A DNA stretch of 64,000 bases from Nitrosopumilus sp. (lineage in GTDB: Archaea > Thermoproteota > Nitrososphaeria > Nitrososphaerales > Nitrosopumilaceae), in NCBI GenBank assembly GCA_965218695.1, contig OZ244651.1, positions 800,001-864,000 on the forward strand, in the 5' to 3' direction. This document shows positions 1 to 64,000 of this stretch, piece after piece. The notes beneath the pieces are model-generated. The model worked only from the letters and a program-made list of their open reading frames with translations. It did not search any database and was not told where the DNA came from. Both the position numbers and the translations under genes were made by a program. Position 1 is the first letter of the stretch; each line of letters begins with the position of its first letter.

Positions 1-33
1 GCACCCAAGAAAAAGGAGGATGTTAAGGAGTAA
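1..33 (+). CDS. C-terminal end of upstream gene, probably 50S ribosomal protein L24 (partial)
   Basis: Reads APKKKEDVKE-TAA, and the stop overlaps the S4e ATG. The identity comes only from the conserved L24-S4e-L5 gene order. Confidence 0.55.
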   Translation, partial: APKKKEDVKE

Positions 34-749
34 TGGTAAGCATATCAGGCAGCAAGAAGCTCAAGCGCCAGATGGCGCCGCAGTTCTGGGGAATTGAAAG
101 AAAGAACAAGAGGTTTGTAATTACTGTCAGGCCCGGCTCGCACGGCAAGAACCACTCTGTTCCCACCGCAGTGTTTCTCAGGGATGTCCTGAAGATCGTA
201 ACAAACCTGAGGGAGGCAAAGACTGCAATATACTCAGGCAAGGTCAAAGTCGACGGCGTGGTAAGAAAGTCACTCCATCACTCCATCGGTCTGATGGACG
301 TGGTGGAACTGGAGAACGTCTCACAGATATACCGCATGGTTCCAACCGAAACAAAGCTGCTAAGGCCAGTGGAGATAAGCGATTCGGAAAAGACAAAGAA
401 GCTCGTACATGTGACCAGCAAGACTACCATTAACGGCGGAAGAACGCAGATCGGATTCCATGACGGGCGTAGTGTGATAACTGATGTCAAGATAAATGTC
501 GGGGATACGTGCCTGATGCAGATACCGGATCAGAAGATTCTCAAGGTCATACCCCTGAAGGCAGGCTGCCAGGTGCTGGTGACGCGCGGAATAAACTCCG
601 GACAGACAGGCATGGTGGAGACCGTCGAGGCAGGAACATTCATCCTTCCAAAGAGGGTTACGCTTGCATTCCAGGACAGAAAGATAGAGATTCCTGCAGG
701 GATTATAATGCCGGTCGGAACAAAGGAGCCTGTAATTCAGATAAAGTGA
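33..749 (+). CDS. rps4e: 30S ribosomal protein S4e
   Basis: KLKRQMAPQFW..PGSH N-terminus, S4 domain (GKVKVDGVVRK) and KOW region; operon context. Confidence 0.97.
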   Translation: MVSISGSKKLKRQMAPQFWGIERKNKRFVITVRPGSHGKNHSVPTAVFLRDVLKIVTNLREAKTAIYSGKVKVDGVVRKSLHHSIGLMDVVELENVSQIYRMVPTETKLLRPVEISDSEKTKKLVHVTSKTTINGGRTQIGFHDGRSVITDVKINVGDTCLMQIPDQKILKVIPLKAGCQVLVTRGINSGQTGMVETVEAGTFILPKRVTLAFQDRKIEIPAGIIMPVGTKEPVIQIK

Positions 750-753
750 TCAC

Positions 754-1275
754 ATGTCCCAGCAAACAGAGTCCGTAATGAAAAAGATATACCTTGAAAA
801 GGTGGTGCTCAACATGGGCGTTGGACGCTCAGGGGATGCCATCACCATTGCCCAGAAGGCACTAGGCCAGATATCCGGCAAAAAGTCATGCGTGCGCAAC
901 GCAAAAGAGGCCCAGAGGGACTGGGGGGTAAGAAAGGGCGAGCCCATAGGGGCATCAGTCACCATCCGCGGGGATGATGCGCGTGCTCTCTTGGTCAGGC
1001 TCATGGAGGCAAAGGGGAATGTCGTTAACGGCCGTTCCTTTGATGGCTTTGGCAACTACTCGTTTGGAATACACGAACACATTGACATTCCAGGGGTAAA
1101 ATACGAGCCGCAGATCGGCATACTGGGACTCGGGGTGTCCGTTGCGCTGGCAAGGCCAGGATACAGCATCAGGAAGAGGAGCAAGCACAAGGCAAGCGTT
1201 GGCAAGGCGCATGCAATATCTGCCCAGGAGGCAAAAGATTATCTAGCCAGAGAGTTTGGAGTGACAGTGGAATAA
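754..1275 (+). CDS. rpl5: 50S ribosomal protein L5
   Basis: EKVVLNMGVG, WGVRKGEPIG and GNYSFGIHEHIDIPG motifs. Confidence 0.97.
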   Translation: MSQQTESVMKKIYLEKVVLNMGVGRSGDAITIAQKALGQISGKKSCVRNAKEAQRDWGVRKGEPIGASVTIRGDDARALLVRLMEAKGNVVNGRSFDGFGNYSFGIHEHIDIPGVKYEPQIGILGLGVSVALARPGYSIRKRSKHKASVGKAHAISAQEAKDYLAREFGVTVE

Positions 1276-1454
1276 TGGCAAAAGACAGATCATACGAGTT
1301 TACTGGAAGAAAAAAGCACGATTTTGGAAGGGGTTCGCGATGGTGCAAGAGGTGCGGCGACTATACTGCCGTTATTCAAAAGTATGATCTGATGCTGTGC
1401 AGGCGGTGCTTTAGGGAGGTTGCAGTGTCCCTGGGATTCAGGAAGAACAGGTGA
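1275..1454 (+). CDS. rps14: 30S ribosomal protein S14 (zinc-binding type; 59 aa, below the ORF-track cutoff)
   Basis: Manual translation gives MAKDRSYEFTGRKKHDFGRGSRWCKRCG...LMLCRRCFREVAVSLGFRKNR; two CxxC pairs; lies between L5 and S8. Confidence 0.95.
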   Translation: MAKDRSYEFTGRKKHDFGRGSRWCKRCGDYTAVIQKYDLMLCRRCFREVAVSLGFRKNR

Positions 1455-1460
1455 GTATGG

Positions 1461-1853
1461 ATGCCGGCAAAGAACATCTTGGCAAACCTGTTTGTCACGC
1501 TGTACAACAACGAGACCCGAAGAAAGAGGGAGTGCACCATACTGCCCACATCAAAACTCGGCGTCGAGGTGCTAAGAACGCTCCAAAAGGACGGATACAT
1601 CGGGGAGTTTGAGTACGTCGAGGACATGAGGGGCGGAAAGTTCAAGATAAAGCTGCTGGCAAAGATTACAAAATGCGGATCCATATCGCCACGCTTCAAG
1701 GTCAAAAACGACGAGTTTAACAGATGGGAGCAGCAGTACCTGCCGGCATACAACAGGGGGATGCTTCTGGTTACGACCAATCAGGGAGTGATGTCGCACC
1801 ACGAGGCCGTGCGGAATGGAATTGGAGGGTTTCTGATAGGATATGTCTACTAA
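1461..1853 (+). CDS. rps8: 30S ribosomal protein S8
   Basis: GYIGEFEY, CGSISPRF and TTNQGVMSH motifs. Confidence 0.97.
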   Translation: MPAKNILANLFVTLYNNETRRKRECTILPTSKLGVEVLRTLQKDGYIGEFEYVEDMRGGKFKIKLLAKITKCGSISPRFKVKNDEFNRWEQQYLPAYNRGMLLVTTNQGVMSHHEAVRNGIGGFLIGYVY

Positions 1854-2397
1854 GCAGGCCGAAAAGTTCCAAGACGAGGTGGCCATTCCCGAGGGGGTCC
1901 GCGTCACGCTAAACAGGCACATGCTGGGATTTGAAGGGCCCCTTGGAAAGACATTCAAGAGCTTTCGCAGAATTCCAGTCGCCATCGAGGTTACGCCCGA
2001 GAAGATCCTTCTCAAGGCCACCGGGTTTAGAAAGAGGGACTATTCCATACTGCACACGGCAAGATCAATCATCAGAAACATATGCGAGGGGTTGGTAACA
2101 GGGTATACTGTCAGGATGAAGGTTGTCTTTGCGCACTTTCCGGTAATCGTACGGGTGGACGGCAAGCAGATAATCATTGAGAACTTTCAGGGAGAGAGGG
2201 CGCCAAGAGTCACGCACATAGTCGGGGACACAAAGGTCGTTCCCAAGGGGGACGATGTTGTGCTTACCGGTTACGTCTGGACCGATGTGACGCAGACTGC
2301 TGCAAACATCGAACTGAAGACCAAGGTCAAGAACAAGGATCACAGGGTCTTTCTTGACGGCATATACGTGTACGAAAAGAAGAAGGGCCTAGACTGA
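1843..2397 (+). CDS. rpl6: 50S ribosomal protein L6
   Basis: VFAHFP, ENFQGE and KDHRVFLDGIYVY motifs. Confidence 0.97.
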   Translation: MSTKQAEKFQDEVAIPEGVRVTLNRHMLGFEGPLGKTFKSFRRIPVAIEVTPEKILLKATGFRKRDYSILHTARSIIRNICEGLVTGYTVRMKVVFAHFPVIVRVDGKQIIIENFQGERAPRVTHIVGDTKVVPKGDDVVLTGYVWTDVTQTAANIELKTKVKNKDHRVFLDGIYVYEKKKGLD

Positions 2398-2404
2398 TTG
2401 ACAG

Positions 2405-2692
2405 ATGGCGCTTGATGCAGAATTTGCAAAGCAGACCACCGAACTAATCAACCAGACTTTGGAGCTGTACAAGAGTGCGGGCGCATCCCCGAGGGTTGGC
2501 GACATCTGGAAGTGTCAGAACGTGGGTGATTTTCTGTGCGGCTTTTTTGTAGGCGAGATGGTGGGTTCTGCGCTCAGTGCGTTTCAGATAGTCCACAAGA
2601 GGGAGCCCACCGCAGACGAGCACATGGAGATAGTGGGTCTGGTAGAGCAGCATGCAGGGGAGATTCAGGCGTTCTTTGCCAGGTTCAACTAG
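2405..2692 (+). CDS. conserved hypothetical protein
   Basis: Clean 95-aa ORF directly after rpl6 with host-like codon usage. Confidence 0.8.
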   Translation: MALDAEFAKQTTELINQTLELYKSAGASPRVGDIWKCQNVGDFLCGFFVGEMVGSALSAFQIVHKREPTADEHMEIVGLVEQHAGEIQAFFARFN

Positions 2693-2735
2693 AGTCGTAA
2701 GGATTAAATCACTTCTCAGAATCTGAAAGGCTGTT

Positions 2736-2812
2736 GCCGCCCTAGCTCAGCGTGGTAGAGCATCCGACTGTTAATCGGACGGTCGTCAGTTCAAGTCTGA
2801 TGGGCGGCGCCA
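2736..2812 (+). tRNA. tRNA-Asn(GTT), CCA encoded
   Basis: Acceptor stem GCCGCCC/GGGCGGC, anticodon arm TCCGA-CTGTTAA-TCGGA, T-loop GTTCAAG, 3' GCCA followed by a T-run. Confidence 0.96.
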
Positions 2813-2945
2813 TTTTTGGTATCGGTGTGACCAAACGGGTCGGTGCATGAGCGGCGCGTATTTGGAGACACGACGTGCAAGATGACAGGCGCGTGCGGGA
2901 TAGAGAACCGGGGTTGCCGGAGTCAGGTTTATTTGGTATGGTCTG

Positions 2946-4283
2946 ATGGGATCTTTGTTGAAGCGCGCCGTCATGATTGCAATTGGGGTTGCCCTGCTCA
3001 TTGCAGCCGGACTGACGGCCATCTCTACCCAAGACAATCAGACTGTCGATGTGCCCACGGAAGATGTCCAGAGCACGGATGGTGCCGTTGACTTTGAGGG
3101 TTCGGTATGGTTCAGCCTGATTGAATCCACTTATGACGAACGGACCCTGTACAACAACCATACCAAGATGTCATTCAATCTTGCCATAGAGGATTTTAAC
3201 GCATACCTGTCTGAAAAGAATGCCGCGTGGGACATAATCCCCCAGGTGAGGTCGTTTGACGAGAATCCGACAGAGGCGCTGGATGTGATCTACGCCGAAG
3301 GCAGGGTGCTTTTAGATGAACTGGCCGATGAACTAGATGACGAGCCACAACGTGATCCGTTCCAGGCATTTGTGCTTGGCCCCACCACCAGCAACCAGGT
3401 TGCAGATATCATGGAATATGTCCAAGATCATGACATGCTGGTGATATCGCATTCAAGCACCGCCCCGTCACTGGCCATACAGGATAGAATATTCAGGTTT
3501 ACACCCGATGACACCAAGCAGGCCGATGCCACGGCAGCTGCCATGAACGACATGGGGATACGGGTGGTGGTTCCAATATACATCGACAACATATGGGGCG
3601 CGGAGCTGTACGGTGCCGTGTCTGAGACGTTTGGCGCAGCCGGAGGCATGATGGACGAGGGCATTACGTATGATCCCGACACCAGGGATTTTTCAGAGCA
3701 GGCACTGGTGCTGTCCGAGAAGATAGATGCGTATCTGGATGCAGGTTATACAGATGACCAGCTGGCCGTCCTTGCCATAGCATATGACGAGATAGTCCCG
3801 TTGTTGGAGGATGCCGGTGCGTATGGGAACCTGGCATCTGTGGTGTGGTTCGGGTCAGACTCGTCTGCAAACACCAGCCCGATTACGGACAGTCCGGCGG
3901 CGCTGGAGCTTGTAGAGCAGGTAGGCCTCATCTCGCCTTCGTACAGGATTCCGGACAATGAAAAGAGCATGCACATTCACGATATCCTGGTGGAAGCGAC
4001 CGGAGTCTCGCCCAACAGCCACGTATACTCGGTGTATGATGCCGTCTGGGTATACGGACTCACCATAGAACAGGGCGGTACCCTGCAGGTTGATATTCTC
4101 AAGGACCTGTTGCCTGAGGTGGCAGCCGGTTACAGCGGCGCATTGGGCTCGACTGAGCTGAACGATGCAGGAGACCTGGCAAGTGCCGATTACGAGCTGT
4201 TCTGGATTCATGACGGGGAGTGGCAGACATACGGGATTTATGATGCCTCGGCAGATGAGTTCACAAAAGATTCCAGTGATTGA
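2946..4283 (+). CDS. ABC transporter substrate-binding protein, LivJ/branched-chain amino acid (PBP1) family
   Basis: N-terminal hydrophobic anchor; LGPTTS, SSTAPSL, FRFTPDD and YDAVW motifs; LNDAGDL near the C-terminus. Confidence 0.88.
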   Translation: MGSLLKRAVMIAIGVALLIAAGLTAISTQDNQTVDVPTEDVQSTDGAVDFEGSVWFSLIESTYDERTLYNNHTKMSFNLAIEDFNAYLSEKNAAWDIIPQVRSFDENPTEALDVIYAEGRVLLDELADELDDEPQRDPFQAFVLGPTTSNQVADIMEYVQDHDMLVISHSSTAPSLAIQDRIFRFTPDDTKQADATAAAMNDMGIRVVVPIYIDNIWGAELYGAVSETFGAAGGMMDEGITYDPDTRDFSEQALVLSEKIDAYLDAGYTDDQLAVLAIAYDEIVPLLEDAGAYGNLASVVWFGSDSSANTSPITDSPAALELVEQVGLISPSYRIPDNEKSMHIHDILVEATGVSPNSHVYSVYDAVWVYGLTIEQGGTLQVDILKDLLPEVAAGYSGALGSTELNDAGDLASADYELFWIHDGEWQTYGIYDASADEFTKDSSD

Positions 4284-4511
4284 TGCCTGCCGGTTTCATT
4301 TTTGTGGAGGTTTGGCGTCAAGAACTGCCCGGTGTTGATGCCAAGGAATGATTCTGGGACCCAAACACCTGTCAGCGTCTGCATATTCAAGTTCCACTCA
4401 TGTACGAGTATGGATGGTTTTGCAGACAGCCGTATCTGGTGCATCATGTTGCCATACGTGTACAAAATGGATTCCCTTTGATCATGGGTAACTGGCATGT
4501 CCGGCAGTCAG

Positions 4512-6185
4512 TCAGTTGCGGTGGCTCGCCCTTTTGCAGACTGCACGGATTGCCAGGTATGGCCCGGTCACATAAATGCCGGCAATGGCTCCTATTGAGA
4601 GCATGCCAAAGACCAGTACCGAGACCTCAGAGCCCGGATCCGCAAGTGTCATGATGTTCATGGTGTACAGGCCAGGTGTGATTAATGCCAGTACGGCATC
4701 CCTGAAGACGGGGTTCTCTCTTTCAAGGTCTGCAATTGCAGGCGAGAAGGAGTAGTAGACCTGGTTGAATCCGGTCATGAATGATGCTCCGGATGTAGTG
4801 GAGAGCAGTGTGTTATCCCTGATTTCACGGAGGAACTGGACCTGTGGTGCAAGCTCGCTACCGTATGTGGCAGTAGCAATCAGACAGCCGCCTGTCTCAT
4901 CAGATATGGGCGTAACAGTATCATCATCCTTCATGGCATCATCATCATCATCATCCTTCATGGCATCATCATCATCATCCTTCATGGCATCCAAGGTTAT
5001 TGAATCGGTGGCCGAAAAGTACACGCCCCTCAGAACCCACTGATCATCCACTATGTGCCAGATGTCATAGTCGGTCTGGGCAAGATCTCCTGCAGCGTTG
5101 AGTTTTGTGGAGCCGAGTGCTCCGATGTGCTCTTCTGCGATAAGTGGAATTTGGGCAGTAAGTGCATCAACATCCATGCCCTGTGTCTTCTCTATTGCAA
5201 GTCCGGCCAGCCACACTGCGTCATAGGTGGAACTGGCATAACTGCTTGGCTCACGGCCAAGTACGTCCTTTACACCCTCGTTTACACGGTCGCTGAATTC
5301 ATTTTTGCCTGATGCTACCTGAACTGTGGAGAATTCCGTACTGGTAACAAACTGTAACGCTATTGGGTCCTCTAGTAGTTCAGGATCCCTGGAATGTGGA
5401 TCCGCGCCAAACCACTGTACCTGTGGAAGTATCTCATATTCTGCTGCAGACTGCATAAAGATTGCTATCTCACCAAATCCCATGAACAGCACACCGACCT
5501 TGTCAGTGTCTGAGCGGTCTACTGCTGACTGAACCTGGTCTGCAACAAGGGACGAGGGTACTGAGAATTCGGTAGTCTCTGGGTCGTAGCCAAGACCGTC
5601 ATCCATTTCACCGCCAATGTCGATAAATGCCGCTCTGGCCGACTTTGCAAGTTCAGAGCCCCATGCGTCTTCCCTCCATACCGGGACTGCAATCTCGATT
5701 CCTGCATCGGCCATGAGTCGTGCAAGTACAACTCCCTGGTTGGTGTCATCAGGGGACATCCTGAATATGCGGTCGCCCTCGATTGCAAGGAGTGGTGACG
5801 TGGAACAGCAGCTGATTGCAACCATGTCACTGTTGTCAACATACCCTTTGATGTTTTGGAGGATGCCGGCAACCATCACATTGATGCCCTTTGCATGCAG
5901 TGCCCGGACCTTTTCGAGTGTCATTGCCGGCTGTGTCTGGGAGTCCTCAATGATCATCACAAGGGACCAGTCTGCTCCCTTGTCTGCCAGATACTGGTTA
6001 AAGTCGATTATTGCGAGTTTGGCTGCCTCGCGGTTCTCCTCTCCGTGGTTTGAGACACCACCGCTGATTGGCTGAAGCAGGCCTATATTGACTTCACCGG
6101 ACAGTTCAGCAGATGCAGATTGAGAGAATGTGCCGATCCCCAGCACGCTGATCGTGACAACTGCAATAATCGCGTATGAATTCAT
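4512..6185 (-). CDS. LivJ-type ABC substrate-binding protein with C-terminal CFI-box-CTERM-like domain
   Basis: Signal peptide; STSPLL and FRMSPDD motifs; Asp-rich linker; GGCLIATATYGSELAPQVQFLREIRD followed by a TM helix. Confidence 0.88.
   Translation of the reverse strand: MNSYAIIAVVTISVLGIGTFSQSASAELSGEVNIGLLQPISGGVSNHGEENREAAKLAIIDFNQYLADKGADWSLVMIIEDSQTQPAMTLEKVRALHAKGINVMVAGILQNIKGYVDNSDMVAISCCSTSPLLAIEGDRIFRMSPDDTNQGVVLARLMADAGIEIAVPVWREDAWGSELAKSARAAFIDIGGEMDDGLGYDPETTEFSVPSSLVADQVQSAVDRSDTDKVGVLFMGFGEIAIFMQSAAEYEILPQVQWFGADPHSRDPELLEDPIALQFVTSTEFSTVQVASGKNEFSDRVNEGVKDVLGREPSSYASSTYDAVWLAGLAIEKTQGMDVDALTAQIPLIAEEHIGALGSTKLNAAGDLAQTDYDIWHIVDDQWVLRGVYFSATDSITLDAMKDDDDDAMKDDDDDDAMKDDDTVTPISDETGGCLIATATYGSELAPQVQFLREIRDNTLLSTTSGASFMTGFNQVYYSFSPAIADLERENPVFRDAVLALITPGLYTMNIMTLADPGSEVSVLVFGMLSIGAIAGIYVTGPYLAIRAVCKRASHRN
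4921..4991 (-). repeat. coding tandem repeat (AMKDDDDD) x3 with variable GAT count
   Basis: The unit tcatcatcc-ttcatggca repeats three times with 5, 6 and 3 Asp codons. Confidence 0.85.
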
Positions 6186-6231
6186 GATAAATTTTAAGTA
6201 TGCAGACTAATATAAGAATTTCAAGGTATTC

Positions 6232-7594
6232 AACTTTGTTTCCTAATTATGAACCAGAGACACCCGTCTGTACAATACTGCCTATGTCATCGTCCTGCAT
6301 CCCCTCCATTTCCTGCCGTCCTTGATTCGGGTCTGTAGACTTGTACGATCCTTGGCGTGCCGTACCCGTTGTCAATGGCAGTATCGATCATCTGGTTGTA
6401 CAGCTGCACCTTTCCGTATATCTCGGCCTTGACGTTCTCCCATTTTCGGGCGCTTATGCACTCGCCCAACACCCGCTTGAACGTGGAGAATGTAATCTCG
6501 GCTGACCACCGCTGGTTGTACCCGGACTCCTCGCGCCACGCCTTCTGGAATTCCCTTTTCTGTTCACGCGAAAGGCCGGCAAACTCGCGCTCGGCCGTCT
6601 TGTCAATGTGGTCCATCCCCCCAAGCTGTTCGAATCCGGCCTTCTTGCGGGGCATGCACCCTTTTGCCTTTCCGGCAAAGTTTATGCGGACTGGAATCAG
6701 CGGGGAGATGCCGCGATCGTCACAGTACCTGTGGATCTTCCTGGCGTCGTACGCGCCGTCGGCTGCCACCCTGGTGCCTGCAGACGTGTCTGCGCTTGGT
6801 GATTTTTCTGCGTTTGCAAAGGCCTGCTCCGCCAGTTCCTCAAACTGCGGAGAGTCCCCGCACCTGTCGTCAGTGATTGCCACGGCGTAGATCTTTTTGG
6901 TCTTGGCGTCCACGCCGACGTGCATCTTTATGAACCCGCGCCGGGTCCCCCACTTTGCCGTCATCCAGTCGCCGCGGTTTGTGGGCTTGAGCCCCGTGGA
7001 GTCAAATGCAAACAGGCTGATCTCTGTTCTGGCGCCGCCGTCTGAAAACCACACCGAAGTCGTGTTGCCGGCACCCTTCTCGTCAAAGGTGCAGCCAAGC
7101 TTGGCAATCCTCTTCTGGAATGCCGAGTACGTGGGTGAGTTTTCCTTGCCAACCACGGTCTCTGCCAGGCCCTGGAGCTGCCTGTACCTGATGCCGGTGG
7201 CATTCCTGAACAGGAACGCTGCTGCAAAGCACGCGTTTGAGAACACGTACGGGTGGCCGACCTTTCCGCTGTTTAGCTTCTCCACGTCCCGCGTCAGGAT
7301 CTCCTGGTTTATCTGGAGGGACCACAGCTGACCGCGGTCTATGTACCTGCGGTCATCGTACCGGAACCTGCGCCCTTCTGATTTGAAAGATTTTTTAGCG
7401 TCATGCGTGCCCGTCTTGTCTGGAGATGGCGTGTTTTCAGTCATGGTTGTTGGCCTGACTGTCTGCACGCCTCTCTGATCAATACAGTTTTCTATTGAAA
7501 GTGTTTGACACGGTATTCAAATTCGTCTGGGCTGACTGACTGACATGACTCTGGAAGAGTTAGGCGTGGTTGAAGATAATTAGGAAACAAAGTT
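6232..7594 (-). mobile_element. IS5-family insertion sequence, complete
   Basis: Perfect 19-bp TIR AACTTTGTTTCCTAATTAT (6232-6250 / 7576-7594); 9-bp TSD AAGGTATTC (6223-6231, 7595-7603). Confidence 0.93.
6287..7468 (-). CDS. IS5-family DDE transposase (DDE_Tnp_1)
   Basis: AFDSTGL, KMHVGVD, AADGAYD and YNQRWSAEITFSTFK motifs. Confidence 0.92.
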   Translation of the reverse strand: MQTVRPTTMTENTPSPDKTGTHDAKKSFKSEGRRFRYDDRRYIDRGQLWSLQINQEILTRDVEKLNSGKVGHPYVFSNACFAAAFLFRNATGIRYRQLQGLAETVVGKENSPTYSAFQKRIAKLGCTFDEKGAGNTTSVWFSDGGARTEISLFAFDSTGLKPTNRGDWMTAKWGTRRGFIKMHVGVDAKTKKIYAVAITDDRCGDSPQFEELAEQAFANAEKSPSADTSAGTRVAADGAYDARKIHRYCDDRGISPLIPVRINFAGKAKGCMPRKKAGFEQLGGMDHIDKTAEREFAGLSREQKREFQKAWREESGYNQRWSAEITFSTFKRVLGECISARKWENVKAEIYGKVQLYNQMIDTAIDNGYGTPRIVQVYRPESRTAGNGGDAGR

Positions 7595-7608
7595 AAGGTA
7601 TTCGGGAG

Positions 7609-7848
7609 GTATATTCGGTGTATGATGTGGTCTGGATATATGGGCTTACCATAGAACAGGGCAGTACCCTGCAAGTGGATGTCCTCAAGGACATACTGCC
7701 CGAGGCGGCATCAGGGTACAGCGGTGCGTTGGGCCCGACTGAGCTGAACGATGCAGGGGATCTTGCAAGTGCCGATTACGAGCTGTTCTGGATTCAGGAC
7801 GGGGGGTGGAAGACATACGGGGCAGGTGTTCTCCAAACATTCTCTTGA
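7609..7848 (+). pseudogene. orphan 3' fragment of a LivJ-type binding-protein gene
   Basis: Close copy of about 4024-4234 (YSVYDxVWIYGLTIEQG...ADYELFWIxDGxW); no 5' part is present. Confidence 0.85.
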
Positions 7849-7902
7849 ATGCGGAAAACACAATCTCTACTATTCATCTCTTGTCATATTCAACTTGAGT
7901 CT

Positions 7903-8975
7903 CTATTGTACCGAAATTAGGTCGTCCTAATTTTAGGCGTACTGCAAAGGAATACTTTGCCCTCTACCGATCAAGAAAATCGTTGACAAGACGTCTGACT
8001 GCAAAGACGATTAGATATGCAGTCACCCAATGCAGGAAAGGCCAAAAGACGTCCCAGATTGCCAAAGAGATAGGAGTCTCACAAAGACACGTCCAGCGAC
8101 TGTACGTCAGGTTCTGCAGGACAGAATCCCACCACGCCCCGATGTCCGCGGGAAGAAAAATCATACCGGCCACAGAAGACGAAATACGGCGGGTTCTGGA
8201 CATGCACGCACAAGAACCGGTAGGCGTGCTGCGTACGGTAGCGAACCTCAAGACAGACTGTGATATAAGTTACAGGCGGGCATACAGGATCATGAAGGAG
8301 CATGGCCTGGTAACGCCCTCTGCTGCAAAGTCAAAGAAGCGAAAATGGGTACGCTTTGAGAGGAGATACTCGAATGCGATGTGGCATATCGACTGGCACG
8401 TCATGAAGGATCCGCGCTTCAGGGGACTCAACCTGATTACGTACCTGGATGACTCCTCCAGATGCATAGCAGCAGCACAGCTGTTCACCGAGGCCACCTC
8501 GGAGAACGCGGTGGCCGTGCTGCGAAAGGCAATCGAGACGTTTGGAGTCCCTGCCACCATACTGTCTGACAACGGCTCGTGCTTTGTAGGCGCTGCAGGC
8601 AGGCACAAGAAAGGAAAAGACGGCCGGAGAAGAAAGGCACCTGCCGGTTCATGGCAACCCACAGTCTTTGAGGCCGAGCTGCTGGACCGCGGAATCGAGC
8701 TGATAAACGCCAGGCCGTACCATCCCCAGACCAACGGCAAGCTGGAGAGGTTCCATCGCAGCATAGAAGAAGAGATTTACCACTACGAGTCGCTGTCAGA
8801 CTATGTCCAATATTATAATGAGCGAAGGCTACACTTTTCACTTGACATGGCAAACCGTGAGACGCCGCTCAGGGCGTTTTCTGCAAGAAAGGCCACAGAT
8901 GCGATCAGGAAAGACAACCCCAAATGGATGGAGATGGACACAGATGAGTAGGCGACATTATTTCGGTATACTATA
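7903..8975 (+). mobile_element. IS481-family insertion sequence
   Basis: Imperfect IR TGTACCGAAATTAGGTCG / CGACATTATTTCGGTATA; flanked by the 17-bp direct repeat ATATTCAACTTGAGTCT (7886-7902, 8976-8992). Confidence 0.85.
7983..8951 (+). CDS. IS481-family transposase (HTH + rve integrase core)
   Basis: MWHIDW, YLDDSSR, ILSDNG and PYHPQTNGKLERFH motifs. Confidence 0.92.
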   Translation: MTRRLTAKTIRYAVTQCRKGQKTSQIAKEIGVSQRHVQRLYVRFCRTESHHAPMSAGRKIIPATEDEIRRVLDMHAQEPVGVLRTVANLKTDCDISYRRAYRIMKEHGLVTPSAAKSKKRKWVRFERRYSNAMWHIDWHVMKDPRFRGLNLITYLDDSSRCIAAAQLFTEATSENAVAVLRKAIETFGVPATILSDNGSCFVGAAGRHKKGKDGRRRKAPAGSWQPTVFEAELLDRGIELINARPYHPQTNGKLERFHRSIEEEIYHYESLSDYVQYYNERRLHFSLDMANRETPLRAFSARKATDAIRKDNPKWMEMDTDE

Positions 8976-9079
8976 ATATTCAACTTGAGTCTTCCACTCC
9001 TTTTGATTGCTTTTCTTCTCCTCATCGGGCAAGTTGAATACGGTTTTGAGGTTGCCAATTGAGTGTTCCACCTCTACCC

Positions 9080-9170
9080 GGAGTTCTCAAGAAAACACTT
9101 GCCAGAAGACAGTTTAAAACAACAGACGAAGTTGTGGGTGCCGTCAAGAGAATAATCAACGCAGGCGACA
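9080..9170 (+). pseudogene. remnant of an IS630 transposase 3' end
   Basis: VLKKTLARRQFKTTDEVVGAVKRIINAGD nearly matches the C-terminus of the IS630 transposase at 22916-23992. Confidence 0.8.
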
Positions 9171-9322
9171 CCTCCTGTCGAACATGCTGTGCAATACGAT
9201 ACCATCTAGAAAAGACTTGCATGGCAGGGGACGGTTCATGTCTCATGATGCTTGCCAACCCACGGTACGTCGGCGAGCGTTTGTGCTCCAACTATACCAT
9301 CCTTTGGAGACCAACCAAATGA

Positions 9323-9520
9323 TTACATGTACGGTGCTGTCACGCGTGTCGGGGCTACCGATATCTCGGATGCCGTATGTTTGTGCTTGGAGAACCAGCA
9401 TTTGCCGCACACGGGCTTCTCGCAGATCGCGCAGATCTCGTGGCAGTTATGGCACATATACACGTTGCAGTTGTCGCACACACATTTTGCTTCCTCGTGA
9501 CATTTCTTGCAGTCCATCAT
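9323..9520 (-). CDS. small Cys/His-rich putative zinc-finger (B-box-like) protein
   Basis: 65 aa with five CxxC pairs, an additional Cys and an HxH motif. Confidence 0.55.
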   Translation of the reverse strand: MMDCKKCHEEAKCVCDNCNVYMCHNCHEICAICEKPVCGKCWFSKHKHTASEISVAPTRVTAPYM

Positions 9521-9915
9521 TTGAACGGACAGCCAATCACGTAAAAAAGAGTTTTTTTAAAAGTTGTTGACATCCAGTGTAATTAATGGAAACCCCGGTT
9601 GACGGCGAAGTTGACGTCCCAGAGGTATAGCATCGGGGACCAAAGACTAGGGGGTAAAAATCTTTCCCGACAGAGCATTACTTTGAACGAAGCAACATCG
9701 TACAAGAGGGGTCCTGACGGGAAAAGTTCTATTGACTGTCAGGGGCACATTATGACTGCAGAACCCAACACACACATGCGCATTTGATCGACACTGTCGG
9801 CATATGGTATTTCCAAATTCGAATTTAGGTATCTGTGTAGTTTTTTGATCAAATGTTGAACTCCATATCTACAATCAGAAAATCCGCGTCTGTCTAATTT
9901 TTTAAAACTATTTTT

Positions 9916-11441
9916 GTAAGTGTTCACGTGGTTTAACTCATTTTTAGGCGTATTTTGCAATCTCCGCCAAGTAATCCAATTTCTTGTTTTTCCATGTCAT
10001 TACACATGAAAAGAAATTCGCCATCCACGTCATCGTCTCCTCTGCCCTTATGCTGCCCCGTATTTTTCTGTGCACGACTATCTCGCGCAACCCGCGTTCT
10101 GCAGCATTGTTTGTAGGCGGGATCTTTGGGTTCAGCACGAACCGGAACAGGTCGCTGCCAGCATTGCTGATCTTGACCATGAATTTTTCCAATATTGGAT
10201 CGTCGGCGTACCTTGCAACGATCTTTTCGATGCATGACGTCAGCATGGCAGACGCGTTGTCCCGGAGAGAGCGCGAGCGTTTCCTGCTTGCCCTTCTGGC
10301 ATAATCATAGATTATGCGCAGGTGCTTCAGGACGTTGCGCGCGCCTGGGCAGTCCGGATTGCGGTTGCAGATGTCCCTGGCCTCGCGTATTATGTGCGAC
10401 CAGCAGCGCTGGACGCGGTATTTTCCGTACGCCGTCCAGCCGTCGCACACTAACGTGCCGTCCCAACCCCCAAGCGCTTCTTTCAGAACCTTTGCCCCCC
10501 GGCTGTCCCGTATCACGTACAGCGCGTGCCCGGTCAGCGGATCGTGCAGTATCCACACCCAGACGTTGCGGCCGTTTAGGTGAATCGATGTCTCGTCGGC
10601 GTGCAGTATCTTGGCCTTGCGTATCATGGCGGCAATGGCTGCCGCAGGGGCGCCCAGCGACGTTCCCAGCCTGCGCATTATGTTGTGCGCCGTGCCCGAG
10701 GAGAGTGTAATTCCGTACCGCGACATGCGGTCTGCGATCATCCTAAACGGCATGCGACACACGTAATCGTCTGCAACATCAGTCGTTATGCTCGGATCGT
10801 AGCTGCCCTTGTCTGGAAGGCCGGTCTCGGGCTTGATGTCCACCAGACCGCAGGAGCAGCGACACGTGTTTATGGTGTGGCGCGTGGTGATGACCTTTAT
10901 CGTGCGCTCCACCCTGGTAATGTCGCGTTTTTCTGACTGCACTATGGAAAGGCTACCCGAGCCGCATTCGGGGCAGGCCTCCGGGGTGTGTTCCTCAAAC
11001 TCGGTGGGTTTTGGCTTGCGGGTGCGGCCCATGTGGCCTTTTTGCCCCCCGCGCGACTTCCCGCTGCCGGCCGCATCCACGCGGTCCTTTTGATCCCGGG
11101 AGGCTTTTGTGGATTTATTGTAGGCATTCTTTTCGTCGCCTTTTCCCTTTGTGTCAGGCCATCCGGGCCCCCTTTTTTGTGATGACGGGGTGTTGTAATT
11201 GTCATGCCGCACCAGCCTGCGCTTAAGATCAGCAACTGCCAGATTCAATTCCTCAATTATCTGCCCTTGCATCTCAATCGTCTGCTTGAGCTTGATGTTC
11301 TCAGTCTTGAGATCCGTGTACATCTTTTTGAGTTCAGCCTGGCTTTTCACATCGGGTTTGGATTACCATCCTATTTGGATCTGTGGTTTGCACAAAATTT
11401 ACCCAAGAGTGAACTGAATTAGGCACGACGTGAACACTTAC
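9916..11441 (-). mobile_element. IS66-family element B, copy 1 (1526 bp)
   Basis: TIR GTAAGTGTTCACGT; 8-bp TSD CTATTTTT (9908-9915, 11442-11449); inserted in the left non-coding end of element A. Confidence 0.95.
9944..11350 (-). CDS. IS66-family transposase (TnpC-like)
   Basis: N-terminal coiled coil, CPECG zinc ribbon, LHADET, LVCDGW, QRCWSHIIR and PTNNAAERGLR motifs. Confidence 0.94.
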   Translation of the reverse strand: MKSQAELKKMYTDLKTENIKLKQTIEMQGQIIEELNLAVADLKRRLVRHDNYNTPSSQKRGPGWPDTKGKGDEKNAYNKSTKASRDQKDRVDAAGSGKSRGGQKGHMGRTRKPKPTEFEEHTPEACPECGSGSLSIVQSEKRDITRVERTIKVITTRHTINTCRCSCGLVDIKPETGLPDKGSYDPSITTDVADDYVCRMPFRMIADRMSRYGITLSSGTAHNIMRRLGTSLGAPAAAIAAMIRKAKILHADETSIHLNGRNVWVWILHDPLTGHALYVIRDSRGAKVLKEALGGWDGTLVCDGWTAYGKYRVQRCWSHIIREARDICNRNPDCPGARNVLKHLRIIYDYARRASRKRSRSLRDNASAMLTSCIEKIVARYADDPILEKFMVKISNAGSDLFRFVLNPKIPPTNNAAERGLREIVVHRKIRGSIRAEETMTWMANFFSCVMTWKNKKLDYLAEIAKYA

Positions 11442-11513
11442 CTATTTTTAATCACTTGATCGAGTTTTTCTCTCCGTCCTAATTTTTAGATCATTGTTGC
11501 CCACGGTTTGCAT

Positions 11514-12940
11514 ATGTCTGATGATAATTCCGAGTCAAGGATTGCAGAACTGGAGGAAAAAGTGGGTGTGATGGCAGAGCAGATGGCCGAAAAAGACCGG
11601 CAGATGGCCGAAAAAGACCGGCAGATGGCCAAACTCGCTGATCTTTACGCTGCCGCCCTCAAACAGATCCAGGATCTCACGGCAGAGTTGCAGGAGGCAA
11701 AGGGCATCATATCGGCTGCCGTTGCAAGGAGCATCGGCGCAAAACCGGACAAAAAGACCGGCAGTACCCGGCGCCGCGCAAAGGGCAAGGGCAAGCCAAG
11801 TGACCACAAACGCACGGGCCTTGCGCGTCCTGAAAGAATAGACGCAGAGGAGACAGCAGATCCGCACACGTGCGGCAACTGCGGCAGCTCCGACCTCTCA
11901 GAATGCGTGTCCACGTACACAAAGGTGGTAAGGGAGGCTGCCAAGACGGAACTAAAGCACATCAAGGTGACAGTAAAGAGAAGGCGTTGCAGGAACTGCA
12001 AGAGGACCGTGTCCGGCAGGACCCCGCTGGCACTGCCAAACTCCAGGTACGGGATCAACTTTATGATAATGATGGTCATCCTCCGGCTGCACGGCATGTC
12101 AGACCTCAGAATATGCAATATTGTCATGATGATGTACTCGGCAAGAATCACGGAATCTGCGATAAACCGCATGGTGTGCAGGATGGCCCGGGAGCTCGGG
12201 CCGCTGTACGAGAAGATCAAGGAGGAGGTAAGAAACTCGCCTGCGATAAACGGGGACGAGACGATCTGGCGCGTCGACGGCACAAACTATTGGCTGTGGG
12301 TGGCTGCAGCCAGGTACGCCGTAATCTACGAGGTGCACCGCCACAGGAACTCGAAGGTTCCAAAAAAGATGCTCGGCAAGGACTACCCGGGATGCGTCAC
12401 GTCTGACTCGTGGGCCGCGTGGAACGTCATCGGATCCGAACACCAAAAGTGCCACCTTCATTACGCCCGGGACATCAAGGACACCCTGAAATACAAGAAT
12501 CCCGGCTACGACTACAAGCGGCACGCAAGGACGCTGCGCGCGATACTGTGGGACTCGCACGTCGACGGCGCCGTTCCGGGAGGTGCCGAAGCACTGGCAG
12601 CAAAGAAGAGGCTGGATCGTCGCATCGCGTCACTTATCGGCAGGCTCGAAAAGGACCGCGACTGCAAGCACTGCAACAGGATGCGCAAGAGGCTGGTGCG
12701 GGAGGGGGATCACCTGTTTGCGTTTCTGGAGACAGACGGCGTCGAATACCACAACAACCGGGCAGGCGGGCCATCAGGCCGTGCGTCATCCTGCGCAAGA
12801 ACAGCAACGGGAGCAGGTCAAAGAAGGGTGCAGATGCCATTGCCACGCTGATGAGCATCAAGCAGACATGCAAGGCAAGGGGAGATGATCTTGGCACGAT
12901 CCTGCGCGAGGGCCTGGCTCCACGTCAAAAAACTGCATAG
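11514..12940 (+). pseudogene. IS66 transposase with a frameshift in the catalytic NNxAER motif
   Basis: INGDET, VTSDSW and QKCHLHYAR in the 11508 ORF; after HNNRA (~12765) the expected RAIRPCVILRK continues in another frame to 12940. Confidence 0.85.
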
Positions 12941-13061
12941 ACGCGCGTAGGCATGGAGTTCAACATTTGATCAAAAAACTATGCAGTTACGAATTTAGAA
13001 TGATCACATTACAGCACAAACAGCCACATCCATCCTACCCAGGCGTTCTAATACACAGATG

Positions 13062-13083
13062 TTTCTAAATTCGAATTTAGAAA
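13062..13083. repeat. 22-bp perfect palindrome TTTCTAAATTCGAATTTAGAAA
   Basis: Self-complementary; identical copy at 21713-21734; variant at 9810-9828 interrupted by IS66. Confidence 0.9.
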
Positions 13084-13148
13084 TATTTAAGATCCATGCC
13101 TCTAATCACACAGCCTAGAATCATATAGAACCGACAGCAACCCACCCC

Positions 13149-13583
13149 ATGAGTGCATCCAGGATGAGAGACAACGTGGAGAGATGGCTGGTTCACCATG
13201 ATCTCTCCTTCAAATCCATCAAGAATCCTGAAAACTCGTTTCACATACTGGTACAACATACAAACCATCCAATCGAGATATTTGAGCCAAAGGCCCAGTC
13301 CGGAACAATAGTAATCGGGGCCAAGGTGGTCATGCTCAACAAGCAGATTAAGAGGTACCAGGAGTTTACCCCGGACGAGAAGGAAATGTGGGAGGACAGG
13401 GTCAGGGAGTACTGCAGATCCATACACGCCATAAACCGCAACATGACAGAAGACGGCAAGCAGAAGATTGGAGTGTACATAGTGCTGGAAAAGGACATCA
13501 ACCAGCAGGCGGTTATGGATGCAATAGACCAGATAGCAGGCATGCATGAAAAGACATCCAGATTCCTGATGAAGACGTTCTAG
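13149..13583 (+). CDS. DUF2299-like conserved protein
   Basis: 144-aa ORF after a TTTAA box; resembles thaumarchaeal DUF2299 proteins (recalled, not searched). Confidence 0.7.
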   Translation: MSASRMRDNVERWLVHHDLSFKSIKNPENSFHILVQHTNHPIEIFEPKAQSGTIVIGAKVVMLNKQIKRYQEFTPDEKEMWEDRVREYCRSIHAINRNMTEDGKQKIGVYIVLEKDINQQAVMDAIDQIAGMHEKTSRFLMKTF

Positions 13584-14753
13584 TTTGTGCCTGACCTGCG
13601 CCGTTTCTTGCCCACATTGGACCCAAAACCCCCTACCCTTTGGAGTAAAACATGCCCCGACACACAGGCACAAAGCAGTCACACAGGACCTCAATATGCC
13701 AATCCGTGCCTAGATGCTAAACCCCCCTGTACAACCACCCCATCTAGGCACAATCCCATATTTCCAAAAACGGCCGATTTGAGGGGGGGTTTAACATTTG
13801 TGCCTAGGGGAGACATGCAACCCCCAAACCATCGTGATAGCTCACCAGAACATGCCCAATCTTTTATTTCCGTGCCTGAGTGTTAAACCCCCCAGAATGC
13901 AGCGGAGGTATGTCGGATACGGGACAAAACGAGTGTCATGCAGGCATCAAAATATCAGGACTTGTGCCGAAAGTGTACTCCAGGTCCCACAGGATTCCGG
14001 ATCACGCATCCTGCATTCTTTGAGAGACGAATTCAGGAGTCAACAAAGGGGTCTGCAATGTACAGGTTTTGTTCCTTGTCCACCAATTTTTTTGCCCTTG
14101 TAGTCCCCTGACCAAGAACCGACTCTCCCCCCCCCACCGTTGCGGTGCAAAAAAAGCAGATGCCTTAACGACTTGACGCTCACCACGCAGACTGTTTTAT
14201 TCCCAGTCGACTTGAAGTCCAGTCTCACGCTTTTCAGCAGGTATGCTTTCAACTGGATAAGATCCACAAGTCTGCTACCCTTGCTGCACCAGTCTGGGTA
14301 ATAATTACAATCATGGACGCCTCTGCGAGCGACCATTTGAGAGGAGAACAATAGTTCCGTTGCGTGGATCTATTATGTCACTGAATTCACTTCCGTTGCT
14401 TATGGTTCTCATAGCCGCAAACGCTTTGATGTTTGTGTTTGTATACATCTCTGCGATCCTAGAGGCGGCTCCTAGAAATGTCGCCCTCCGGGTCACCAAG
14501 TCATCTACCAGCAGGATGTTCGTAGGTTCTGTGATCATGCGTTCAACCACCATAGTCTCACGGTGTTTGGCCGGGGTCGCCCTCTCATGAGATTTGCTGA
14601 AGGCGGACTTGGGTACAGATACATTACGAGTGAGGCACGTGGAGACGCTGGATCCTAACCCTTGCTTTACCAAGGCATTTGCGAGCAGTTTTGGAACCCA
14701 GAGAGTGTCGGGACGGGTCAGTACGCTTCCAGGTACTGGAACTATAGTGGCGA

Positions 14754-15761
14754 TCAAAAGTTCCTGCAAAATAATTCGGCTTTTCTGTTAAGGAATTTGA
14801 ACAAATCCAGATTGAATCTTGCAGTTCGATAATACTGGGAGACGGCACTGTGCATGTCCAAGAAGGTTTTGTAGTATTCTGAGACAAGCAGGTTCCGTTT
14901 TCCTTGGTGCCAGCATTCTTCCACGGCGTTGAGATACGGCGAGCCTTTTGGCAGGTATATGATCTTGATGTTCTTGTTCTCGCGCAGCAGCGTCCGGACG
15001 GCTTTTGAGCGGTGCGGGGACGCCCTGTCCACCATGACGGCCACCTTCCCAAAATGCCTCTGCAGGGCCTTGAGGTACGCAACAAATGTGGGCGCGTTAA
15101 ACCCGCTGGCAGTCCTGAAGAACTGCCTGCCATCGGTCGTGACTGAACCGTACACGGCGATTCTTTTGTGGCTTCCCGTATATGGCACGGTTATTGGCAC
15201 CCCCACAGGCGACCAATACTTGCGACCCGATTTTACGTCGTGTATGAAGAACGCCTCGTCTTCCACGACTGGGACAAAATCGTCCTTTTCTAGGCGTGAA
15301 ATTCTCTTTTTGAGGCGATATTGCCAGCTTTTTACGGCCGTTTTGGTGGCCCTGTTGATGTGGATCCTTTGCGACCCCTTGGGAGACAGGCCGTATTTTT
15401 GCATGATTTTCCTGATATTCGTTCTGTGCATCTTTGTTCCCGTTTCCCTGTGTATGACCTGCTGCAGTTCGGCAGGAGTGGTCTTGAACCGGTCCACTAC
15501 CTTGTCCAGTATGCCGTCCATCGCTTCCGGCGAAATCTTGGGCGGCCTGCCGGATCTGGGAAGATCCCGGAGGCCTTCGAGGCCTCCTTCCTCGTATCTG
15601 CGCATCCAGCGGTATACCCACCGGTCAGCCTGCAAGAGAATGTCTGCGGCATCGCTTATGCTCATCTTGCGCACGTGTACCATGTGCACTGCAAGCATTC
15701 TGACACGCACCCTGCCGTCTTTTTCCTTTTTGTACGCCTTTTCGAGTTCGTAAGTGTTCAC
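14754..15761 (-). CDS. IS630 transposase (native ATG at 17304 displaced by IS66)
   Basis: HTH, RSGRPPK, VEDEAFF, VDRASPH and SPYLNAVEECW motifs; native N-terminus MDETKQE lies at 17304-17284. Confidence 0.88.
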   Translation of the reverse strand: MNTYELEKAYKKEKDGRVRVRMLAVHMVHVRKMSISDAADILLQADRWVYRWMRRYEEGGLEGLRDLPRSGRPPKISPEAMDGILDKVVDRFKTTPAELQQVIHRETGTKMHRTNIRKIMQKYGLSPKGSQRIHINRATKTAVKSWQYRLKKRISRLEKDDFVPVVEDEAFFIHDVKSGRKYWSPVGVPITVPYTGSHKRIAVYGSVTTDGRQFFRTASGFNAPTFVAYLKALQRHFGKVAVMVDRASPHRSKAVRTLLRENKNIKIIYLPKGSPYLNAVEECWHQGKRNLLVSEYYKTFLDMHSAVSQYYRTARFNLDLFKFLNRKAELFCRNF

Positions 15762-17275
15762 GTCGTGCCTAATTCAGTTCACTCTTGGGTAAATTTTGTG
15801 CAAACCACAGATCCAAATAGGATGGTAATCCAAACCCGATGTGAAAAGCCAGGCTGAACTCAAAAAGATGTACACGGATCTCAAGACTGAGAACATCAAG
15901 CTCAAGCAGACGATTGAGATGCAAGGGCAGATAATTGAGGAATTGAATCTGGCAGTTGCTGATCTTAAGCGCAGGCTGGTGCGGCATGACAATTACAACA
16001 CCCCGTCATCACAAAAAAGGGGGCCCGGATGGCCTGACACAAAGGGAAAAGGCGACGAAAAGAATGCCTACAATAAATCCACAAAAGCCTCCCGGGATCA
16101 AAAGGACCGCGTGGATGCGGCCGGCAGCGGGAAGTCGCGCGGGGGGCAAAAAGGCCACATGGGCCGCACCCGCAAGCCAAAACCCACCGAGTTTGAGGAA
16201 CACACCCCGGAGGCCTGCCCCGAATGCGGCTCGGGTAGCCTTTCCATAGTGCAGTCAGAAAAACGCGACATTACCAGGGTGGAGCGCACGATAAAGGTCA
16301 TCACCACGCGCCACACCATAAACACGTGTCGCTGCTCCTGCGGTCTGGTGGACATCAAGCCCGAGACCGGCCTTCCAGACAAGGGCAGCTACGATCCGAG
16401 CATAACGACTGATGTTGCAGACGATTACGTGTGTCGCATGCCGTTTAGGATGATCGCAGACCGCATGTCGCGGTACGGAATTACACTCTCCTCGGGCACG
16501 GCGCACAACATAATGCGCAGGCTGGGAACGTCGCTGGGCGCCCCTGCGGCAGCCATTGCCGCCATGATACGCAAGGCCAAGATACTGCACGCCGACGAGA
16601 CATCGATTCACCTAAACGGCCGCAACGTCTGGGTGTGGATACTGCACGATCCGCTGACCGGGCACGCGCTGTACGTGATACGGGACAGCCGGGGGGCAAA
16701 GGTTCTGAAAGAAGCGCTTGGGGGTTGGGACGGCACGTTAGTGTGCGACGGCTGGACGGCGTACGGAAAATACCGCGTCCAGCGCTGCTGGTCGCACATA
16801 ATACGCGAGGCCAGGGACATCTGCAACCGCAATCCGGACTGCCCAGGCGCGCGCAACGTCCTGAAGCACCTGCGCATAATCTATGATTATGCCAGAAGGG
16901 CAAGCAGGAAACGCTCGCGCTCTCTCCGGGACAACGCGTCTGCCATGCTGACGTCATGCATCGAAAAGATCGTTGCAAGGTACGCCGACGATCCAATATT
17001 GGAAAAATTCATGGTCAAGATCAGCAATGCTGGCAGCGACCTGTTCCGGTTCGTGCTGAACCCAAAGATCCCGCCTACAAACAATGCTGCAGAACGCGGG
17101 TTGCGCGAGATAGTCGTGCACAGAAAAATACGGGGCAGCATAAGGGCAGAGGAGACGATGACGTGGATGGCGAATTTCTTTTCATGTGTAATGACATGGA
17201 AAAACAAGAAATTGGATTACTTGGCGGAGATTGCAAAATACGCCTAAAAATGAGTTAAACCACGTGAACACTTAC
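15750..17275 (+). mobile_element. IS66-family element B, copy 2 (1526 bp)
   Basis: Same TIR as copy 1; 8-bp TSD TCGAGTTC (15742-15749, 17276-17283); every ORF translation matches copy 1, in inverted orientation. Confidence 0.95.
15841..17247 (+). CDS. IS66-family transposase
   Basis: 468 aa, identical to 9944-11350. Confidence 0.94.
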   Translation: MKSQAELKKMYTDLKTENIKLKQTIEMQGQIIEELNLAVADLKRRLVRHDNYNTPSSQKRGPGWPDTKGKGDEKNAYNKSTKASRDQKDRVDAAGSGKSRGGQKGHMGRTRKPKPTEFEEHTPEACPECGSGSLSIVQSEKRDITRVERTIKVITTRHTINTCRCSCGLVDIKPETGLPDKGSYDPSITTDVADDYVCRMPFRMIADRMSRYGITLSSGTAHNIMRRLGTSLGAPAAAIAAMIRKAKILHADETSIHLNGRNVWVWILHDPLTGHALYVIRDSRGAKVLKEALGGWDGTLVCDGWTAYGKYRVQRCWSHIIREARDICNRNPDCPGARNVLKHLRIIYDYARRASRKRSRSLRDNASAMLTSCIEKIVARYADDPILEKFMVKISNAGSDLFRFVLNPKIPPTNNAAERGLREIVVHRKIRGSIRAEETMTWMANFFSCVMTWKNKKLDYLAEIAKYA

Positions 17276-17492
17276 TCGAGTTCTTCCTGTTTTGTTTCGT
17301 CCATGCTGCGTTCAAGGACCACGGATCTACATAGTTTTCGGGCAGAATTTGTCAAAACTTTTGCGCGTCACTATAGTATCGTGTCCTTGGAAAAGAAGTC
17401 AGGGAACAGGTTGTATTCGGCACACCATCTTGCCACACCATCATAGATTGAGATGAGACCGTTGGGTTGATTACAATCACGTTTTAGAGCTA

Positions 17493-18580
17493 TAGTGTCG
17501 ATCAAAAGTTTTTTACATTTAGGGACTTTCTACAGATGAACTCCATTACGTCAATCCTTGGACGCGCGGTCCTGAAATACTCCGACATCGCGTTGCGCAT
17601 CTGCACTATCGTGGCATAGTACTCGGACACCAGCACGTTACGTTTTGCCTGGTGCCAGTACTCCTCCACGCCGCTAAGCTCGGGCGTTGCAGCTGGAAGC
17701 CACATGACCTTGATGTCGGGATTTTCCTTTAGAAATTTCATCACGATCCTTGACTTGTGTTGTGGCGCATTATCCATGATTACGACCACCTTTCCAAAAT
17801 GCCTGACCAGATCCTTGAGATACTGCAGGACCGTCTCCTTGTCAAATTTTTCATGCGTCCTGAAGAACTGCCTGCCGTCTGTTACAATGGAACCGTATGC
17901 CACCACCTTTCCGTGCCGTCCCTTGTATGTCGTGACAATCGGCTCGCCTTCTGGCGACCAATACTTTACGCCCGATGCCGGATCGTCTACAAATATGGCC
18001 TCGTCAAAGACGACTGGGAGAAAACCCTTCTCTTGCAGGCGTGAAATCCGCCTTTTGGCGTTGCGCTGCCACTGCCTGATCTTTTTGATCCCTGGCCTGT
18101 TGACGTGGATGCGCCGGGCCGTCTTGGCAGACAGGCCAAGCCTGTGCATTATCTTTGTGACGTTTGAAATGTGGTATGTCACCTTGAATTCTTTGCGTAT
18201 GTTTTCTTTGAGCTGCTTTGGAGTTGTGATGCTGCCAGTCCTTGCTGCAAGCCCCGCAATCTTCTCAAGCCCGACCTTGGGCGGCCTGCCCGGGCGGGGC
18301 CTGTCTTCCAGGCCTGCAAGACCCTCGCTATCAAAATGCCGGACCCAGCTTGTGACAGTGCGCGGGTCGCAAAAGCACAGTGATGCCACCTCGGATACGC
18401 CCAGCCCCCTGATCTTGACCATGCAGACGGCGTGGATCCTGTCCTTTATGGTTCCCCTCTTCTCTTTCTTGTAGGCCTGGATTAACAGCTTTTTGCTTTT
18501 TTCATCCATGTGGGCGGTAGTGCGGAGTGATCAAAAAATGTTACGCTCAGACTGACGTAGAAGACTTTTGATTGACACTA
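17493..18580 (-). mobile_element. IS630-family element, complete
   Basis: TIR TAGTGTC(G/A)ATCAAAAGT; TA duplication (17491-92, 18581-82). Confidence 0.92.
17502..18509 (-). CDS. IS630 transposase
   Basis: RPGRPPK, VFDEAIF, IMDNAPQH and TPELSGVEEYW motifs; paralog of 14754-15761. Confidence 0.92.
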   Translation of the reverse strand: MDEKSKKLLIQAYKKEKRGTIKDRIHAVCMVKIRGLGVSEVASLCFCDPRTVTSWVRHFDSEGLAGLEDRPRPGRPPKVGLEKIAGLAARTGSITTPKQLKENIRKEFKVTYHISNVTKIMHRLGLSAKTARRIHVNRPGIKKIRQWQRNAKRRISRLQEKGFLPVVFDEAIFVDDPASGVKYWSPEGEPIVTTYKGRHGKVVAYGSIVTDGRQFFRTHEKFDKETVLQYLKDLVRHFGKVVVIMDNAPQHKSRIVMKFLKENPDIKVMWLPAATPELSGVEEYWHQAKRNVLVSEYYATIVQMRNAMSEYFRTARPRIDVMEFICRKSLNVKNF

Positions 18581-18749
18581 TATCATGTATTCCCGGCCCA
18601 TTTTGAGCACATTTAGTAGTTCTTCGGATAATTCACGATCACGCCACCATCCTTCAGGGACGTATGATAGCAGCGAGGCAAATTCAATGACTTTGGGTGG
18701 GTTGTATACCAAGAGTAAAAAATTCATGTGATTATTAAATAATTTCAAC

Positions 18750-19890
18750 TCATATGGTAATGTGATCATCCCACGTGATCCAGTCAATGAAGACCAAGAC
18801 GATGTTGAAAAGATACGCCACTGAGACCGATTGCAAGATCAAGGATCGCATGATGCTCATCATCAGGGTCCAGCGTGACAGAATAACCATAAGGGATTCT
18901 GCAAAATCCCTTGGCAAGTCGCCCTCGTGGGGCTACAAGTGGCATGAGCGCTACCTGGAAGTGGGATTTGACCGACTGGAGGACATGCCACGCTCCGGCA
19001 GGCCGACCAAGGCGGGCAAGGCAGACATGAAGAAGATCAGAAAGAATGCATGCAAGAAGACTGTATGGACGGGCAGGGAGATGCAGGAATACATCCTGCA
19101 GAGAACCGGCGTAAAGTACGATCTCGGATACGTGCGCAAGTTGCTGCGTGGATGGGGCTATTCCCAGAAGGTTCCCGTGGGAAGGCACGCAAGCAGGGCC
19201 TCTGACGAGGAGATCAGGGAATTCCAAAAGTCAATGCCGGAGATTATAAAAAAAGAACAGTGAAGGGGCAGTCGTGGCGATACAGGACGAGTCCATAGTG
19301 ATCTCCGATGCGCGGCCGCGGAGGCGTGGCTACACCAGGAAGGGAATGCGGGCGCTTTACACGTACACGGGCTCGCACTCCAAGACTGTACTCCACGGCC
19401 TGATCACCACAGACGGCAGGGGGATGTTCCGACAGTACGACAGGTTCAACCGGCACACCTTTGCGGATTTTTTGAGGCAGGCAGTATACAAATTCAAGAA
19501 GATCTGCCTGATCATGGACAAGGCCTCCCAGCACAGGGCGACAAAGATACGCGAGCTGGTTGAGAAGACAGACGGCCTGGAGATAGTCTTCCTGCCCACG
19601 GCATCCCCGGACCTGAGCGCCATAGAGACGTACTGGAGGGATCTTAAGCGGGCAGTCCTTGACGTGCCGTACACCAGCCTGCGCATGCTCCGGGAGGCCA
19701 TCACCAGGTACACGCGGTATACGAAGCCGAACCTGGCAGTTGAAAACTTCCTGTACAGGGCCATCTAAGACAGCATCAAATTACGCCGGAGGCACGTCTA
19801 GCGTGTGCCATGCACGGTGCTTCAATTGTCCAGGATACCGGACGTTTGGGGTGTCTTTTCCCATCATTTGAGTATCACATACGCCATGAT
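18750..19890 (+). mobile_element. IS630-family element with split transposase (ORF-A about 18787-19263, ORF-B about 19250-19768)
   Basis: ORF-A has HTH and RSGRP; ORF-B has IQDES, IMDKASQH and SPDLSAIETYW; the frame changes at an A7 run (19248-19254). Ends are approximate, from weak ATGG..ATGTGAT inverted repeats. Confidence 0.8.
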
Positions 19891-19914
19891 TTTCAGATGC
19901 AGCTGCCGCATCAA

Positions 19915-20622
19915 TCATTTATGGGCAATTTTGATATGAATTTTTAATTCTTGGTATACGAACACATTTACCATCGGGATGTCTCTGGGTATTTCATCTA
20001 GTATATCACTATAGTCGTTCAAGATGACTGCGCCATAATGTTCCATCTTGTCCAACCATCTTGGACGGGATCTTGCAACAGTACGGCATACGAACAACGG
20101 TCTTCCCAACCTAAGAGTCTCCCATCCTTGATGGATGGTACCGCTACTCTCACCTGCCTCTACTATTACAGTAGCGTTGGATATCAGTGCCATCGTTTTG
20201 TTCCGTGCGACGAAATTGCCTTTGAATACTAACTTGCCAATAGGAAACTGGGATACGACCAGATGGTTCATTGCGATATCATTTTGAAGATCACGGTTTT
20301 CTTTGGGATACTGCCTATCCAAGGGTGTCCCTAGGACAGCTATTGTCCTACCTTTCTGGATGGCAGTCCGGTGAGCTATGGTATCTATTCCCTTGGCCAA
20401 ACCACTCACCACTGTAACGCCCTCATCTACAAGCATCTCCGTTACAGCTCGAGCCTCTTTTATCCCCTCTTCGGTGGGTTTTCTGGTGCCCACAATTGAC
20501 ACTCTGGGCGGACGGAGTGGGATGTTCATTGGTCCTTCTGCGTATAGTTGTTTGGGGGCATTCTTCTTCTCAACGTCGTTGAGTTGCCTTCCCAACAGAT
20601 CATCAAGCAGTAGCGCTTTCAT
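19915..20622 (-). CDS. dprA: DprA/Smf-like protein, short form (Rossmann/SLOG domain only)
   Basis: VSIVGTR, VVSGLAKGID, TIAVLGTP, FVARNKTM and VEAGESSGT motifs; no SAM or winged-helix extensions; AT-richer than the flanks. Confidence 0.9.
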   Translation of the reverse strand: MKALLLDDLLGRQLNDVEKKNAPKQLYAEGPMNIPLRPPRVSIVGTRKPTEEGIKEARAVTEMLVDEGVTVVSGLAKGIDTIAHRTAIQKGRTIAVLGTPLDRQYPKENRDLQNDIAMNHLVVSQFPIGKLVFKGNFVARNKTMALISNATVIVEAGESSGTIHQGWETLRLGRPLFVCRTVARSRPRWLDKMEHYGAVILNDYSDILDEIPRDIPMVNVFVYQELKIHIKIAHK

Positions 20623-20851
20623 GCATCAAGTTGATGATAGTATTTTTAAAACTTATTGCATCGTAGGATAATCCAGAAGCAATTCATTCGGGCAAATTTT
20701 TGACGTAGGCAGATCGATAGCGCGTGACTAGTGGTTTTGCTAGGCACCATGCAATCTAAACCGTTACTCGAGCCTGTAGAGCCGTTGTGGCAGAATTAGG
20801 CTGGCATAAAAAATACATTTTCATTTACGGAATTCATACTTGTAGTTATAT

Positions 20852-21364
20852 ATGCCAGAATTGATACGCCAAGACATGGCACGAGTCGGCATAATAATCG
20901 TGGTGGGTGCAGTGATAGCATCCATGACTGCAGCCATGTACGCATACATAGAATATCAGACAAACTACATTGAGGTAAATGCCGGCGATGCTATCACCAT
21001 AGGTCCGGTGGAATACGTGGTAATGTTTGACGGAACCCATGAGGGAAGCAAGGCTGTCAGGGCCAACAACACGTTTGTCCAGATCATGATCACTGCAAAA
21101 AACATCGGCGATGAGAGAACGCTATTTTCAGGGGGGCAGATGTATATCTTAGACGGGGACGGAGAGAGGCACAAGGCGGTCCACGGCGCATTCTCCGCCA
21201 AGGATCTGCTTGTGGAATGGCTGGAGCCGGACAAGCCAGTCGAGAGAACCACGCAGTTTGACATACCGTTCGATGAGGAGAGTAGGTATGATGTCCTCAT
21301 AAGGCCACAAAAGGAGCAGTCATCATCGGATGTTGCAGTAATCTGCATAGCCAACTGCCAGTAG
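20852..21364 (+). CDS. DUF4352-like membrane-anchored Ig-fold protein
   Basis: N-terminal TM helix; FVQIMITAKNIG...LEPDK..FDIP pattern. Confidence 0.7.
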   Translation: MPELIRQDMARVGIIIVVGAVIASMTAAMYAYIEYQTNYIEVNAGDAITIGPVEYVVMFDGTHEGSKAVRANNTFVQIMITAKNIGDERTLFSGGQMYILDGDGERHKAVHGAFSAKDLLVEWLEPDKPVERTTQFDIPFDEESRYDVLIRPQKEQSSSDVAVICIANCQ

Positions 21365-21712
21365 GCAAAACCATAAGCCTGTATTTTCCGCACTGCTGGA
21401 AAGTCTGCATTGCCTGTTTCTGAGAGGACGCCACATCGACGCAGTATCGTTTTGCAGCACACGTGATCATCGCTGCACGACGCCCATCCTGACAAACCAA
21501 GTTATGGGCATGGCCCTGTTGCCGGCCGGGTTCCTGCAGAGCCGGCGGACATTTTCACCGCATCCCGCACAGGAACTCGTGCCTTGCAGGACACTCTTTT
21601 CGGCGGCGGCGGCATCAAAAGGCATGCGGCAAAAAACAGGCATCCGGACCAGGCAGTACAAGGTCGCATACCTGACGCCTGCTCCTTAGCTTGAGGCAGT
21701 AAATATACAATG

Positions 21713-21734
21713 TTTCTAAATTCGAATTTAGAAA
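21713..21734. repeat. 22-bp perfect palindrome, second exact copy
   Basis: Identical to 13062-13083, with 27 bp of identity including flanks; 3 bp downstream of the PPOX stop codon. Confidence 0.9.
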
Positions 21735-21737
21735 TAC

Positions 21738-22151
21738 TCAGGATTCAGCATTGTTGATCTTTAGCCGGGGCATGACAAATACGCTGGCAGGCCGGATTCT
21801 CAGGATGATCCTCTTTTCGCCGTCATGCCTGAACGGGTAACGATCACGACCCATGTACTTTTGTGCAAGCTTGTCTATATGCCCATAGTCATAGTCGGGA
21901 ATAATCTCCACGACAGTGCCACGGACAGTCGCCATGTCAAGCGGATTGTTCCCGGATACGACAGATACTGCGACGCGGGGGTCACGCAGAATGTTTTTGT
22001 GCTTTGTTCTTCCCTCTGCCGTGTTGACTAGGATATGGCTGTCCTCATAGTCTGCCCATACCGGGGAGACCTGCGGGGAACCGTCCTTCATGACAGTTGC
22101 GATAAAGACAAGATTTGCCTCAGAGAACAATCTTGACGCCTGTTCATTCAT
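21738..22151 (-). CDS. PPOX-class (pyridoxamine 5'-phosphate oxidase-like) F420-dependent oxidoreductase
   Basis: ATVMKDGSPQVSPVW, KHKNILRDPRV and LAQKYMG..YP motifs; start placed at MNEQAS. Confidence 0.85.
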   Translation of the reverse strand: MNEQASRLFSEANLVFIATVMKDGSPQVSPVWADYEDSHILVNTAEGRTKHKNILRDPRVAVSVVSGNNPLDMATVRGTVVEIIPDYDYGHIDKLAQKYMGRDRYPFRHDGEKRIILRIRPASVFVMPRLKINNAES

Positions 22152-22830
22152 GGAAACTGTCACAGCGGCCTGTAACAAAAATCTTCTGCAGGCTGCATGC
22201 CTGCAGGATGCAAAAGAACGCCATTCGGTTCGGATTCACGGCCGACCGGTATTGGGGGGGGATGTCCGGTTTTCATGCATGATTGCGTCTGCATCAGACC
22301 ATCAACATAATTGTGTCATAGTGCCACAAAAAACAGCAGGACATGGCACCCCCAACCATGACGTGCATCACATGCAGTGGCTCCTGCCGGCGTCTTCCCC
22401 ACGGCATCATCATGGTATTGGTATGATATTCATTGGACTGGTATGCATGATACCAATATGATATGGGTGATATCGATATGATATATGTGATATCGGCATG
22501 ACATTCAAGACATAAAGATGATATCTATCCCATACATGGAATACAAATCAGATCGGCATGGTTGAAGCAGTATCAATGGTATGGTCATGGTATTGGAAGA
22601 ATCCAGATGATGCCAGCAGAATGACAGCGATTCTATGACACATGTCCCCGTACCGTGGCAGCTGCCATGACAGTGGTGTGACACTTTTGAGATGGTGGCA
22701 AAAAGATCCCGCCCCGGCAGCCCACGTGCCGAAAGGCACCCAAAACGGGGGTCAGGATGCCATGTGCCGTAAAACAAAATTCGAGTCAACGTGCCTCTGC
22801 ATGAGCAGGGCAGACATGATGCTGCCATCA

Positions 22831-24130
22831 TGCATAGTCGGGGACATAATGTTTCGCTAATTTGACGGTGCGGATTTGTGAGCAAACAACCGAAAAACTT
22901 TGATCCTAGGACATATTGAAAATTGGCATGATATTTTCAAAGGCGCTGTGCAGGAAAGACAGGCTGCCCAAGGGCAACGAATTCCTGCAGGATACAAACC
23001 AAGATGAGATCCTCCGGATGATTAACCAGACGCCGTCCGGCAAGGCGCGGGACATATTGGTTGCATGCCACAAGAGAAAAGCCGGGATGAGCCTGCACGC
23101 CATATCGAGTGCGATGATGAAGCCGTATTCCACCATACGCGGCTGGCTGGTAAGGGTCACCAGGCGCGGGCTGGCAGGCAGGTTTGACAAAAAGTCTACC
23201 GGAAGAAGGAGGATGCTGGGAGAACGCTCGGTTTGGATGATAAAGGCCTGGCTCCTGGAGGCGCCGTCAAAATTCGGGTTCGAGTCCGCGTCATGGAGCA
23301 CAAGGATGCTGCTTGGTGTAATCATGGACTGGATCGGCATGGGCGCCAGCGCCCGTACGCTGCGACGGGTATTGCGCCGGCTCGGATTCTCATACACGAA
23401 ACCAAGACCCGTGCCCCGCAGGTCTGCCACGGCAGAAGAACAAAAGCGGTTCAAGGAGGAGACGACCGAGTCTATCCTAGGCATGATTTCGAGTGGACGC
23501 ACGGTACTTGCAGGAGACGAGGTCGCAGTCCAGCTGGGGGCAAGCGCCGGGTACGGGTGGAGGCCAATCGGAGGCGGCAATACGGTAGACACGGCGTTCA
23601 GCACAAAGTCATCCCGGATGTTTGGCGCGCTGTCATCTGAGAGGATCCACGTAAAGGACGTAGAGTACACAAATTCCGAGACGTTCAAGGATTTCCTGAC
23701 GGACATGCGCCAGACGTACGGGAAATTTGTCATGATCTTGGACAACGCGTCATACCACAAGACCGACACGGTCACGGATTTTGTAAATGGTACCAACGGG
23801 GACATACGGCTGATATTCCTCCCGCCGTACACCCCACAGCTCAACCCCATCGAGGTCCAGTGGAGGGTGCTCAAGAAAACACTTGCCGGGCGGCAGTTCA
23901 AAACAACAGATGAAGTCGTGGATGTCGTCAAGAGAATAATCAACTCAGGCGAGATGAAGCCGGTCAAGATGATGAAATATCTTACGCCGTAAAGGCATTC
24001 CCGGAAATTCTTGCAACAAACTTAGTCAGATTACATCCCTGTACCCTGCCAACTTGGTATAATTCTAAGATGGGCGGTAGCTACAGTCTGGACGGGAAAA
24101 AGAGCGAAACATTATGTCCCCGACTATGCA
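22831..24130 (+). mobile_element. IS630-family element
   Basis: Perfect 28-bp IR TGCATAGTCGGGGACATAATGTTTCGCT (22831-22858 / 24103-24130); its outer bases include the TA target. Confidence 0.92.
22916..23992 (+). CDS. IS630 transposase
   Basis: LGFSYTKPRP, AGDE, ILDNASYH and LPPYTPQLNPIEVQW motifs. Confidence 0.93.
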   Translation: MKIGMIFSKALCRKDRLPKGNEFLQDTNQDEILRMINQTPSGKARDILVACHKRKAGMSLHAISSAMMKPYSTIRGWLVRVTRRGLAGRFDKKSTGRRRMLGERSVWMIKAWLLEAPSKFGFESASWSTRMLLGVIMDWIGMGASARTLRRVLRRLGFSYTKPRPVPRRSATAEEQKRFKEETTESILGMISSGRTVLAGDEVAVQLGASAGYGWRPIGGGNTVDTAFSTKSSRMFGALSSERIHVKDVEYTNSETFKDFLTDMRQTYGKFVMILDNASYHKTDTVTDFVNGTNGDIRLIFLPPYTPQLNPIEVQWRVLKKTLAGRQFKTTDEVVDVVKRIINSGEMKPVKMMKYLTP

Positions 24131-24175
24131 TATCAGTCTGCAATCAGGAGCAGATCTGGATATCACAGGGACGGA

Positions 24176-25003
24176 TCAGGGCAGGCGCAGGCCTGTCAGT
24201 CCTTCATATGCCAGGGTGTAGCGCCGTGTCATCTTTGCGACAATTTCAGGGGAAATCTCAGGTGCGACAGGCTCTGCTCCTGCGGCACGGGCATCCTCAA
24301 ACTGCTTTTGATAACCGGCTTCAGTAAGCCAGTCGCGCAGCAGCTGCTTGTCATATGCCTCCTGTATATGGCCCACCTCAAATGAGTCCTTTAGCCACAA
24401 CCGGTACTCGTCAGGGCCTATCGAGTCCCCAAGGGTGATACGGCCGTCAAGGATCCCAAACTCCAGTTTCAGATCAGCCAGTATGAATCCTGCATCATCT
24501 GCAATCCGGGCCATCTTCTGATAAATTCCGACTGATACCTGCTCAAGGGTGTCATACTGCTCAGGGCTTACCAGGTTCCTTTGGATTGCACCCTCCCTGT
24601 CAACAGGAACATCATGCTCTGATTTTGTGGTGGGGTCAAAGACGGGTACCGGCAGTCTTGATGCAAGTCTGGTGTCTGCGCCGTCAGGGAGTGTCGCGGT
24701 GCCGTTCTTCCATCTGCTGACCAGACTGCCATAAAAGTATCCGCGTACCACACATTCAATTGGAAGCATGTTCATTTTTTTTACGACGATCTCGGTATCT
24801 GACTGGCGTCTTACAAAATGGTTCGGGGTCTCAAGCCTGTCAAACCAAAACTCTGCAAACCTGCACAGCACCTCCCCCTTTCTGGGGATATCCTGTCGAA
24901 ACTTTACATCATACGCAGAGACCCTGTCTGAAAACCTGAAGAGGAGCGTCTCAGCATCCACTTCATAAATGTCCTTTACCTTTCCGCTTGCAAGAAACCT
25001 CAA
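24176..25003 (-). CDS. purC: phosphoribosylaminoimidazole-succinocarboxamide synthase
   Basis: [32 protein letters not shown] and DKQLLRDWL motifs. Confidence 0.96.
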
Positions 25004-25048
25004 ACACCCCTGTTCAGTCAGGGCAGAATTTAACTGATGGTATCAAAA

Positions 25049-26376
25049 GGCTCTGTAAAGTTACGGTGACCCGCGACTTGACTGATCCGCATCGACTAAA
25101 GTATTCGAATCCGGCTTCCCGGATCTAGCCCTCGCCATCGCTTCATCTGCGGACCCGACCGGGCCGAACCACAGCCCACGTGCAAGTATGTTGTTACCTG
25201 CATTCTTGTCCCTGTCTATGGACACGTGGCAGTGTTTGCACCTGACCATCCGGTACGCTTCGGAGTTTGTCTTCCCCCCCCCCACATTCCGCGCACCTTG
25301 ATGACGTGCCTGCCGCCGATACTTTCTTGGTCGGAAGGCCGAGCCTTCTAGCCTTGTATTCAACCATGAATTGCAAAATATGATATCCCCAACTGTTCAA
25401 CTTGGTTCTGGTTTTCCTTGATGCCTTGCCGCCCTTTTTCCATCCCTCTTTCATGTCCGTCAAATCCTCCATGACGATTCCCGGGTTCCGCGAGATGATC
25501 TCGTTTGCTGCCGCGTGCATGAGGGGCGCGGTCCTGTCTTTTTCTTTCTTGCCGTATTTGCCTGCGATCTCTTTTCTTATCCTGTGGTCGTTGCGCGTAA
25601 GATGGCCCACCTTCTCCCTGCATTTGGTGCGGACATGCCTGACTTTGGCCATGCCGGTCACTTTGACGTTACATTGGTTGTCGTACGTGGTGATGTTGTC
25701 CAAATTCAGATCCATTCCGAGCCATCCATCGGGAACCGTTTGTTCAACGGTCTCCGAGTATGGCACGATCAGCCTGTCCTTGGTCAGCGTGATGCCGCCG
25801 AGTTTTTTGCCTTGGATCTTTTCTAGCACGTACGGGGCAAGCCTGATTCGGACATGATTCCCCAACATCATGGGGATTTCAATGAAACCGTCAATGATCT
25901 TGTAGTTCTGATTGTTTATCTTGAGCAATTCCTTTCTGACGTACGGCCGCGTAATCTTTTTGGGCTTTTTGACGGATTGGTTCTTGCGGTTTTTGGGCTT
26001 GGCCTTCCTTGCGGCCTTGCGAAGCACGGTGCGCCAGGACTTCAGCAGTGACGTGCCGGCCTTGATTGCCTCCTGCGTGTGTGTGGCATAGTGTCCTTCC
26101 CGCCTCAATTCGGGATACGCGAGTTCCTGGAACTTTTTGGTTGACGTTATGTTGTGTAGCATTCCGAGCCTGATGGCCTCGTTGGTGTCGTGCCTGAAAT
26201 TCTCAAACGTTTCCTTGATCTCGTCGTGCTTGTCGTGGAACTGCCAGATGCATTCAGTATGTGTCACAGATCATGTGGCCGTTCGCGGCTTTTAAGGGCG
26301 GCAGAGCTCACGACATCCGCATGTGTCCGTGATCGTGCGCTGGTATGGGATTGGGTCCCTGTAACTTTACAGTTCC
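25049..26376 (-). mobile_element. non-autonomous TIR-bounded element carrying tnpB
   Basis: 24-bp imperfect TIR GGCTCTGTAAAGTTACGGTGACCC / GGAACTGTAAAGTTACAGGGACCC (20/24 identical); 8-bp direct repeat TATCAAAA (25041-25048, 26377-26384). Confidence 0.8.
25061..26267 (-). CDS. tnpB: TnpB RNA-guided endonuclease (IS200/IS605-type), frameshifted at a G10 tract
   Basis: RuvC-I LGMDLN, RuvC-II VMEDL, zinc finger TSSRCAECG / CKHC and RuvC-III DRDKNAGNNI. The C-terminal part is in another frame; removing one base from the C10 run at 25274-25283 gives 401 aa. Confidence 0.88.
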
Positions 26377-26490
26377 TATCAAAAGTAAACGGGGTGTCGG
26401 ACAAACCTTGGATTCAGGATGTTTAGTCTTGCCGGACTGCCCTAAGGAAAGTGCCGAGTAGTTCTGCCACATCGTGTACCGGATGTTGAT

Positions 26491-26733
26491 TTACCAGCGA
26501 TTTTTCAGGTTCCGGCGATAGGTGTATGTGGCATTGTTGCCCCTCACCACGAGGAGCCTGCATACTTTGCAGTTGGAGCACTCCTCGTAAATCTTGTAGT
26601 CGTCGCCGCTCAGGGCAAACCAGCCCGGATTGGACTTTTTGCCCACCCTGCACCGCGTCCACGCGTGATCCTTCTTGGGACAGTCAGGGCAGTCCGACGT
26701 CCATTTGTCTGGCGGCATGTCAGTCATTGGCAT
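26491..26733 (-). CDS. small Cys-rich hypothetical protein (possible zinc ribbon)
   Basis: 80 aa with CPDC and CSNC motifs. Confidence 0.5.
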   Translation of the reverse strand: MPMTDMPPDKWTSDCPDCPKKDHAWTRCRVGKKSNPGWFALSGDDYKIYEECSNCKVCRLLVVRGNNATYTYRRNLKNRW

Positions 26734-26811
26734 TTCCCTCCGCAGAACTTGGTTGGGACAAATTTAGGCTTTTCGCCAGTCGCTTCGTTCACATTCCCAC
26801 CGATTTCAACA

Positions 26812-29800
26812 CTAGGGGTGAATGATACCGGCGACGGGAAAGAAGGGAGGTCGGATGCTGATTATCTGCACATTCTCGTCGACCCAGCTTGTAGCCAGCG
26901 CGTAAGGAGAACCGTCGACAACGACGGTTGCGACAGAGATTGCCCTTTTGAGTTCGTCGGAAACTTTTCCATCATACACAATCGCAACCTGCCGGGGCGA
27001 GCGGGGATCGAATATGTCAATTATCTGGACGCCGTGATCGAGGATGGACGCGACTAGAACGTAGGCAGCGTCGCTAGTCGTAATGGCTGCAACAGACATA
27101 GCCCCGGCGAGTTTGCGAAAAGATATTCCGTCAGTCATGGATGCGGCCGGTTCCGGGGAGTGAGGATCAGATATGTCTATAATCTGGACGCCGTGATCGA
27201 GGATGGACGCGACTATCGCGTACGTGGAGTTGCCAATCACGGCAGAATCTATCGAGATTGCCCCGGCTAGCCTGTCAAAGAGGATTCCGTCTGACACGGA
27301 TGCGGTAGGCTCGGGAGAATGTGGGTCGGATATGTCGATTATCTGGACGCCGTTGTCTGCAACCGACGCGACCAGCGCGTACGTGGAGTCGCCAATCACG
27401 GCAGTAGTTATGGACCGTGCCCCGCCAAGCCTGTCAAAACCGGCCTCATCTGTAACAGTGTCGTCCCGTATGGATGCGACAGGCACAGGAGAATGTGGGT
27501 CGGATATGTCGATTATCTGGATTCCGTCGTCATTCCAGCCTGCGGCCAGCGCGTACGTGGAGTCGCCAACCCGAACGGTTGCCACGGAGATGGTCCCGTC
27601 CAGTTCGTCAAAGACTTTATCATCTGTCCCGTCAAAGACTTCCCCGTCGCGCACGAATGCGACCGGCTCGGGTATTGCAGGATCAGACATATCGATTATC
27701 CACATGCCATTATCCGTAATAGACGCGACCAGCGCGTACGTGGAACCGGCAATCACGGCAGTGGACATGGAGGTCACCCCAGTCAGGCCGTCAAGCATAT
27801 TCTTGCCGTACACGGGAACTACCGGCACGGGAGAGGCAGGGTCAGATATGTCAATGACTCTGATGCCCAGGTCTGCCACCGACGCGATCAGCGCGTACGT
27901 GGAATTGCCAACCCGGGCGGTTGTCACGGAATTTGTCTCGGCCATTCTGTCAAAGACTGTTTTGTCAGATATTGAACCCACCGGTCTCGGATAGTATGGA
28001 TTGAATATGTTGATTATCTGGATTTCGTCGTCAATCCAGCTGCCGGCTAGCACGTAGGATCTGCCGTTGAACCATGTGGTGACAACGGAGGTTGTACCGG
28101 CAAGCCCGTCAAAGACGGCCCCGTCAAACATGGATGCGGCCAGTTCTGGGGAATGGGGGTCTGACAGGCGGATGATTTGTGCCCCGCTGTCTCCAACCGA
28201 CGCTACCACCGCATAAGGCGCGGTATGAATTTGGATAGTGTCTATCGACACCACGCCGGCAAGCCTGTCAAAGACGTCTCCGTCAGACATGGATGCAACC
28301 GGCCGGGGATCTTTGGGTTTTGTGAGGTCGATTATCTGGACTCCGTTGTCTGCAAATGATGCGACCAGTGCGTAGGGCGTATTGTAAATCACGGCAGTGG
28401 TTATCGACACCGCGCCGGCCAGCTCGTCAAAGCCGCCTAGTCCGTCGGATGCAGACGATATGGATATGGGATTTCCAGGGTTGGTGATGTCGATTATCTG
28501 GACGCCGTCGTCTGCCCAGCTTGCGACCAGCGCGTAATGGGAGTCGTCGATGGTGATCGTGGTAATTGATGCTGCGCCGGCTAGCTTGTCAAACGGCTCT
28601 CCGTCAGATATTGATGCGACCGGAGCTGGATCTGTGGGATCTGTGATGTCGATTATCTGGACGCCGTCGTCTGCCCAGCTTGCGACCAGCGCGTAATGGG
28701 AGTCGTCGATGGTGATCGTGGTAATTGATGCTGCGCCGGCTAGCTTGTCAAACGGCTCTCCGTCAGATATTGATGCGACCGGAGCTGGATCTGTGGGATC
28801 TGTGATGTCGATTATCTGGACGCCGTCGTCTGCCCAGCTTGCGACCAGCGCGTAATGGGAGTCGTCGATGGTGATTGTGGCAATAGAGTTTGCCCCGGAG
28901 AGCTCGTCAAAGTCCGCCCCGTCTGATATGGATGCGACCGGCACCGGATTGTGGGGGTTTGATATGTCAGATATCCGTACTTCGTTGTTGGTAACTGATG
29001 CTGTCAGGGAGTAGGTGGACTCACCAATTGAAACCGTCGTCATGGAATTTGCCCCCACTAGTTTGTCAAAAGATATTTTGTCATGCAGTGATGCGGCCGG
29101 TGCGGGATCTGTGGGATCAGTAATGTCGATTATCTGGATGCCATCGTCAATCCAGCTTGCAGTCAGCGCGTATGGGTGGCCGGTAATTCGAACTGCTGCC
29201 ACAGACATCACCCCGGAGAGCTCGTCAAAGTCCTCCCCGTCTGATATGGATGCGGCAGGTACCGGATTGTGGGGATCGGATATGTCGATTATCTGCACGC
29301 CGCTGTCGGCAACGGATGCTACCAGGGCGTAAGGCGTCTTGTCGATCCAGATAGTGGTAATGGAGTTTGCCCCGGAGAGCTCGTCAAAGTCCTCCCCGTC
29401 TGATATGGATGCGGCAGGTACCGGATTGTGGGGATCGGATATGTCGATTATCTGCACGCCGTTGTCGGCAACGGATGCTACCAGGGCGTAAGGCGTCTTG
29501 TCGATCCAGATAGTGGTAATGGAGTTTGCCCCGGAGAGCTCGTCAAAGTCCTCCCCGTCTGATATGGATGCGGCCGGCACGGGGAAGGCAGGGTCGGATA
29601 TGTCGATTATCTGCACGCCGCTGTCGGCAACGGATGCTACCAGGGCGTAGAGGGAATCGCGGATTTGGACGGTTGTGATTGAACGCGCCCCTGCAAGTTC
29701 GTCAAAGGTAGCCACAATGGGCACGTGGTCAAACCTATCACCGCCGGTGATATTCCATTTGCCACGTTCGTCAAAAACCATTCCATCAGACACGGACGCG

Positions 29801-29988
29801 ACCGACTTGGGGGAGGCAGGATCTGTTATGTTGATTATCTGGATGCCATTATCTGCAACGGACGCGACCAGCGCGTAAAGGGAGCCGTCAAGCCAGGCAG
29901 TTGTGATAGATATTGCCCCGTCAAGCCTGTCAAATTCCCTCCCGTCGGATATGGACGCTACCGGCTTGGGGGAGACAGGGCGGGACAT
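26812..29988 (-). repeat. about 19-20 tandem LVIVD-like coding repeats (159-nt period), some nucleotide-identical
   Basis: GACGCCGTCGTCTGCCCAGC recurs at 28501, 28660 and 28819; a second near-identical block lies at about 29210-29650. Confidence 0.9.
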
Positions 29989-29995
29989 GTCGATT

Positions 29996-31677
29996 AGATC
30001 TCATGCAGAATGCGCCTGACTTAAAAAACTGAATTAAATTGGGTTATTCCCACGTGCGGCACCACATGCGGCCGAATATCCACAGAATCGTAAAGCATGC
30101 CAATCCAAGAAGGATAACCGAAACGTTAAGATCGGTGATTTTTACGCCACACCGTGATGGCAATGCTAGTCGATCCAACGGTGCAGAGATTACAGTAGGA
30201 AAACGAGGCGCTCAGGGAGTCGGATGAATTCCGCCGGCAGAGGATCAGGGCCCTCAGGGAGGCGCGCAGGACAGACCGACAGAAGTGCGAGGCCCTCGAG
30301 GAATGCCTGACTGATCACTGGACTGTCACGTCTAGGTATCTTGACGACATCATAAAATATCCTGAATTCCTGCACGCCATGACGCTGCGCACCCCGGAAA
30401 GGTTTGACCACACGCTGCACCGCCTCGAGGATCTTTTGGAGCGGAACGGGGAGACTGCGCTCTTTTCTGAAATCAAGAGCAGATCGAAAAACTCCGGGAG
30501 CAGGCGCATCCTGCCCCTGAGGCACGCGTACCTGCTGTGGCTGTTTCGGGCAAGGCTGAGCATACCGCAGGAAGCCCTTGCCGCGATGTTTGGCGTCGAC
30601 CAGGCCACAGTCTCCAGGTACCTTCCGCTGATGACCAGGCTGCTAGGCGAGACAGGCACGGCGCCGCGCAAAATCAGCGAGGCTGCACAAAAGGCCAGGA
30701 CGCTTGAGGAGAGCAAGAAGATAATACCCGGCAGGAGGGGAGGAGAACTGATGGTGGACGGCACGCACAACCGGGTCAGAAGGTCCGCGGACAAGGAGAG
30801 GCGCAAAAAGACGTACTCTGGCAAGAAGAAGGCACACACGTACAACACCAACATCGTGATCAACAAGCGCCGCGTGATAGTGGCGATAAGCAAGACCGTT
30901 CCGGGCAGCGTCCACGACAAGACCCTGCTCAACGAGGATCCGCCAAACCTTGGAATCATTACGGCAAGGATGGGCCAGAAGGACGTGCCCGAAGAGGAAA
31001 AGCCTGACGTCCTGATGGACAAGGGCTACCAAGGGGCAAGAGAGGAATATCCCGGATGGCACATCAGGCACCCGCACAAGAAAAAGCGTGGAGCCGACAA
31101 AAAGACCGGCGGCCTGACAAAGAAGCAACGCGCCTACAACAAGAGGGTAAACAGCTCCCGTGTGGCCATAGAGCACGTTATCGGAAGCCTGAAACAGTAC
31201 AAGAGGCTGACTGACCCGTACGACGGCACCGAGGAGGAGTACAACGACGAGCTCAACGCGATTGCGGGAATGGTAAACCAGGATCTGATGTGGGACGAAA
31301 TAAAACTCAGGGACGCGGACCTTCTCAAAAGGCTGGCCGAGAAAAGGGCGCGCCTCTGAGGCAGGGCGGCACGAGCCGCCTGACGGAGTGAAAGACAGGT
31401 GGCATCAGGCAGTGCAGGAATGTCGCGCACGGCATCCAATATTTGTGCAAATTCCCCCACCATTCCCCATGAAACAACCTGCCGCCCCGGGGACGGATGC
31501 CGCACATCCACAGGACGTGCCTTATTTTCCAATACTGGAAACTGGATTTTTCACATGGACGTGCAAGACAAATTTGTAAAATATACGGCAGACGAGATTT
31601 TCAAATATGGCCACGTCTAGCGCAGTTCTGACATGATTTTATGATTTGCCACGTCAGGCACATTCTGCATAGGATCT
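29996..31677 (+). mobile_element. IS5-family (DDE_Tnp_4 / ISL2-like) element
   Basis: TIR AGATC(TC/CT)ATGCAGAATG(C/T)GCCTGAC; 3-bp TSD ATT (29993-95, 31678-80) within the QIID codons of the host gene. Confidence 0.9.
30157..31359 (+). CDS. IS5-family transposase with an in-frame TAG at 30196 (open frame from ATG 30379)
   Basis: MVDGT, YSGKKKAHT, GSVHD, MDKGYQG and RVAIEHVIGSLK motifs; the frame extends upstream to ATG 30157 across one amber codon. Confidence 0.85.
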
Positions 31678-32644
31678 ATTATTTGTACTCCGTCATCGAT
31701 ACCTGATGTAACCAGCGCGTAGGTAGTTCCGTCAATAACGACAGTCGTGATGTAATTTGCCCCGTCAAGCATGTCAAAGGTCGTTCCATCAGATATTGAT
31801 GTTATCAATGTCGGGGAGGTGGGATTCGTTATGTCCACTACCTGAACGCTGTCATCAGTCCAGCTTGCAACCAGGGCGTAGTGCCGCTGATCAATCACGG
31901 CAGTAGTGACATGAAACGTGCCGTCAAAATTGTCAAACGCTATGCCGCTGGAATCACGTCCCCTGTCGACAAAATGAAACTTTTCAAATACCAGAGGATC
32001 AGTGAATATCATTCGGATATCGCCGATGGCAGCAATAAAATCATCCTGATCATGTATCTCTGCGCTGCTCGGGACCGCGTCAAGCAATGACATGTCGACG
32101 ACGTTTACCGTAAGGGTTGTCTCGGCTGCATTGCCCGCCCTGTCCGTACACCTGAAAGTCACAGTCTGTATTCCGGTGGTCTCCGTGCTGACTGTGTTAG
32201 GGGATGCCAGTACGAATGGATCCCTTTCGTGCTCGTCAATACACGTTACTTCCGGCTGAGTGTACGTGCCGTTCAGACCTATGCGGATAGTATTACTGCC
32301 TATGATTTCAATTACAGGGGGGGTTGTGTCGCGCACAATGACTGCCAGGGTGGCAGCGGCAGGGTTGTTGGCAGTATCGGAGCATCCGAAAGTAACAGTC
32401 TGGGTTACGGTGCGTGTTGTGTCGATGTCACCCACAGTGGTAACATCCGTAATTGCACCATCCACGTCGTCGATGCATGTGACGGCAGGTTCTTCATAGA
32501 TATCATAAGGATCTAGAAAAAGCGGATTGTCGCCGACAATTGTAATTACCGGGGGAGTTACATCGCGAACAATGACTGTCAGGGTGGCAGCGGCAGGGTT
32601 GCCTGCAGCGTCGGTGCAGCCGAAAGTCACGGTGTATGTTCCAG

Positions 32645-33816
32645 AGACATCATCCGTAATTGGGCATAATCACGAGATTGGACGCATTGCAGGACAAATC
32701 TGGCTGACTGCATGGAATTGCATGTCAATTCGAACTTGCCCGATGATCAAAACTATACGTCAGCCGTGTTTTATTCTGATTGCCAATGTCAAAGCATGTC
32801 ATTATACGACAAATTAGCAAAAAAGCCCAAACTGTTCATCCGGTGCACTGGACTGACAGTCTCCGAATTTAATTTGGTGGCAGGGCGGCTGGCAAAAAAA
32901 TACCCCAAGGCAGAGCAAAAGCGACTCGCCAAAAGAAGCAGGGTGCGCGGCATTGGTGCCGGACGCAGGTGGAAACTGGATCTGAAAAACAGGTTTCTTC
33001 TGGTCCTGTTTTATTACAGGACATACGCTACGCAGGATCTTCTTGCCCTGACGTTCCATGTGGGTCAGGCCAGTGTGTCCCGCAGCATGGGGGCACTGGA
33101 GCCGTCGATCCGGCAGTGCGTTCCGCTTCCGTCAAAGATCTACGCCAACATCAAGGCCACCAAGACGCTTGACGATCTTGAGGAGATCATTCCTGGCCTG
33201 ACTGCCCTGATTGATGCCTCCGAGCAGCAGATACAGCGTCCCGGACGCAAGGACATGGAACGGTCCCACTACTCGGGCAAGGCACACAGGCACACGTCCA
33301 AGGTCCAGTACACGTCGGCCACGGACGGCCTCATCCTTCACAAGACCCGGCATTCCCCGGGCAGGATCCACGACTTTGCAGTATTCAAGAAGAAACACCC
33401 GACATTCCCTGACAACCTTCCACGCAAGGACGGGAGCAAGGACAAGGAAAGGATCAAAGTCAGAGAGATCCTGGACAACGGATACCAGGGGATCAACAAA
33501 GAATTTCCTGACCGGGATGCAGTAGTGCCGTACAAGAAGCAAAAAGGCGCAGAATTGTCCCCCGAGCAGAAGGAATTCAACAAAAAGCACTCAAAGGCAC
33601 GGGTGTATGTGGAGCACGCCATCCGCAGGGTCAAACGGTTTCGCATAATGAGCGGTGTCTACCGAAACCGCCTGAAAAAATACGACACCGTCAATGACAT
33701 CGTCTGCGGATTTGCCAACCTCAGGGTTCTCCTAGTCCGGGAAGCAACCTGATAGGAGTCAAAAAACCTACACAGTATAGGAAAATATGTACAATTTCTA
33801 ATTACGGATTATGTCT
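32645..33816 (+). mobile_element. IS5-family (DDE_Tnp_4) element, complete
   Basis: TIR AGACAT(C/A)ATCCGTAATT; 3-bp TSD CAG (32642-44, 33817-19). Confidence 0.92.
32797..33752 (+). CDS. IS5-family transposase
   Basis: TGLTVSEF, GAGR, LIDASE, YSGK, LDNGYQG and RVYVEHAIRRVK motifs; start probably at MSLYDK (ORF track begins at 32712). Confidence 0.9.
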
Positions 33817-34435
33817 CAGGTACGGCGGTGTCGACTGTGCCGGTGACGGTGATGTCGGATATGGCACCGTCGACTGCGTCCTCGCACGTTACTGCCGGAT
33901 GACTGTACGTGCCGTTCTGGTCTATGGCAAGCGGGTTGTCGCCTGGGATCGTGATGGCCGGTTGAGTTGCATCACGTATGTGGACTGTCAGGGTGGCAGC
34001 GGCAGGGTTGCCTGCAGCGTCGGTGCAGCCGAAAGTCACGGTGTATGTTCCAGGTACGGCGGTGTCGACTGTGCCGGTGACGGTGATGTCGGATATGGCA
34101 CCGTCGACTGCGTCCTCGCACGTTACTGCCGGATGACTGTACGTGCCGTTCTGGTCTATGGCAAGCGGGTTGTCGCCTGGGATCGTGATGGCCGGTTGAG
34201 TTGCATCACGTATGTGGACTGTCAGGGTGGCAGCGGCAGGGTTGCCTGCAGCGTCGGTGCAGCCGAAAGTCACGGTGTATGTTCCAGGTACGGCGGTGTC
34301 GACTGTGCCGGTGACGGTGATGTCGGATATGGCACCGTCGACTGCGTCCTCGCACGTTACTGCCGGATGACTGTACGTGCCGTTCTGGTCTATGGCAAGC
34401 GGGTTGTCGCCTGGGATTGCAATGACAGGGGGCGT
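33817..34435 (-). repeat. nucleotide-identical 234-nt DUF5011/Ig-like repeats
   Basis: CAGGTACGGCGG recurs at 33817, 34051 and 34285; the third unit is completed beyond the IS at 32641-32575. Confidence 0.9.
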
Positions 34436-35091
34436 GGTGTCACTTACAGTGTCAGTTGAATTGGTACCTTCAAGTGCATCTTCGTCACCCATAGGTTGCA
34501 GTCCATTATCGGAATCTGCTGCCACAGCACATGCACCAATCGGCCCCAGGACAAATATTGCAAACTCGTCGGATGGATGGATAACACCAGTTGCAACAAT
34601 GCCAGTACATTCCGAATCATCGCCATTCGTGTTCCATGTCAGGAATGCCTGAAATTTGGCATCGGCAGGTTCTTGCATCTTGCTGTAGAGCAAGGCATCA
34701 ACCTTGTCGAGAATGACATCAGGTTGTGGGTATGCAGTACTGCCATCTGCAATAGAACCTCCAGTTAGATGCTCTGAAGGCATGGCCTGAGATTCAGATG
34801 ACGTCATGGATGCAAATACAACTAAAAACATGACAGAAAGTAGGGTAACTGGCAGTATGGCAGATGCGACATTCCGCTGGTCAGGCATATCATCATATGA
34901 CATTGACGTGGATAAATCTGCCGTATCAGCGTGTCTCGGGCGGGAGAGCCTGCCGCATAGCAAGACGGGAGAGATATAGTACATTTTTGTACAAGTGCCA
35001 CCCAGCCTGGCACCTGCGCGCGTCGCTCAAGATGTCCAAGAACTTGGCAGATGCAGCATCCAGGCGCATATGCATCCAGGATGTCGGGATC

Positions 35092-36610
35092 CTACCGTAG
35101 TGCCAGCGGCGTGACTGCCGTAGACACCGGAGACGACGGGTTCGATACGTCGAATATGTGGACTATGTTCTCGTCGTCCATCATGACAAGCGCAAGCGTC
35201 GCAGAGTCAGTGTGCACCACTCCCGCACTGCGCACCCCGTAGATGGTCGTGCCTTCCAGTCCGGCGCTAATCAGCCCTCCCAGCGTCGGGGATTCGGGAT
35301 CTGTGACGTCGACAAACTGCACGCTGTCCCGCGCGCTTGCAGCCGCCACGTACGTCCTGTCTCCAATTACTGCCATCTCCACCATCTGGACTGCGTGCAT
35401 GTATCCCCCGTCTTGGTGGCCATGCATGCTAGACAGCCTGGCAGGATTATACGGATCCGAGATGTCCACCACAACGACTGCATCAGACAGAAACGTTCCT
35501 GCCACCATCAGGGACGCATCGCCCACCGTTATGGCATCCACGTCAGTGATATGGTACAGCAGGTCGTACCCATCCATCCCGCCCCGGACAAACGATGCCT
35601 GTCTTGGCGTTGCAGGATCCGTAATGTCGATTACCCGGATGCTGCTATCCCGAAAGCTTGACACGACTGCAAAGGTGCCGTCGCCTATATCCACGACGGA
35701 TATGTCCTCTGCCCCCACCAGCTCAAAGCCATCCTGGCCGTCGCGTGCGGTTGCGACCATTACCGGGTTGGCAGGATCGCTGATGTCAAACACATGCACC
35801 GCATCCTCATTGAATGCTGCTGCCACGGCGTATGAGGTGCCGTCGATTTCAGTCATGACCACGTTGCCTGCGCCGGTAAATCCTTCAAACCCGGAATTAC
35901 CGCCCTGTATGACAGACACCGGAACGGGTTTTTCAGGGTCACTCATGTCTACAATCTGGATCACGCCGTCCCTGAACCCGGATATCATGGCATGCATGCC
36001 ATCTCCCACAACACCTGACGCCACGCTTATCGGCCTGCCCATGTCAAACCCGTCCTGACCGTCTTGAATCACATACTTGGGAATCGGCTTGTACGGATCC
36101 GTAATGTCGGTCACGCGTACTGCGTCGTCGACGTATGCAGTCAAAAGCGCATACGCCCTGCCATCAACTGTAAACAATTCCATCTCGTCGCCCAACAGCG
36201 TCCACGCCCTATCAGGTCCGGACAGGATAGACGACAGCACCTCAGGCGAAGACGGGTCGGTCACATCCACCACGTATATCCCGTCTGCAAAGACATCTGT
36301 CACCACGGCATACGTGCCTGCCCCGGTTGAGATCACGGACACGTCGGCCACGCTGCCCAGCTCAAACGATTCCGGGCCAGCCATCACCGGGGATGCCGGA
36401 TCTGTGATGTCAATTATGTTCAGGTACCCATCCACATAGTCTGGCACCAAAACGTACGTCCCGCCTGCGTTACTCATGACATCCAGATCCTTGGGCCCGG
36501 ACAGGTGCTCAAAGCCATCCTGGCCGTTCTGGACGCGCGCAGTCACTGCAGGCGCATAGGGATCAGATATGTCTAGTATTGTCACGCTGTCGTCATGCGT
36601 CTTGACCACC
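35092..36610 (-). pseudogene. internal fragment of a second LVIVD-like repeat surface protein
   Basis: About 10 divergent repeats (..D.V.I.DISDP..P); no signal peptide; the repeat pattern begins and ends abruptly. Confidence 0.75.
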
Positions 36611-37238
36611 CTACTTGACAGGACACGTGTGTCAAACCATACCATGTTCACAAAGAACTGGTTTGGGTATCGGGGCCGTGCGGTCTTGCAGTTTATTGCA
36701 CACGGACAGGACTGTACGAATCTGGTTGCAGGACAAACCCTTGAAAGGTACATTTCCATCTACTGAGGAACCAAGATAAGCGGTCAGTTCGGTACAGGAT
36801 AATCGGACAACTTGTGCCTAAACGTAGCATCTTACTGTCCAATTGTTGTCTGAATCCCGGCATCAAGTGTCAAAGAACGCCACAGGTGCATTGCAGGCTA
36901 CGACGGCTGATCCTGCAATTCCGGACTGGCAGGAACCAAGATCATGCAGGTGACAGGATAGGCACGTTCCGAATGGCACCACAGAAAGGCCACCACATGC
37001 AGTATGCACACCGGTTCACTGTGAGGCTTAAATGGGACAACTCTCAGAATTTTACGGGATCGTGGTCTAGATTGGTAGGATTCTGCGTTCGGGTCGCAGA
37101 GATCGTGCGTTCAAATCGCACCGATCCCATCGAAATCATCGCTATGCAGAAACGCATTCGGGTACAAATATGAAAAACTATGCAGCAGTATGAAAAACCT
37201 TGACCCATCCTGTAAAATAAAACCTCGGGCAACACCAC

Positions 37239-37439
37239 TTGATGCAAGTACGGACAAGAAGCGGCTGGTGGTACCTGTTGCCCATATTTCTTGGAGTGGT
37301 AGGAGGAATCATCGGATACTTTGTCATCCGCCATGACGATCCAAAAAAGGCAAAAAACTGCATGTACCTTGGAGTCGCCTTGACCGCAGTCCACATAGCG
37401 CTGAACATCGTATCTGCGGCAGTAGGTTTCGTCTTCTGA
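37239..37439 (+). CDS. small membrane protein
   Basis: WWYLLPIFLGVVGGIIGYF..DDPKKAKNC..LG; two TM segments. Confidence 0.75.
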   Translation: MMQVRTRSGWWYLLPIFLGVVGGIIGYFVIRHDDPKKAKNCMYLGVALTAVHIALNIVSAAVGFVF

Positions 37440-37613
37440 TTCTCGACCAGGTATGCATGATGTCCCGGCCGTTGCATTTTGTGCAAGCCATTCTTGATGC
37501 AGAATCTGGCTTCTTTGCCCGCAGGACCGCCTGCACCGGGTCAGTTGCTGCTGCTGTTGTTGTTTGGCCACACGAGGCCGGCATGTTCCCCGCGGCAATT
37601 TGGGGGCAGGTGC

Positions 37614-38114
37614 CTATTTTTTGGAATTCTCAAGTGCGTTTGTCACGGCCCGGTTCATAATCTCCACCATCAGATACTGGGAGTACTCCTCAGGCTTCTT
37701 CCCCTTTGGCGCGTCCGTCGATATATCCAATCCCTGAAGGATCTTTTCAAGCTTTGCAGATGTCCTGGTTATGATTTTGGAGTACTTTGTATCAAAGTCG
37801 TCCGGCGGCTGAAAGCCCATCAGTCGGATTGACGTGCCATAATACTTTGTGACCGCGCCCCTCTGTTCCTCGATCCTTGTAATCTCAATCATTCCTGATC
37901 CCTTTAGAATCTCCAAATGGTGGCGGATCGTAGTCAGCGCCTTGTTAAAGCCGACTTTTTTGAGCTTTTGGGTAATCTGGTCTGCAGAAAGACTCTGCTT
38001 GTACAGCATCTCTACAACCTTTGCCCGAATGGGATCCTCGATTGCACGCGCATGGGTTATGCTTGTAGTGACTATGCGGTTTATCTTGATGGGCCTTTCC
38101 AGCAGCGTTGACAT
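37614..38114 (-). CDS. ArsR-like winged-helix transcriptional regulator
   Basis: DPIRAKVVEML..TTIRHHLEILKGSGMI..KYYG. Confidence 0.85.
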   Translation of the reverse strand: MSTLLERPIKINRIVTTSITHARAIEDPIRAKVVEMLYKQSLSADQITQKLKKVGFNKALTTIRHHLEILKGSGMIEITRIEEQRGAVTKYYGTSIRLMGFQPPDDFDTKYSKIITRTSAKLEKILQGLDISTDAPKGKKPEEYSQYLMVEIMNRAVTNALENSKK

Positions 38115-38265
38115 GCTTGGATTCCTGGTTTGATCTAAAAGATACCAGCATCATATTTTTTTGTCCAGTAGCATTGTTTTTTCCCCGCTACAGAATCCGT
38201 CTCATCAGGTACGCCGGCACATGGCCTGCACCGGGAGGCTTTTGCACAACCACACCTTATGGGAA

Positions 38266-38652
38266 TCAGGAGCCCATCATGCCGACCATCTTGGGCAGTT
38301 CACGGTAGGCCTTGCTCACAAAGACATCGTTATCGGCACTGATCATGACAAACTCCATGGAGTTTTCTGGAGGAGGCGAGACTATGACCTTCTGTCCTGC
38401 CCTCAAGGTTCCCAGATCCAACGTGTCTCCGTCTCCAAAATTGATATGAATGTTGGTAAGGGGTTCAGAACCGGTATTCTGTATCGTCACGCGGCCCATT
38501 ACAAACAGGCTCTGCTTGTCCAGTATCGGGTCGACAAATATGTCATGTTTCTGCGTGGCCACAGACAGTTTGAGCACGTCGGCACCAAACACTACTGCCA
38601 TCAGCACAATCACCCCAATCCCCAATCCTATAAGCACGGTGTACTGCTTCAC
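38266..38652 (-). CDS. conserved membrane-anchored hypothetical protein
   Basis: N-terminal TM helix and Ig-like VTIQNTG motif. Confidence 0.75.
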   Translation of the reverse strand: MKQYTVLIGLGIGVIVLMAVVFGADVLKLSVATQKHDIFVDPILDKQSLFVMGRVTIQNTGSEPLTNIHINFGDGDTLDLGTLRAGQKVIVSPPPENSMEFVMISADNDVFVSKAYRELPKMVGMMGS

Positions 38653-38820
38653 AGCAATGCTTGTTACATCTGATAATTAAGGATCACATACTGCAGCCAT
38701 GCAAGGGACGAAGTTTGTCCTCATGCTCAGGACATCAGGTATGTTCTTTGGATATTTGTAAAGCACCTGGTCATATAAAAAAAAAGATGTCGTGCGCATC
38801 TACCAGTCTCAATTTGGATG

Positions 38821-39048
38821 CTATTTCCAGCTGCTCAAGAATCCAATCCGCCCAAGTGATCTTGTAAAATGGCAGCATGTGAGAGCCGTTGCCCGGGGCG
38901 TGATTCCTTTAGACAGGCGATATCGTTCTGCTGCCAACCCTGAAGTTTTTTCATAAACTGCAGCAGGGATTCCATTCTGGGCGAGCAGTGCGGCTGCCGA
39001 CAGGACACTTATGCCGCCACCGAGCACGATTACTGCATTCACAGGCAA
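38821..39048 (-). pseudogene. N-terminal fragment of an FAD-dependent oxidoreductase (phytoene dehydrogenase-like)
   Basis: Decayed Rossmann motif VIVLGGGISVLSAAALLAQNG..VYEK; the frame is lost soon after. Confidence 0.65.
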
Positions 39049-39214
39049 TTTTGAAGGTTTCTGTATACAATCTAGTGTTAATTTTTATTACTAGTGTCTA
39101 TTTTGCCACCAAGCTGTAAAAGGCAGGCATGGATTAGTACATAATTCGTTATTTTTGGACACTAGGAAATATAATTACCACGAGTTTAAATATCATAATA
39201 GGGTAATTAGACTG

Positions 39215-40099
39215 ATGAAAACATGGATAACAGTCATGGCAATACTTGCAATGCTATCAGTCTCCCAATTGGCAGATGCACAGACGGTGCCATCATGGAT
39301 TAAGAGTAATGCAGACTTTTGGGTACAGGAACAGATCAGTGACGAAGTGTTCGTACAGGGAATAGAGTACCTGATTTCAGAAGGGATCATGCACGTATCA
39401 GTCACGCAGGAGACACAAGAGTCATCAGAGGGTATCCCTGACTGGGTAAGGAATGTTGCCGAGTTTTGGGTGGATGGCAGCATCGAGGACAGCGAATTTC
39501 TTGGCGGAATTCAATACCTTGTGGAGGTGGGAATCATTGTAGTTGGAGCTCAGGAGCACGAGGATACAGGTTCGGAGGACGCAAGACTGGCAGAGCTTGA
39601 AGGAGAACTGCTGGCATGCGAGGATATCAAGAAGGCAGCCAAGAGATCAGACTGCAGAAAGGCAGCCCAGCATGCAGTAACCGTATACAAGTACAAGGCA
39701 GAGGCCCAGTTGATTCATGCCGGACCGATCAACTTCTACTGGAACGGAATCGGTTCTGAGGGAAGCGATCTTGAAATCAGCCCCACAGGCCAGGCAATCC
39801 TGACAATCAGAATGCTTGCAGAGAACACCGATTCGGAGAACGTTGCCCTGCAGTGCACGAGTCCGCAGATTTGCAGCTACGATGTCTGGAACGGGGATAC
39901 TGCCTTCAAGTATGCAGGCACAGACTTTACCAACGGACAGATTGTGCTCAAGCCCGGTCAGGCCAAGGAGTTCAACATGCTCTTTGGGCCCGACATCGGA
40001 TACGGCGGGACACAGTTCATCTACGATTCCTCAAAAGACTACTACTTTAGGATATCTGAGCACTGGGGAAGTGCCGAGGTTCCTCTTGGCTTGGATTAG
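39215..40099 (+). CDS. secreted protein with two thaumarchaeal 'PxWIK..A.FW' surface-anchoring repeats
   Basis: Signal peptide from MKTWIT; repeats VPSWIKSNADFW..GIEYLI and IPDWVRNVAEFW..GIQYLV. Confidence 0.8.
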   Translation: MKTWITVMAILAMLSVSQLADAQTVPSWIKSNADFWVQEQISDEVFVQGIEYLISEGIMHVSVTQETQESSEGIPDWVRNVAEFWVDGSIEDSEFLGGIQYLVEVGIIVVGAQEHEDTGSEDARLAELEGELLACEDIKKAAKRSDCRKAAQHAVTVYKYKAEAQLIHAGPINFYWNGIGSEGSDLEISPTGQAILTIRMLAENTDSENVALQCTSPQICSYDVWNGDTAFKYAGTDFTNGQIVLKPGQAKEFNMLFGPDIGYGGTQFIYDSSKDYYFRISEHWGSAEVPLGLD

Positions 40100-40347
40100 T
40101 CCACCCTTTTTTTTAATAAGACGCATGCAGTCCCCTCAAGGATTGGCAGGCACCGCATTTGATTGGCAGCAGTTCCCATCTGCAGGCAGACGGGGTTCTG
40201 AGAGATTCCAGACACGTGTTGTCGGAGTGTCCCATACAGGAGCAGTCGGGCCATGCTGCAGATACGGATGCTACAAATATGCCACAGATACGCTGCAACA
40301 GCAACAGCATACGTTGGCAGAATGCCAAATTCCGGACAGGCAGCTGC

Positions 40348-40391
40348 CAGCAGGCATGCAGGGGATCAGCAGGCATGCAGGGGATCAGCAG
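40348..40391. repeat. 19-bp tandem repeat x2.3
   Basis: CAGCAGGCATGCAGGGGAT twice, then CAGCAG, upstream of the B12-binding gene. Confidence 0.8.
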
Positions 40392-40436
40392 AATGCCTGA
40401 TGGATGGTTCGACGTGCAAGACCGGGGAATGGACTA

Positions 40437-41300
40437 ATGGTATACATACGAACAAAGCAAGTCATGGGTAAGAAGTATCTTTATCTGGTCAGAAGCGTCT
40501 GGGATTCTAAAAAAAGCACGTCGCGGCAGGAGATAATCAAGTATCTGGGAAGGGCCTCGGAGGTAGGACCCGATGACATACCGCCAGAGTACAGGGACAA
40601 CCCACGAATCAGTGCGTTTCTGGCAGGCAACACGACACACGGGACAGTCGAAAACGAAAAACTAATCCAAAAACTGAGGGAGGTTGCATTCAGGTCCCTA
40701 ACCATAGGGGATACGGACAGGGTACTTGAGATCTGCAAGTCATACACCAAGACATCCACTCTGGGGGATTTTTATGAGGACATCTTGAGGCCTGTGATGT
40801 ACGGGATAGGCGAATCATGGGCAAACAACGTGCTGAGCATAGCAGACGAGCATGTTGCCAGCAATGCCGCATCAAGGCTGGTCGGCATTCTCAGCAAAGG
40901 GAGATCGATGGCCAAGGGCAGTGCCAGAATCCTCATCTGCGTTCCCAGCGGAGAGGAACACAGTCTTGGGTGCAATGTAATGCAGTCGTTCTTACAAAAC
41001 ATGGGGCATACCGTATTCAACCTATCACCGTCGGCTCCAGCAGAGACGATCATTCATTTTATAAAAGAATCAGAGCCGGATGTCGTGCTAATCTCAATTA
41101 CAATCAAGGACAACATCAGGACAGGGCAGAGACTGGTAAAAAAGATCCAGGACGAGTGCAGTATACCGATTCTGGTCGGGGGACAGGCATTAAAGAACAG
41201 CAGCGCAAGGTTTGGGTGCAGCGTGATGACTGACGAATCACTGAAAGGCGCCCATAGGGCCGTCATGGATGCAATTGGCGGCAAAAGGCATGCAAAATGA
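40437..41300 (+). CDS. cobalamin-binding domain protein (CarH-like B12 module)
   Basis: W-x9-EH (WANNVLSIADEH), EEHSLG and ILVGG motifs; start at MVYIRTK. Confidence 0.85.
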   Translation: MVYIRTKQVMGKKYLYLVRSVWDSKKSTSRQEIIKYLGRASEVGPDDIPPEYRDNPRISAFLAGNTTHGTVENEKLIQKLREVAFRSLTIGDTDRVLEICKSYTKTSTLGDFYEDILRPVMYGIGESWANNVLSIADEHVASNAASRLVGILSKGRSMAKGSARILICVPSGEEHSLGCNVMQSFLQNMGHTVFNLSPSAPAETIIHFIKESEPDVVLISITIKDNIRTGQRLVKKIQDECSIPILVGGQALKNSSARFGCSVMTDESLKGAHRAVMDAIGGKRHAK

Positions 41301-41597
41301 CAACAACCGGATCCGACATCATGGAATGGTTTGCAAAGTTTGTCTGTCGCATGACCGCACCACACACGGGATTACGGGCGGAGGCGTACGTGCTGCTTTG
41401 TCATCTTTGCAGCCTTTGGGGTCGTGAGTCTCATGCCGGGTTGCCAAACGGCGTCCAGTCTTAAGCAGGAACAAATCCCATAATAGACGGGTACGCAGAA
41501 CAGACCAGAACGCGGCGCCTGCATGCACATCCATGTCGTCTCCAAAACTGGGCAGGGTTGTTTTCAGAATCCGCATGCACTGACATATTGAATACGC

Positions 41598-41933
41598 ATG
41601 TGCCATCAAAAGACAGTTATAGAAACCTGCATAGTCCCATTCATGCCACTTACAAACAGCGTCATTGCAAAACTCAACGAGATAACATCCCTGGTCGAGG
41701 ACAAGTCACACCTGTCGGATACGGAGATAGACGAGATAAAGGCCATCTTCAGGGAATTGGTGAAAAACGGGGAGATGTACAATGTTGACGAGATTGAGTT
41801 TTGGTTTGAAAACGAGGGCAGCTGGACTTCAAGGGCATCCAGGGTGCGGATAACAAACATATCCAGTTATGTCCAGGACAAGTTTCAGCAGACGGCACAC
41901 CTGAGAATGATTGACGACGGGTGCGGATGCTAG
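41598..41933 (+). CDS. conserved hypothetical protein
   Basis: Host-like ORF ending DDGCGC; start possibly at MPLTNS. Confidence 0.7.
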   Translation: MCHQKTVIETCIVPFMPLTNSVIAKLNEITSLVEDKSHLSDTEIDEIKAIFRELVKNGEMYNVDEIEFWFENEGSWTSRASRVRITNISSYVQDKFQQTAHLRMIDDGCGC

Positions 41934-42154
41934 TCCTCAAGCCGTTCCAAGAGACGCCGGATTATTCCCGCATTCTCCCCGCGCTCATCAGATATTGAAT
42001 CCATCCTGACCCGGTCACTGCCTCCGGCCAAAACAATCTCAAGGTATTCCCTGTCAAGGTCACTGTTTGCCTGCAGCCTTTGGACTATCTCGAAGAGGAT
42101 CCCGATTACCTGCTTTTGCGCCTCGATTAACTCATCTTTGTCTCTTTCTGACAT
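41930..42154 (-). CDS. hypothetical protein
   Basis: 74-aa helical ORF overlapping the 3' end of the HD gene. Confidence 0.7.
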   Translation of the reverse strand: MSERDKDELIEAQKQVIGILFEIVQRLQANSDLDREYLEIVLAGGSDRVRMDSISDERGENAGIIRRLLERLED

Positions 42155-42681
42155 GACTCCTCAATGCCTGCAAGCAGTCGGCTTAGCATGGGGTTCGTGA
42201 TTCCTGATCTTGCAGACTCGAAGAACGGCTCTAGATCCCTCTCGGAGTATCCGTCACCACGATACACCATTGCCTGGAGAGCCATCTCCAGTTTGTCAAT
42301 CTGGTGCACGATTCGTGACTCTGCTGAAGCGTTTTTCAGATACTCCTGCCAGATCTCCCTGTACTCGGATCCCACCTCATCTGGCAGATCTTGGATAATT
42401 TTCTCAAACTCTGCATTCTCCAGCATGCTCTTTTCATCCCTGCTGGCACTGCCCGGCGTGATGTCTCCAATCCTGGACTCGGCCAGATCATGCAGCAGAA
42501 TCATTTTAAGAACACGCTCAGAATCAAGGCCTTCCAGTTTGGATACTACCATGCCCATCACGGCCATCGAGTATGAATGATCTGCAACGGACTCTGCATA
42601 CGGCATGAACAGTCTTTCAACCCAGCCCCGCCGCCGAATCTTTTTGAGATGGGCAGCTGTTCTGAAAAAATCCAAGATCAT
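42127..42681 (-). CDS. HD-domain phosphohydrolase (HDDC2/YfbR-like)
   Basis: RRGW, ESVADHSY, LLHDLAE..GDITP and DKLEM motifs. Confidence 0.92.
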   Translation of the reverse strand: MILDFFRTAAHLKKIRRRGWVERLFMPYAESVADHSYSMAVMGMVVSKLEGLDSERVLKMILLHDLAESRIGDITPGSASRDEKSMLENAEFEKIIQDLPDEVGSEYREIWQEYLKNASAESRIVHQIDKLEMALQAMVYRGDGYSERDLEPFFESARSGITNPMLSRLLAGIEESCQKETKMS

Positions 42682-42810
42682 GCATCAGTGATCACACGCA
42701 TTCCTAATGAGTTTTTTCTTGGCATGGCAGAATCTCCAGGCATCCTTGTTGTTGCCAGTCAGCAGGTTTTGCAGAAGAGCCAACTGGAAAACGATGTCCA
42801 ATGCTGGGTA

Positions 42811-43884
42811 TCATCTGAAGAAGAAGTTTGTAATCTTCTTCAGGGGGTTTCTGGTATAGGTCTCGTCAAACCTAGTCGGTATCGTATACGTCGGTTTCTC
42901 GACGATTATTCCCTGCGGCCGGTACAGCAGTATTACAATCAGGATTATGCCAAGCAGCAGGAAGTCAAGCCATATTACATCAAACGGAAGGAATCCCTCA
43001 AACGAGCCCTTGAAGAATATGATGGTCTTTCTCAGGGTCACGAATATCAGCGTGCCCAACAGGACGCCCTTGTTGTTGGCAAGTCCGCCAATCAGTATCA
43101 TGAGGAACGGCCAGAATGTCCAGCTGGCCCTGTCGTATGCAAAGGCAATCGTTCCGCCCACGTAAAACGCGTACAGTGCACCGCCGATTGCAGCAAGTGC
43201 GGCAGATATCATGATGACCTTCATCCGCACGTGTGTGGTGTTCTTGCCAAGCGATTCGGCGGCATTTTCGTTGTCGCGCACGGCCCGAAGCAGCCGTCCA
43301 AGAGGGGAACGGACCATCTTTTCGCTGTAAATGTACACCACGATTGCAATCGCCACAAGCCCTAGCGTGGCAGCTGTAAACCGGAACTCATCCGGCAGGA
43401 ACGACAACGGATCCGGAATCTGGACTCCAAGGGTTCCGCCCACCAGCGGAGTGTAGTTGTTTCCAACCAATCGTATGGCCTCACCAAATGCAAGCAGGGT
43501 GATGGCAAGATAGTCGCCCCGCAGCTTTACTGCAGGGTATGACGTAAGTATTCCCATGACCCCGCCTACGACGGCTGCAATCCCCAACGTCAAAAAGAAT
43601 ACTGCAAAGCCTATCCCCACGTTGTCCACCAGCCATACATTAATCTGCGGGACCATCATCAGGTTATTGGTAATAAAGTCACCCTCCACTCCTGCCAGGT
43701 CTGCAAGCAACCGCCCTGGAATCGATGCGGCAACAAATGCCCCTGCGGCCACTGCCAGCACCTTTCCAAAGTTTGGAATGCCCCCATACCCAAACTCCAT
43801 GTTCAGACTGAGGTTGATGATCGCATAAACTGCAAACAATGCAAGCAGATCGATTATGAATACAAACTCAGACCCGAACGCCAA
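42811..43884 (-). CDS. livM: branched-chain amino acid ABC transporter permease
   Basis: LRGDYLAITLLAFGE, SPLGRLLRAVRDNE and YRPQGI motifs. Confidence 0.92.
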   Translation of the reverse strand: MAFGSEFVFIIDLLALFAVYAIINLSLNMEFGYGGIPNFGKVLAVAAGAFVAASIPGRLLADLAGVEGDFITNNLMMVPQINVWLVDNVGIGFAVFFLTLGIAAVVGGVMGILTSYPAVKLRGDYLAITLLAFGEAIRLVGNNYTPLVGGTLGVQIPDPLSFLPDEFRFTAATLGLVAIAIVVYIYSEKMVRSPLGRLLRAVRDNENAAESLGKNTTHVRMKVIMISAALAAIGGALYAFYVGGTIAFAYDRASWTFWPFLMILIGGLANNKGVLLGTLIFVTLRKTIIFFKGSFEGFLPFDVIWLDFLLLGIILIVILLYRPQGIIVEKPTYTIPTRFDETYTRNPLKKITNFFFR

Positions 43885-44797
43885 TTCTCCTCAACAACCC
43901 TGGCCAGTTTACGCCTGCAAGCCCATTGGGCGCAACGAATAGCGTAACTACAATAAACACAAGAGGCACAAGCGGACGGTATGCAATGAGCCACGGCCCA
44001 AACTCGCCTGCAAGAATCCGGGTTCCAAGCACCTCGGTGATTCCTATGAGGAATCCCCCTGCAATCGCCCCATAAATGCTCATGAATCCGCCCACTATGC
44101 TTGCAGCAAATATGCTTGGCAGTATCAGGGGTCCGAAGTTCGGATCACCCTGAAACCACATCGCCATGAACACTCCTGCTATTCCTGCAAAACCGCCGCC
44201 CATCAGCCAGGATATTGTGTATATGGTCTTGACGTTGATTCCCACCGTGCCTGCAAGATTAGGATTCTCAGTTGCAGCCCGCATGGCAATGCCGAACTTT
44301 GTCATGCGCATCATGACGTGCAGTCCTATTCCAAGGGCCGCAATGCCTACCGGGGCAGCGACCACTATCAGGGGCAGTCCGCCAATATCTATATCATAAC
44401 TGCGCAGCGTGAACTCTCTGGATGAGACATGATACGTCCGGACAATAAAGTCGGCTACTATGTTGATGGCGGCTATGAGTACCAGATCAAATGCGAGGGT
44501 TGCTATCATCAGGATGGTGGATGGCGCCCGTTTCCGAATTAGGGGCTTGAGAATGATAAGGTACAGTCCCATGGCTATAACTCCAGAGGCTACAAACGCA
44601 ACAGGGATCACTACGTATGGGCTTACACCCCAGATGTGGTTTCCCACCAGTGCCACGTATATGCCGACGGTTGCAAACGACGCATGCGCAAAGTTTGGGA
44701 CTCTGGTTGTAATATAGGTAAGCGTAAGACCGATGCTCAGGAATGCAAGCAGGGATGCAAGAATTATTGCATCCGAGTATATTGGATCCAATGCCAT
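43868..44797 (-). CDS. livH: branched-chain amino acid ABC transporter permease
   Basis: GLTLTY..NFAH, TKFGIAMRA and GINV motifs. Confidence 0.92.
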   Translation of the reverse strand: MALDPIYSDAIILASLLAFLSIGLTLTYITTRVPNFAHASFATVGIYVALVGNHIWGVSPYVVIPVAFVASGVIAMGLYLIILKPLIRKRAPSTILMIATLAFDLVLIAAINIVADFIVRTYHVSSREFTLRSYDIDIGGLPLIVVAAPVGIAALGIGLHVMMRMTKFGIAMRAATENPNLAGTVGINVKTIYTISWLMGGGFAGIAGVFMAMWFQGDPNFGPLILPSIFAASIVGGFMSIYGAIAGGFLIGITEVLGTRILAGEFGPWLIAYRPLVPLVFIVVTLFVAPNGLAGVNWPGLLRRIGVRV

Positions 44798-45347
44798 TAT
44801 GGATTACCCGCCTGTCTGAAATCCGGCATTTGTGTATCTGCCAGCATCGTTAATTTCATTCCAGCGTCAGACAGACGGCTAATCAAAGATTTTGCTCGGA
44901 TCGGCGTTTGTAGAATTCCGAGACCAGTATACGGCTTACTGAACATCATACCTACTACAGATCCACATACCAATAATACTTTCTCATGCAGAATGTATTC
45001 TACGAGTTACTTTCTGCACAGATGTCTCCTGATTATCTAGGTCAGGCGATCGGTGTGTACTATTACCGCTGTGCCGTTCAGTTAACCGGGATCAGTGGAG
45101 CAGATTCCGCTAGTTATTGCCATCCACATCGCGTATCCTGCACTGCAGCCTTTCGGTTGTACCCATCTCTTCTCGTCTTCTTCCTTTTTTCATTGAAATC
45201 ATGTCTTAAACAGGATCGGTGCTCCGAACCATTTCGGGTGCCTGACGTCTCTGATCCTTTCCTGTTGACGGTTTTTTGACGGGGTTTGGAGCAAGTCAAA
45301 TGGTTACCATGCGTTTTATGGTATCAGGAGTCATGGTAAGAATAGGA

Positions 45348-45421
45348 TGCCGGGGGCGGGATTTGAACGCGCGACGGCCCGGTCTTCAGCCGAGTGCTCT
45401 CCCAGGCTGAGCTACCCCGGC
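45348..45421 (-). tRNA. tRNA-Phe(GAA)
   Basis: Reverse complement reads GCCGGGGTAGCTCAGCCTGGGAGAGC-ACTCGG-CTGAAGA-CCGGG...GTTCAAAT..CCCCGGCA. Confidence 0.95.
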
Positions 45422-45449
45422 ACTAAAAAAAGGACACTCAGTTGATGAA

Positions 45450-46001
45450 TTAAATCTTGCTTTTGTGGCCTGTCCACACGATATCCTTTACGCCTCTTCG
45501 TTTGTTGACTAGGCGGCCTGTCACAAAGAGCAGATCCGAGAGCCGGTTCAGGTATGCAGTACAGTTCGGGTTAATTCCCGTCTCCTGGCCCAGCTGGACT
45601 GTTAGAATCTCGGCTCTTCTTGTAACGGTTCTTGCATGATGCAGATAGGCTGCTGCAGGTTCTCCCCCAGGCAGAATAAAGTTTGCAAGTGGAGGCAGTT
45701 CTGACTCAAAACGGTCAATGTGGGATTCTAATCTGCAAACCATGTCATGCGATACCCTATTTTTTGTATCATCAGGATTTGGGTTGGAGAGATCCGCACC
45801 CACTACAAAGAGATCGTTTTGGATCTCGCGTATGACATTTCTTAGATCCCTGTCAATCGGGCTTGCTAGGATTACTCCAAGTATGGCATTTGTCTCATCC
45901 ACTGCCCCATATGCAGCTATTCTCGGATTGGATTTGGATACCCTGAGGCCCCCCTGAAGGCCGGTATCCCCACCATCGCCAGTTCGGGTGTAGATCTTCA
46001 T
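45450..46001 (-). CDS. pduO: ATP:cob(I)alamin adenosyltransferase, PduO type
   Basis: KIYTRTGDGG, AYGAVDE, FILPGG, RTVTRRAE and YLNRLSD motifs. Confidence 0.95.
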   Translation of the reverse strand: MKIYTRTGDGGDTGLQGGLRVSKSNPRIAAYGAVDETNAILGVILASPIDRDLRNVIREIQNDLFVVGADLSNPNPDDTKNRVSHDMVCRLESHIDRFESELPPLANFILPGGEPAAAYLHHARTVTRRAEILTVQLGQETGINPNCTAYLNRLSDLLFVTGRLVNKRRGVKDIVWTGHKSKI

Positions 46002-46299
46002 GGATATTCAAGATCGTTGTTAATTATTATGTCATTCGAGGATCGCCTGCGTTGTGTGTATCATAGTTTGCTCCTACCGGCGTTCGGAAGCGAAGCGATC
46101 TTACATCCCCAAGCCATGTCCAACGCCATCACTACCAGAAAAAACAGCCGACATGATCAGGTCTGGAGGCAAGTGTATGGAGGTAGTCCATGTGGGTAGA
46201 AAGTCTGCATCTGGCCTGGACATGATTTTTGCCGGTGACTTGTATGAACCAAGTTCATTCTATGAATCATATTGAATGCAGGGCATGCAACTAGGATTC

Positions 46300-49125
46300 C
46301 TAGTTGCGGCGGCTTATCCTTTTGCGGACCGTGTGGACTGCCAGGATTGGTCCTGCCACGTATACTCCTCCAATGGCTGCAATCGAGAGCATGCCAAAGA
46401 CCAGCACGGATACCTCAGAGCCTGGGTCTGCAAGCGTCATGATGTTCATGGTGTACAGTCCCGGCGTGATTAATGCCAGTACGGCATCCCTGAATAGCGG
46501 GTTCTCCCTTTCAAGGTCTGCAATTGCAGGCGAGAAGGAGTAGTACACCTGGTTGAATCCTGTCATGAACGACGTTCCGGATGCAGTGGAGAGCAGTGTG
46601 TTGTCCCTGATTTCACGGAGGAACTGTACCTGTGGCGCAAGCTCACTGCCGTATGTGGCAGTCGCGATCAGGCATCCGCCATCAGGTTGAACATCATCAT
46701 CGTCATCGTCTACCATCACCTTCTCCTCGTCGTCTACCATCACGGTATCCTCAAGCGTTATGGAGTCGGTTGCCGAAAAGTACACGCCCCTTAGAATCCA
46801 CTGGTTATCCACGATGTGCCAGACGTCGTAATTGGTCTGGGCTAGATCACCTGCGGCGTTAAGCTTTGTAGAGCCAAGTGCGCCGATGTGCTCATCTGCG
46901 ATTACTGGTATTGCAGCGGTAAGTGCATCAACGTCGGTGCCCTGCGTCTGTTCTATGGCAAGCCCTACCAGCCACACCGCGTCATAGGTGGAACTTGCAT
47001 AGGTGCTTGGCTCCCTGCCGAGTACGTCATTGACTCCGGATGCCACGCGGTCGCTAAACTCGTTCTTGCCGGATGCGACCTGGACTGCAGAGAATTCGGT
47101 ATCACGAGCAAACGTTGACGCTATTGGATCCTCCACCAGTGCGGGATCCCTAGAGTGCGGGTCTGCGCCGAACCACTGCACCTGCGGGAGTATCTCATAG
47201 CTGGAGGCTGACTGCATGAAGAGCTCAATCTCGCCAAAGCCCATGAACAGCACGCCAACATTGTCGGTACTGCCAGTCTGGTCCACTGCGGACCGAACTT
47301 GGTCTGCGATTAGGGATGCGGATACTGAGAATTCGGCTATTTCAGGGTTGTAGCCAAGGCCTTCAGTCACCTCTCCTCCTATGTTGGTAAATGCGGCTCT
47401 TGCGGATTTTGCAAGTTCGGAGCCCCATGTGTCCTCACGCCATACCGGAATCGCAACATCGATTCCTGCATCGGCCATGAGTCGTGCCAAGACCACTCCC
47501 TGGTTGGTGTCGTCAGGGGACATCCTGAATATGCGGTCACCCTCTATGGCAAGGAGCGGCGACGTGGAACAGCAGCTGACTACGACCATTGCGTTGTTGT
47601 CAACGTATCCCTTGATGTTCTGCAGGTTTCCACTGGAGTATGGGCCTACCATCACGTCGATGCTCCTTGCATGCAGTGCCTGCACCTTTTCAAGTGCCAC
47701 TGCCGGCTGGGTCTGGGAGTCCTCGATGGACATCACAAGTGACCATTCTGCCCCCTTGTCTGCCAGGTATTGGTTAAAGTCAATTATTGCAATCTTTGCC
47801 GCCTCGCGGTTCTCCTCTCCGTGGTTGGAGGCATCGCCGCTGATTGGCTGGAGCAGTCCTATGCCGATCTCGCCGGAGAGTGTCTGCTCCATGGCCACAG
47901 GCTCGACTGAGTCGGTCAGGGCAAAGTACACGCCGAGCTGCTTCCACTGGCCGTCTGAAACCGTCCATACGTCATAGTTTACCTGGGCCAGGTCTCCGTG
48001 CTCGTTGAGTTCTGTAGAGCCAAGTGCGCCCATGTGCTCTGCTGCCACCTCTGGGAATACCGCAGTCAGCTGGGTGACGTCGGTGCTTTGTATGCGCTCC
48101 ATGGAGAGACCCAAGAGCCAGATTGCATCATACGCAGAACTTGCATACGTCCTGGGGGTCCTGCCAATGGCCTCCTCGACTGCCTCCTCGACGAGCTTGC
48201 TCTGGGCGTTCTTGCCTGACGCTACCTGGAGCGTCGTGAATTCGGTAGTGGTGGCAAATTCTAACGTGATTGGGTCGTCTATGATGACGGTATCCTTGGT
48301 GACGGCATCGGCACCGAACCACTTGACATCATCAAGGATGTCATGGGATGCTGCGGACTGGAATAGAATCTGTGTCTCGCCGAATCCAAAGCTTGCGACG
48401 GCGACCTTGTCTGCGCCATGCTCGTCTACGTATCCCTGTACTATCTCTGCCAGAACGGACGCCTCGCTTGAAAAGTCGCTGGCCTCTGGGCTGTATGGTA
48501 TTCCCTCATGGACTGTTCCTCCTACGGCGGGGAATGCATCACGTATGGCACGCTCCAGTCCCACGCCCCATGCCTCGTCCCTCCATATGGGAACGATCAC
48601 GTCGATTCCCGCGTCCTGGAGGAGGCGGACCAGCGCGACTGCCTGGTTGGAGTCGTCAGGGGCCAGTCGGAATATGCTGTCACCCCCGGTTGCAAGTAGC
48701 GGCGATGTGGAGGAGGGGCTGATTATCATTATGTTGTTAGCGTCGACATACCCCTTGATGTTCTGGATGTTGCCGCTGGACTGCGGGCCTATCACGTGCT
48801 GGATGCCCTTGGCATAGAGTCCCTGCACCTTTTCAAGCGTCACTGTGGGCTGGGTCTGGGAGTCCTCGGAGACTACCGAGAGTGACCAGCCTGCGTCCTT
48901 GTCTGCAAGGTACTGGTTAAAGTGTTCCACTGCAAGCTCGTATCCGATCTTGTTCTCCTCTCCGGATCTGGCCAGCTTGCCCGTGAGCGGTATGATTGAG
49001 CCGATCTCGATCTCGCCGGACAACTCAGCATATGCATATGTAGAAAATCCACCAACACCTACTATGCTGGTTATAACAACACTCAGTGTTACATATAATT
49101 TAAAATTCACACTAAAATAAGACAT
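46300..49125 (-). CDS. tandem double LivJ-type substrate-binding protein with CFI-box-CTERM-like tail
   Basis: Two consecutive PBP1 units, each starting LSGEI.IG; GGCLIATATYGSE tail and TM helix. Start placed at MSYFSV because the ORF-track start lies inside the adjacent IS. Confidence 0.88.
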   Translation of the reverse strand: MSYFSVNFKLYVTLSVVITSIVGVGGFSTYAYAELSGEIEIGSIIPLTGKLARSGEENKIGYELAVEHFNQYLADKDAGWSLSVVSEDSQTQPTVTLEKVQGLYAKGIQHVIGPQSSGNIQNIKGYVDANNIMIISPSSTSPLLATGGDSIFRLAPDDSNQAVALVRLLQDAGIDVIVPIWRDEAWGVGLERAIRDAFPAVGGTVHEGIPYSPEASDFSSEASVLAEIVQGYVDEHGADKVAVASFGFGETQILFQSAASHDILDDVKWFGADAVTKDTVIIDDPITLEFATTTEFTTLQVASGKNAQSKLVEEAVEEAIGRTPRTYASSAYDAIWLLGLSMERIQSTDVTQLTAVFPEVAAEHMGALGSTELNEHGDLAQVNYDVWTVSDGQWKQLGVYFALTDSVEPVAMEQTLSGEIGIGLLQPISGDASNHGEENREAAKIAIIDFNQYLADKGAEWSLVMSIEDSQTQPAVALEKVQALHARSIDVMVGPYSSGNLQNIKGYVDNNAMVVVSCCSTSPLLAIEGDRIFRMSPDDTNQGVVLARLMADAGIDVAIPVWREDTWGSELAKSARAAFTNIGGEVTEGLGYNPEIAEFSVSASLIADQVRSAVDQTGSTDNVGVLFMGFGEIELFMQSASSYEILPQVQWFGADPHSRDPALVEDPIASTFARDTEFSAVQVASGKNEFSDRVASGVNDVLGREPSTYASSTYDAVWLVGLAIEQTQGTDVDALTAAIPVIADEHIGALGSTKLNAAGDLAQTNYDVWHIVDNQWILRGVYFSATDSITLEDTVMVDDEEKVMVDDDDDDVQPDGGCLIATATYGSELAPQVQFLREIRDNTLLSTASGTSFMTGFNQVYYSFSPAIADLERENPLFRDAVLALITPGLYTMNIMTLADPGSEVSVLVFGMLSIAAIGGVYVAGPILAVHTVRKRISRRN

Positions 49126-49152
49126 ACACGAGTTTATAAGAATTTCTAAAAT

Positions 49153-50364
49153 GGGGGGGTGTCCTAGAGACATATACTCTAGGATGACAAAAGATATGGA
49201 TCGACAGATCACGGCATCGTCTAATGACTACAAAGAAACGCGATCAACGACAGTACGATTTGGTTCAGCAGTACCTGTCAGGCATCATGCTGAATGCCGT
49301 GTTGGGAATAATCAAAGAGCTTGGGGATCCATACGCCGTCAAGCCCGGCCTGGGCGGCATGACGGCATACCCGCCTAGTGCCATGGCAGCTGTCTGCATC
49401 ATGCTTGAGGCGCAACGCACGACCTACCGCAAGATGGTCGGCATTCTTCGGTGCAACGGCGCCATGGCAGCCAAGATGAGCTTGGACAGGATCCCCTCCA
49501 AGAGCACGATAGCACGCGCCTACGGCCTGATCCCGGAGTGGTACCTGGCAGAGGTACACCGGATCGTCATCCGGGAGGTAGAAGCAGGTTCCCTGGCAGG
49601 AGACAGCACCGGGTACTCGTACCTGCGATTTGTCAGGTGGTTTGATGTCAGGACCGGCGGTTTTCGTGCTCGGAAGGGATGGGTCAAACTGCACGCAATC
49701 GTGGACATCCGCACCAGAGTGATAATCGACTGCATGGTGACTGACGGCGCGGTTGCAGACATAAACGGGCTGTACGCGATGCTAGGCAGGCTCGGCCTGA
49801 GCACGGGCAGCTTTTGCCTAGATTCTGCGTACCTGGCCAGGGTCATGTGCGACATGATATCTGCAATGGGAATGGTGCCCCGCATCAAGCCAAGTCCAAT
49901 ACCATACGCAACGCCAGGGGAAGCCAGTCCAGGTGCGAGATGGTCGACTTGTACATGGATGACAGGGACAGGTTTGATTCGGAATACCACCAGCACAGCG
50001 TCATCAGGGCAGTCTTTGCCGCCCTCAAGAGGATGTACGGGGGCTGCACACTGTGCCGCATACCGGACAACAGGGTAAAAGAGATCTCGATCCGTGCCAT
50101 GTGCTGCAACTTCGGCTCGCAGCCGGATCGCAGGCAAAAGACGGCAGACTCATACGGGATCAAATCGCAACTCTCGTGGCATGACGGGTGCGTCTTGCAC
50201 CGTGCCGTTCCTAGCAGAGCCTGCGCACCATGTATTGGATTTGAGGGACTCTATTGCCTGCAGTCATTAGGTAGTACGGCATTATCTGGTGCGCGTGAAT
50301 TGAGATCCATTGTCCTTGTGTCTTGGCATGTGGAATGGCGTTTTTTATTACTAGTACACACCCC
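49153..50364 (+). mobile_element. IS4/IS5-superfamily (DDE_Tnp_1) element with frameshifted transposase (49224 to about 50150)
   Basis: AGDSTG, WVKLH and CLDSAY motifs; frame change near 49890 (RIKP/KSN..YHQHSVI); imperfect TIR GGGG(G/T)GTGT(C/A)CTAG; AAAAT on both flanks. Confidence 0.8.
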
Positions 50365-50407
50365 AAAATTACACATCAAATATAAGGAATTTCAGAATGG
50401 GTAAATC

Positions 50408-50554
50408 ATGCCAGTGGATCCCGTGTGCGGAATTGAGCTAGACGAGGATCTTGCATTGCTGCACGAGCATGACGGGACAAAGTTTTACTTTTGCTGCAAC
50501 GGATGCAGGCGTATATTTATCAAAAAACCGCGCAAGTATAGAAACAACGTCTAG
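50408..50554 (+). CDS. YHS/TRASH-domain metal-binding protein (48 aa)
   Basis: Manual translation gives MPVDPVCGIEL...KFYFCCNGCRRIFIKKPRKY. Confidence 0.9.
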   Translation: MPVDPVCGIELDEDLALLHEHDGTKFYFCCNGCRRIFIKKPRKYRNNV

Positions 50555-51495
50555 ACTGGAAATGCGCCGCACATCCTGCAGAATCTGGAATCCCTGACTG
50601 CGCATCCGCAGTATGGGCACGCGCCGTCTGGAACACGTGCAGGCGGCCCAAAATGTCTCTTGAAGATCTCATAGTAGTACATTGACTCGCTACTCCTGAT
50701 GATGATGCCGTCTTTCTCCTGTACTGCCTGCCTCTTTCTGGCAAACTCGCTCCGGTCAATGACTGACTCGAACAGGCCCGTCAGGCCTGCGGTTCCGGAT
50801 CCGTCCTGCATTGGAGACTTGGGCCTCCATGCAATTCTGGGCGGGATAAACCCCTCAAACGTCTTGCGCAGTATCCATTTTCCATGTCTCTCCCTGCCAC
50901 TGCCTCTGACCTTCAAGTCGGTTGGAATCTTGTGTGCAAGATCCTGCACCGCCATGTCCAGAAACGGCGATTCTATGCTTATTCCCAGTGCGTCTCCAAT
51001 CTTCTGTGTGGGAAAATGCATCACAGAGCAGACCCTTTTGATCTCCTCTTCGAGATCCCCCGGGGGTTTGTTGATGAGAAACCTGTATCCTGCAAACAGC
51101 TCGTCGGCACCATCGCCTGTGATGATAGACTCCTCCCCGTTCTCTCTTGCCCATCTTACTGCCAGATACATGACTACGCTGTTTCGAATCTCTATGTCGT
51201 TGAAGTTTCCCAGAATCCTGATAGTCTCCCCGACGGCCTCGAGGATTTCAGCCGTACCTGCCGTGTATATTGACAGGGGCATCTTCATCTTTCCTGCCGC
51301 CATCTGGCAGTATGTCAGGTCAGTCGAGACAAAGTCCTCTGCAATGACTGCCACCCCCCTTGGCCTTCGTTGTCTTGACAGGTATGCGATGATGGTGCTG
51401 TCAAGCCCCCCTGACAGCGAGATCAGGTTCGACTTGCAGGATGCGCAGGACTCTTCAAGAACCCTGTATAGCCTGCCGGATATTTCGTCTGTCAT
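50551..51495 (-). CDS. asparagine synthase C-terminal domain protein
   Basis: SLSGGLDS, TGDGADELFAGY, PFLD and KWILR motifs; C-terminal zinc ribbon; no glutaminase domain. Confidence 0.9.
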   Translation of the reverse strand: MTDEISGRLYRVLEESCASCKSNLISLSGGLDSTIIAYLSRQRRPRGVAVIAEDFVSTDLTYCQMAAGKMKMPLSIYTAGTAEILEAVGETIRILGNFNDIEIRNSVVMYLAVRWARENGEESIITGDGADELFAGYRFLINKPPGDLEEEIKRVCSVMHFPTQKIGDALGISIESPFLDMAVQDLAHKIPTDLKVRGSGRERHGKWILRKTFEGFIPPRIAWRPKSPMQDGSGTAGLTGLFESVIDRSEFARKRQAVQEKDGIIIRSSESMYYYEIFKRHFGPPARVPDGACPYCGCAVRDSRFCRMCGAFPV

Positions 51496-51831
51496 CTGGC
51501 TGTGTGTATCTTGAGACTCTACAATATTCGTTTAGATCTGCACTGACGCAAAAAAGTTTATGCAGGGCTGAACCGGCCACGCCGAAGACTGCAGATCCTA
51601 CGACCCTTTGCAGCAATGTCGGTTAAACAAGATGGGATGAACTCGAGGGCGTACAAAAAAGGAATCAGGATACGTGCAGGAATGCCTGCAGCAGCATGTC
51701 TGGGCTGCCCGTGTTAATTGACCGTTTTTCTAAATTGGTAAAAATACGCCATAATGCAGATTCAGGGCGCGTTCAATGCCTGAAGATTGATCAGAGCATG
51801 CATAGTTTGGATCATTAGCATTTAGAACGAA

Positions 51832-52090
51832 GTGCCACGGGACTACCCCGTGGGCACGCTGGCAGATACGAACAGAAACGTCCAAACCCGGGGCGCCTCG
51901 GGGCCGAGCCTGCATCTGCTGCAAAGGGAGATCGAGGATCTCAGGCGCAAAAACGCGCGGCCGGAAGGATCAATCGCGCGCGAGCGCAGCCTGCAGAAGA
52001 ACAGGGACGGCGCGTTGGGCGGAGATGCCGGCGGGAATGAGGCGCTGCACTGGATCGAGGTTTTTGATGAAATAATTAGCGGCAAGGCCA
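51832..52090 (+). pseudogene. possible remnant of an IS5-family transposase N-terminus
   Basis: GC-rich coiled coil LQREIEDLRRKN...HW..FDEII loosely resembles the 5' part of the 30157 transposase. Confidence 0.35.
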
Positions 52091-52223
52091 AGATCTGCCA
52101 TGCTTGTAGGTGTGGTTTCAAGATGACAACCGACGCTTGCGTGCAGCCCCTGTGGAAAAATAAGATAATCTCTTTGTCGTTCACGATGCGCAAGACGGTT
52201 TCAAGTGTACTGGGAGATAGAAA

Positions 52224-52784
52224 ATGAAAAGAGTTGTTTTGGCCGCATTGCTGATAATTCTTGCAACTTTGCAGATTCAAGACTCCTTTGCTTGTTCCTG
52301 TTCGTCATACCCAGACTTTCTAATGACTTGGGCAGAATCTGATGGGGCATTTCAGGCAACGGTAAAAGATATTCTAACCGGCGAGGGTCCGCGAAAAGTT
52401 ATCTTTGACATCCATCAAGTGCAAAAAGGCGATTATCCTTATGGGGATTATATCTTTGAGGACTCTAGCATAATCCGTTACGGCGAAGGCACAATCCAAG
52501 CCAGTAGCTGCAGTGTCGACTACAAGAGAGGGGAAACGTATCAGGTCTTTACGTACGATAGAAGTCATGGCATAGGCTGGACCGGCATATGCAGTACAAA
52601 GCAGATTTCAGGTTTTGATACGTATTCGCATGAGGACGAGTACGGCCAGATACAGCACTACAGGCAAGACTATAGTTTCTTTATCCAATACAGCCTTTTC
52701 TCATTAGCCATACCTGTTGCCATCCCGGCGGCAATTGCAGGGATTGTCATTTGGAGGAAAAGAAGAAAGGATGATCAACGATAA
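52224..52784 (+). CDS. secreted, membrane-anchored protein with N-terminal CSC motif (TIMP/NTR-like)
   Basis: Signal peptide ending SFA-CSC, SSC and ICS cysteines, C-terminal TM helix plus RKRRK. Confidence 0.7.
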   Translation: MKRVVLAALLIILATLQIQDSFACSCSSYPDFLMTWAESDGAFQATVKDILTGEGPRKVIFDIHQVQKGDYPYGDYIFEDSSIIRYGEGTIQASSCSVDYKRGETYQVFTYDRSHGIGWTGICSTKQISGFDTYSHEDEYGQIQHYRQDYSFFIQYSLFSLAIPVAIPAAIAGIVIWRKRRKDDQR

Positions 52785-52910
52785 CATGTGCAGACGGCTC
52801 CCCTGAAACCAGAGCCAAAACTAGGCAGGAACCAACGCACGTTGTACCTGTCAGCCGATTTTGCGGCGCCCTGCGTTGCAAGATTTAAATCCCTTATGGG
52901 TCTTTAAGAT

Positions 52911-53330
52911 GTGATGCTCCTGCCTGCCGAGATTGAATCCAAGACCCTGATTCCCGCATTGAGGGCCATTCTTGCAAAAAAGCTTGCCGAAGAGCACAAC
53001 ATCAGGGAGGATGAGATCTCAAAGATGCTCGGCGTCACCCAGGCTGCAGTAAGCAACTACATCCGCGGCACGCGTGGGGATCCGTCCCTGATCATAAAGC
53101 TCCTGGCAGAAGAGCAGGTCTCAGTCATGATAGACGAGCTGAGCGACAACCTTTCGTCGGACATGGCCTACACGCCTTCTAGCCTCTCAAAATTCATCGG
53201 GCTCTGTAATTACATAAAGTCCAGTCTGCTGATATGCGAGATACACCACAACCTAGAGTCCAACATTGATGAGCAGGTGTGCAAGGAATGCGAGAACATG
53301 CTGCTCAAGGGGCCAGGAAGCATCTACTAG
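52911..53330 (+). CDS. HTH transcriptional regulator (archaeal XRE-like)
   Basis: LPAEIE..IPALR..MLGVTQAAVSNY; C-terminal CEIH..CKEC; TTTAAAT box upstream. Confidence 0.85.
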   Translation: MMLLPAEIESKTLIPALRAILAKKLAEEHNIREDEISKMLGVTQAAVSNYIRGTRGDPSLIIKLLAEEQVSVMIDELSDNLSSDMAYTPSSLSKFIGLCNYIKSSLLICEIHHNLESNIDEQVCKECENMLLKGPGSIY

Positions 53331-53608
53331 GCCCTGTCCAATATTATCTCGACTGTCGATGTCATTCTGCCTATTCCGGGGGCTGATTCTGTATCCAGGA
53401 TAACCTTTTGGACCCTGACCCCCATGTTCATGTCCCTTATGATGTTAGCCACTGCCACCGCGTTTGGGATGGAGTTGCCTTTTGATCTTAAGGCCAGCCT
53501 GCCAGTGCCATTCAGTCGGGACAGCACGTATGCCACCGACTCCATTACTGGATCGTGTTCAATCGTTATGTAGTCCTGTATCGTTTCGTCTGCTCCCCCT
53601 AGTGACAT
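53327..53608 (-). CDS. Alba-like nucleic-acid-binding protein
   Basis: LRSKGNSIPNAVAVA..STVEI resembles the Alba KARG..I..AVDV..S.IEI signature. Confidence 0.75.
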   Translation of the reverse strand: MSLGGADETIQDYITIEHDPVMESVAYVLSRLNGTGRLALRSKGNSIPNAVAVANIIRDMNMGVRVQKVILDTESAPGIGRMTSTVEIILDRA

Positions 53609-53659
53609 TATTTAACGATCAGGAATTTTCTATTCTTTTAAGTTTTATCGACCAATTGT

Positions 53660-54136
53660 TCATTTTTCAAAATTGGTAATTGGTATATTCTGGTAGTCGC
53701 CGTTTGGCAGAACCCTTCTTATGGTGATCGGTATGACCCTCTGCTCCAGCTCCTCCATGGATATGTCCAGCGAGATTCTTGCAGTCTTTGGAATTGGTAT
53801 GAATGGAGGTGCCCCCAGTGACAGCTGTAGTGCCCTTGCACCCATAATTCTTGCCTTCTCAAACCTAGTCAGCGTCGGAGGACCAATCAGTATGGTGCCG
53901 TCAAATGGTATCTCGACTGGATCGTGATCATCAATCTTCTCTACCACCTCTCTGTCCTCAATCTCCTTTATCCTCTTCTCCAGCACCTCCTGTTCCTCTT
54001 CTGTCAATGCATTCTTGCCTGCATTCTCTATCAGTTTTCGATAGGTATCAAGCGCCTTGTTCAAACCTACATTCTTCTCGGGTTCAACATCCAAAACCTT
54101 CGGCTCTGTCAGCTCAGCCTCTTTTATGTCCGACAA
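53660..54136 (-). CDS. rpoK: DNA-directed RNA polymerase subunit K (Rpo6)
   Basis: LTRFEKARIMGARALQLSLGAP..PITIRRVLP; start placed at TTG 54136. Confidence 0.93.
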   Translation of the reverse strand: MSDIKEAELTEPKVLDVEPEKNVGLNKALDTYRKLIENAGKNALTEEEQEVLEKRIKEIEDREVVEKIDDHDPVEIPFDGTILIGPPTLTRFEKARIMGARALQLSLGAPPFIPIPKTARISLDISMEELEQRVIPITIRRVLPNGDYQNIPITNFEK

Positions 54137-54188
54137 GTGACGAGTTTCATTTAAAACGTTATATAATCCAATCATTTCCACCAACGGG

Positions 54189-54572
54189 TTGACTGTATCA
54201 TCCGTATCTAGAATGCAGCTGACCCTGGAGGTTCTGGGAAAGGCAAAGGTCACATGCAGCCTCAAGAGGCATCTGTCTCCAAGAACCGTCGGCATCATAA
54301 CAAGATCCCTCCCGCTGGAAGGCTACATCCACATGCTGGGCAAGGACATTCTGTATGTGGAGACCAGCATCGATTCCGGAATCGAGAGGGCAAGATCCGA
54401 GTTCAAGAAGGGCGATATTGCATTTCTGCCATCCACCGGAAGCATGTGCTTCTTCATCAATGATGTTGTCTCTGCCAAGACCATGACGCCGCTTGGAAGG
54501 ATTGATGATGTTGATGCGCTCTCAGGCCTCAGATCCGGCGATATCCTGCACATCTATGATGATGCTGCCTGA
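54189..54572 (+). CDS. cyclophilin-like fold protein
   Basis: SPRTV..LPL..KGDIAF.P..CFF..PLG pattern. Confidence 0.8.
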   Translation: MTVSSVSRMQLTLEVLGKAKVTCSLKRHLSPRTVGIITRSLPLEGYIHMLGKDILYVETSIDSGIERARSEFKKGDIAFLPSTGSMCFFINDVVSAKTMTPLGRIDDVDALSGLRSGDILHIYDDAA

Positions 54573-54859
54573 TACAGGCGGTGTCCTGAATACCCGCCTA
54601 CCGTCTTTACGGTTCCCTTTTCTGTCTGCTTCCTTAGGAAGGCGTTTGCAGTAGATATCTTGATCCCTGTCTGCCTGGCAAGTTCCTGAACCGTGACCAC
54701 CTTGGCGTTTTGGATTATCCTCATCGCCTGCTGTTCGTTGATCCTGACTGTGATCTCGGCCTTTTTTGGTCCGCTGTCCTTGTCCTTCTTTCCCTTCTTT
54801 GCATCCTTGGACGATGATTTGTCCTTGGATGCTGGAGTGGGTTTTTTTGCTCCGCCCAT
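54554..54859 (-). CDS. rps25e: 30S ribosomal protein S25e-like
   Basis: Lys-rich N-terminus MGGAKKP followed by a winged helix (VTVQELA..IKISTA..LR..G.VK..LY). Confidence 0.75.
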   Translation of the reverse strand: MGGAKKPTPASKDKSSSKDAKKGKKDKDSGPKKAEITVRINEQQAMRIIQNAKVVTVQELARQTGIKISTANAFLRKQTEKGTVKTVGGYSGHRLYQAASS

Positions 54860-55393
54860 ATCGATTCAGGCGGATATTCCTCTTATAAACGATGAATTCG
54901 GATGAAAATAAGAATCTAGTAATTATTCAGGACTTCCTTCCCGTATGAATGTGCATCCATTTGGAGCCAGGCCGGCCTGTCCATCCGGTCTGGATCATGC
55001 AGTGTCTTGTGTTTGGACAGGATTGCCGGCCTGTTTGACATTACCCGCATGGCATTTGGCAGGCAATCCCCCCCCCCTCCAGCCAAAAAGATTGCCGGCA
55101 TATTGCTTTTGGGCCTGCAACATGGAATGTCCAAGGGAAAGGGTTTGGCAGTACGGCCAGTCCCGGAAAGGAACGGTGCAAAAACGGCTCCTGGGAGTAT
55201 CTGCAGACAGGATCACTCTGCGCAAACCCCGAGGATGCAGGCAGACGTCCCATTGTACATACTCAGGTCCCCCTCAAACTCAGGCGTGAATATACGTAAA
55301 ACAGTACATGTTTACGCCTAGACAATACCGGGACCTGAGTATGTACGTCCCATTTTGCAAAACATACAAAAACCCGATACTTGTCTCATTAAT

Positions 55394-56995
55394 GTGCAGA
55401 CGAGGTTTATTTTTGTCACCGGGGGCGTAATGTCCGGTCTCGGAAAGGGCATAACCACATCATCCATTGCAAAACTGCTGCAGCTGGCAGACCAGAAGGT
55501 CTCATGCGTCAAGATAGACCCGTACCTGAACTATGACGCAGGCACCATGAACCCCGTGGCCCACGGCGAGGTCTTTGTTACCGAGGATGGAGGCGAGTGT
55601 GACATGGATGTTGGAAACTATGAACGGTTCCTGAACCAGAACATCCCAAAAAGCCACAACATCACAACGGCCCAGGTGTACTCTGCAGTAATCGAGGCCG
55701 AACGGAGAGGCGAGTACCTTGGGGCATGCGTCCAGATAATACCCCATGTGACTGACAAAATCAAGGACAGGATCAGGGACATTGCCAGGGATGAGAACCT
55801 GGACTTTCTGATTGTAGAGTGCGGCGGAACCGTGGGGGACATAGAGTCGCTGCCTTTTCTAGAGGCCCTCAGGCAGATGCGAGTCGAGGAGGGCTCCAAC
55901 GGGGTAATCTTTGTACACGTCACACTGGCACCCGAGCTTGACGTGGTGGGGGAGCAGAAGACAAAACCCACGCAGCACAGTGCCCAGGAACTGAGAAGGA
56001 TAGGCATCCAGCCTGACCTCCTGGCGGTAAGATGCACCTCGCCGTTGCAGGAGAGCACGAAGAAAAAGATTGCAATGTTTACAAATGTGACTGCAGCAGA
56101 CGTGCTGTCCTGTCATGACGTGGACTCTGTCCTCAAGGTGCCCCAGATTCTGTACGATCAGGGAATCATGGACTCGCTGTTTACAAAGTTTGGAAGGGTG
56201 GGGATGGTAAATGCCTCTGCCAACTGGGACAGATGGAACAGGATAGTGCATGAAATGGCCGGCCATGGGGATCAAAAGGTAAGGATAGCAATGGTTGGAA
56301 AGTATGTCACGCTCTCGGACAGCTACGTAAGCGTAAACCACGCCCTCAGGCACGCAGCTGCACAGATAAAAAGATCCGCAGACATCCACTGGCTGGACTC
56401 TGAGTCCGTTACAGACGACGCGCTTTCCGGGTATGACGGCATTCTGGTTCCGGGGGGGTTTGGCCACCGGGGTTCGAAGGGAATCATCAACGCTGCAGAC
56501 TATGCGCGCAGGAACAACATACCCTACCTTGGAATCTGCTTTGGATTTCAGATGGCCGCAGTAGCGTTTGGAAGATCCGTCATGAACATGCCCGGTGCAG
56601 CATCCACCGAGATGGATGCCGATGCCAGTGATCCCGTAGTGGACCTGCTTCCGGAGCAGAAGGACGTCAGTGACATGGGAGGATCACTCAGACTGGGCGC
56701 AAGCACCATATCGATAAGGGATGGCACCATCGCAAGGGAGATCTACAATGCCGAGGCCATCTGCAGGAGGCACCGGCACAGGTATGAGATAAACCCAGGA
56801 TACATCCCGGAATTTGCAAAGAACGGCCTGCTGTTCTCTGCTGAAAGCGACGGCGGGAGGAGGATGGAGATACTTGAGATACCAGACCACAAATTCTATC
56901 TGGGAGTTCAGTTCCATCCAGAGTTCAGCAGCAGGCCGGGATTCCCCGAGGAGTCCTTTGCAGCATTTGTCAGGGCAGCATCCGGGGGCTACTGA
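55394..56995 (+). CDS. pyrG: CTP synthase
   Basis: FVTGGVMSGLGKG, KIDPYLN, KTKPTQHS, LGICFG, RHRHRYE and QFHPE motifs; start placed at GTG 55394. Confidence 0.97.
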   Translation: MQTRFIFVTGGVMSGLGKGITTSSIAKLLQLADQKVSCVKIDPYLNYDAGTMNPVAHGEVFVTEDGGECDMDVGNYERFLNQNIPKSHNITTAQVYSAVIEAERRGEYLGACVQIIPHVTDKIKDRIRDIARDENLDFLIVECGGTVGDIESLPFLEALRQMRVEEGSNGVIFVHVTLAPELDVVGEQKTKPTQHSAQELRRIGIQPDLLAVRCTSPLQESTKKKIAMFTNVTAADVLSCHDVDSVLKVPQILYDQGIMDSLFTKFGRVGMVNASANWDRWNRIVHEMAGHGDQKVRIAMVGKYVTLSDSYVSVNHALRHAAAQIKRSADIHWLDSESVTDDALSGYDGILVPGGFGHRGSKGIINAADYARRNNIPYLGICFGFQMAAVAFGRSVMNMPGAASTEMDADASDPVVDLLPEQKDVSDMGGSLRLGASTISIRDGTIAREIYNAEAICRRHRHRYEINPGYIPEFAKNGLLFSAESDGGRRMEILEIPDHKFYLGVQFHPEFSSRPGFPEESFAAFVRAASGGY

Positions 56996-57034
56996 GGCGT
57001 TGCTCTGCATGCCTGTGGATGGATGCTCCTCCTA

Positions 57035-58036
57035 TTATCCTATCTTGGATATGACGTAGATCCTCTGTCTTGCATCCCTGGTGGATACCTTCTTTTTGAC
57101 GTATCCCTTCTTGAGGAGATGGCTCAGGGCAAGCCTGATGGTCCTCTCCGGGAGCAGCGTCTTGCTTGCCAGGTTCTTCTGCGTTAGGGCGCCTTCGTAC
57201 TCTAGCGTCTTTAGAAGCAGCTTGGCGCTTGGCGGCATGCTGAGCAGATCCTCGGCAAGATGTACCTTCTTTGCAAGGGCAGAGATTGCAGTGGAGTCGT
57301 TTTTGAGCCGGATTATGCTGGCAGGTGGAAAGAACTGGGTGCACTCCACGGTCTTGCCCACCTTGTAGCGGTCCCTGCCGTCAAGGACGACCTCGCAGTG
57401 GTACCTTGCAGAGACATCGTCTATCTCGATCGAGCTGCTGTTTGATACTATTATCGGCCTCCTGGTCACGTCGATGGAGTTGACAGAGATTATCCCAAAG
57501 ACTGCAGAGTCCTGAAACAGCACGGGGCCGCCTGCAGACATGGAGTATGCAGAAGAGCCTATTGGGGTGGAGACTATCACCCCGTCACTGTTGTCGTGCC
57601 ATACCTCCTCCCCGTTGACGCGCAGCGTATGCTCCATGAGTGTGGCACTCTTTTTAGAGAATACCGCGACGTCATTGAGCACAGGATATACGCTCCTGCC
57701 GTCTATCTTTACTCCGAGACGGGGAACCTTGTCGACTACGTACTTTTGCGTCTTTAGGATGCCTGCATAGGATGCAAACTCCCGCAGATCAACCTGTGCA
57801 AGGATCCCGTCTGCCTCGCCTTCATTGATTCCCAGTACGGGCAGGGTCGCATCAAATGTCTGATGAAAGTAGCTTCTGACTCCCCTGTCTCCGCCTAGAA
57901 CTATGACGCAGTCTGCATTCTGTATCTTGGATTTTGTAAATACAAACGACTTGATTTCAAGATCATCTAGGATCTGCTTGATGGTCCTTGCCGCCTGTTC
58001 GGTGTTGCCATATCCGTAGATTCCTATCTGCATCAT
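57035..58036 (-). CDS. nadK: NAD kinase with C-terminal winged-helix domain
   Basis: LGGD, LND, DGVIVSTPIGSSAYSMSAGGP motifs; C-terminal PSAKLL..LTQK..ERTIRLAL HTH. Confidence 0.9.
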   Translation of the reverse strand: MMQIGIYGYGNTEQAARTIKQILDDLEIKSFVFTKSKIQNADCVIVLGGDRGVRSYFHQTFDATLPVLGINEGEADGILAQVDLREFASYAGILKTQKYVVDKVPRLGVKIDGRSVYPVLNDVAVFSKKSATLMEHTLRVNGEEVWHDNSDGVIVSTPIGSSAYSMSAGGPVLFQDSAVFGIISVNSIDVTRRPIIVSNSSSIEIDDVSARYHCEVVLDGRDRYKVGKTVECTQFFPPASIIRLKNDSTAISALAKKVHLAEDLLSMPPSAKLLLKTLEYEGALTQKNLASKTLLPERTIRLALSHLLKKGYVKKKVSTRDARQRIYVISKIG

Positions 58037-58065
58037 GAATGGGGGCTGTCAGGGTAATAAATCCA

Positions 58066-58935
58066 TTACAGATCCCGAAACTTTACCATGTTGTAAAAGT
58101 ACGACGCGTTTGTCTGGATGGCCCCCCTGCGTGGAATCTTCTGCAGGCCGACGTTCTTTGAGTCGAGTGCCGCCTGGGTGGCACCCCCGGCAAAGCAGAG
58201 GGCCCACAAAAAGTCCTTCTCCCTGAGCATGGTACAGCAAAATGCCGCACAAAAGATGTCGCCAATGCCGGTCGTGTCGTGAATGCGCTTGCTTGGGATG
58301 GTAATGGAGTATACCTTGTCATCTGCCAAAAGCGAGATCTCTGTCCCGTCTGCCAGCAGGACATATCTGACTCCCCTCCTCTGGAGCGCCCTCATCATGT
58401 CTGTGCCGGCTCCGTCAACCATGCATCTGGCCTCGTCAGGGTTGACCTTGATGGCATCGACTCCGGACAGATCAAGATCAGTATCCTTTAGCATTATGCG
58501 GTTTTGTGGGTCCGTCCCCCTTAGAAACCCCTGTGGATCGACAAGAAGAAAGCTAGAGTCGCCCTTGATTCCCTCAAAGACGTCGTCGGATATCTCGTGA
58601 AATATCGGACTCACTATGTGCCCGTCTGCGTCCGTCTTTGAGTACGGTATCGGCTCGCACCGGTTTTCAAGCACGAGCGTCCTGTCGGCGCCGTCAACGG
58701 CGATGGCGAACCTGGTGGTTCCCCTGTCGGATTCGCACCCTGTGTGGCTTATCTTGTTCTCTGCGAGGTACTGGCTTGGAAAGTCTGCGCCGAACCTTGT
58801 GTGCAGGTCTACGTCAAACTTGAACTGCCTGGCTGTAAGCCCGCAGTAGCATGCAGGGCCGCCAATCTGATCATACCTCTCCCCGCCGATTGTGATTGTA
58901 TCTACTGCACAGTGGGCAAAGATGGACAGTTTCAC
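58066..58935 (-). CDS. PfkB-family carbohydrate kinase
   Basis: IGG, VDPQG, KVN.DE and DTTGIGDIF motifs. Confidence 0.9.
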   Translation of the reverse strand: MKLSIFAHCAVDTITIGGERYDQIGGPACYCGLTARQFKFDVDLHTRFGADFPSQYLAENKISHTGCESDRGTTRFAIAVDGADRTLVLENRCEPIPYSKTDADGHIVSPIFHEISDDVFEGIKGDSSFLLVDPQGFLRGTDPQNRIMLKDTDLDLSGVDAIKVNPDEARCMVDGAGTDMMRALQRRGVRYVLLADGTEISLLADDKVYSITIPSKRIHDTTGIGDIFCAAFCCTMLREKDFLWALCFAGGATQAALDSKNVGLQKIPRRGAIQTNASYFYNMVKFRDL

Positions 58936-59230
58936 CCTCTATACAATCACGATATGGGATTTAGTTTTTTGCATTGTTTTTTTCGAAGCAGTCCCTGCAG
59001 GTGATTCTTCCTTTTAGTATCACCAAATCCATTCCCGAGCGTAGGCATTCATGACACAGACCGCGCATTACATATCATCTATAATTACACCTTCCCTGCT
59101 TAAAAGATGCTACTGCGGCAAGACGCAAAAGTCAGTTCCTAACAAGAGAAAGCGGTGCGTGGGGTTATGGCAGTTCGGAACCCGCCCTGGTGCAGGGCAA
59201 AGATTTTTCTGTCCTGCTTGTGGATTGCGC

Positions 59231-59818
59231 GTGTTGAGAACCGCCCTTCTGGCACTTGTTGCAATGTTTATTGTACTGGTCCCGTTGTCCGTGTGGCTGA
59301 CAGAGGCATCTGGCAGCGTAGCCCGAATCCCGACAAGCGCCCCTGTTGTCTTGGCAGTCACAATCGCGTTATCCCTGGTGTCGTGGTTGGCCTTTTCGTG
59401 GAAATTCAAGGGATTCAGCCCTTCCGGAGTCCTGCTCTGCGTGATTACAGGCGCGTCCCTTGCGTTTCCGTTCCTCGGTGTTCTCGGACCCCTTGCCGGG
59501 ATCATTGTGGGAATAGTCGCGGGATTTTCGGCCTCACTGCTACAAAGAAGGATGGGGGATCCCTCGCAGAGTCGACAGCTGAAGCTGGCCGTCATGATAC
59601 TTGTTGCAGCATATCTTGGTTTGACGGCAGTTGCCTTGGGCGCGTATAACCCACCGATATGGGACGGTGGTGGTTCTGGCCCGTGGTTCGGATACTGGAA
59701 TGTGTTGGACGAGCCCGAATCGAGTGTTCTCCTGCCCGACATTGTTGGGATTGTCCCGCTTCTTGTATCTGCCACGTCCCTGGCGGCAGCCGTACTGCTG
59801 ATCCGGGCACGGAAGTGA
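59231..59818 (+). CDS. multi-pass membrane protein with a segment resembling the ammonium-transporter C-terminal half
   Basis: About 6 TM helices; SWL....KG.SPSG....ITG....P..G..GP..GIIVGIVAG pattern; start uncertain. Confidence 0.55.
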   Translation: MLRTALLALVAMFIVLVPLSVWLTEASGSVARIPTSAPVVLAVTIALSLVSWLAFSWKFKGFSPSGVLLCVITGASLAFPFLGVLGPLAGIIVGIVAGFSASLLQRRMGDPSQSRQLKLAVMILVAAYLGLTAVALGAYNPPIWDGGGSGPWFGYWNVLDEPESSVLLPDIVGIVPLLVSATSLAAAVLLIRARK

Positions 59819-59905
59819 GGATTGGAAGTCTTCTGTCCCGGGACGGAACCATTTTGCGCAATCCTGCATTCTCAAGTATAAATAGCGCCTGTCTCATGTC
59901 ATGTC

Positions 59906-60118
59906 ATGGGAGTAGTATCCAAAGGCGCAAAGTGCAATGTGGACGGGTGTGACCTGGATGGCGCACGATCCCTTAACACGCTGCGGGTGCAGAGTGCGGG
60001 GCTTCGCGTAGGCTCTGCCGGGAAAAAGGCCGTACTGTGCAAGGAGCACTACAAGGAATGGAAGAAGGAGTCAAAGGGTGATCGTGACCTTGAGCGCGCC
60101 AGGTATGACCGGTTTTAG
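59906..60118 (+). CDS. conserved small archaeal Zn-binding protein
   Basis: CNVDGC...LCKEHYKEWKK..ERARY. Confidence 0.8.
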   Translation: MGVVSKGAKCNVDGCDLDGARSLNTLRVQSAGLRVGSAGKKAVLCKEHYKEWKKESKGDRDLERARYDRF

Positions 60119-60257
60119 CATATACCCGTGTTCGTGATATGATGAGAATTCTAATTCTGCCCTATTGGCCAATGGTGCCATCTCCAATCGGTGCCTGATG
60201 GCTACTACATGCGCCGGCTAATTTCAGGCAGCACCCCCCCCAGATCAGTCCTGTCTG

Positions 60258-61355
60258 CTATGCATTTCCATGGGAGTCTTCTGCGTCCTTTTTACGGACG
60301 GGGTTATCAAAGTAGTCCCTGCGGAGCCTGTCATACATGCTGCCTAGCCTTTTGTACAGCCTTTTTGGCTTTCTTGGCTTCTGACTGCTCAGCACATACA
60401 GTGCCAGAATCGGAAACGCGATAGTTGCATCTGCATACACTGTCACCATTCCATGATGTGCGTCCTGAATCTTGCCCCAGCTCTTTCCCTCCTGCAGCGT
60501 GGCACCTGACAGTCCTCCCGTGTCAGGCCGTGCGTCTGTAATCTGAATGATGTAGTCCTGTCCACCGTCGCCTCTTCTGAGTATCTGGTCAAGCAGCGGT
60601 CCTGTCTGCTGGGCCGTGTTCTTTGGAACCCCTCCTCCCAGCTCCAGAATGCCTGACTTTTCAGAGTCGTACAGGATTGCCGCCTGTTCGATTATCTCCC
60701 TTACAAAATCCAGGTTGTACATCCTGTCTCTTAGACGGTGAACGGCCAGGTTGAGGGCCAGGGAAGAGTCCTTTATGGTGGATATGTACACAGGCACATC
60801 GTACTCGTATGCTGCCGTAACAAAGCTCTTCTCGGGATGTTTTGCATTCTCTGCACTGGTCCTTCCCATCATGTTGCAAAACTCTGCAGTCGTAAACGGC
60901 TGGTCTGTCATGCCTGCCCCAATCTTTTGGATTATCTGATCCTCTGCCTCCAGCGTCTCATAAAACTTGACAAACACGTCCCTGATCCTGACGATCTCAT
61001 TTTCATACAGCCGCATATCGTCCACTTGGGAGCTTCCCTGTTTCACCGGCAGTCCCCACGCAAAATGATCTTCGTGGTATACGTTGGCACCCGTGGCAAT
61101 TATCCAGTCTACAAACCCCCTCTCAATGAGCGTCTTTATTATTCCCCCAAATCCCACAGGCGTCAGGGCTCCTGACACTGTGAGGCAGATGGTCGCATCC
61201 TCCTGGATCATCCGGGCGTACAGCTTTGCAGCCTCCCCAAGCTTCCTTCCGTTGAACCCTGAGCCCTCAAAGACATCGACCAGATCCCCTATGCCCATAC
61301 CGGGCTCAAGCCTGATGTGCGGTATGTCTTTTCCATGAAACTCGTGCGGGTTCAC
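60258..61355 (-). CDS. dys: deoxyhypusine synthase
   Basis: SGAL, TGAN, LGGGVPKN, TGGLSGAT..EGKSWGKI and DATIAFP motifs. Confidence 0.95.
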   Translation of the reverse strand: MNPHEFHGKDIPHIRLEPGMGIGDLVDVFEGSGFNGRKLGEAAKLYARMIQEDATICLTVSGALTPVGFGGIIKTLIERGFVDWIIATGANVYHEDHFAWGLPVKQGSSQVDDMRLYENEIVRIRDVFVKFYETLEAEDQIIQKIGAGMTDQPFTTAEFCNMMGRTSAENAKHPEKSFVTAAYEYDVPVYISTIKDSSLALNLAVHRLRDRMYNLDFVREIIEQAAILYDSEKSGILELGGGVPKNTAQQTGPLLDQILRRGDGGQDYIIQITDARPDTGGLSGATLQEGKSWGKIQDAHHGMVTVYADATIAFPILALYVLSSQKPRKPKRLYKRLGSMYDRLRRDYFDNPVRKKDAEDSHGNA

Positions 61356-61502
61356 ACCTGAAAAATAATCCGTGCTGTAATAATACTTGCTGGTTGGAGG
61401 ACTCCCCTGGGGACTCGGGTGTGCCGGGATCCGATTGCGCGCGCCGGCCCATACCAGCTACTGCCTAATTCGCATCAGAATGCGGCATCTCAAATATTGG
61501 GC

Positions 61503-61952
61503 TCAGAACATAATATAGTCAAGAGCAGATGCGTCGCTGATCAGTCTTGTGTGTCTGGTGCCCAGAACGTAGCCGTTTTTGATATCAACCACCGGAATCC
61601 ATCGGTTGGTGGACGTGTAGTGTCTCTTTTCTGCAAGCTCGCGCTCTATTGCCTCTATGTCAAACTCGCCTTCCTCCACCTCCTGCGTGGTAAGGTGCTT
61701 GATTGTGACCATAATCTTGGTAACCTTTACCCTGTCTCCAAACTTCCATCTTGAGGCCGGTATCTCGTCGGAGACCTCCAGAACCTTGATCTTCATCTGT
61801 TTCTTCCCAAACGCATCGTGGCTGACCAGTGTCTTTTCATCAGTAAACTCTTCAAAACTGATCCTGGAGTTTACCTCTGCATCAGAGATTGTATCCAGCA
61901 AAGATTTTGAGTCTATCCCGGGGGGAGATGCGTCGGACTCGTTCTCACTCAT
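61503..61952 (-). CDS. conserved hypothetical protein
   Basis: Host-like 149-aa ORF, co-oriented with its neighbours. Confidence 0.75.
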   Translation of the reverse strand: MSENESDASPPGIDSKSLLDTISDAEVNSRISFEEFTDEKTLVSHDAFGKKQMKIKVLEVSDEIPASRWKFGDRVKVTKIMVTIKHLTTQEVEEGEFDIEAIERELAEKRHYTSTNRWIPVVDIKNGYVLGTRHTRLISDASALDYIMF

Positions 61953-61996
61953 GTGCTAAATCCACCAATGTCATTAAAAACAGTTTGCCAAATACT

Positions 61997-62524
61997 CTAT
62001 TCTGCGGCAAACGGCATCTTGTAATCCTTCAGGGTAATCTCCTCCCGCAGGCTGCCTGTGCCTGCAAACGTCCTGCCGTCATAGCTGCACGTGCAGCTGG
62101 TGACATCCCTGGACTCGTCCCACACCTTGTAAAACTCCCGCAGTTTCCTGCCCTCGTATCTTCCAAGGCCCACCCTCTTCTTTGAGAGAAACTTGAAGGC
62201 AAGTATCACCTTTCTCTTCCTGTATATCTCAAACATGTCCATCCACTCAATGCACCGCATTATCTGCTCTGCAGGGACTGGAAGGGACATGGTGGTGCCT
62301 GACTTTGCCTCTATTACGAGCATGGTTCTTTTGAATGTGCTGACTGCCAGCACGTCTGGCAGTCTGATGCTAGGGGATCCCAGCCGGAACGCCTTCCAGT
62401 CATGCGTGCTGTTGAACCTCCTGATCAGGGTATCCTCCCACGCGTATCCTCTCTGCCTGCGTACCCTGGACGCCGTTGTGTTGTTGGGTGCCTCCCTTGG
62501 AACCCCATCTGTCCGTGTCATCAT
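61997..62524 (-). CDS. hjc: archaeal Holliday-junction resolvase-like PD-(D/E)xK nuclease
   Basis: RG..WE, PDVLA and VIEAKS motifs. Confidence 0.85.
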   Translation of the reverse strand: MMTRTDGVPREAPNNTTASRVRRQRGYAWEDTLIRRFNSTHDWKAFRLGSPSIRLPDVLAVSTFKRTMLVIEAKSGTTMSLPVPAEQIMRCIEWMDMFEIYRKRKVILAFKFLSKKRVGLGRYEGRKLREFYKVWDESRDVTSCTCSYDGRTFAGTGSLREEITLKDYKMPFAAE

Positions 62525-62574
62525 AATAGCATCCAATCCAGTGCGATATATGTTAAGGCAGCCGTCCGATGGCA

Positions 62575-62614
62575 GTGCTGCCGCTGCTACTACTACTACT
62601 GCTGCTGCTGCCGC
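62575..62614. repeat. (GCT/ACT)n trinucleotide microsatellite in a divergent intergenic region
   Basis: gtgctgccgctgctactactactactgctgctgctgccgc. Confidence 0.75.
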
Positions 62615-62730
62615 ATTGCAGGATTACTCTTGTGGCCTAGCTGGATCCGTCCGGGATCTTCTGCTCCTTCATACAGAATCCCGCTGCATGTGCACAGTGA
62701 GTTTATCAAGCCCATGCGTCTCACCTGGTC

Positions 62731-63573
62731 ATGCTTGATGGAATGGTTAGGGATCTGGCCATGATAAAACAAGAGTTTGCAGGAGGTTATGACCGGGGGG
62801 CGCACATACAGGAGGTTCTCCCGGCATCGTCATCGAACAGGTTTCCGATCGACGAGGATCACATGAGGCTCCTGCACGACTTTGCCCAAAAGAACCCCAT
62901 CTACACCGGCTCATACGAGCAGACCTTTGCGGGGATTCGGTGCCGTATCTACGAGGGCGACATCAACGAGTACTGGTTGAACAGCATAAAGCACGGTTCC
63001 AGTTGCCAGCCGTTCTACCCCACGTGGATGGCATCGGCGTATCTGATGGCGCTGACTGCACGAGATATGGGATACGGCCACCTGGTGGACATAGGATCCG
63101 GCGACGGCCGCATAGCATTCTGTGGGAAGATACTGGGGCTTGAGGCGCACAGCATTGAGATTGATCAGACGCTGGTGGACCTGCAGGAGACGATTGCCGA
63201 GGCCACCTGCCAGAACTTTAATCCCGAATGTGCAGACGCATTAGAGTACGACTACTCCGGGCTGCATATGGACTGCCCGGCCTTCTTTATCGGCGGACTT
63301 CCGCAGATGGGGGGAGACATTCTGGCAGCAAGCATAGTTGAGAAGATCAGCGGCATGCCGCAGCTCAAAAGGAGTGCAGGACTGGTCCTTGCAGGGACAC
63401 ACTCCCGGAGGCATCTCTCAGGAGACATCAAGGACGGGGGCTGGGGCTCCCTTCTTGACCTGCATGGACTGGAAGTGGTGTATACGGTCTCCCTGCCCAC
63501 CGTCTGGACATTTGACCAGGCATCTGACACCCCCTACATCTACGCCAGGTTCAGGGATGCAGTGCAGTCCTGA
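62731..63573 (+). CDS. class I SAM-dependent methyltransferase-like protein
   Basis: FYPT, LVDIGSGDGRI, SIEID and ADAL motifs. Confidence 0.75.
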   Translation: MLDGMVRDLAMIKQEFAGGYDRGAHIQEVLPASSSNRFPIDEDHMRLLHDFAQKNPIYTGSYEQTFAGIRCRIYEGDINEYWLNSIKHGSSCQPFYPTWMASAYLMALTARDMGYGHLVDIGSGDGRIAFCGKILGLEAHSIEIDQTLVDLQETIAEATCQNFNPECADALEYDYSGLHMDCPAFFIGGLPQMGGDILAASIVEKISGMPQLKRSAGLVLAGTHSRRHLSGDIKDGGWGSLLDLHGLEVVYTVSLPTVWTFDQASDTPYIYARFRDAVQS

Positions 63574-63581
63574 TGCGCATC

Positions 63582-63896
63582 CTATCCCACGTGGAACCTG
63601 TAGTCTCCTTCTTCTGCTACGGCGCACCGCCGCATCCGGACCGTCTGGCCCACTCTTGGTGCCTGTGAGATCTCTGCCATTACCCTTACGGCACCGCCCT
63701 CAAACTCCACCATGCAAAAGTACCTGCCGCCCTGTCCGGAATATTCAAGGACTCTGCCCTCAAAGTCACCCCTTCTAAGCGACACGGGACCCATGCACCG
63801 GCTGCAAGCCTCGGATGCGGGCCAGACCACCCTCTTGCACGCGGCACATTCGGGGATGCAGAACCTGCCCCGTGCCAGCTCGGATTGGAAGCTCAT
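63582..63896 (-). CDS. DUF35 zinc-ribbon/OB-fold protein
   Basis: CAAC..WP..CSRC; ATGA overlap with the thiolase stop codon. Confidence 0.88.
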   Translation of the reverse strand: MSFQSELARGRFCIPECAACKRVVWPASEACSRCMGPVSLRRGDFEGRVLEYSGQGGRYFCMVEFEGGAVRVMAEISQAPRVGQTVRMRRCAVAEEGDYRFHVG

Positions 63897-64000
63897 CCCT
63901 TCTCCAGCACCAGCACCGTCGATGACGTCGCAGCAGCCGACATGTTATGGACCAGCCCAATGCGTGCATCATCAACCTGCCTGGGTCCTGCCCTTGCCTG
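63893..64000 (-). CDS. thiolase-family protein, C-terminus (partial)
   Basis: Manual translation gives RQVDDARIGLVHNMSAAATSSTVLVLEKG*; typical thiolase-DUF35 pairing. Confidence 0.85.
   Translation of the reverse strand, partial: QARAGPRQVDDARIGLVHNMSAAATSSTVLVLEKG

What the first reader, a model, noticed from the sequence alone, without database searches (positions are those of the whole stretch)
25041..26384. TnpB nuclease packaged inside IS6-like terminal inverted repeats with an 8-bp target duplication
Seen: a tnpB gene with RuvC D/E/D residues and a zinc finger fills a 1328-bp segment bounded by 24-bp inverted repeats (GGCTCTGTAAAGTTACGGTGACCC vs GGAACTGTAAAGTTACAGGGACCC, 20/24) and an exact flanking duplication, TATCAAAA. 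There is no TnpA or other transposase inside, and the tnpB stop codon (25061-63) lies within the TIR. Established: IS200/IS605 (HUH) and IS607 (serine recombinase) elements, the usual TnpB hosts, have no TIRs and make no TSD. GG.(A/T)CTGT ends with 8-bp TSDs are typical of IS6-family DDE elements. Inference: TnpB has been captured by a non-autonomous DDE-mobilised element that moves in trans, a prokaryotic parallel to the association of Fanzors with diverse TIR transposons.
Basis: partly seen in the sequence, partly recalled or inferred. Interest (0 to 1): 0.85.

Follow-up and report, generated by a model that had tools for sequence, protein, structure and literature searches.

The report
TnpB inside IS6-like inverted repeats
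A small mobile element in an ammonia-oxidising archaeon carries the RNA-guided nuclease gene tnpB between the kind of inverted ends used by IS6-type cut-and-join transposases, and it has clearly jumped, although the copy in this window is now broken.

Summary
Window 25049-26376 is a 1328-bp element with 24-bp inverted ends (20/24) and an exact 8-bp duplication. One correction: its tnpB is split by a +4 frameshift in a C10 run.

It is a real transposon insertion. Two more full copies in the genome have the same ends and different 8-bp duplications. All three sites are empty, with one target copy, in the closest relative G002. G002 also holds a 144-bp miniature derivative.

The genome has no Y1 or serine TnpA, IS1595 or ISL3. 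The IS66 genes I first suspected are nested insertions.

Ends 20/24 identical belong to an IS6-like transposase element in a congener and to a decayed IS6-like remnant in this genome. No transposase lies inside or beside any TnpB copy examined.

TnpB is under purifying selection (dN/dS 0.20), and the catalytic D/E/D is invariant in the clade.

TnpB in DDE transposons with inverted ends, and solo copies moved in trans, is already published for other families (PMC10691335). IS6 was not named in the texts I could read. Verdict: new variant of a known kind.

The parts
25041..25048 (.). Left copy of the 8-bp target-site duplication (TATCAAAA)
   Evidence: Relative G002 has a single copy (TGTCAAAA) at the uninterrupted site.
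25049..25072 (-). Terminal inverted repeat at the tnpB 3' side (right end in tnpB orientation). It contains the tnpB stop codon at 25061-25063.
   Evidence: It is near-identical in copies B, C, D and E. GG at positions 1-2 and G at position 7, as in the IS6/IS26 consensus (PMC6807381, passages read).
25049..25225 (-). Putative omega-RNA scaffold region overlapping the tnpB 3' end (inferred, not shown)
   Evidence: The equivalent 177 nt of copy B folds at -66 kcal/mol, z = -3.41 against 200 shuffles. One hairpin shows compensatory changes in 6 of 13 sequences. Synonymous divergence between A and B falls from 0.59 to 0.05 at the 3' end. There is no Rfam match.
25061..25363 (-). C-terminal fragment of tnpB (100-aa ORF: second CxxC pair and RuvC-III motif)
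   Evidence: (PF07282, 21.3 bits, below the cut-off on its own) and the alignment.
25274..25283 (.). C10 homopolymer holding 4 extra bases relative to copies B and C. This is the frameshift site.
   Evidence: Not verifiable from public contigs.
25194..26267 (-). N-terminal fragment of tnpB (357-aa ORF: RuvC-I, RuvC-II, first CxxC pair)
   Evidence: PF07282, 30.2 bits. It is 82% identical to intact copy B over 338 residues.
26353..26376 (-). Terminal inverted repeat at the tnpB 5' side (left end in tnpB orientation)
   Evidence: It is 20/24 identical to the ends of the IS6-like element L040 1952-5306 and of the remnant at G000:C1:269926-270685.
26377..26384 (.). Right copy of the 8-bp target-site duplication (TATCAAAA)
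26385..26387 (-). TAC immediately 5' of the left-end duplication in tnpB orientation. Candidate target-adjacent motif (inferred, post hoc).
   Evidence: TAY occupies this place in 7 of 14 elements and in 0 of 14 at the mirrored place on the right end. Background is 3.1%.

Best explanation
Window 25049-26376 is one copy of a non-autonomous, IS6-like transposon that carries tnpB and, probably, its omega RNA as its only cargo. This copy is now decaying.

Shown:
- The element has terminal inverted repeats of the IS6 type and no transposase.
- It inserted with an 8-bp target duplication, the signature of a DDE transposase making staggered cuts.
- Sister copies inserted elsewhere in the same way after this lineage split from its closest relative.

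Inferred: the transposase acts in trans. It belongs to the IS6-like clade that is widespread in this archaeal family. These are proteins of 374-391 aa with an N-terminal SWIM/zinc-ribbon extension, whose elements bear the same kind of ends. In this genome the closest-matching autonomous element survives only as a 760-bp remnant, so the copies here are probably no longer mobile.

Inferred for TnpB: it is a working RNA-guided nuclease in the intact copies. Its guide RNA is transcribed across the right end into the flank, so it starts with the duplicated 8 bp. It could then recognise the unoccupied site (a T-A-Y-like motif, then the 8-bp target, then the flank) but not the occupied junctions. That would favour copying of the element into empty alleles.
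For: Transposition is shown.
- Copies B (C1:765674-767011) and C (C1:917932-919267) are 84.7% and 84.0% identical to the window copy from first to last base.
- Duplications: TATCAAAA (A), CTTGCATG 8/8 (B), and for C two copies each 7/8 to the single target in G002.
- All 3 of 3 sites are uninterrupted in G002, with one target copy and flanks 90-94% identical.
- G002 holds a 144-bp miniature made of the two ends, with a 7/8 duplication.
- A fourth element, C1:2386415-2390994, has TnpB 44% identical, the same type of ends and TGAATTAT 8/8.

Other transposases are excluded in this genome (99.99% complete). Pfam searches gave 0 matches each for Y1_Tnp, Resolvase, IS1595 and ISL3.

The IS6-like link rests on these points.
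- Ends have GG at 1-2 and G at 7, vary at positions 3-4, and give 8-bp duplications. These are the features of the IS6/IS26 consensus (PMC6807381 passages; PMC7986276 passages).
- Element L040 1952-5306 in congener G053 encodes an IS6-like transposase and has ends 22/24 alike and a 7/8 duplication. The transposase scores PF13610 47.6 bits (cut-off 27) and NF033587 109 bits over the whole model. Its ends are 20/24 identical to this element's left end, inner part included.
- The remnant at C1:269926-270685 has 20/24-identical ends and keeps the C-terminal 62 residues of such a transposase.
- A metagenomic TnpB element (L140) carries the inner end motif typical of the IS6-like elements.
- The 24-nt end pattern was found in 9 of 101 congeneric genomes. 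The reversed control was found in 0 of 101.

The lineage is old.
- TnpB relatives occur in 62 of 401 genomes of the family.
- 11 of 47 TnpB rows examined passed a strict automatic test for such ends plus a duplication of at least 7/8.
- 6 of 7 close metagenomic relatives have ends of this type.

TnpB looks functional.
- NF040570 scores 120.8 bits, above its cut-off of 100.
- D193, E274 and D359 are invariant in 12 of 12 clade proteins.
- dN/dS between A and B is 0.196 over 283 codons.
Against: - No element with an IS6-like transposase and TnpB inside one pair of ends was found. None of 30 TnpB loci has such a transposase within 1.5 kb. None of 30 IS6-like loci has a TnpB. None of 7 metagenomic loci has one within 6 kb.
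- The only intact IS6-like transposases in this genome have less similar ends. Element Z has 13/24 by my count. The 404-aa family has a different inner sequence.
- Two of the three transposases tested score below NCBIfam's IS6 cut-off (116 and 109 against 125). [quoted passage not shown]
- A near-perfect 22/24 match that I first credited to an IS6-like element in G087 is a separate solo end lying 35 bp outside that element.
- The window copy's tnpB is frameshifted, and copy C has decayed ends.
- The omega RNA is not demonstrated. Only one short hairpin covaries, and gene conversion could also explain the conserved 3' end.
- The T-A-Y motif was chosen after seeing the data, comes from related elements, and is absent in 7 of 14.
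Confidence: 0.78

Rival explanations
1. The element is moved in trans by a DDE transposase of another family that also makes 8-bp duplications, such as the very abundant IS66-family elements or the IS5-family element of this genome. On this reading the likeness to IS6-like ends is superficial.
For: The genome holds 124 matches to the IS66 transposase domain. The 1641-bp IS66 element makes 8-bp duplications, and its ends share about 10 of the first 14 bases with the TnpB element by my reading. IS66 genes lie inside two elements with GGTTCTGT-type ends. An IS5-family transposase sits in cis with a different TnpB in this genome and gives an 8/8 duplication.
Against: The IS66 and IS110 genes inside C1:2386415-2390994 and C1:2255829-2260054 are nested multi-copy insertions with their own ends and duplications. 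IS66 ends start GTA, not GG. The IS5-type element has unrelated ends, and its TnpB is only 25% identical over 134 residues. Only IS6-like elements give 20/24 matches that include the inner part of the repeat.
Confidence: 0.08
2. It is an ordinary IS200/IS605 or IS607-type solo TnpB element (IS1341 group). The inverted ends and flanking repeat would be coincidental.
For: TnpB-only elements are common and are usually filed under IS200/IS605 (PMC3627910, passages read). NCBIfam gives weak matches to the IS200 and IS607 TnpB models (57 and 35 bits).
Against: Three independent copies have 8-bp duplications and single-target empty sites. The same architecture recurs in other genera and in metagenomes. 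No Y1 or serine recombinase domain is found in the genome. IS200/IS605 and IS607 elements have no inverted ends and make no duplications (PMC13565253 and PMC6188088 abstract).
Confidence: 0.01
3. The element is IS6-like and moved in trans, but TnpB is only a passenger with no role in the element's spread. It would be one of several cargo genes such elements pick up, and here it is decaying.
For: IS6-like elements of this clade are 2.5-3.4 kb long and carry other cargo, such as an N6/N4 DNA methyltransferase in L040. The window copy is frameshifted. IS6-family elements are thought to move by copy-in cointegrate formation without excision (PMC7986276, PMC8477213 abstract), so the restorative role proposed for TnpB after excision would not apply. 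No strict flank motif is shared by all 14 sites.
Against: The association persists across TnpB divergence down to about 31-45% identity. dN/dS is 0.196 and the catalytic triad is invariant. The gene always abuts the same end, with its stop in or near the repeat. There is an orientation-specific bias next to the left-end duplication: T at -3 in 11 of 14, against 5 of 14 at the mirrored place.
Confidence: 0.2

Closest known systems
DDE-transposase-associated TnpB branches (Altae-Tran et al. 2023, PMC10691335; section 9 and passages read)
   Same: TnpB lies inside transposons with inverted terminal repeats. The TnpB 3' end is close to a transposon end. Solo TnpB copies are bounded by the same ends and thought to be moved in trans.
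   Different: The text I could read names only IS630. A 2026 review (PMC13565253, passages) lists ISL2, IS630 and IS1031 from that work. Here only solo forms were found. The partner family is thought to be replicative. Duplications and empty sites are documented copy by copy.
IS6/IS26 family insertion sequences and their miniature derivatives (PMC7986276, PMC6807381; passages read)
   Same: Ends have GG at 1-2 and G at 7 and vary at positions 3-4. The first 8 bases match the published consensus. Duplications are 8 bp. Miniature derivatives exist.
   Different: No transposase lies inside. The related transposases are 374-391 aa with an N-terminal zinc-finger extension, against 213-254 aa for typical members. 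Their elements are 2.5-3.4 kb with cargo, whereas the review records one family member with a passenger gene. The inverted repeat is about 24 bp rather than 14. Thaumarchaeal members are not mentioned in the passages read.
IS200/IS605 IS1341-group TnpB-only elements
   Same: A single tnpB gene of about 400 codons, probably with its guide RNA at the 3' end, and no transposase gene.
   Different: Those elements have subterminal hairpins, no inverted ends and no duplication, and depend on a Y1 TnpA. This element has inverted ends and 8-bp duplications, and the genome has no Y1 TnpA.
Fanzor nucleases in eukaryotic inverted-repeat transposons (PMC3627910; PMC13565253 passages)
   Same: A TnpB-type nuclease is carried as cargo in transposons that make target duplications. 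The duplication necessarily lies between the transposon end and the guide or motif region.
   Different: This case is prokaryotic, the protein is TnpB-sized, and the transposon family is different. For Fanzor1 the review says the 5' duplication is part of the recognised motif and the 3' duplication part of the RNA scaffold. Here the bias lies just outside the duplication, and nothing has been tested.

Membership tests
TnpB (RNA-guided nuclease family) | Profile match above the curated cut-off | tested here: met
   Copy B scores 120.8 bits on NF040570 (cut-off 100) and 57.4 bits on PF07282. The window copy matches only in two pieces, 30.2 and 21.3 bits.
TnpB (RNA-guided nuclease family) | RuvC D-E-D triad and CxxC...CxxC zinc finger | tested here: met
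   D193, E274, D359 and the cysteines are invariant or nearly so in 12 of 12 clade proteins. The alignment to solved TnpB/Cas12f chains covers the RuvC-II to RuvC-III region. In the window copy the residues are encoded but split by the frameshift.
TnpB (RNA-guided nuclease family) | Omega RNA overlapping the 3' end and running into the flank | tested here: inconclusive
   Fold z = -3.41. One covarying hairpin. A drop in dS at the 3' end. No Rfam match. No usable RNA reads.
TnpB (RNA-guided nuclease family) | Guided DNA cleavage next to a target-adjacent motif | not testable with these tools
   Only a post hoc flank bias is available: TAY in 7 of 14.
IS6/IS26 family (as an element) | Inverted ends with GG at 1-2 and G at 7 | tested here: met
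   compared with the consensus quoted in PMC6807381.
IS6/IS26 family (as an element) | 8-bp target-site duplication | tested here: met
   Copies A, B and C and four or more further elements.
IS6/IS26 family (as an element) | Encodes an IS6-family DDE transposase | tested here: not met
   There is no transposase ORF in the element and none within 1.5 kb of 30 TnpB loci. At most it is a non-autonomous derivative.
IS6/IS26 family (as an element) | A transposase-bearing element with matching ends exists, and its transposase is IS6-family | tested here: inconclusive
   L040 has ends 20/24 identical. Its transposase passes PF13610 (47.6 against 27) but scores 109 bits on NF033587 against a cut-off of 125. 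The G087 protein scores 128.4 and element Z 116. IS6 is the best-scoring family by a wide margin.
IS6/IS26 family (as an element) | Movement by cointegrate formation | not testable with these tools
   Only simple insertions are seen. They fit either resolved cointegrates or cut-and-paste.
IS200/IS605 (IS1341 group) | No inverted ends, no duplication, hairpin ends, Y1 TnpA in cis or trans | tested here: not met
   Inverted ends and duplications are present. PF01797 gave 0 matches in the genome.
IS607 | Serine recombinase TnpA, no inverted ends, no duplication | tested here: not met
   PF00239 gave 0 matches in the genome. Inverted ends and duplications are present.

The most novel reading that the evidence does not exclude
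In this lineage TnpB has adapted to a duplication-making, possibly non-excising IS6-like transposon. Its guide starts with the 8-bp duplication, and its recognition motif (T-A-Y-like) lies just outside the duplication on the left side. The nuclease would then cut only unoccupied alleles and drive copying of a transposase-less element into them. This would be a homing drive that does not depend on scarless excision. The TnpB-carrying hitch-hiker would be the persistent form and the IS6-like transposase merely a helper.
Probability: 0.25. Interest if true: 0.75.

Novelty: new variant of a known kind. Interest (0 to 1): 0.55.

Why it matters
TnpB's proposed role, restoring a transposon after scarless excision, was worked out for IS200/IS605 and IS607. 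A recent review (PMC13565253, passages) treats the rarity of TnpB in DDE transposons as something to be explained.

This case gives a clean, copy-by-copy documented example in archaea. Inverted ends, 8-bp duplications and empty sites are all present, and the partner is an IS6-like family thought to move without excision. The target duplication sits between the transposon end and the guide.

That makes two questions directly testable. Can an IS6-like transposase mobilise a TnpB cargo in trans? How does a TnpB define its motif and guide when a duplication intervenes? The second is the problem that eukaryotic Fanzors face.

It also widens the picture of IS6-like elements, which here are long, cargo-carrying and widespread in ammonia-oxidising archaea. 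The basic concept is already published for other DDE families, so this is an extension and not a new principle.

Tried and rejected
IS66 as the partner. C1:2386415-2390994 holds an IS66-family transposase, a DDE_Tnp_4 transposase and a TnpB between ends with an 8/8 duplication. It looked like an autonomous IS66+TnpB element. BLAST against the genome showed that both transposase genes belong to multi-copy insertion sequences nested in a TnpB-only element. The same holds for C1:2255829-2260054. The IS66 ends start GTA. Rejected.

G087 match. I first read the 22/24 end in L039 as the right end of an IS6-like element. One search showed that element's own end 35 bp further in, so the 22/24 sequence is a separate solo end. 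I withdrew it as evidence and re-checked L040 for the same problem. L040 passed.

Rfam: no match at E up to 1 in 24900-26500.

The search for related loci on genome contigs with one protein returned a single irrelevant locus.

Sequencing runs. The contigs that cover the element switch between paralogous copies. None spans the C10 run in the window's form, so the frameshift could be neither confirmed nor refuted. One RNA-library contig (X9) continues from the purC flank into sequence resembling the far flank, like an empty site in a relative. Another holds a D/E-type end fragment. Neither shows transcription.

Consensus RNA fold of 13 right-end regions gave only 5 pairs. I did not build a covariance model.

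Automatic end-finding passed 11 of 47 TnpB rows. In the other 36 it picked spurious pairs, or the ends were shifted in register, nested, decayed or not found. I did not curate these by hand.

For the flank statistic I used the 11 rows plus C, X and the G002 miniature. I left out L057 (duplication 8/8 but left end only 13/20), L046 (duplication 5/8) and L065 (no duplication).

A brute-force Python scan for inverted repeats timed out. It was replaced by the repeat finder.

Supplementary files of PMC10691335 (Additional Files 10 and 11, Tables S1 and S2) could not be seen. They may show whether one of its DDE branches is this clade.
Full report
WHAT IS THERE

The window is G000:C1:800001-864000. 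Between 25049 and 26376 lies a 1328-bp segment.
- It is flanked by TATCAAAA on both sides, at 25041-25048 and 26377-26384.
- The only long reading frames are on the minus strand and match the TnpB TNB/zinc-ribbon domain, PF07282.
- The gene is in two pieces: 25194-26267 (357 aa) and 25061-25363 (100 aa).
- Alignment with two sister copies shows why. The window copy has 4 extra bases in a homopolymer (C10 at 25274-25283), between the two CxxC pairs of the zinc finger.
- The element sits about 40 bp upstream of a gene whose product reads like SAICAR synthetase (purC, 24176-25003, minus strand). I did not test that name.

IT IS A TRANSPOSON THAT HAS JUMPED

BLASTN of the element against its own genome gave two more full-length copies, aligned from base 1 to base 1328. 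Copy B is C1:765674-767011 (84.7%) and copy C is C1:917932-919267 (84.0%). Two 183-nt fragments of the tnpB-side end also turned up.
- Copy B is flanked by CTTGCATG on both sides.
- Copy C has a 2-bp deletion in one repeat and imperfect flanks.
- In the closest relative G002, the flanks of all three copies are contiguous. Flank identity is 90-94%, and the two flank matches overlap by 7-9 bases in G002.
- The G002 junctions show a single TGTCAAAA for A, a single CTTGCATG for B and a single CCTTTCCA for C. Each of C's two flanking copies matches that last sequence at 7 of 8.
- So 3 of 3 copies have 8-bp duplications and clean empty sites.
- G002 also has a 144-bp miniature made of the two ends, with a 7/8 duplication.
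- A genome-wide scan for GG..CTG-type inverted pairs found 116 pairs, of which 5 had 8/8 identical flanks. Three are TnpB elements (A, B and C1:2386415-2390994). One is an IS6-like element. One is a palindrome inside an inverted duplication.

WHICH TRANSPOSASE

The genome is 99.99% complete in 9 contigs. It has no match to the Y1 transposase domain, the serine-recombinase domain, IS1595 or ISL3. It is crowded with insertion sequences, including 124 matches to the IS66 transposase domain.

I first thought that C1:2386415-2390994 was an autonomous IS66+TnpB element. It has ends of the same type, TGAATTAT 8/8, and holds IS66 and DDE_Tnp_4 transposases and a 395-aa TnpB. BLAST showed that both transposase genes belong to multi-copy elements nested in a TnpB-only element. 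The IS66 element has its own ends starting GTA and its own 8-bp duplication. The same nesting explains C1:2255829-2260054.

Matches to the IS6 transposase domain (PF13610) led further.
- Element Z is C1:1109206-1111904. It has 24/24 inverted ends beginning GGTTCTGT and CTGTGGCA 8/8, and encodes a 374-aa transposase.
- A search of 101 congeneric genomes for the 24-nt end pattern found it in 9 genomes. The reversed control was found in none.
- In G053 the pattern bounds a complete 3355-bp element, L040 1952-5306. Its ends are 22/24 alike and its duplication is 7/8.
- That element encodes a 391-codon transposase 65% identical to Z's, plus an N6/N4 DNA methyltransferase.
- I checked that no inner pair of ends bounds the transposase alone.
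- Its ends are 20/24 identical to the window element's left end, including the inner part of the repeat.
- In this genome, a 760-bp element at C1:269926-270685 has ends 20/24 identical to the same left end. It keeps a remnant of the C-terminus of such a transposase, 57% identical over 63 residues.

These transposases match NCBIfam's IS6 model over its whole length, at 109-128 bits against a cut-off of 125. The next family scores 55-67 bits. They pass PF13610 and carry an N-terminal SWIM/zinc-ribbon extension.

The published IS6/IS26 end consensus starts with the same 8 bases. It has GG at 1-2 and G at 7, varies most at positions 3-4, and the family makes 8-bp duplications (PMC6807381 and PMC7986276, passages read). 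The same papers stress that long and archaeal members are only distant relatives of IS26. I therefore call the partner IS6-like.

One correction to my own trail. A 22/24 match in G087, which I first took for the end of an IS6-like element, is a solo end 35 bp outside that element's true end.

NO CIS PARTNER

- None of 30 TnpB loci (plus or minus 1.5 kb) holds an IS6-like transposase.
- None of 30 IS6-like loci holds a TnpB.
- None of 7 close metagenomic relatives has one within 6 kb.
- The intact IS6-like transposases in this genome have less similar ends. Z has 13/24 by my count, and the six-copy 404-aa family has a different inner sequence.
- Trans-mobilisation is therefore inferred from the ends, not observed. 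In this genome the cognate helper appears to be extinct.

HOW OLD AND HOW WIDE

- Relatives of the TnpB were found in 62 of 401 genomes of the taxonomic family, in 7 of 27 genera.
- The IS6-like transposase was found in 156 of 401 genomes, in 20 of 27 genera. Both tallies include a few unpublished genomes on which no other claim rests.
- A strict automatic test asked for ends at least 14/20 alike and a duplication of at least 7/8 enclosing the TnpB match. It passed 11 of 47 rows, in G000, G033, G202, G218, G362, G375 and G415. Several more rows show the same ends without a clean duplication.
- Six of 7 close metagenomic relatives (31-39% identity) have ends of this type. One has an 8/8 duplication, and one has the inner motif typical of the IS6-like elements.
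- One source names a relative as coming from a Thaumarchaeota/Nitrososphaerota archaeon.

TnpB ITSELF

- Copy B has a 407-codon open frame and scores 120.8 bits on NF040570, above its cut-off of 100.
- It aligns with solved TnpB/Cas12f chains across the RuvC-II, zinc-finger and RuvC-III region.
- D193, E274, D359 and the cysteines are invariant or nearly so in 12 of 12 clade proteins.
- Between A and B, dS is 0.59 and dN 0.116 over 283 codons, a ratio of 0.196.
- Over the last 59 codons dS falls to 0.05. Either an overlapping functional RNA plus the repeat, or gene conversion, could explain this.
- The last 177 nt of copy B fold with z = -3.41.
- A 13-sequence alignment supports one hairpin, with compensatory changes in 6 sequences.
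- Rfam has no match.
- The omega RNA is thus plausible but not shown.

A POSSIBLE TARGET-ADJACENT MOTIF

I compared 14 elements with defined ends, in tnpB orientation.
- The three bases just 5' of the left-end duplication are T-A-Y in 7 elements. At the mirrored place beyond the right-end duplication the count is 0.
- The background frequency in the same loci is 3.1%.
- T occupies position -3 in 11 of 14, against 5 of 14 at the mirrored place.

A symmetric transposase preference would not give this asymmetry. A TnpB motif next to a target that begins with the duplication would. At the occupied right junction that place is taken by the last bases of the repeat, so the element would not cut itself.

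The motif was chosen after seeing the data. The elements are related, and half lack it. I treat it as a lead.

COMPARISON WITH WHAT IS KNOWN

Altae-Tran et al. 2023 (PMC10691335, section 9 read in full) report the following.
- There are six TnpB branches associated with DDE transposases, all with inverted terminal repeats.
- The TnpB 3' end usually lies within 250 bp of an end.
- Solo TnpBs with near-identical ends are taken to be moved in trans.

Only IS630 is named there. A 2026 review (PMC13565253, passages) lists ISL2, IS630 and IS1031. Whole-word searches for IS6, IS26 and IS240 in the 2023 paper gave nothing. A library search for TnpB with 'IS6 family' gave 6 papers, all incidental by title and abstract. 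A search for TnpB with Thaumarchaeota and 'insertion sequence' gave none. The supplements were closed.

So the principle is known. New in what I could read are the IS6-like partner, the exclusively transposase-less form, the documented duplications and empty sites, and the flank asymmetry.

VERDICT

I put 0.78 on a non-autonomous IS6-like TnpB carrier moved in trans. The element is a new variant of a known kind. Interest is 0.55.

Noticed in passing
G000:C1:2315662-2321533 (L108 663-6534) and G000:C1:1702012-1703466 (L109): A second, unrelated TnpB/DDE association in the same genome. A 5872-bp element with its own inverted ends and AGATTATA 8/8 holds a 452-aa TnpB, only 25% identical over 134 residues to the one studied. 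It also holds an IS5-family transposase (NF033579, 167.8 bits, cut-off 140) and nested IS110-type and rve-type insertion sequences. A 1455-bp TnpB-only element with 24/24 ends of the same kind and a 7/8 duplication lies at 1702012-1703466. This resembles the published IS5-group associations.
   Followed up: partly
L080, L084, L085, L090, L091, L093, L103 (IS6-like loci in relatives): IS6-like elements often lie end to end, separated by exactly 8 bp. Their duplications resemble each other across genomes, many starting TGTTT. This suggests a strong target preference, or insertion next to an existing copy.
   Followed up: no
L040 3766-5187, and the element lengths in L078-L107: The IS6-like elements of this archaeal family are 2.5-3.4 kb long and carry cargo, for example an N6/N4 DNA methyltransferase with a restriction-endonuclease-like tail (PF01555 at 141 bits; PF22722 at 24.4 bits, below its cut-off). 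The IS6 review records a single family member with a passenger gene.
   Followed up: partly
Whole genome G000; window 22916-23992 and 24000-24133: The genome is extremely rich in insertion sequences. It has 124 matches to the IS66 transposase domain, and many families have near-identical copies nested in one another. In the window, a 358-aa ORF at 22916-23992 looks like a transposase (not tested). The 133 bases at 24000-24133 recur at 99-100% identity at four other places.
   Followed up: no
G000:C1:2255829-2260054: A roughly 940-bp transposase-less, TnpB-less element with ends of the same GGTTCTGT type hosts nested IS110-type and IS66-type insertions. Its flanks match at 5 of 8.
   Followed up: partly
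L065 1370-3414 (G074): A member of the TnpB clade sits in a 2045-bp element with the same ends. Its open frame is 656 codons. TnpB similarity falls in two blocks separated by about 250 residues, as if a domain or another sequence were inserted in the gene.
   Followed up: no
window 26812-29988 (minus strand): A 1058-aa ORF made of many near-identical repeats of about 50 residues lies just beyond the element. Related repeats occur elsewhere in the window and in relatives. It was not analysed.
   Followed up: no
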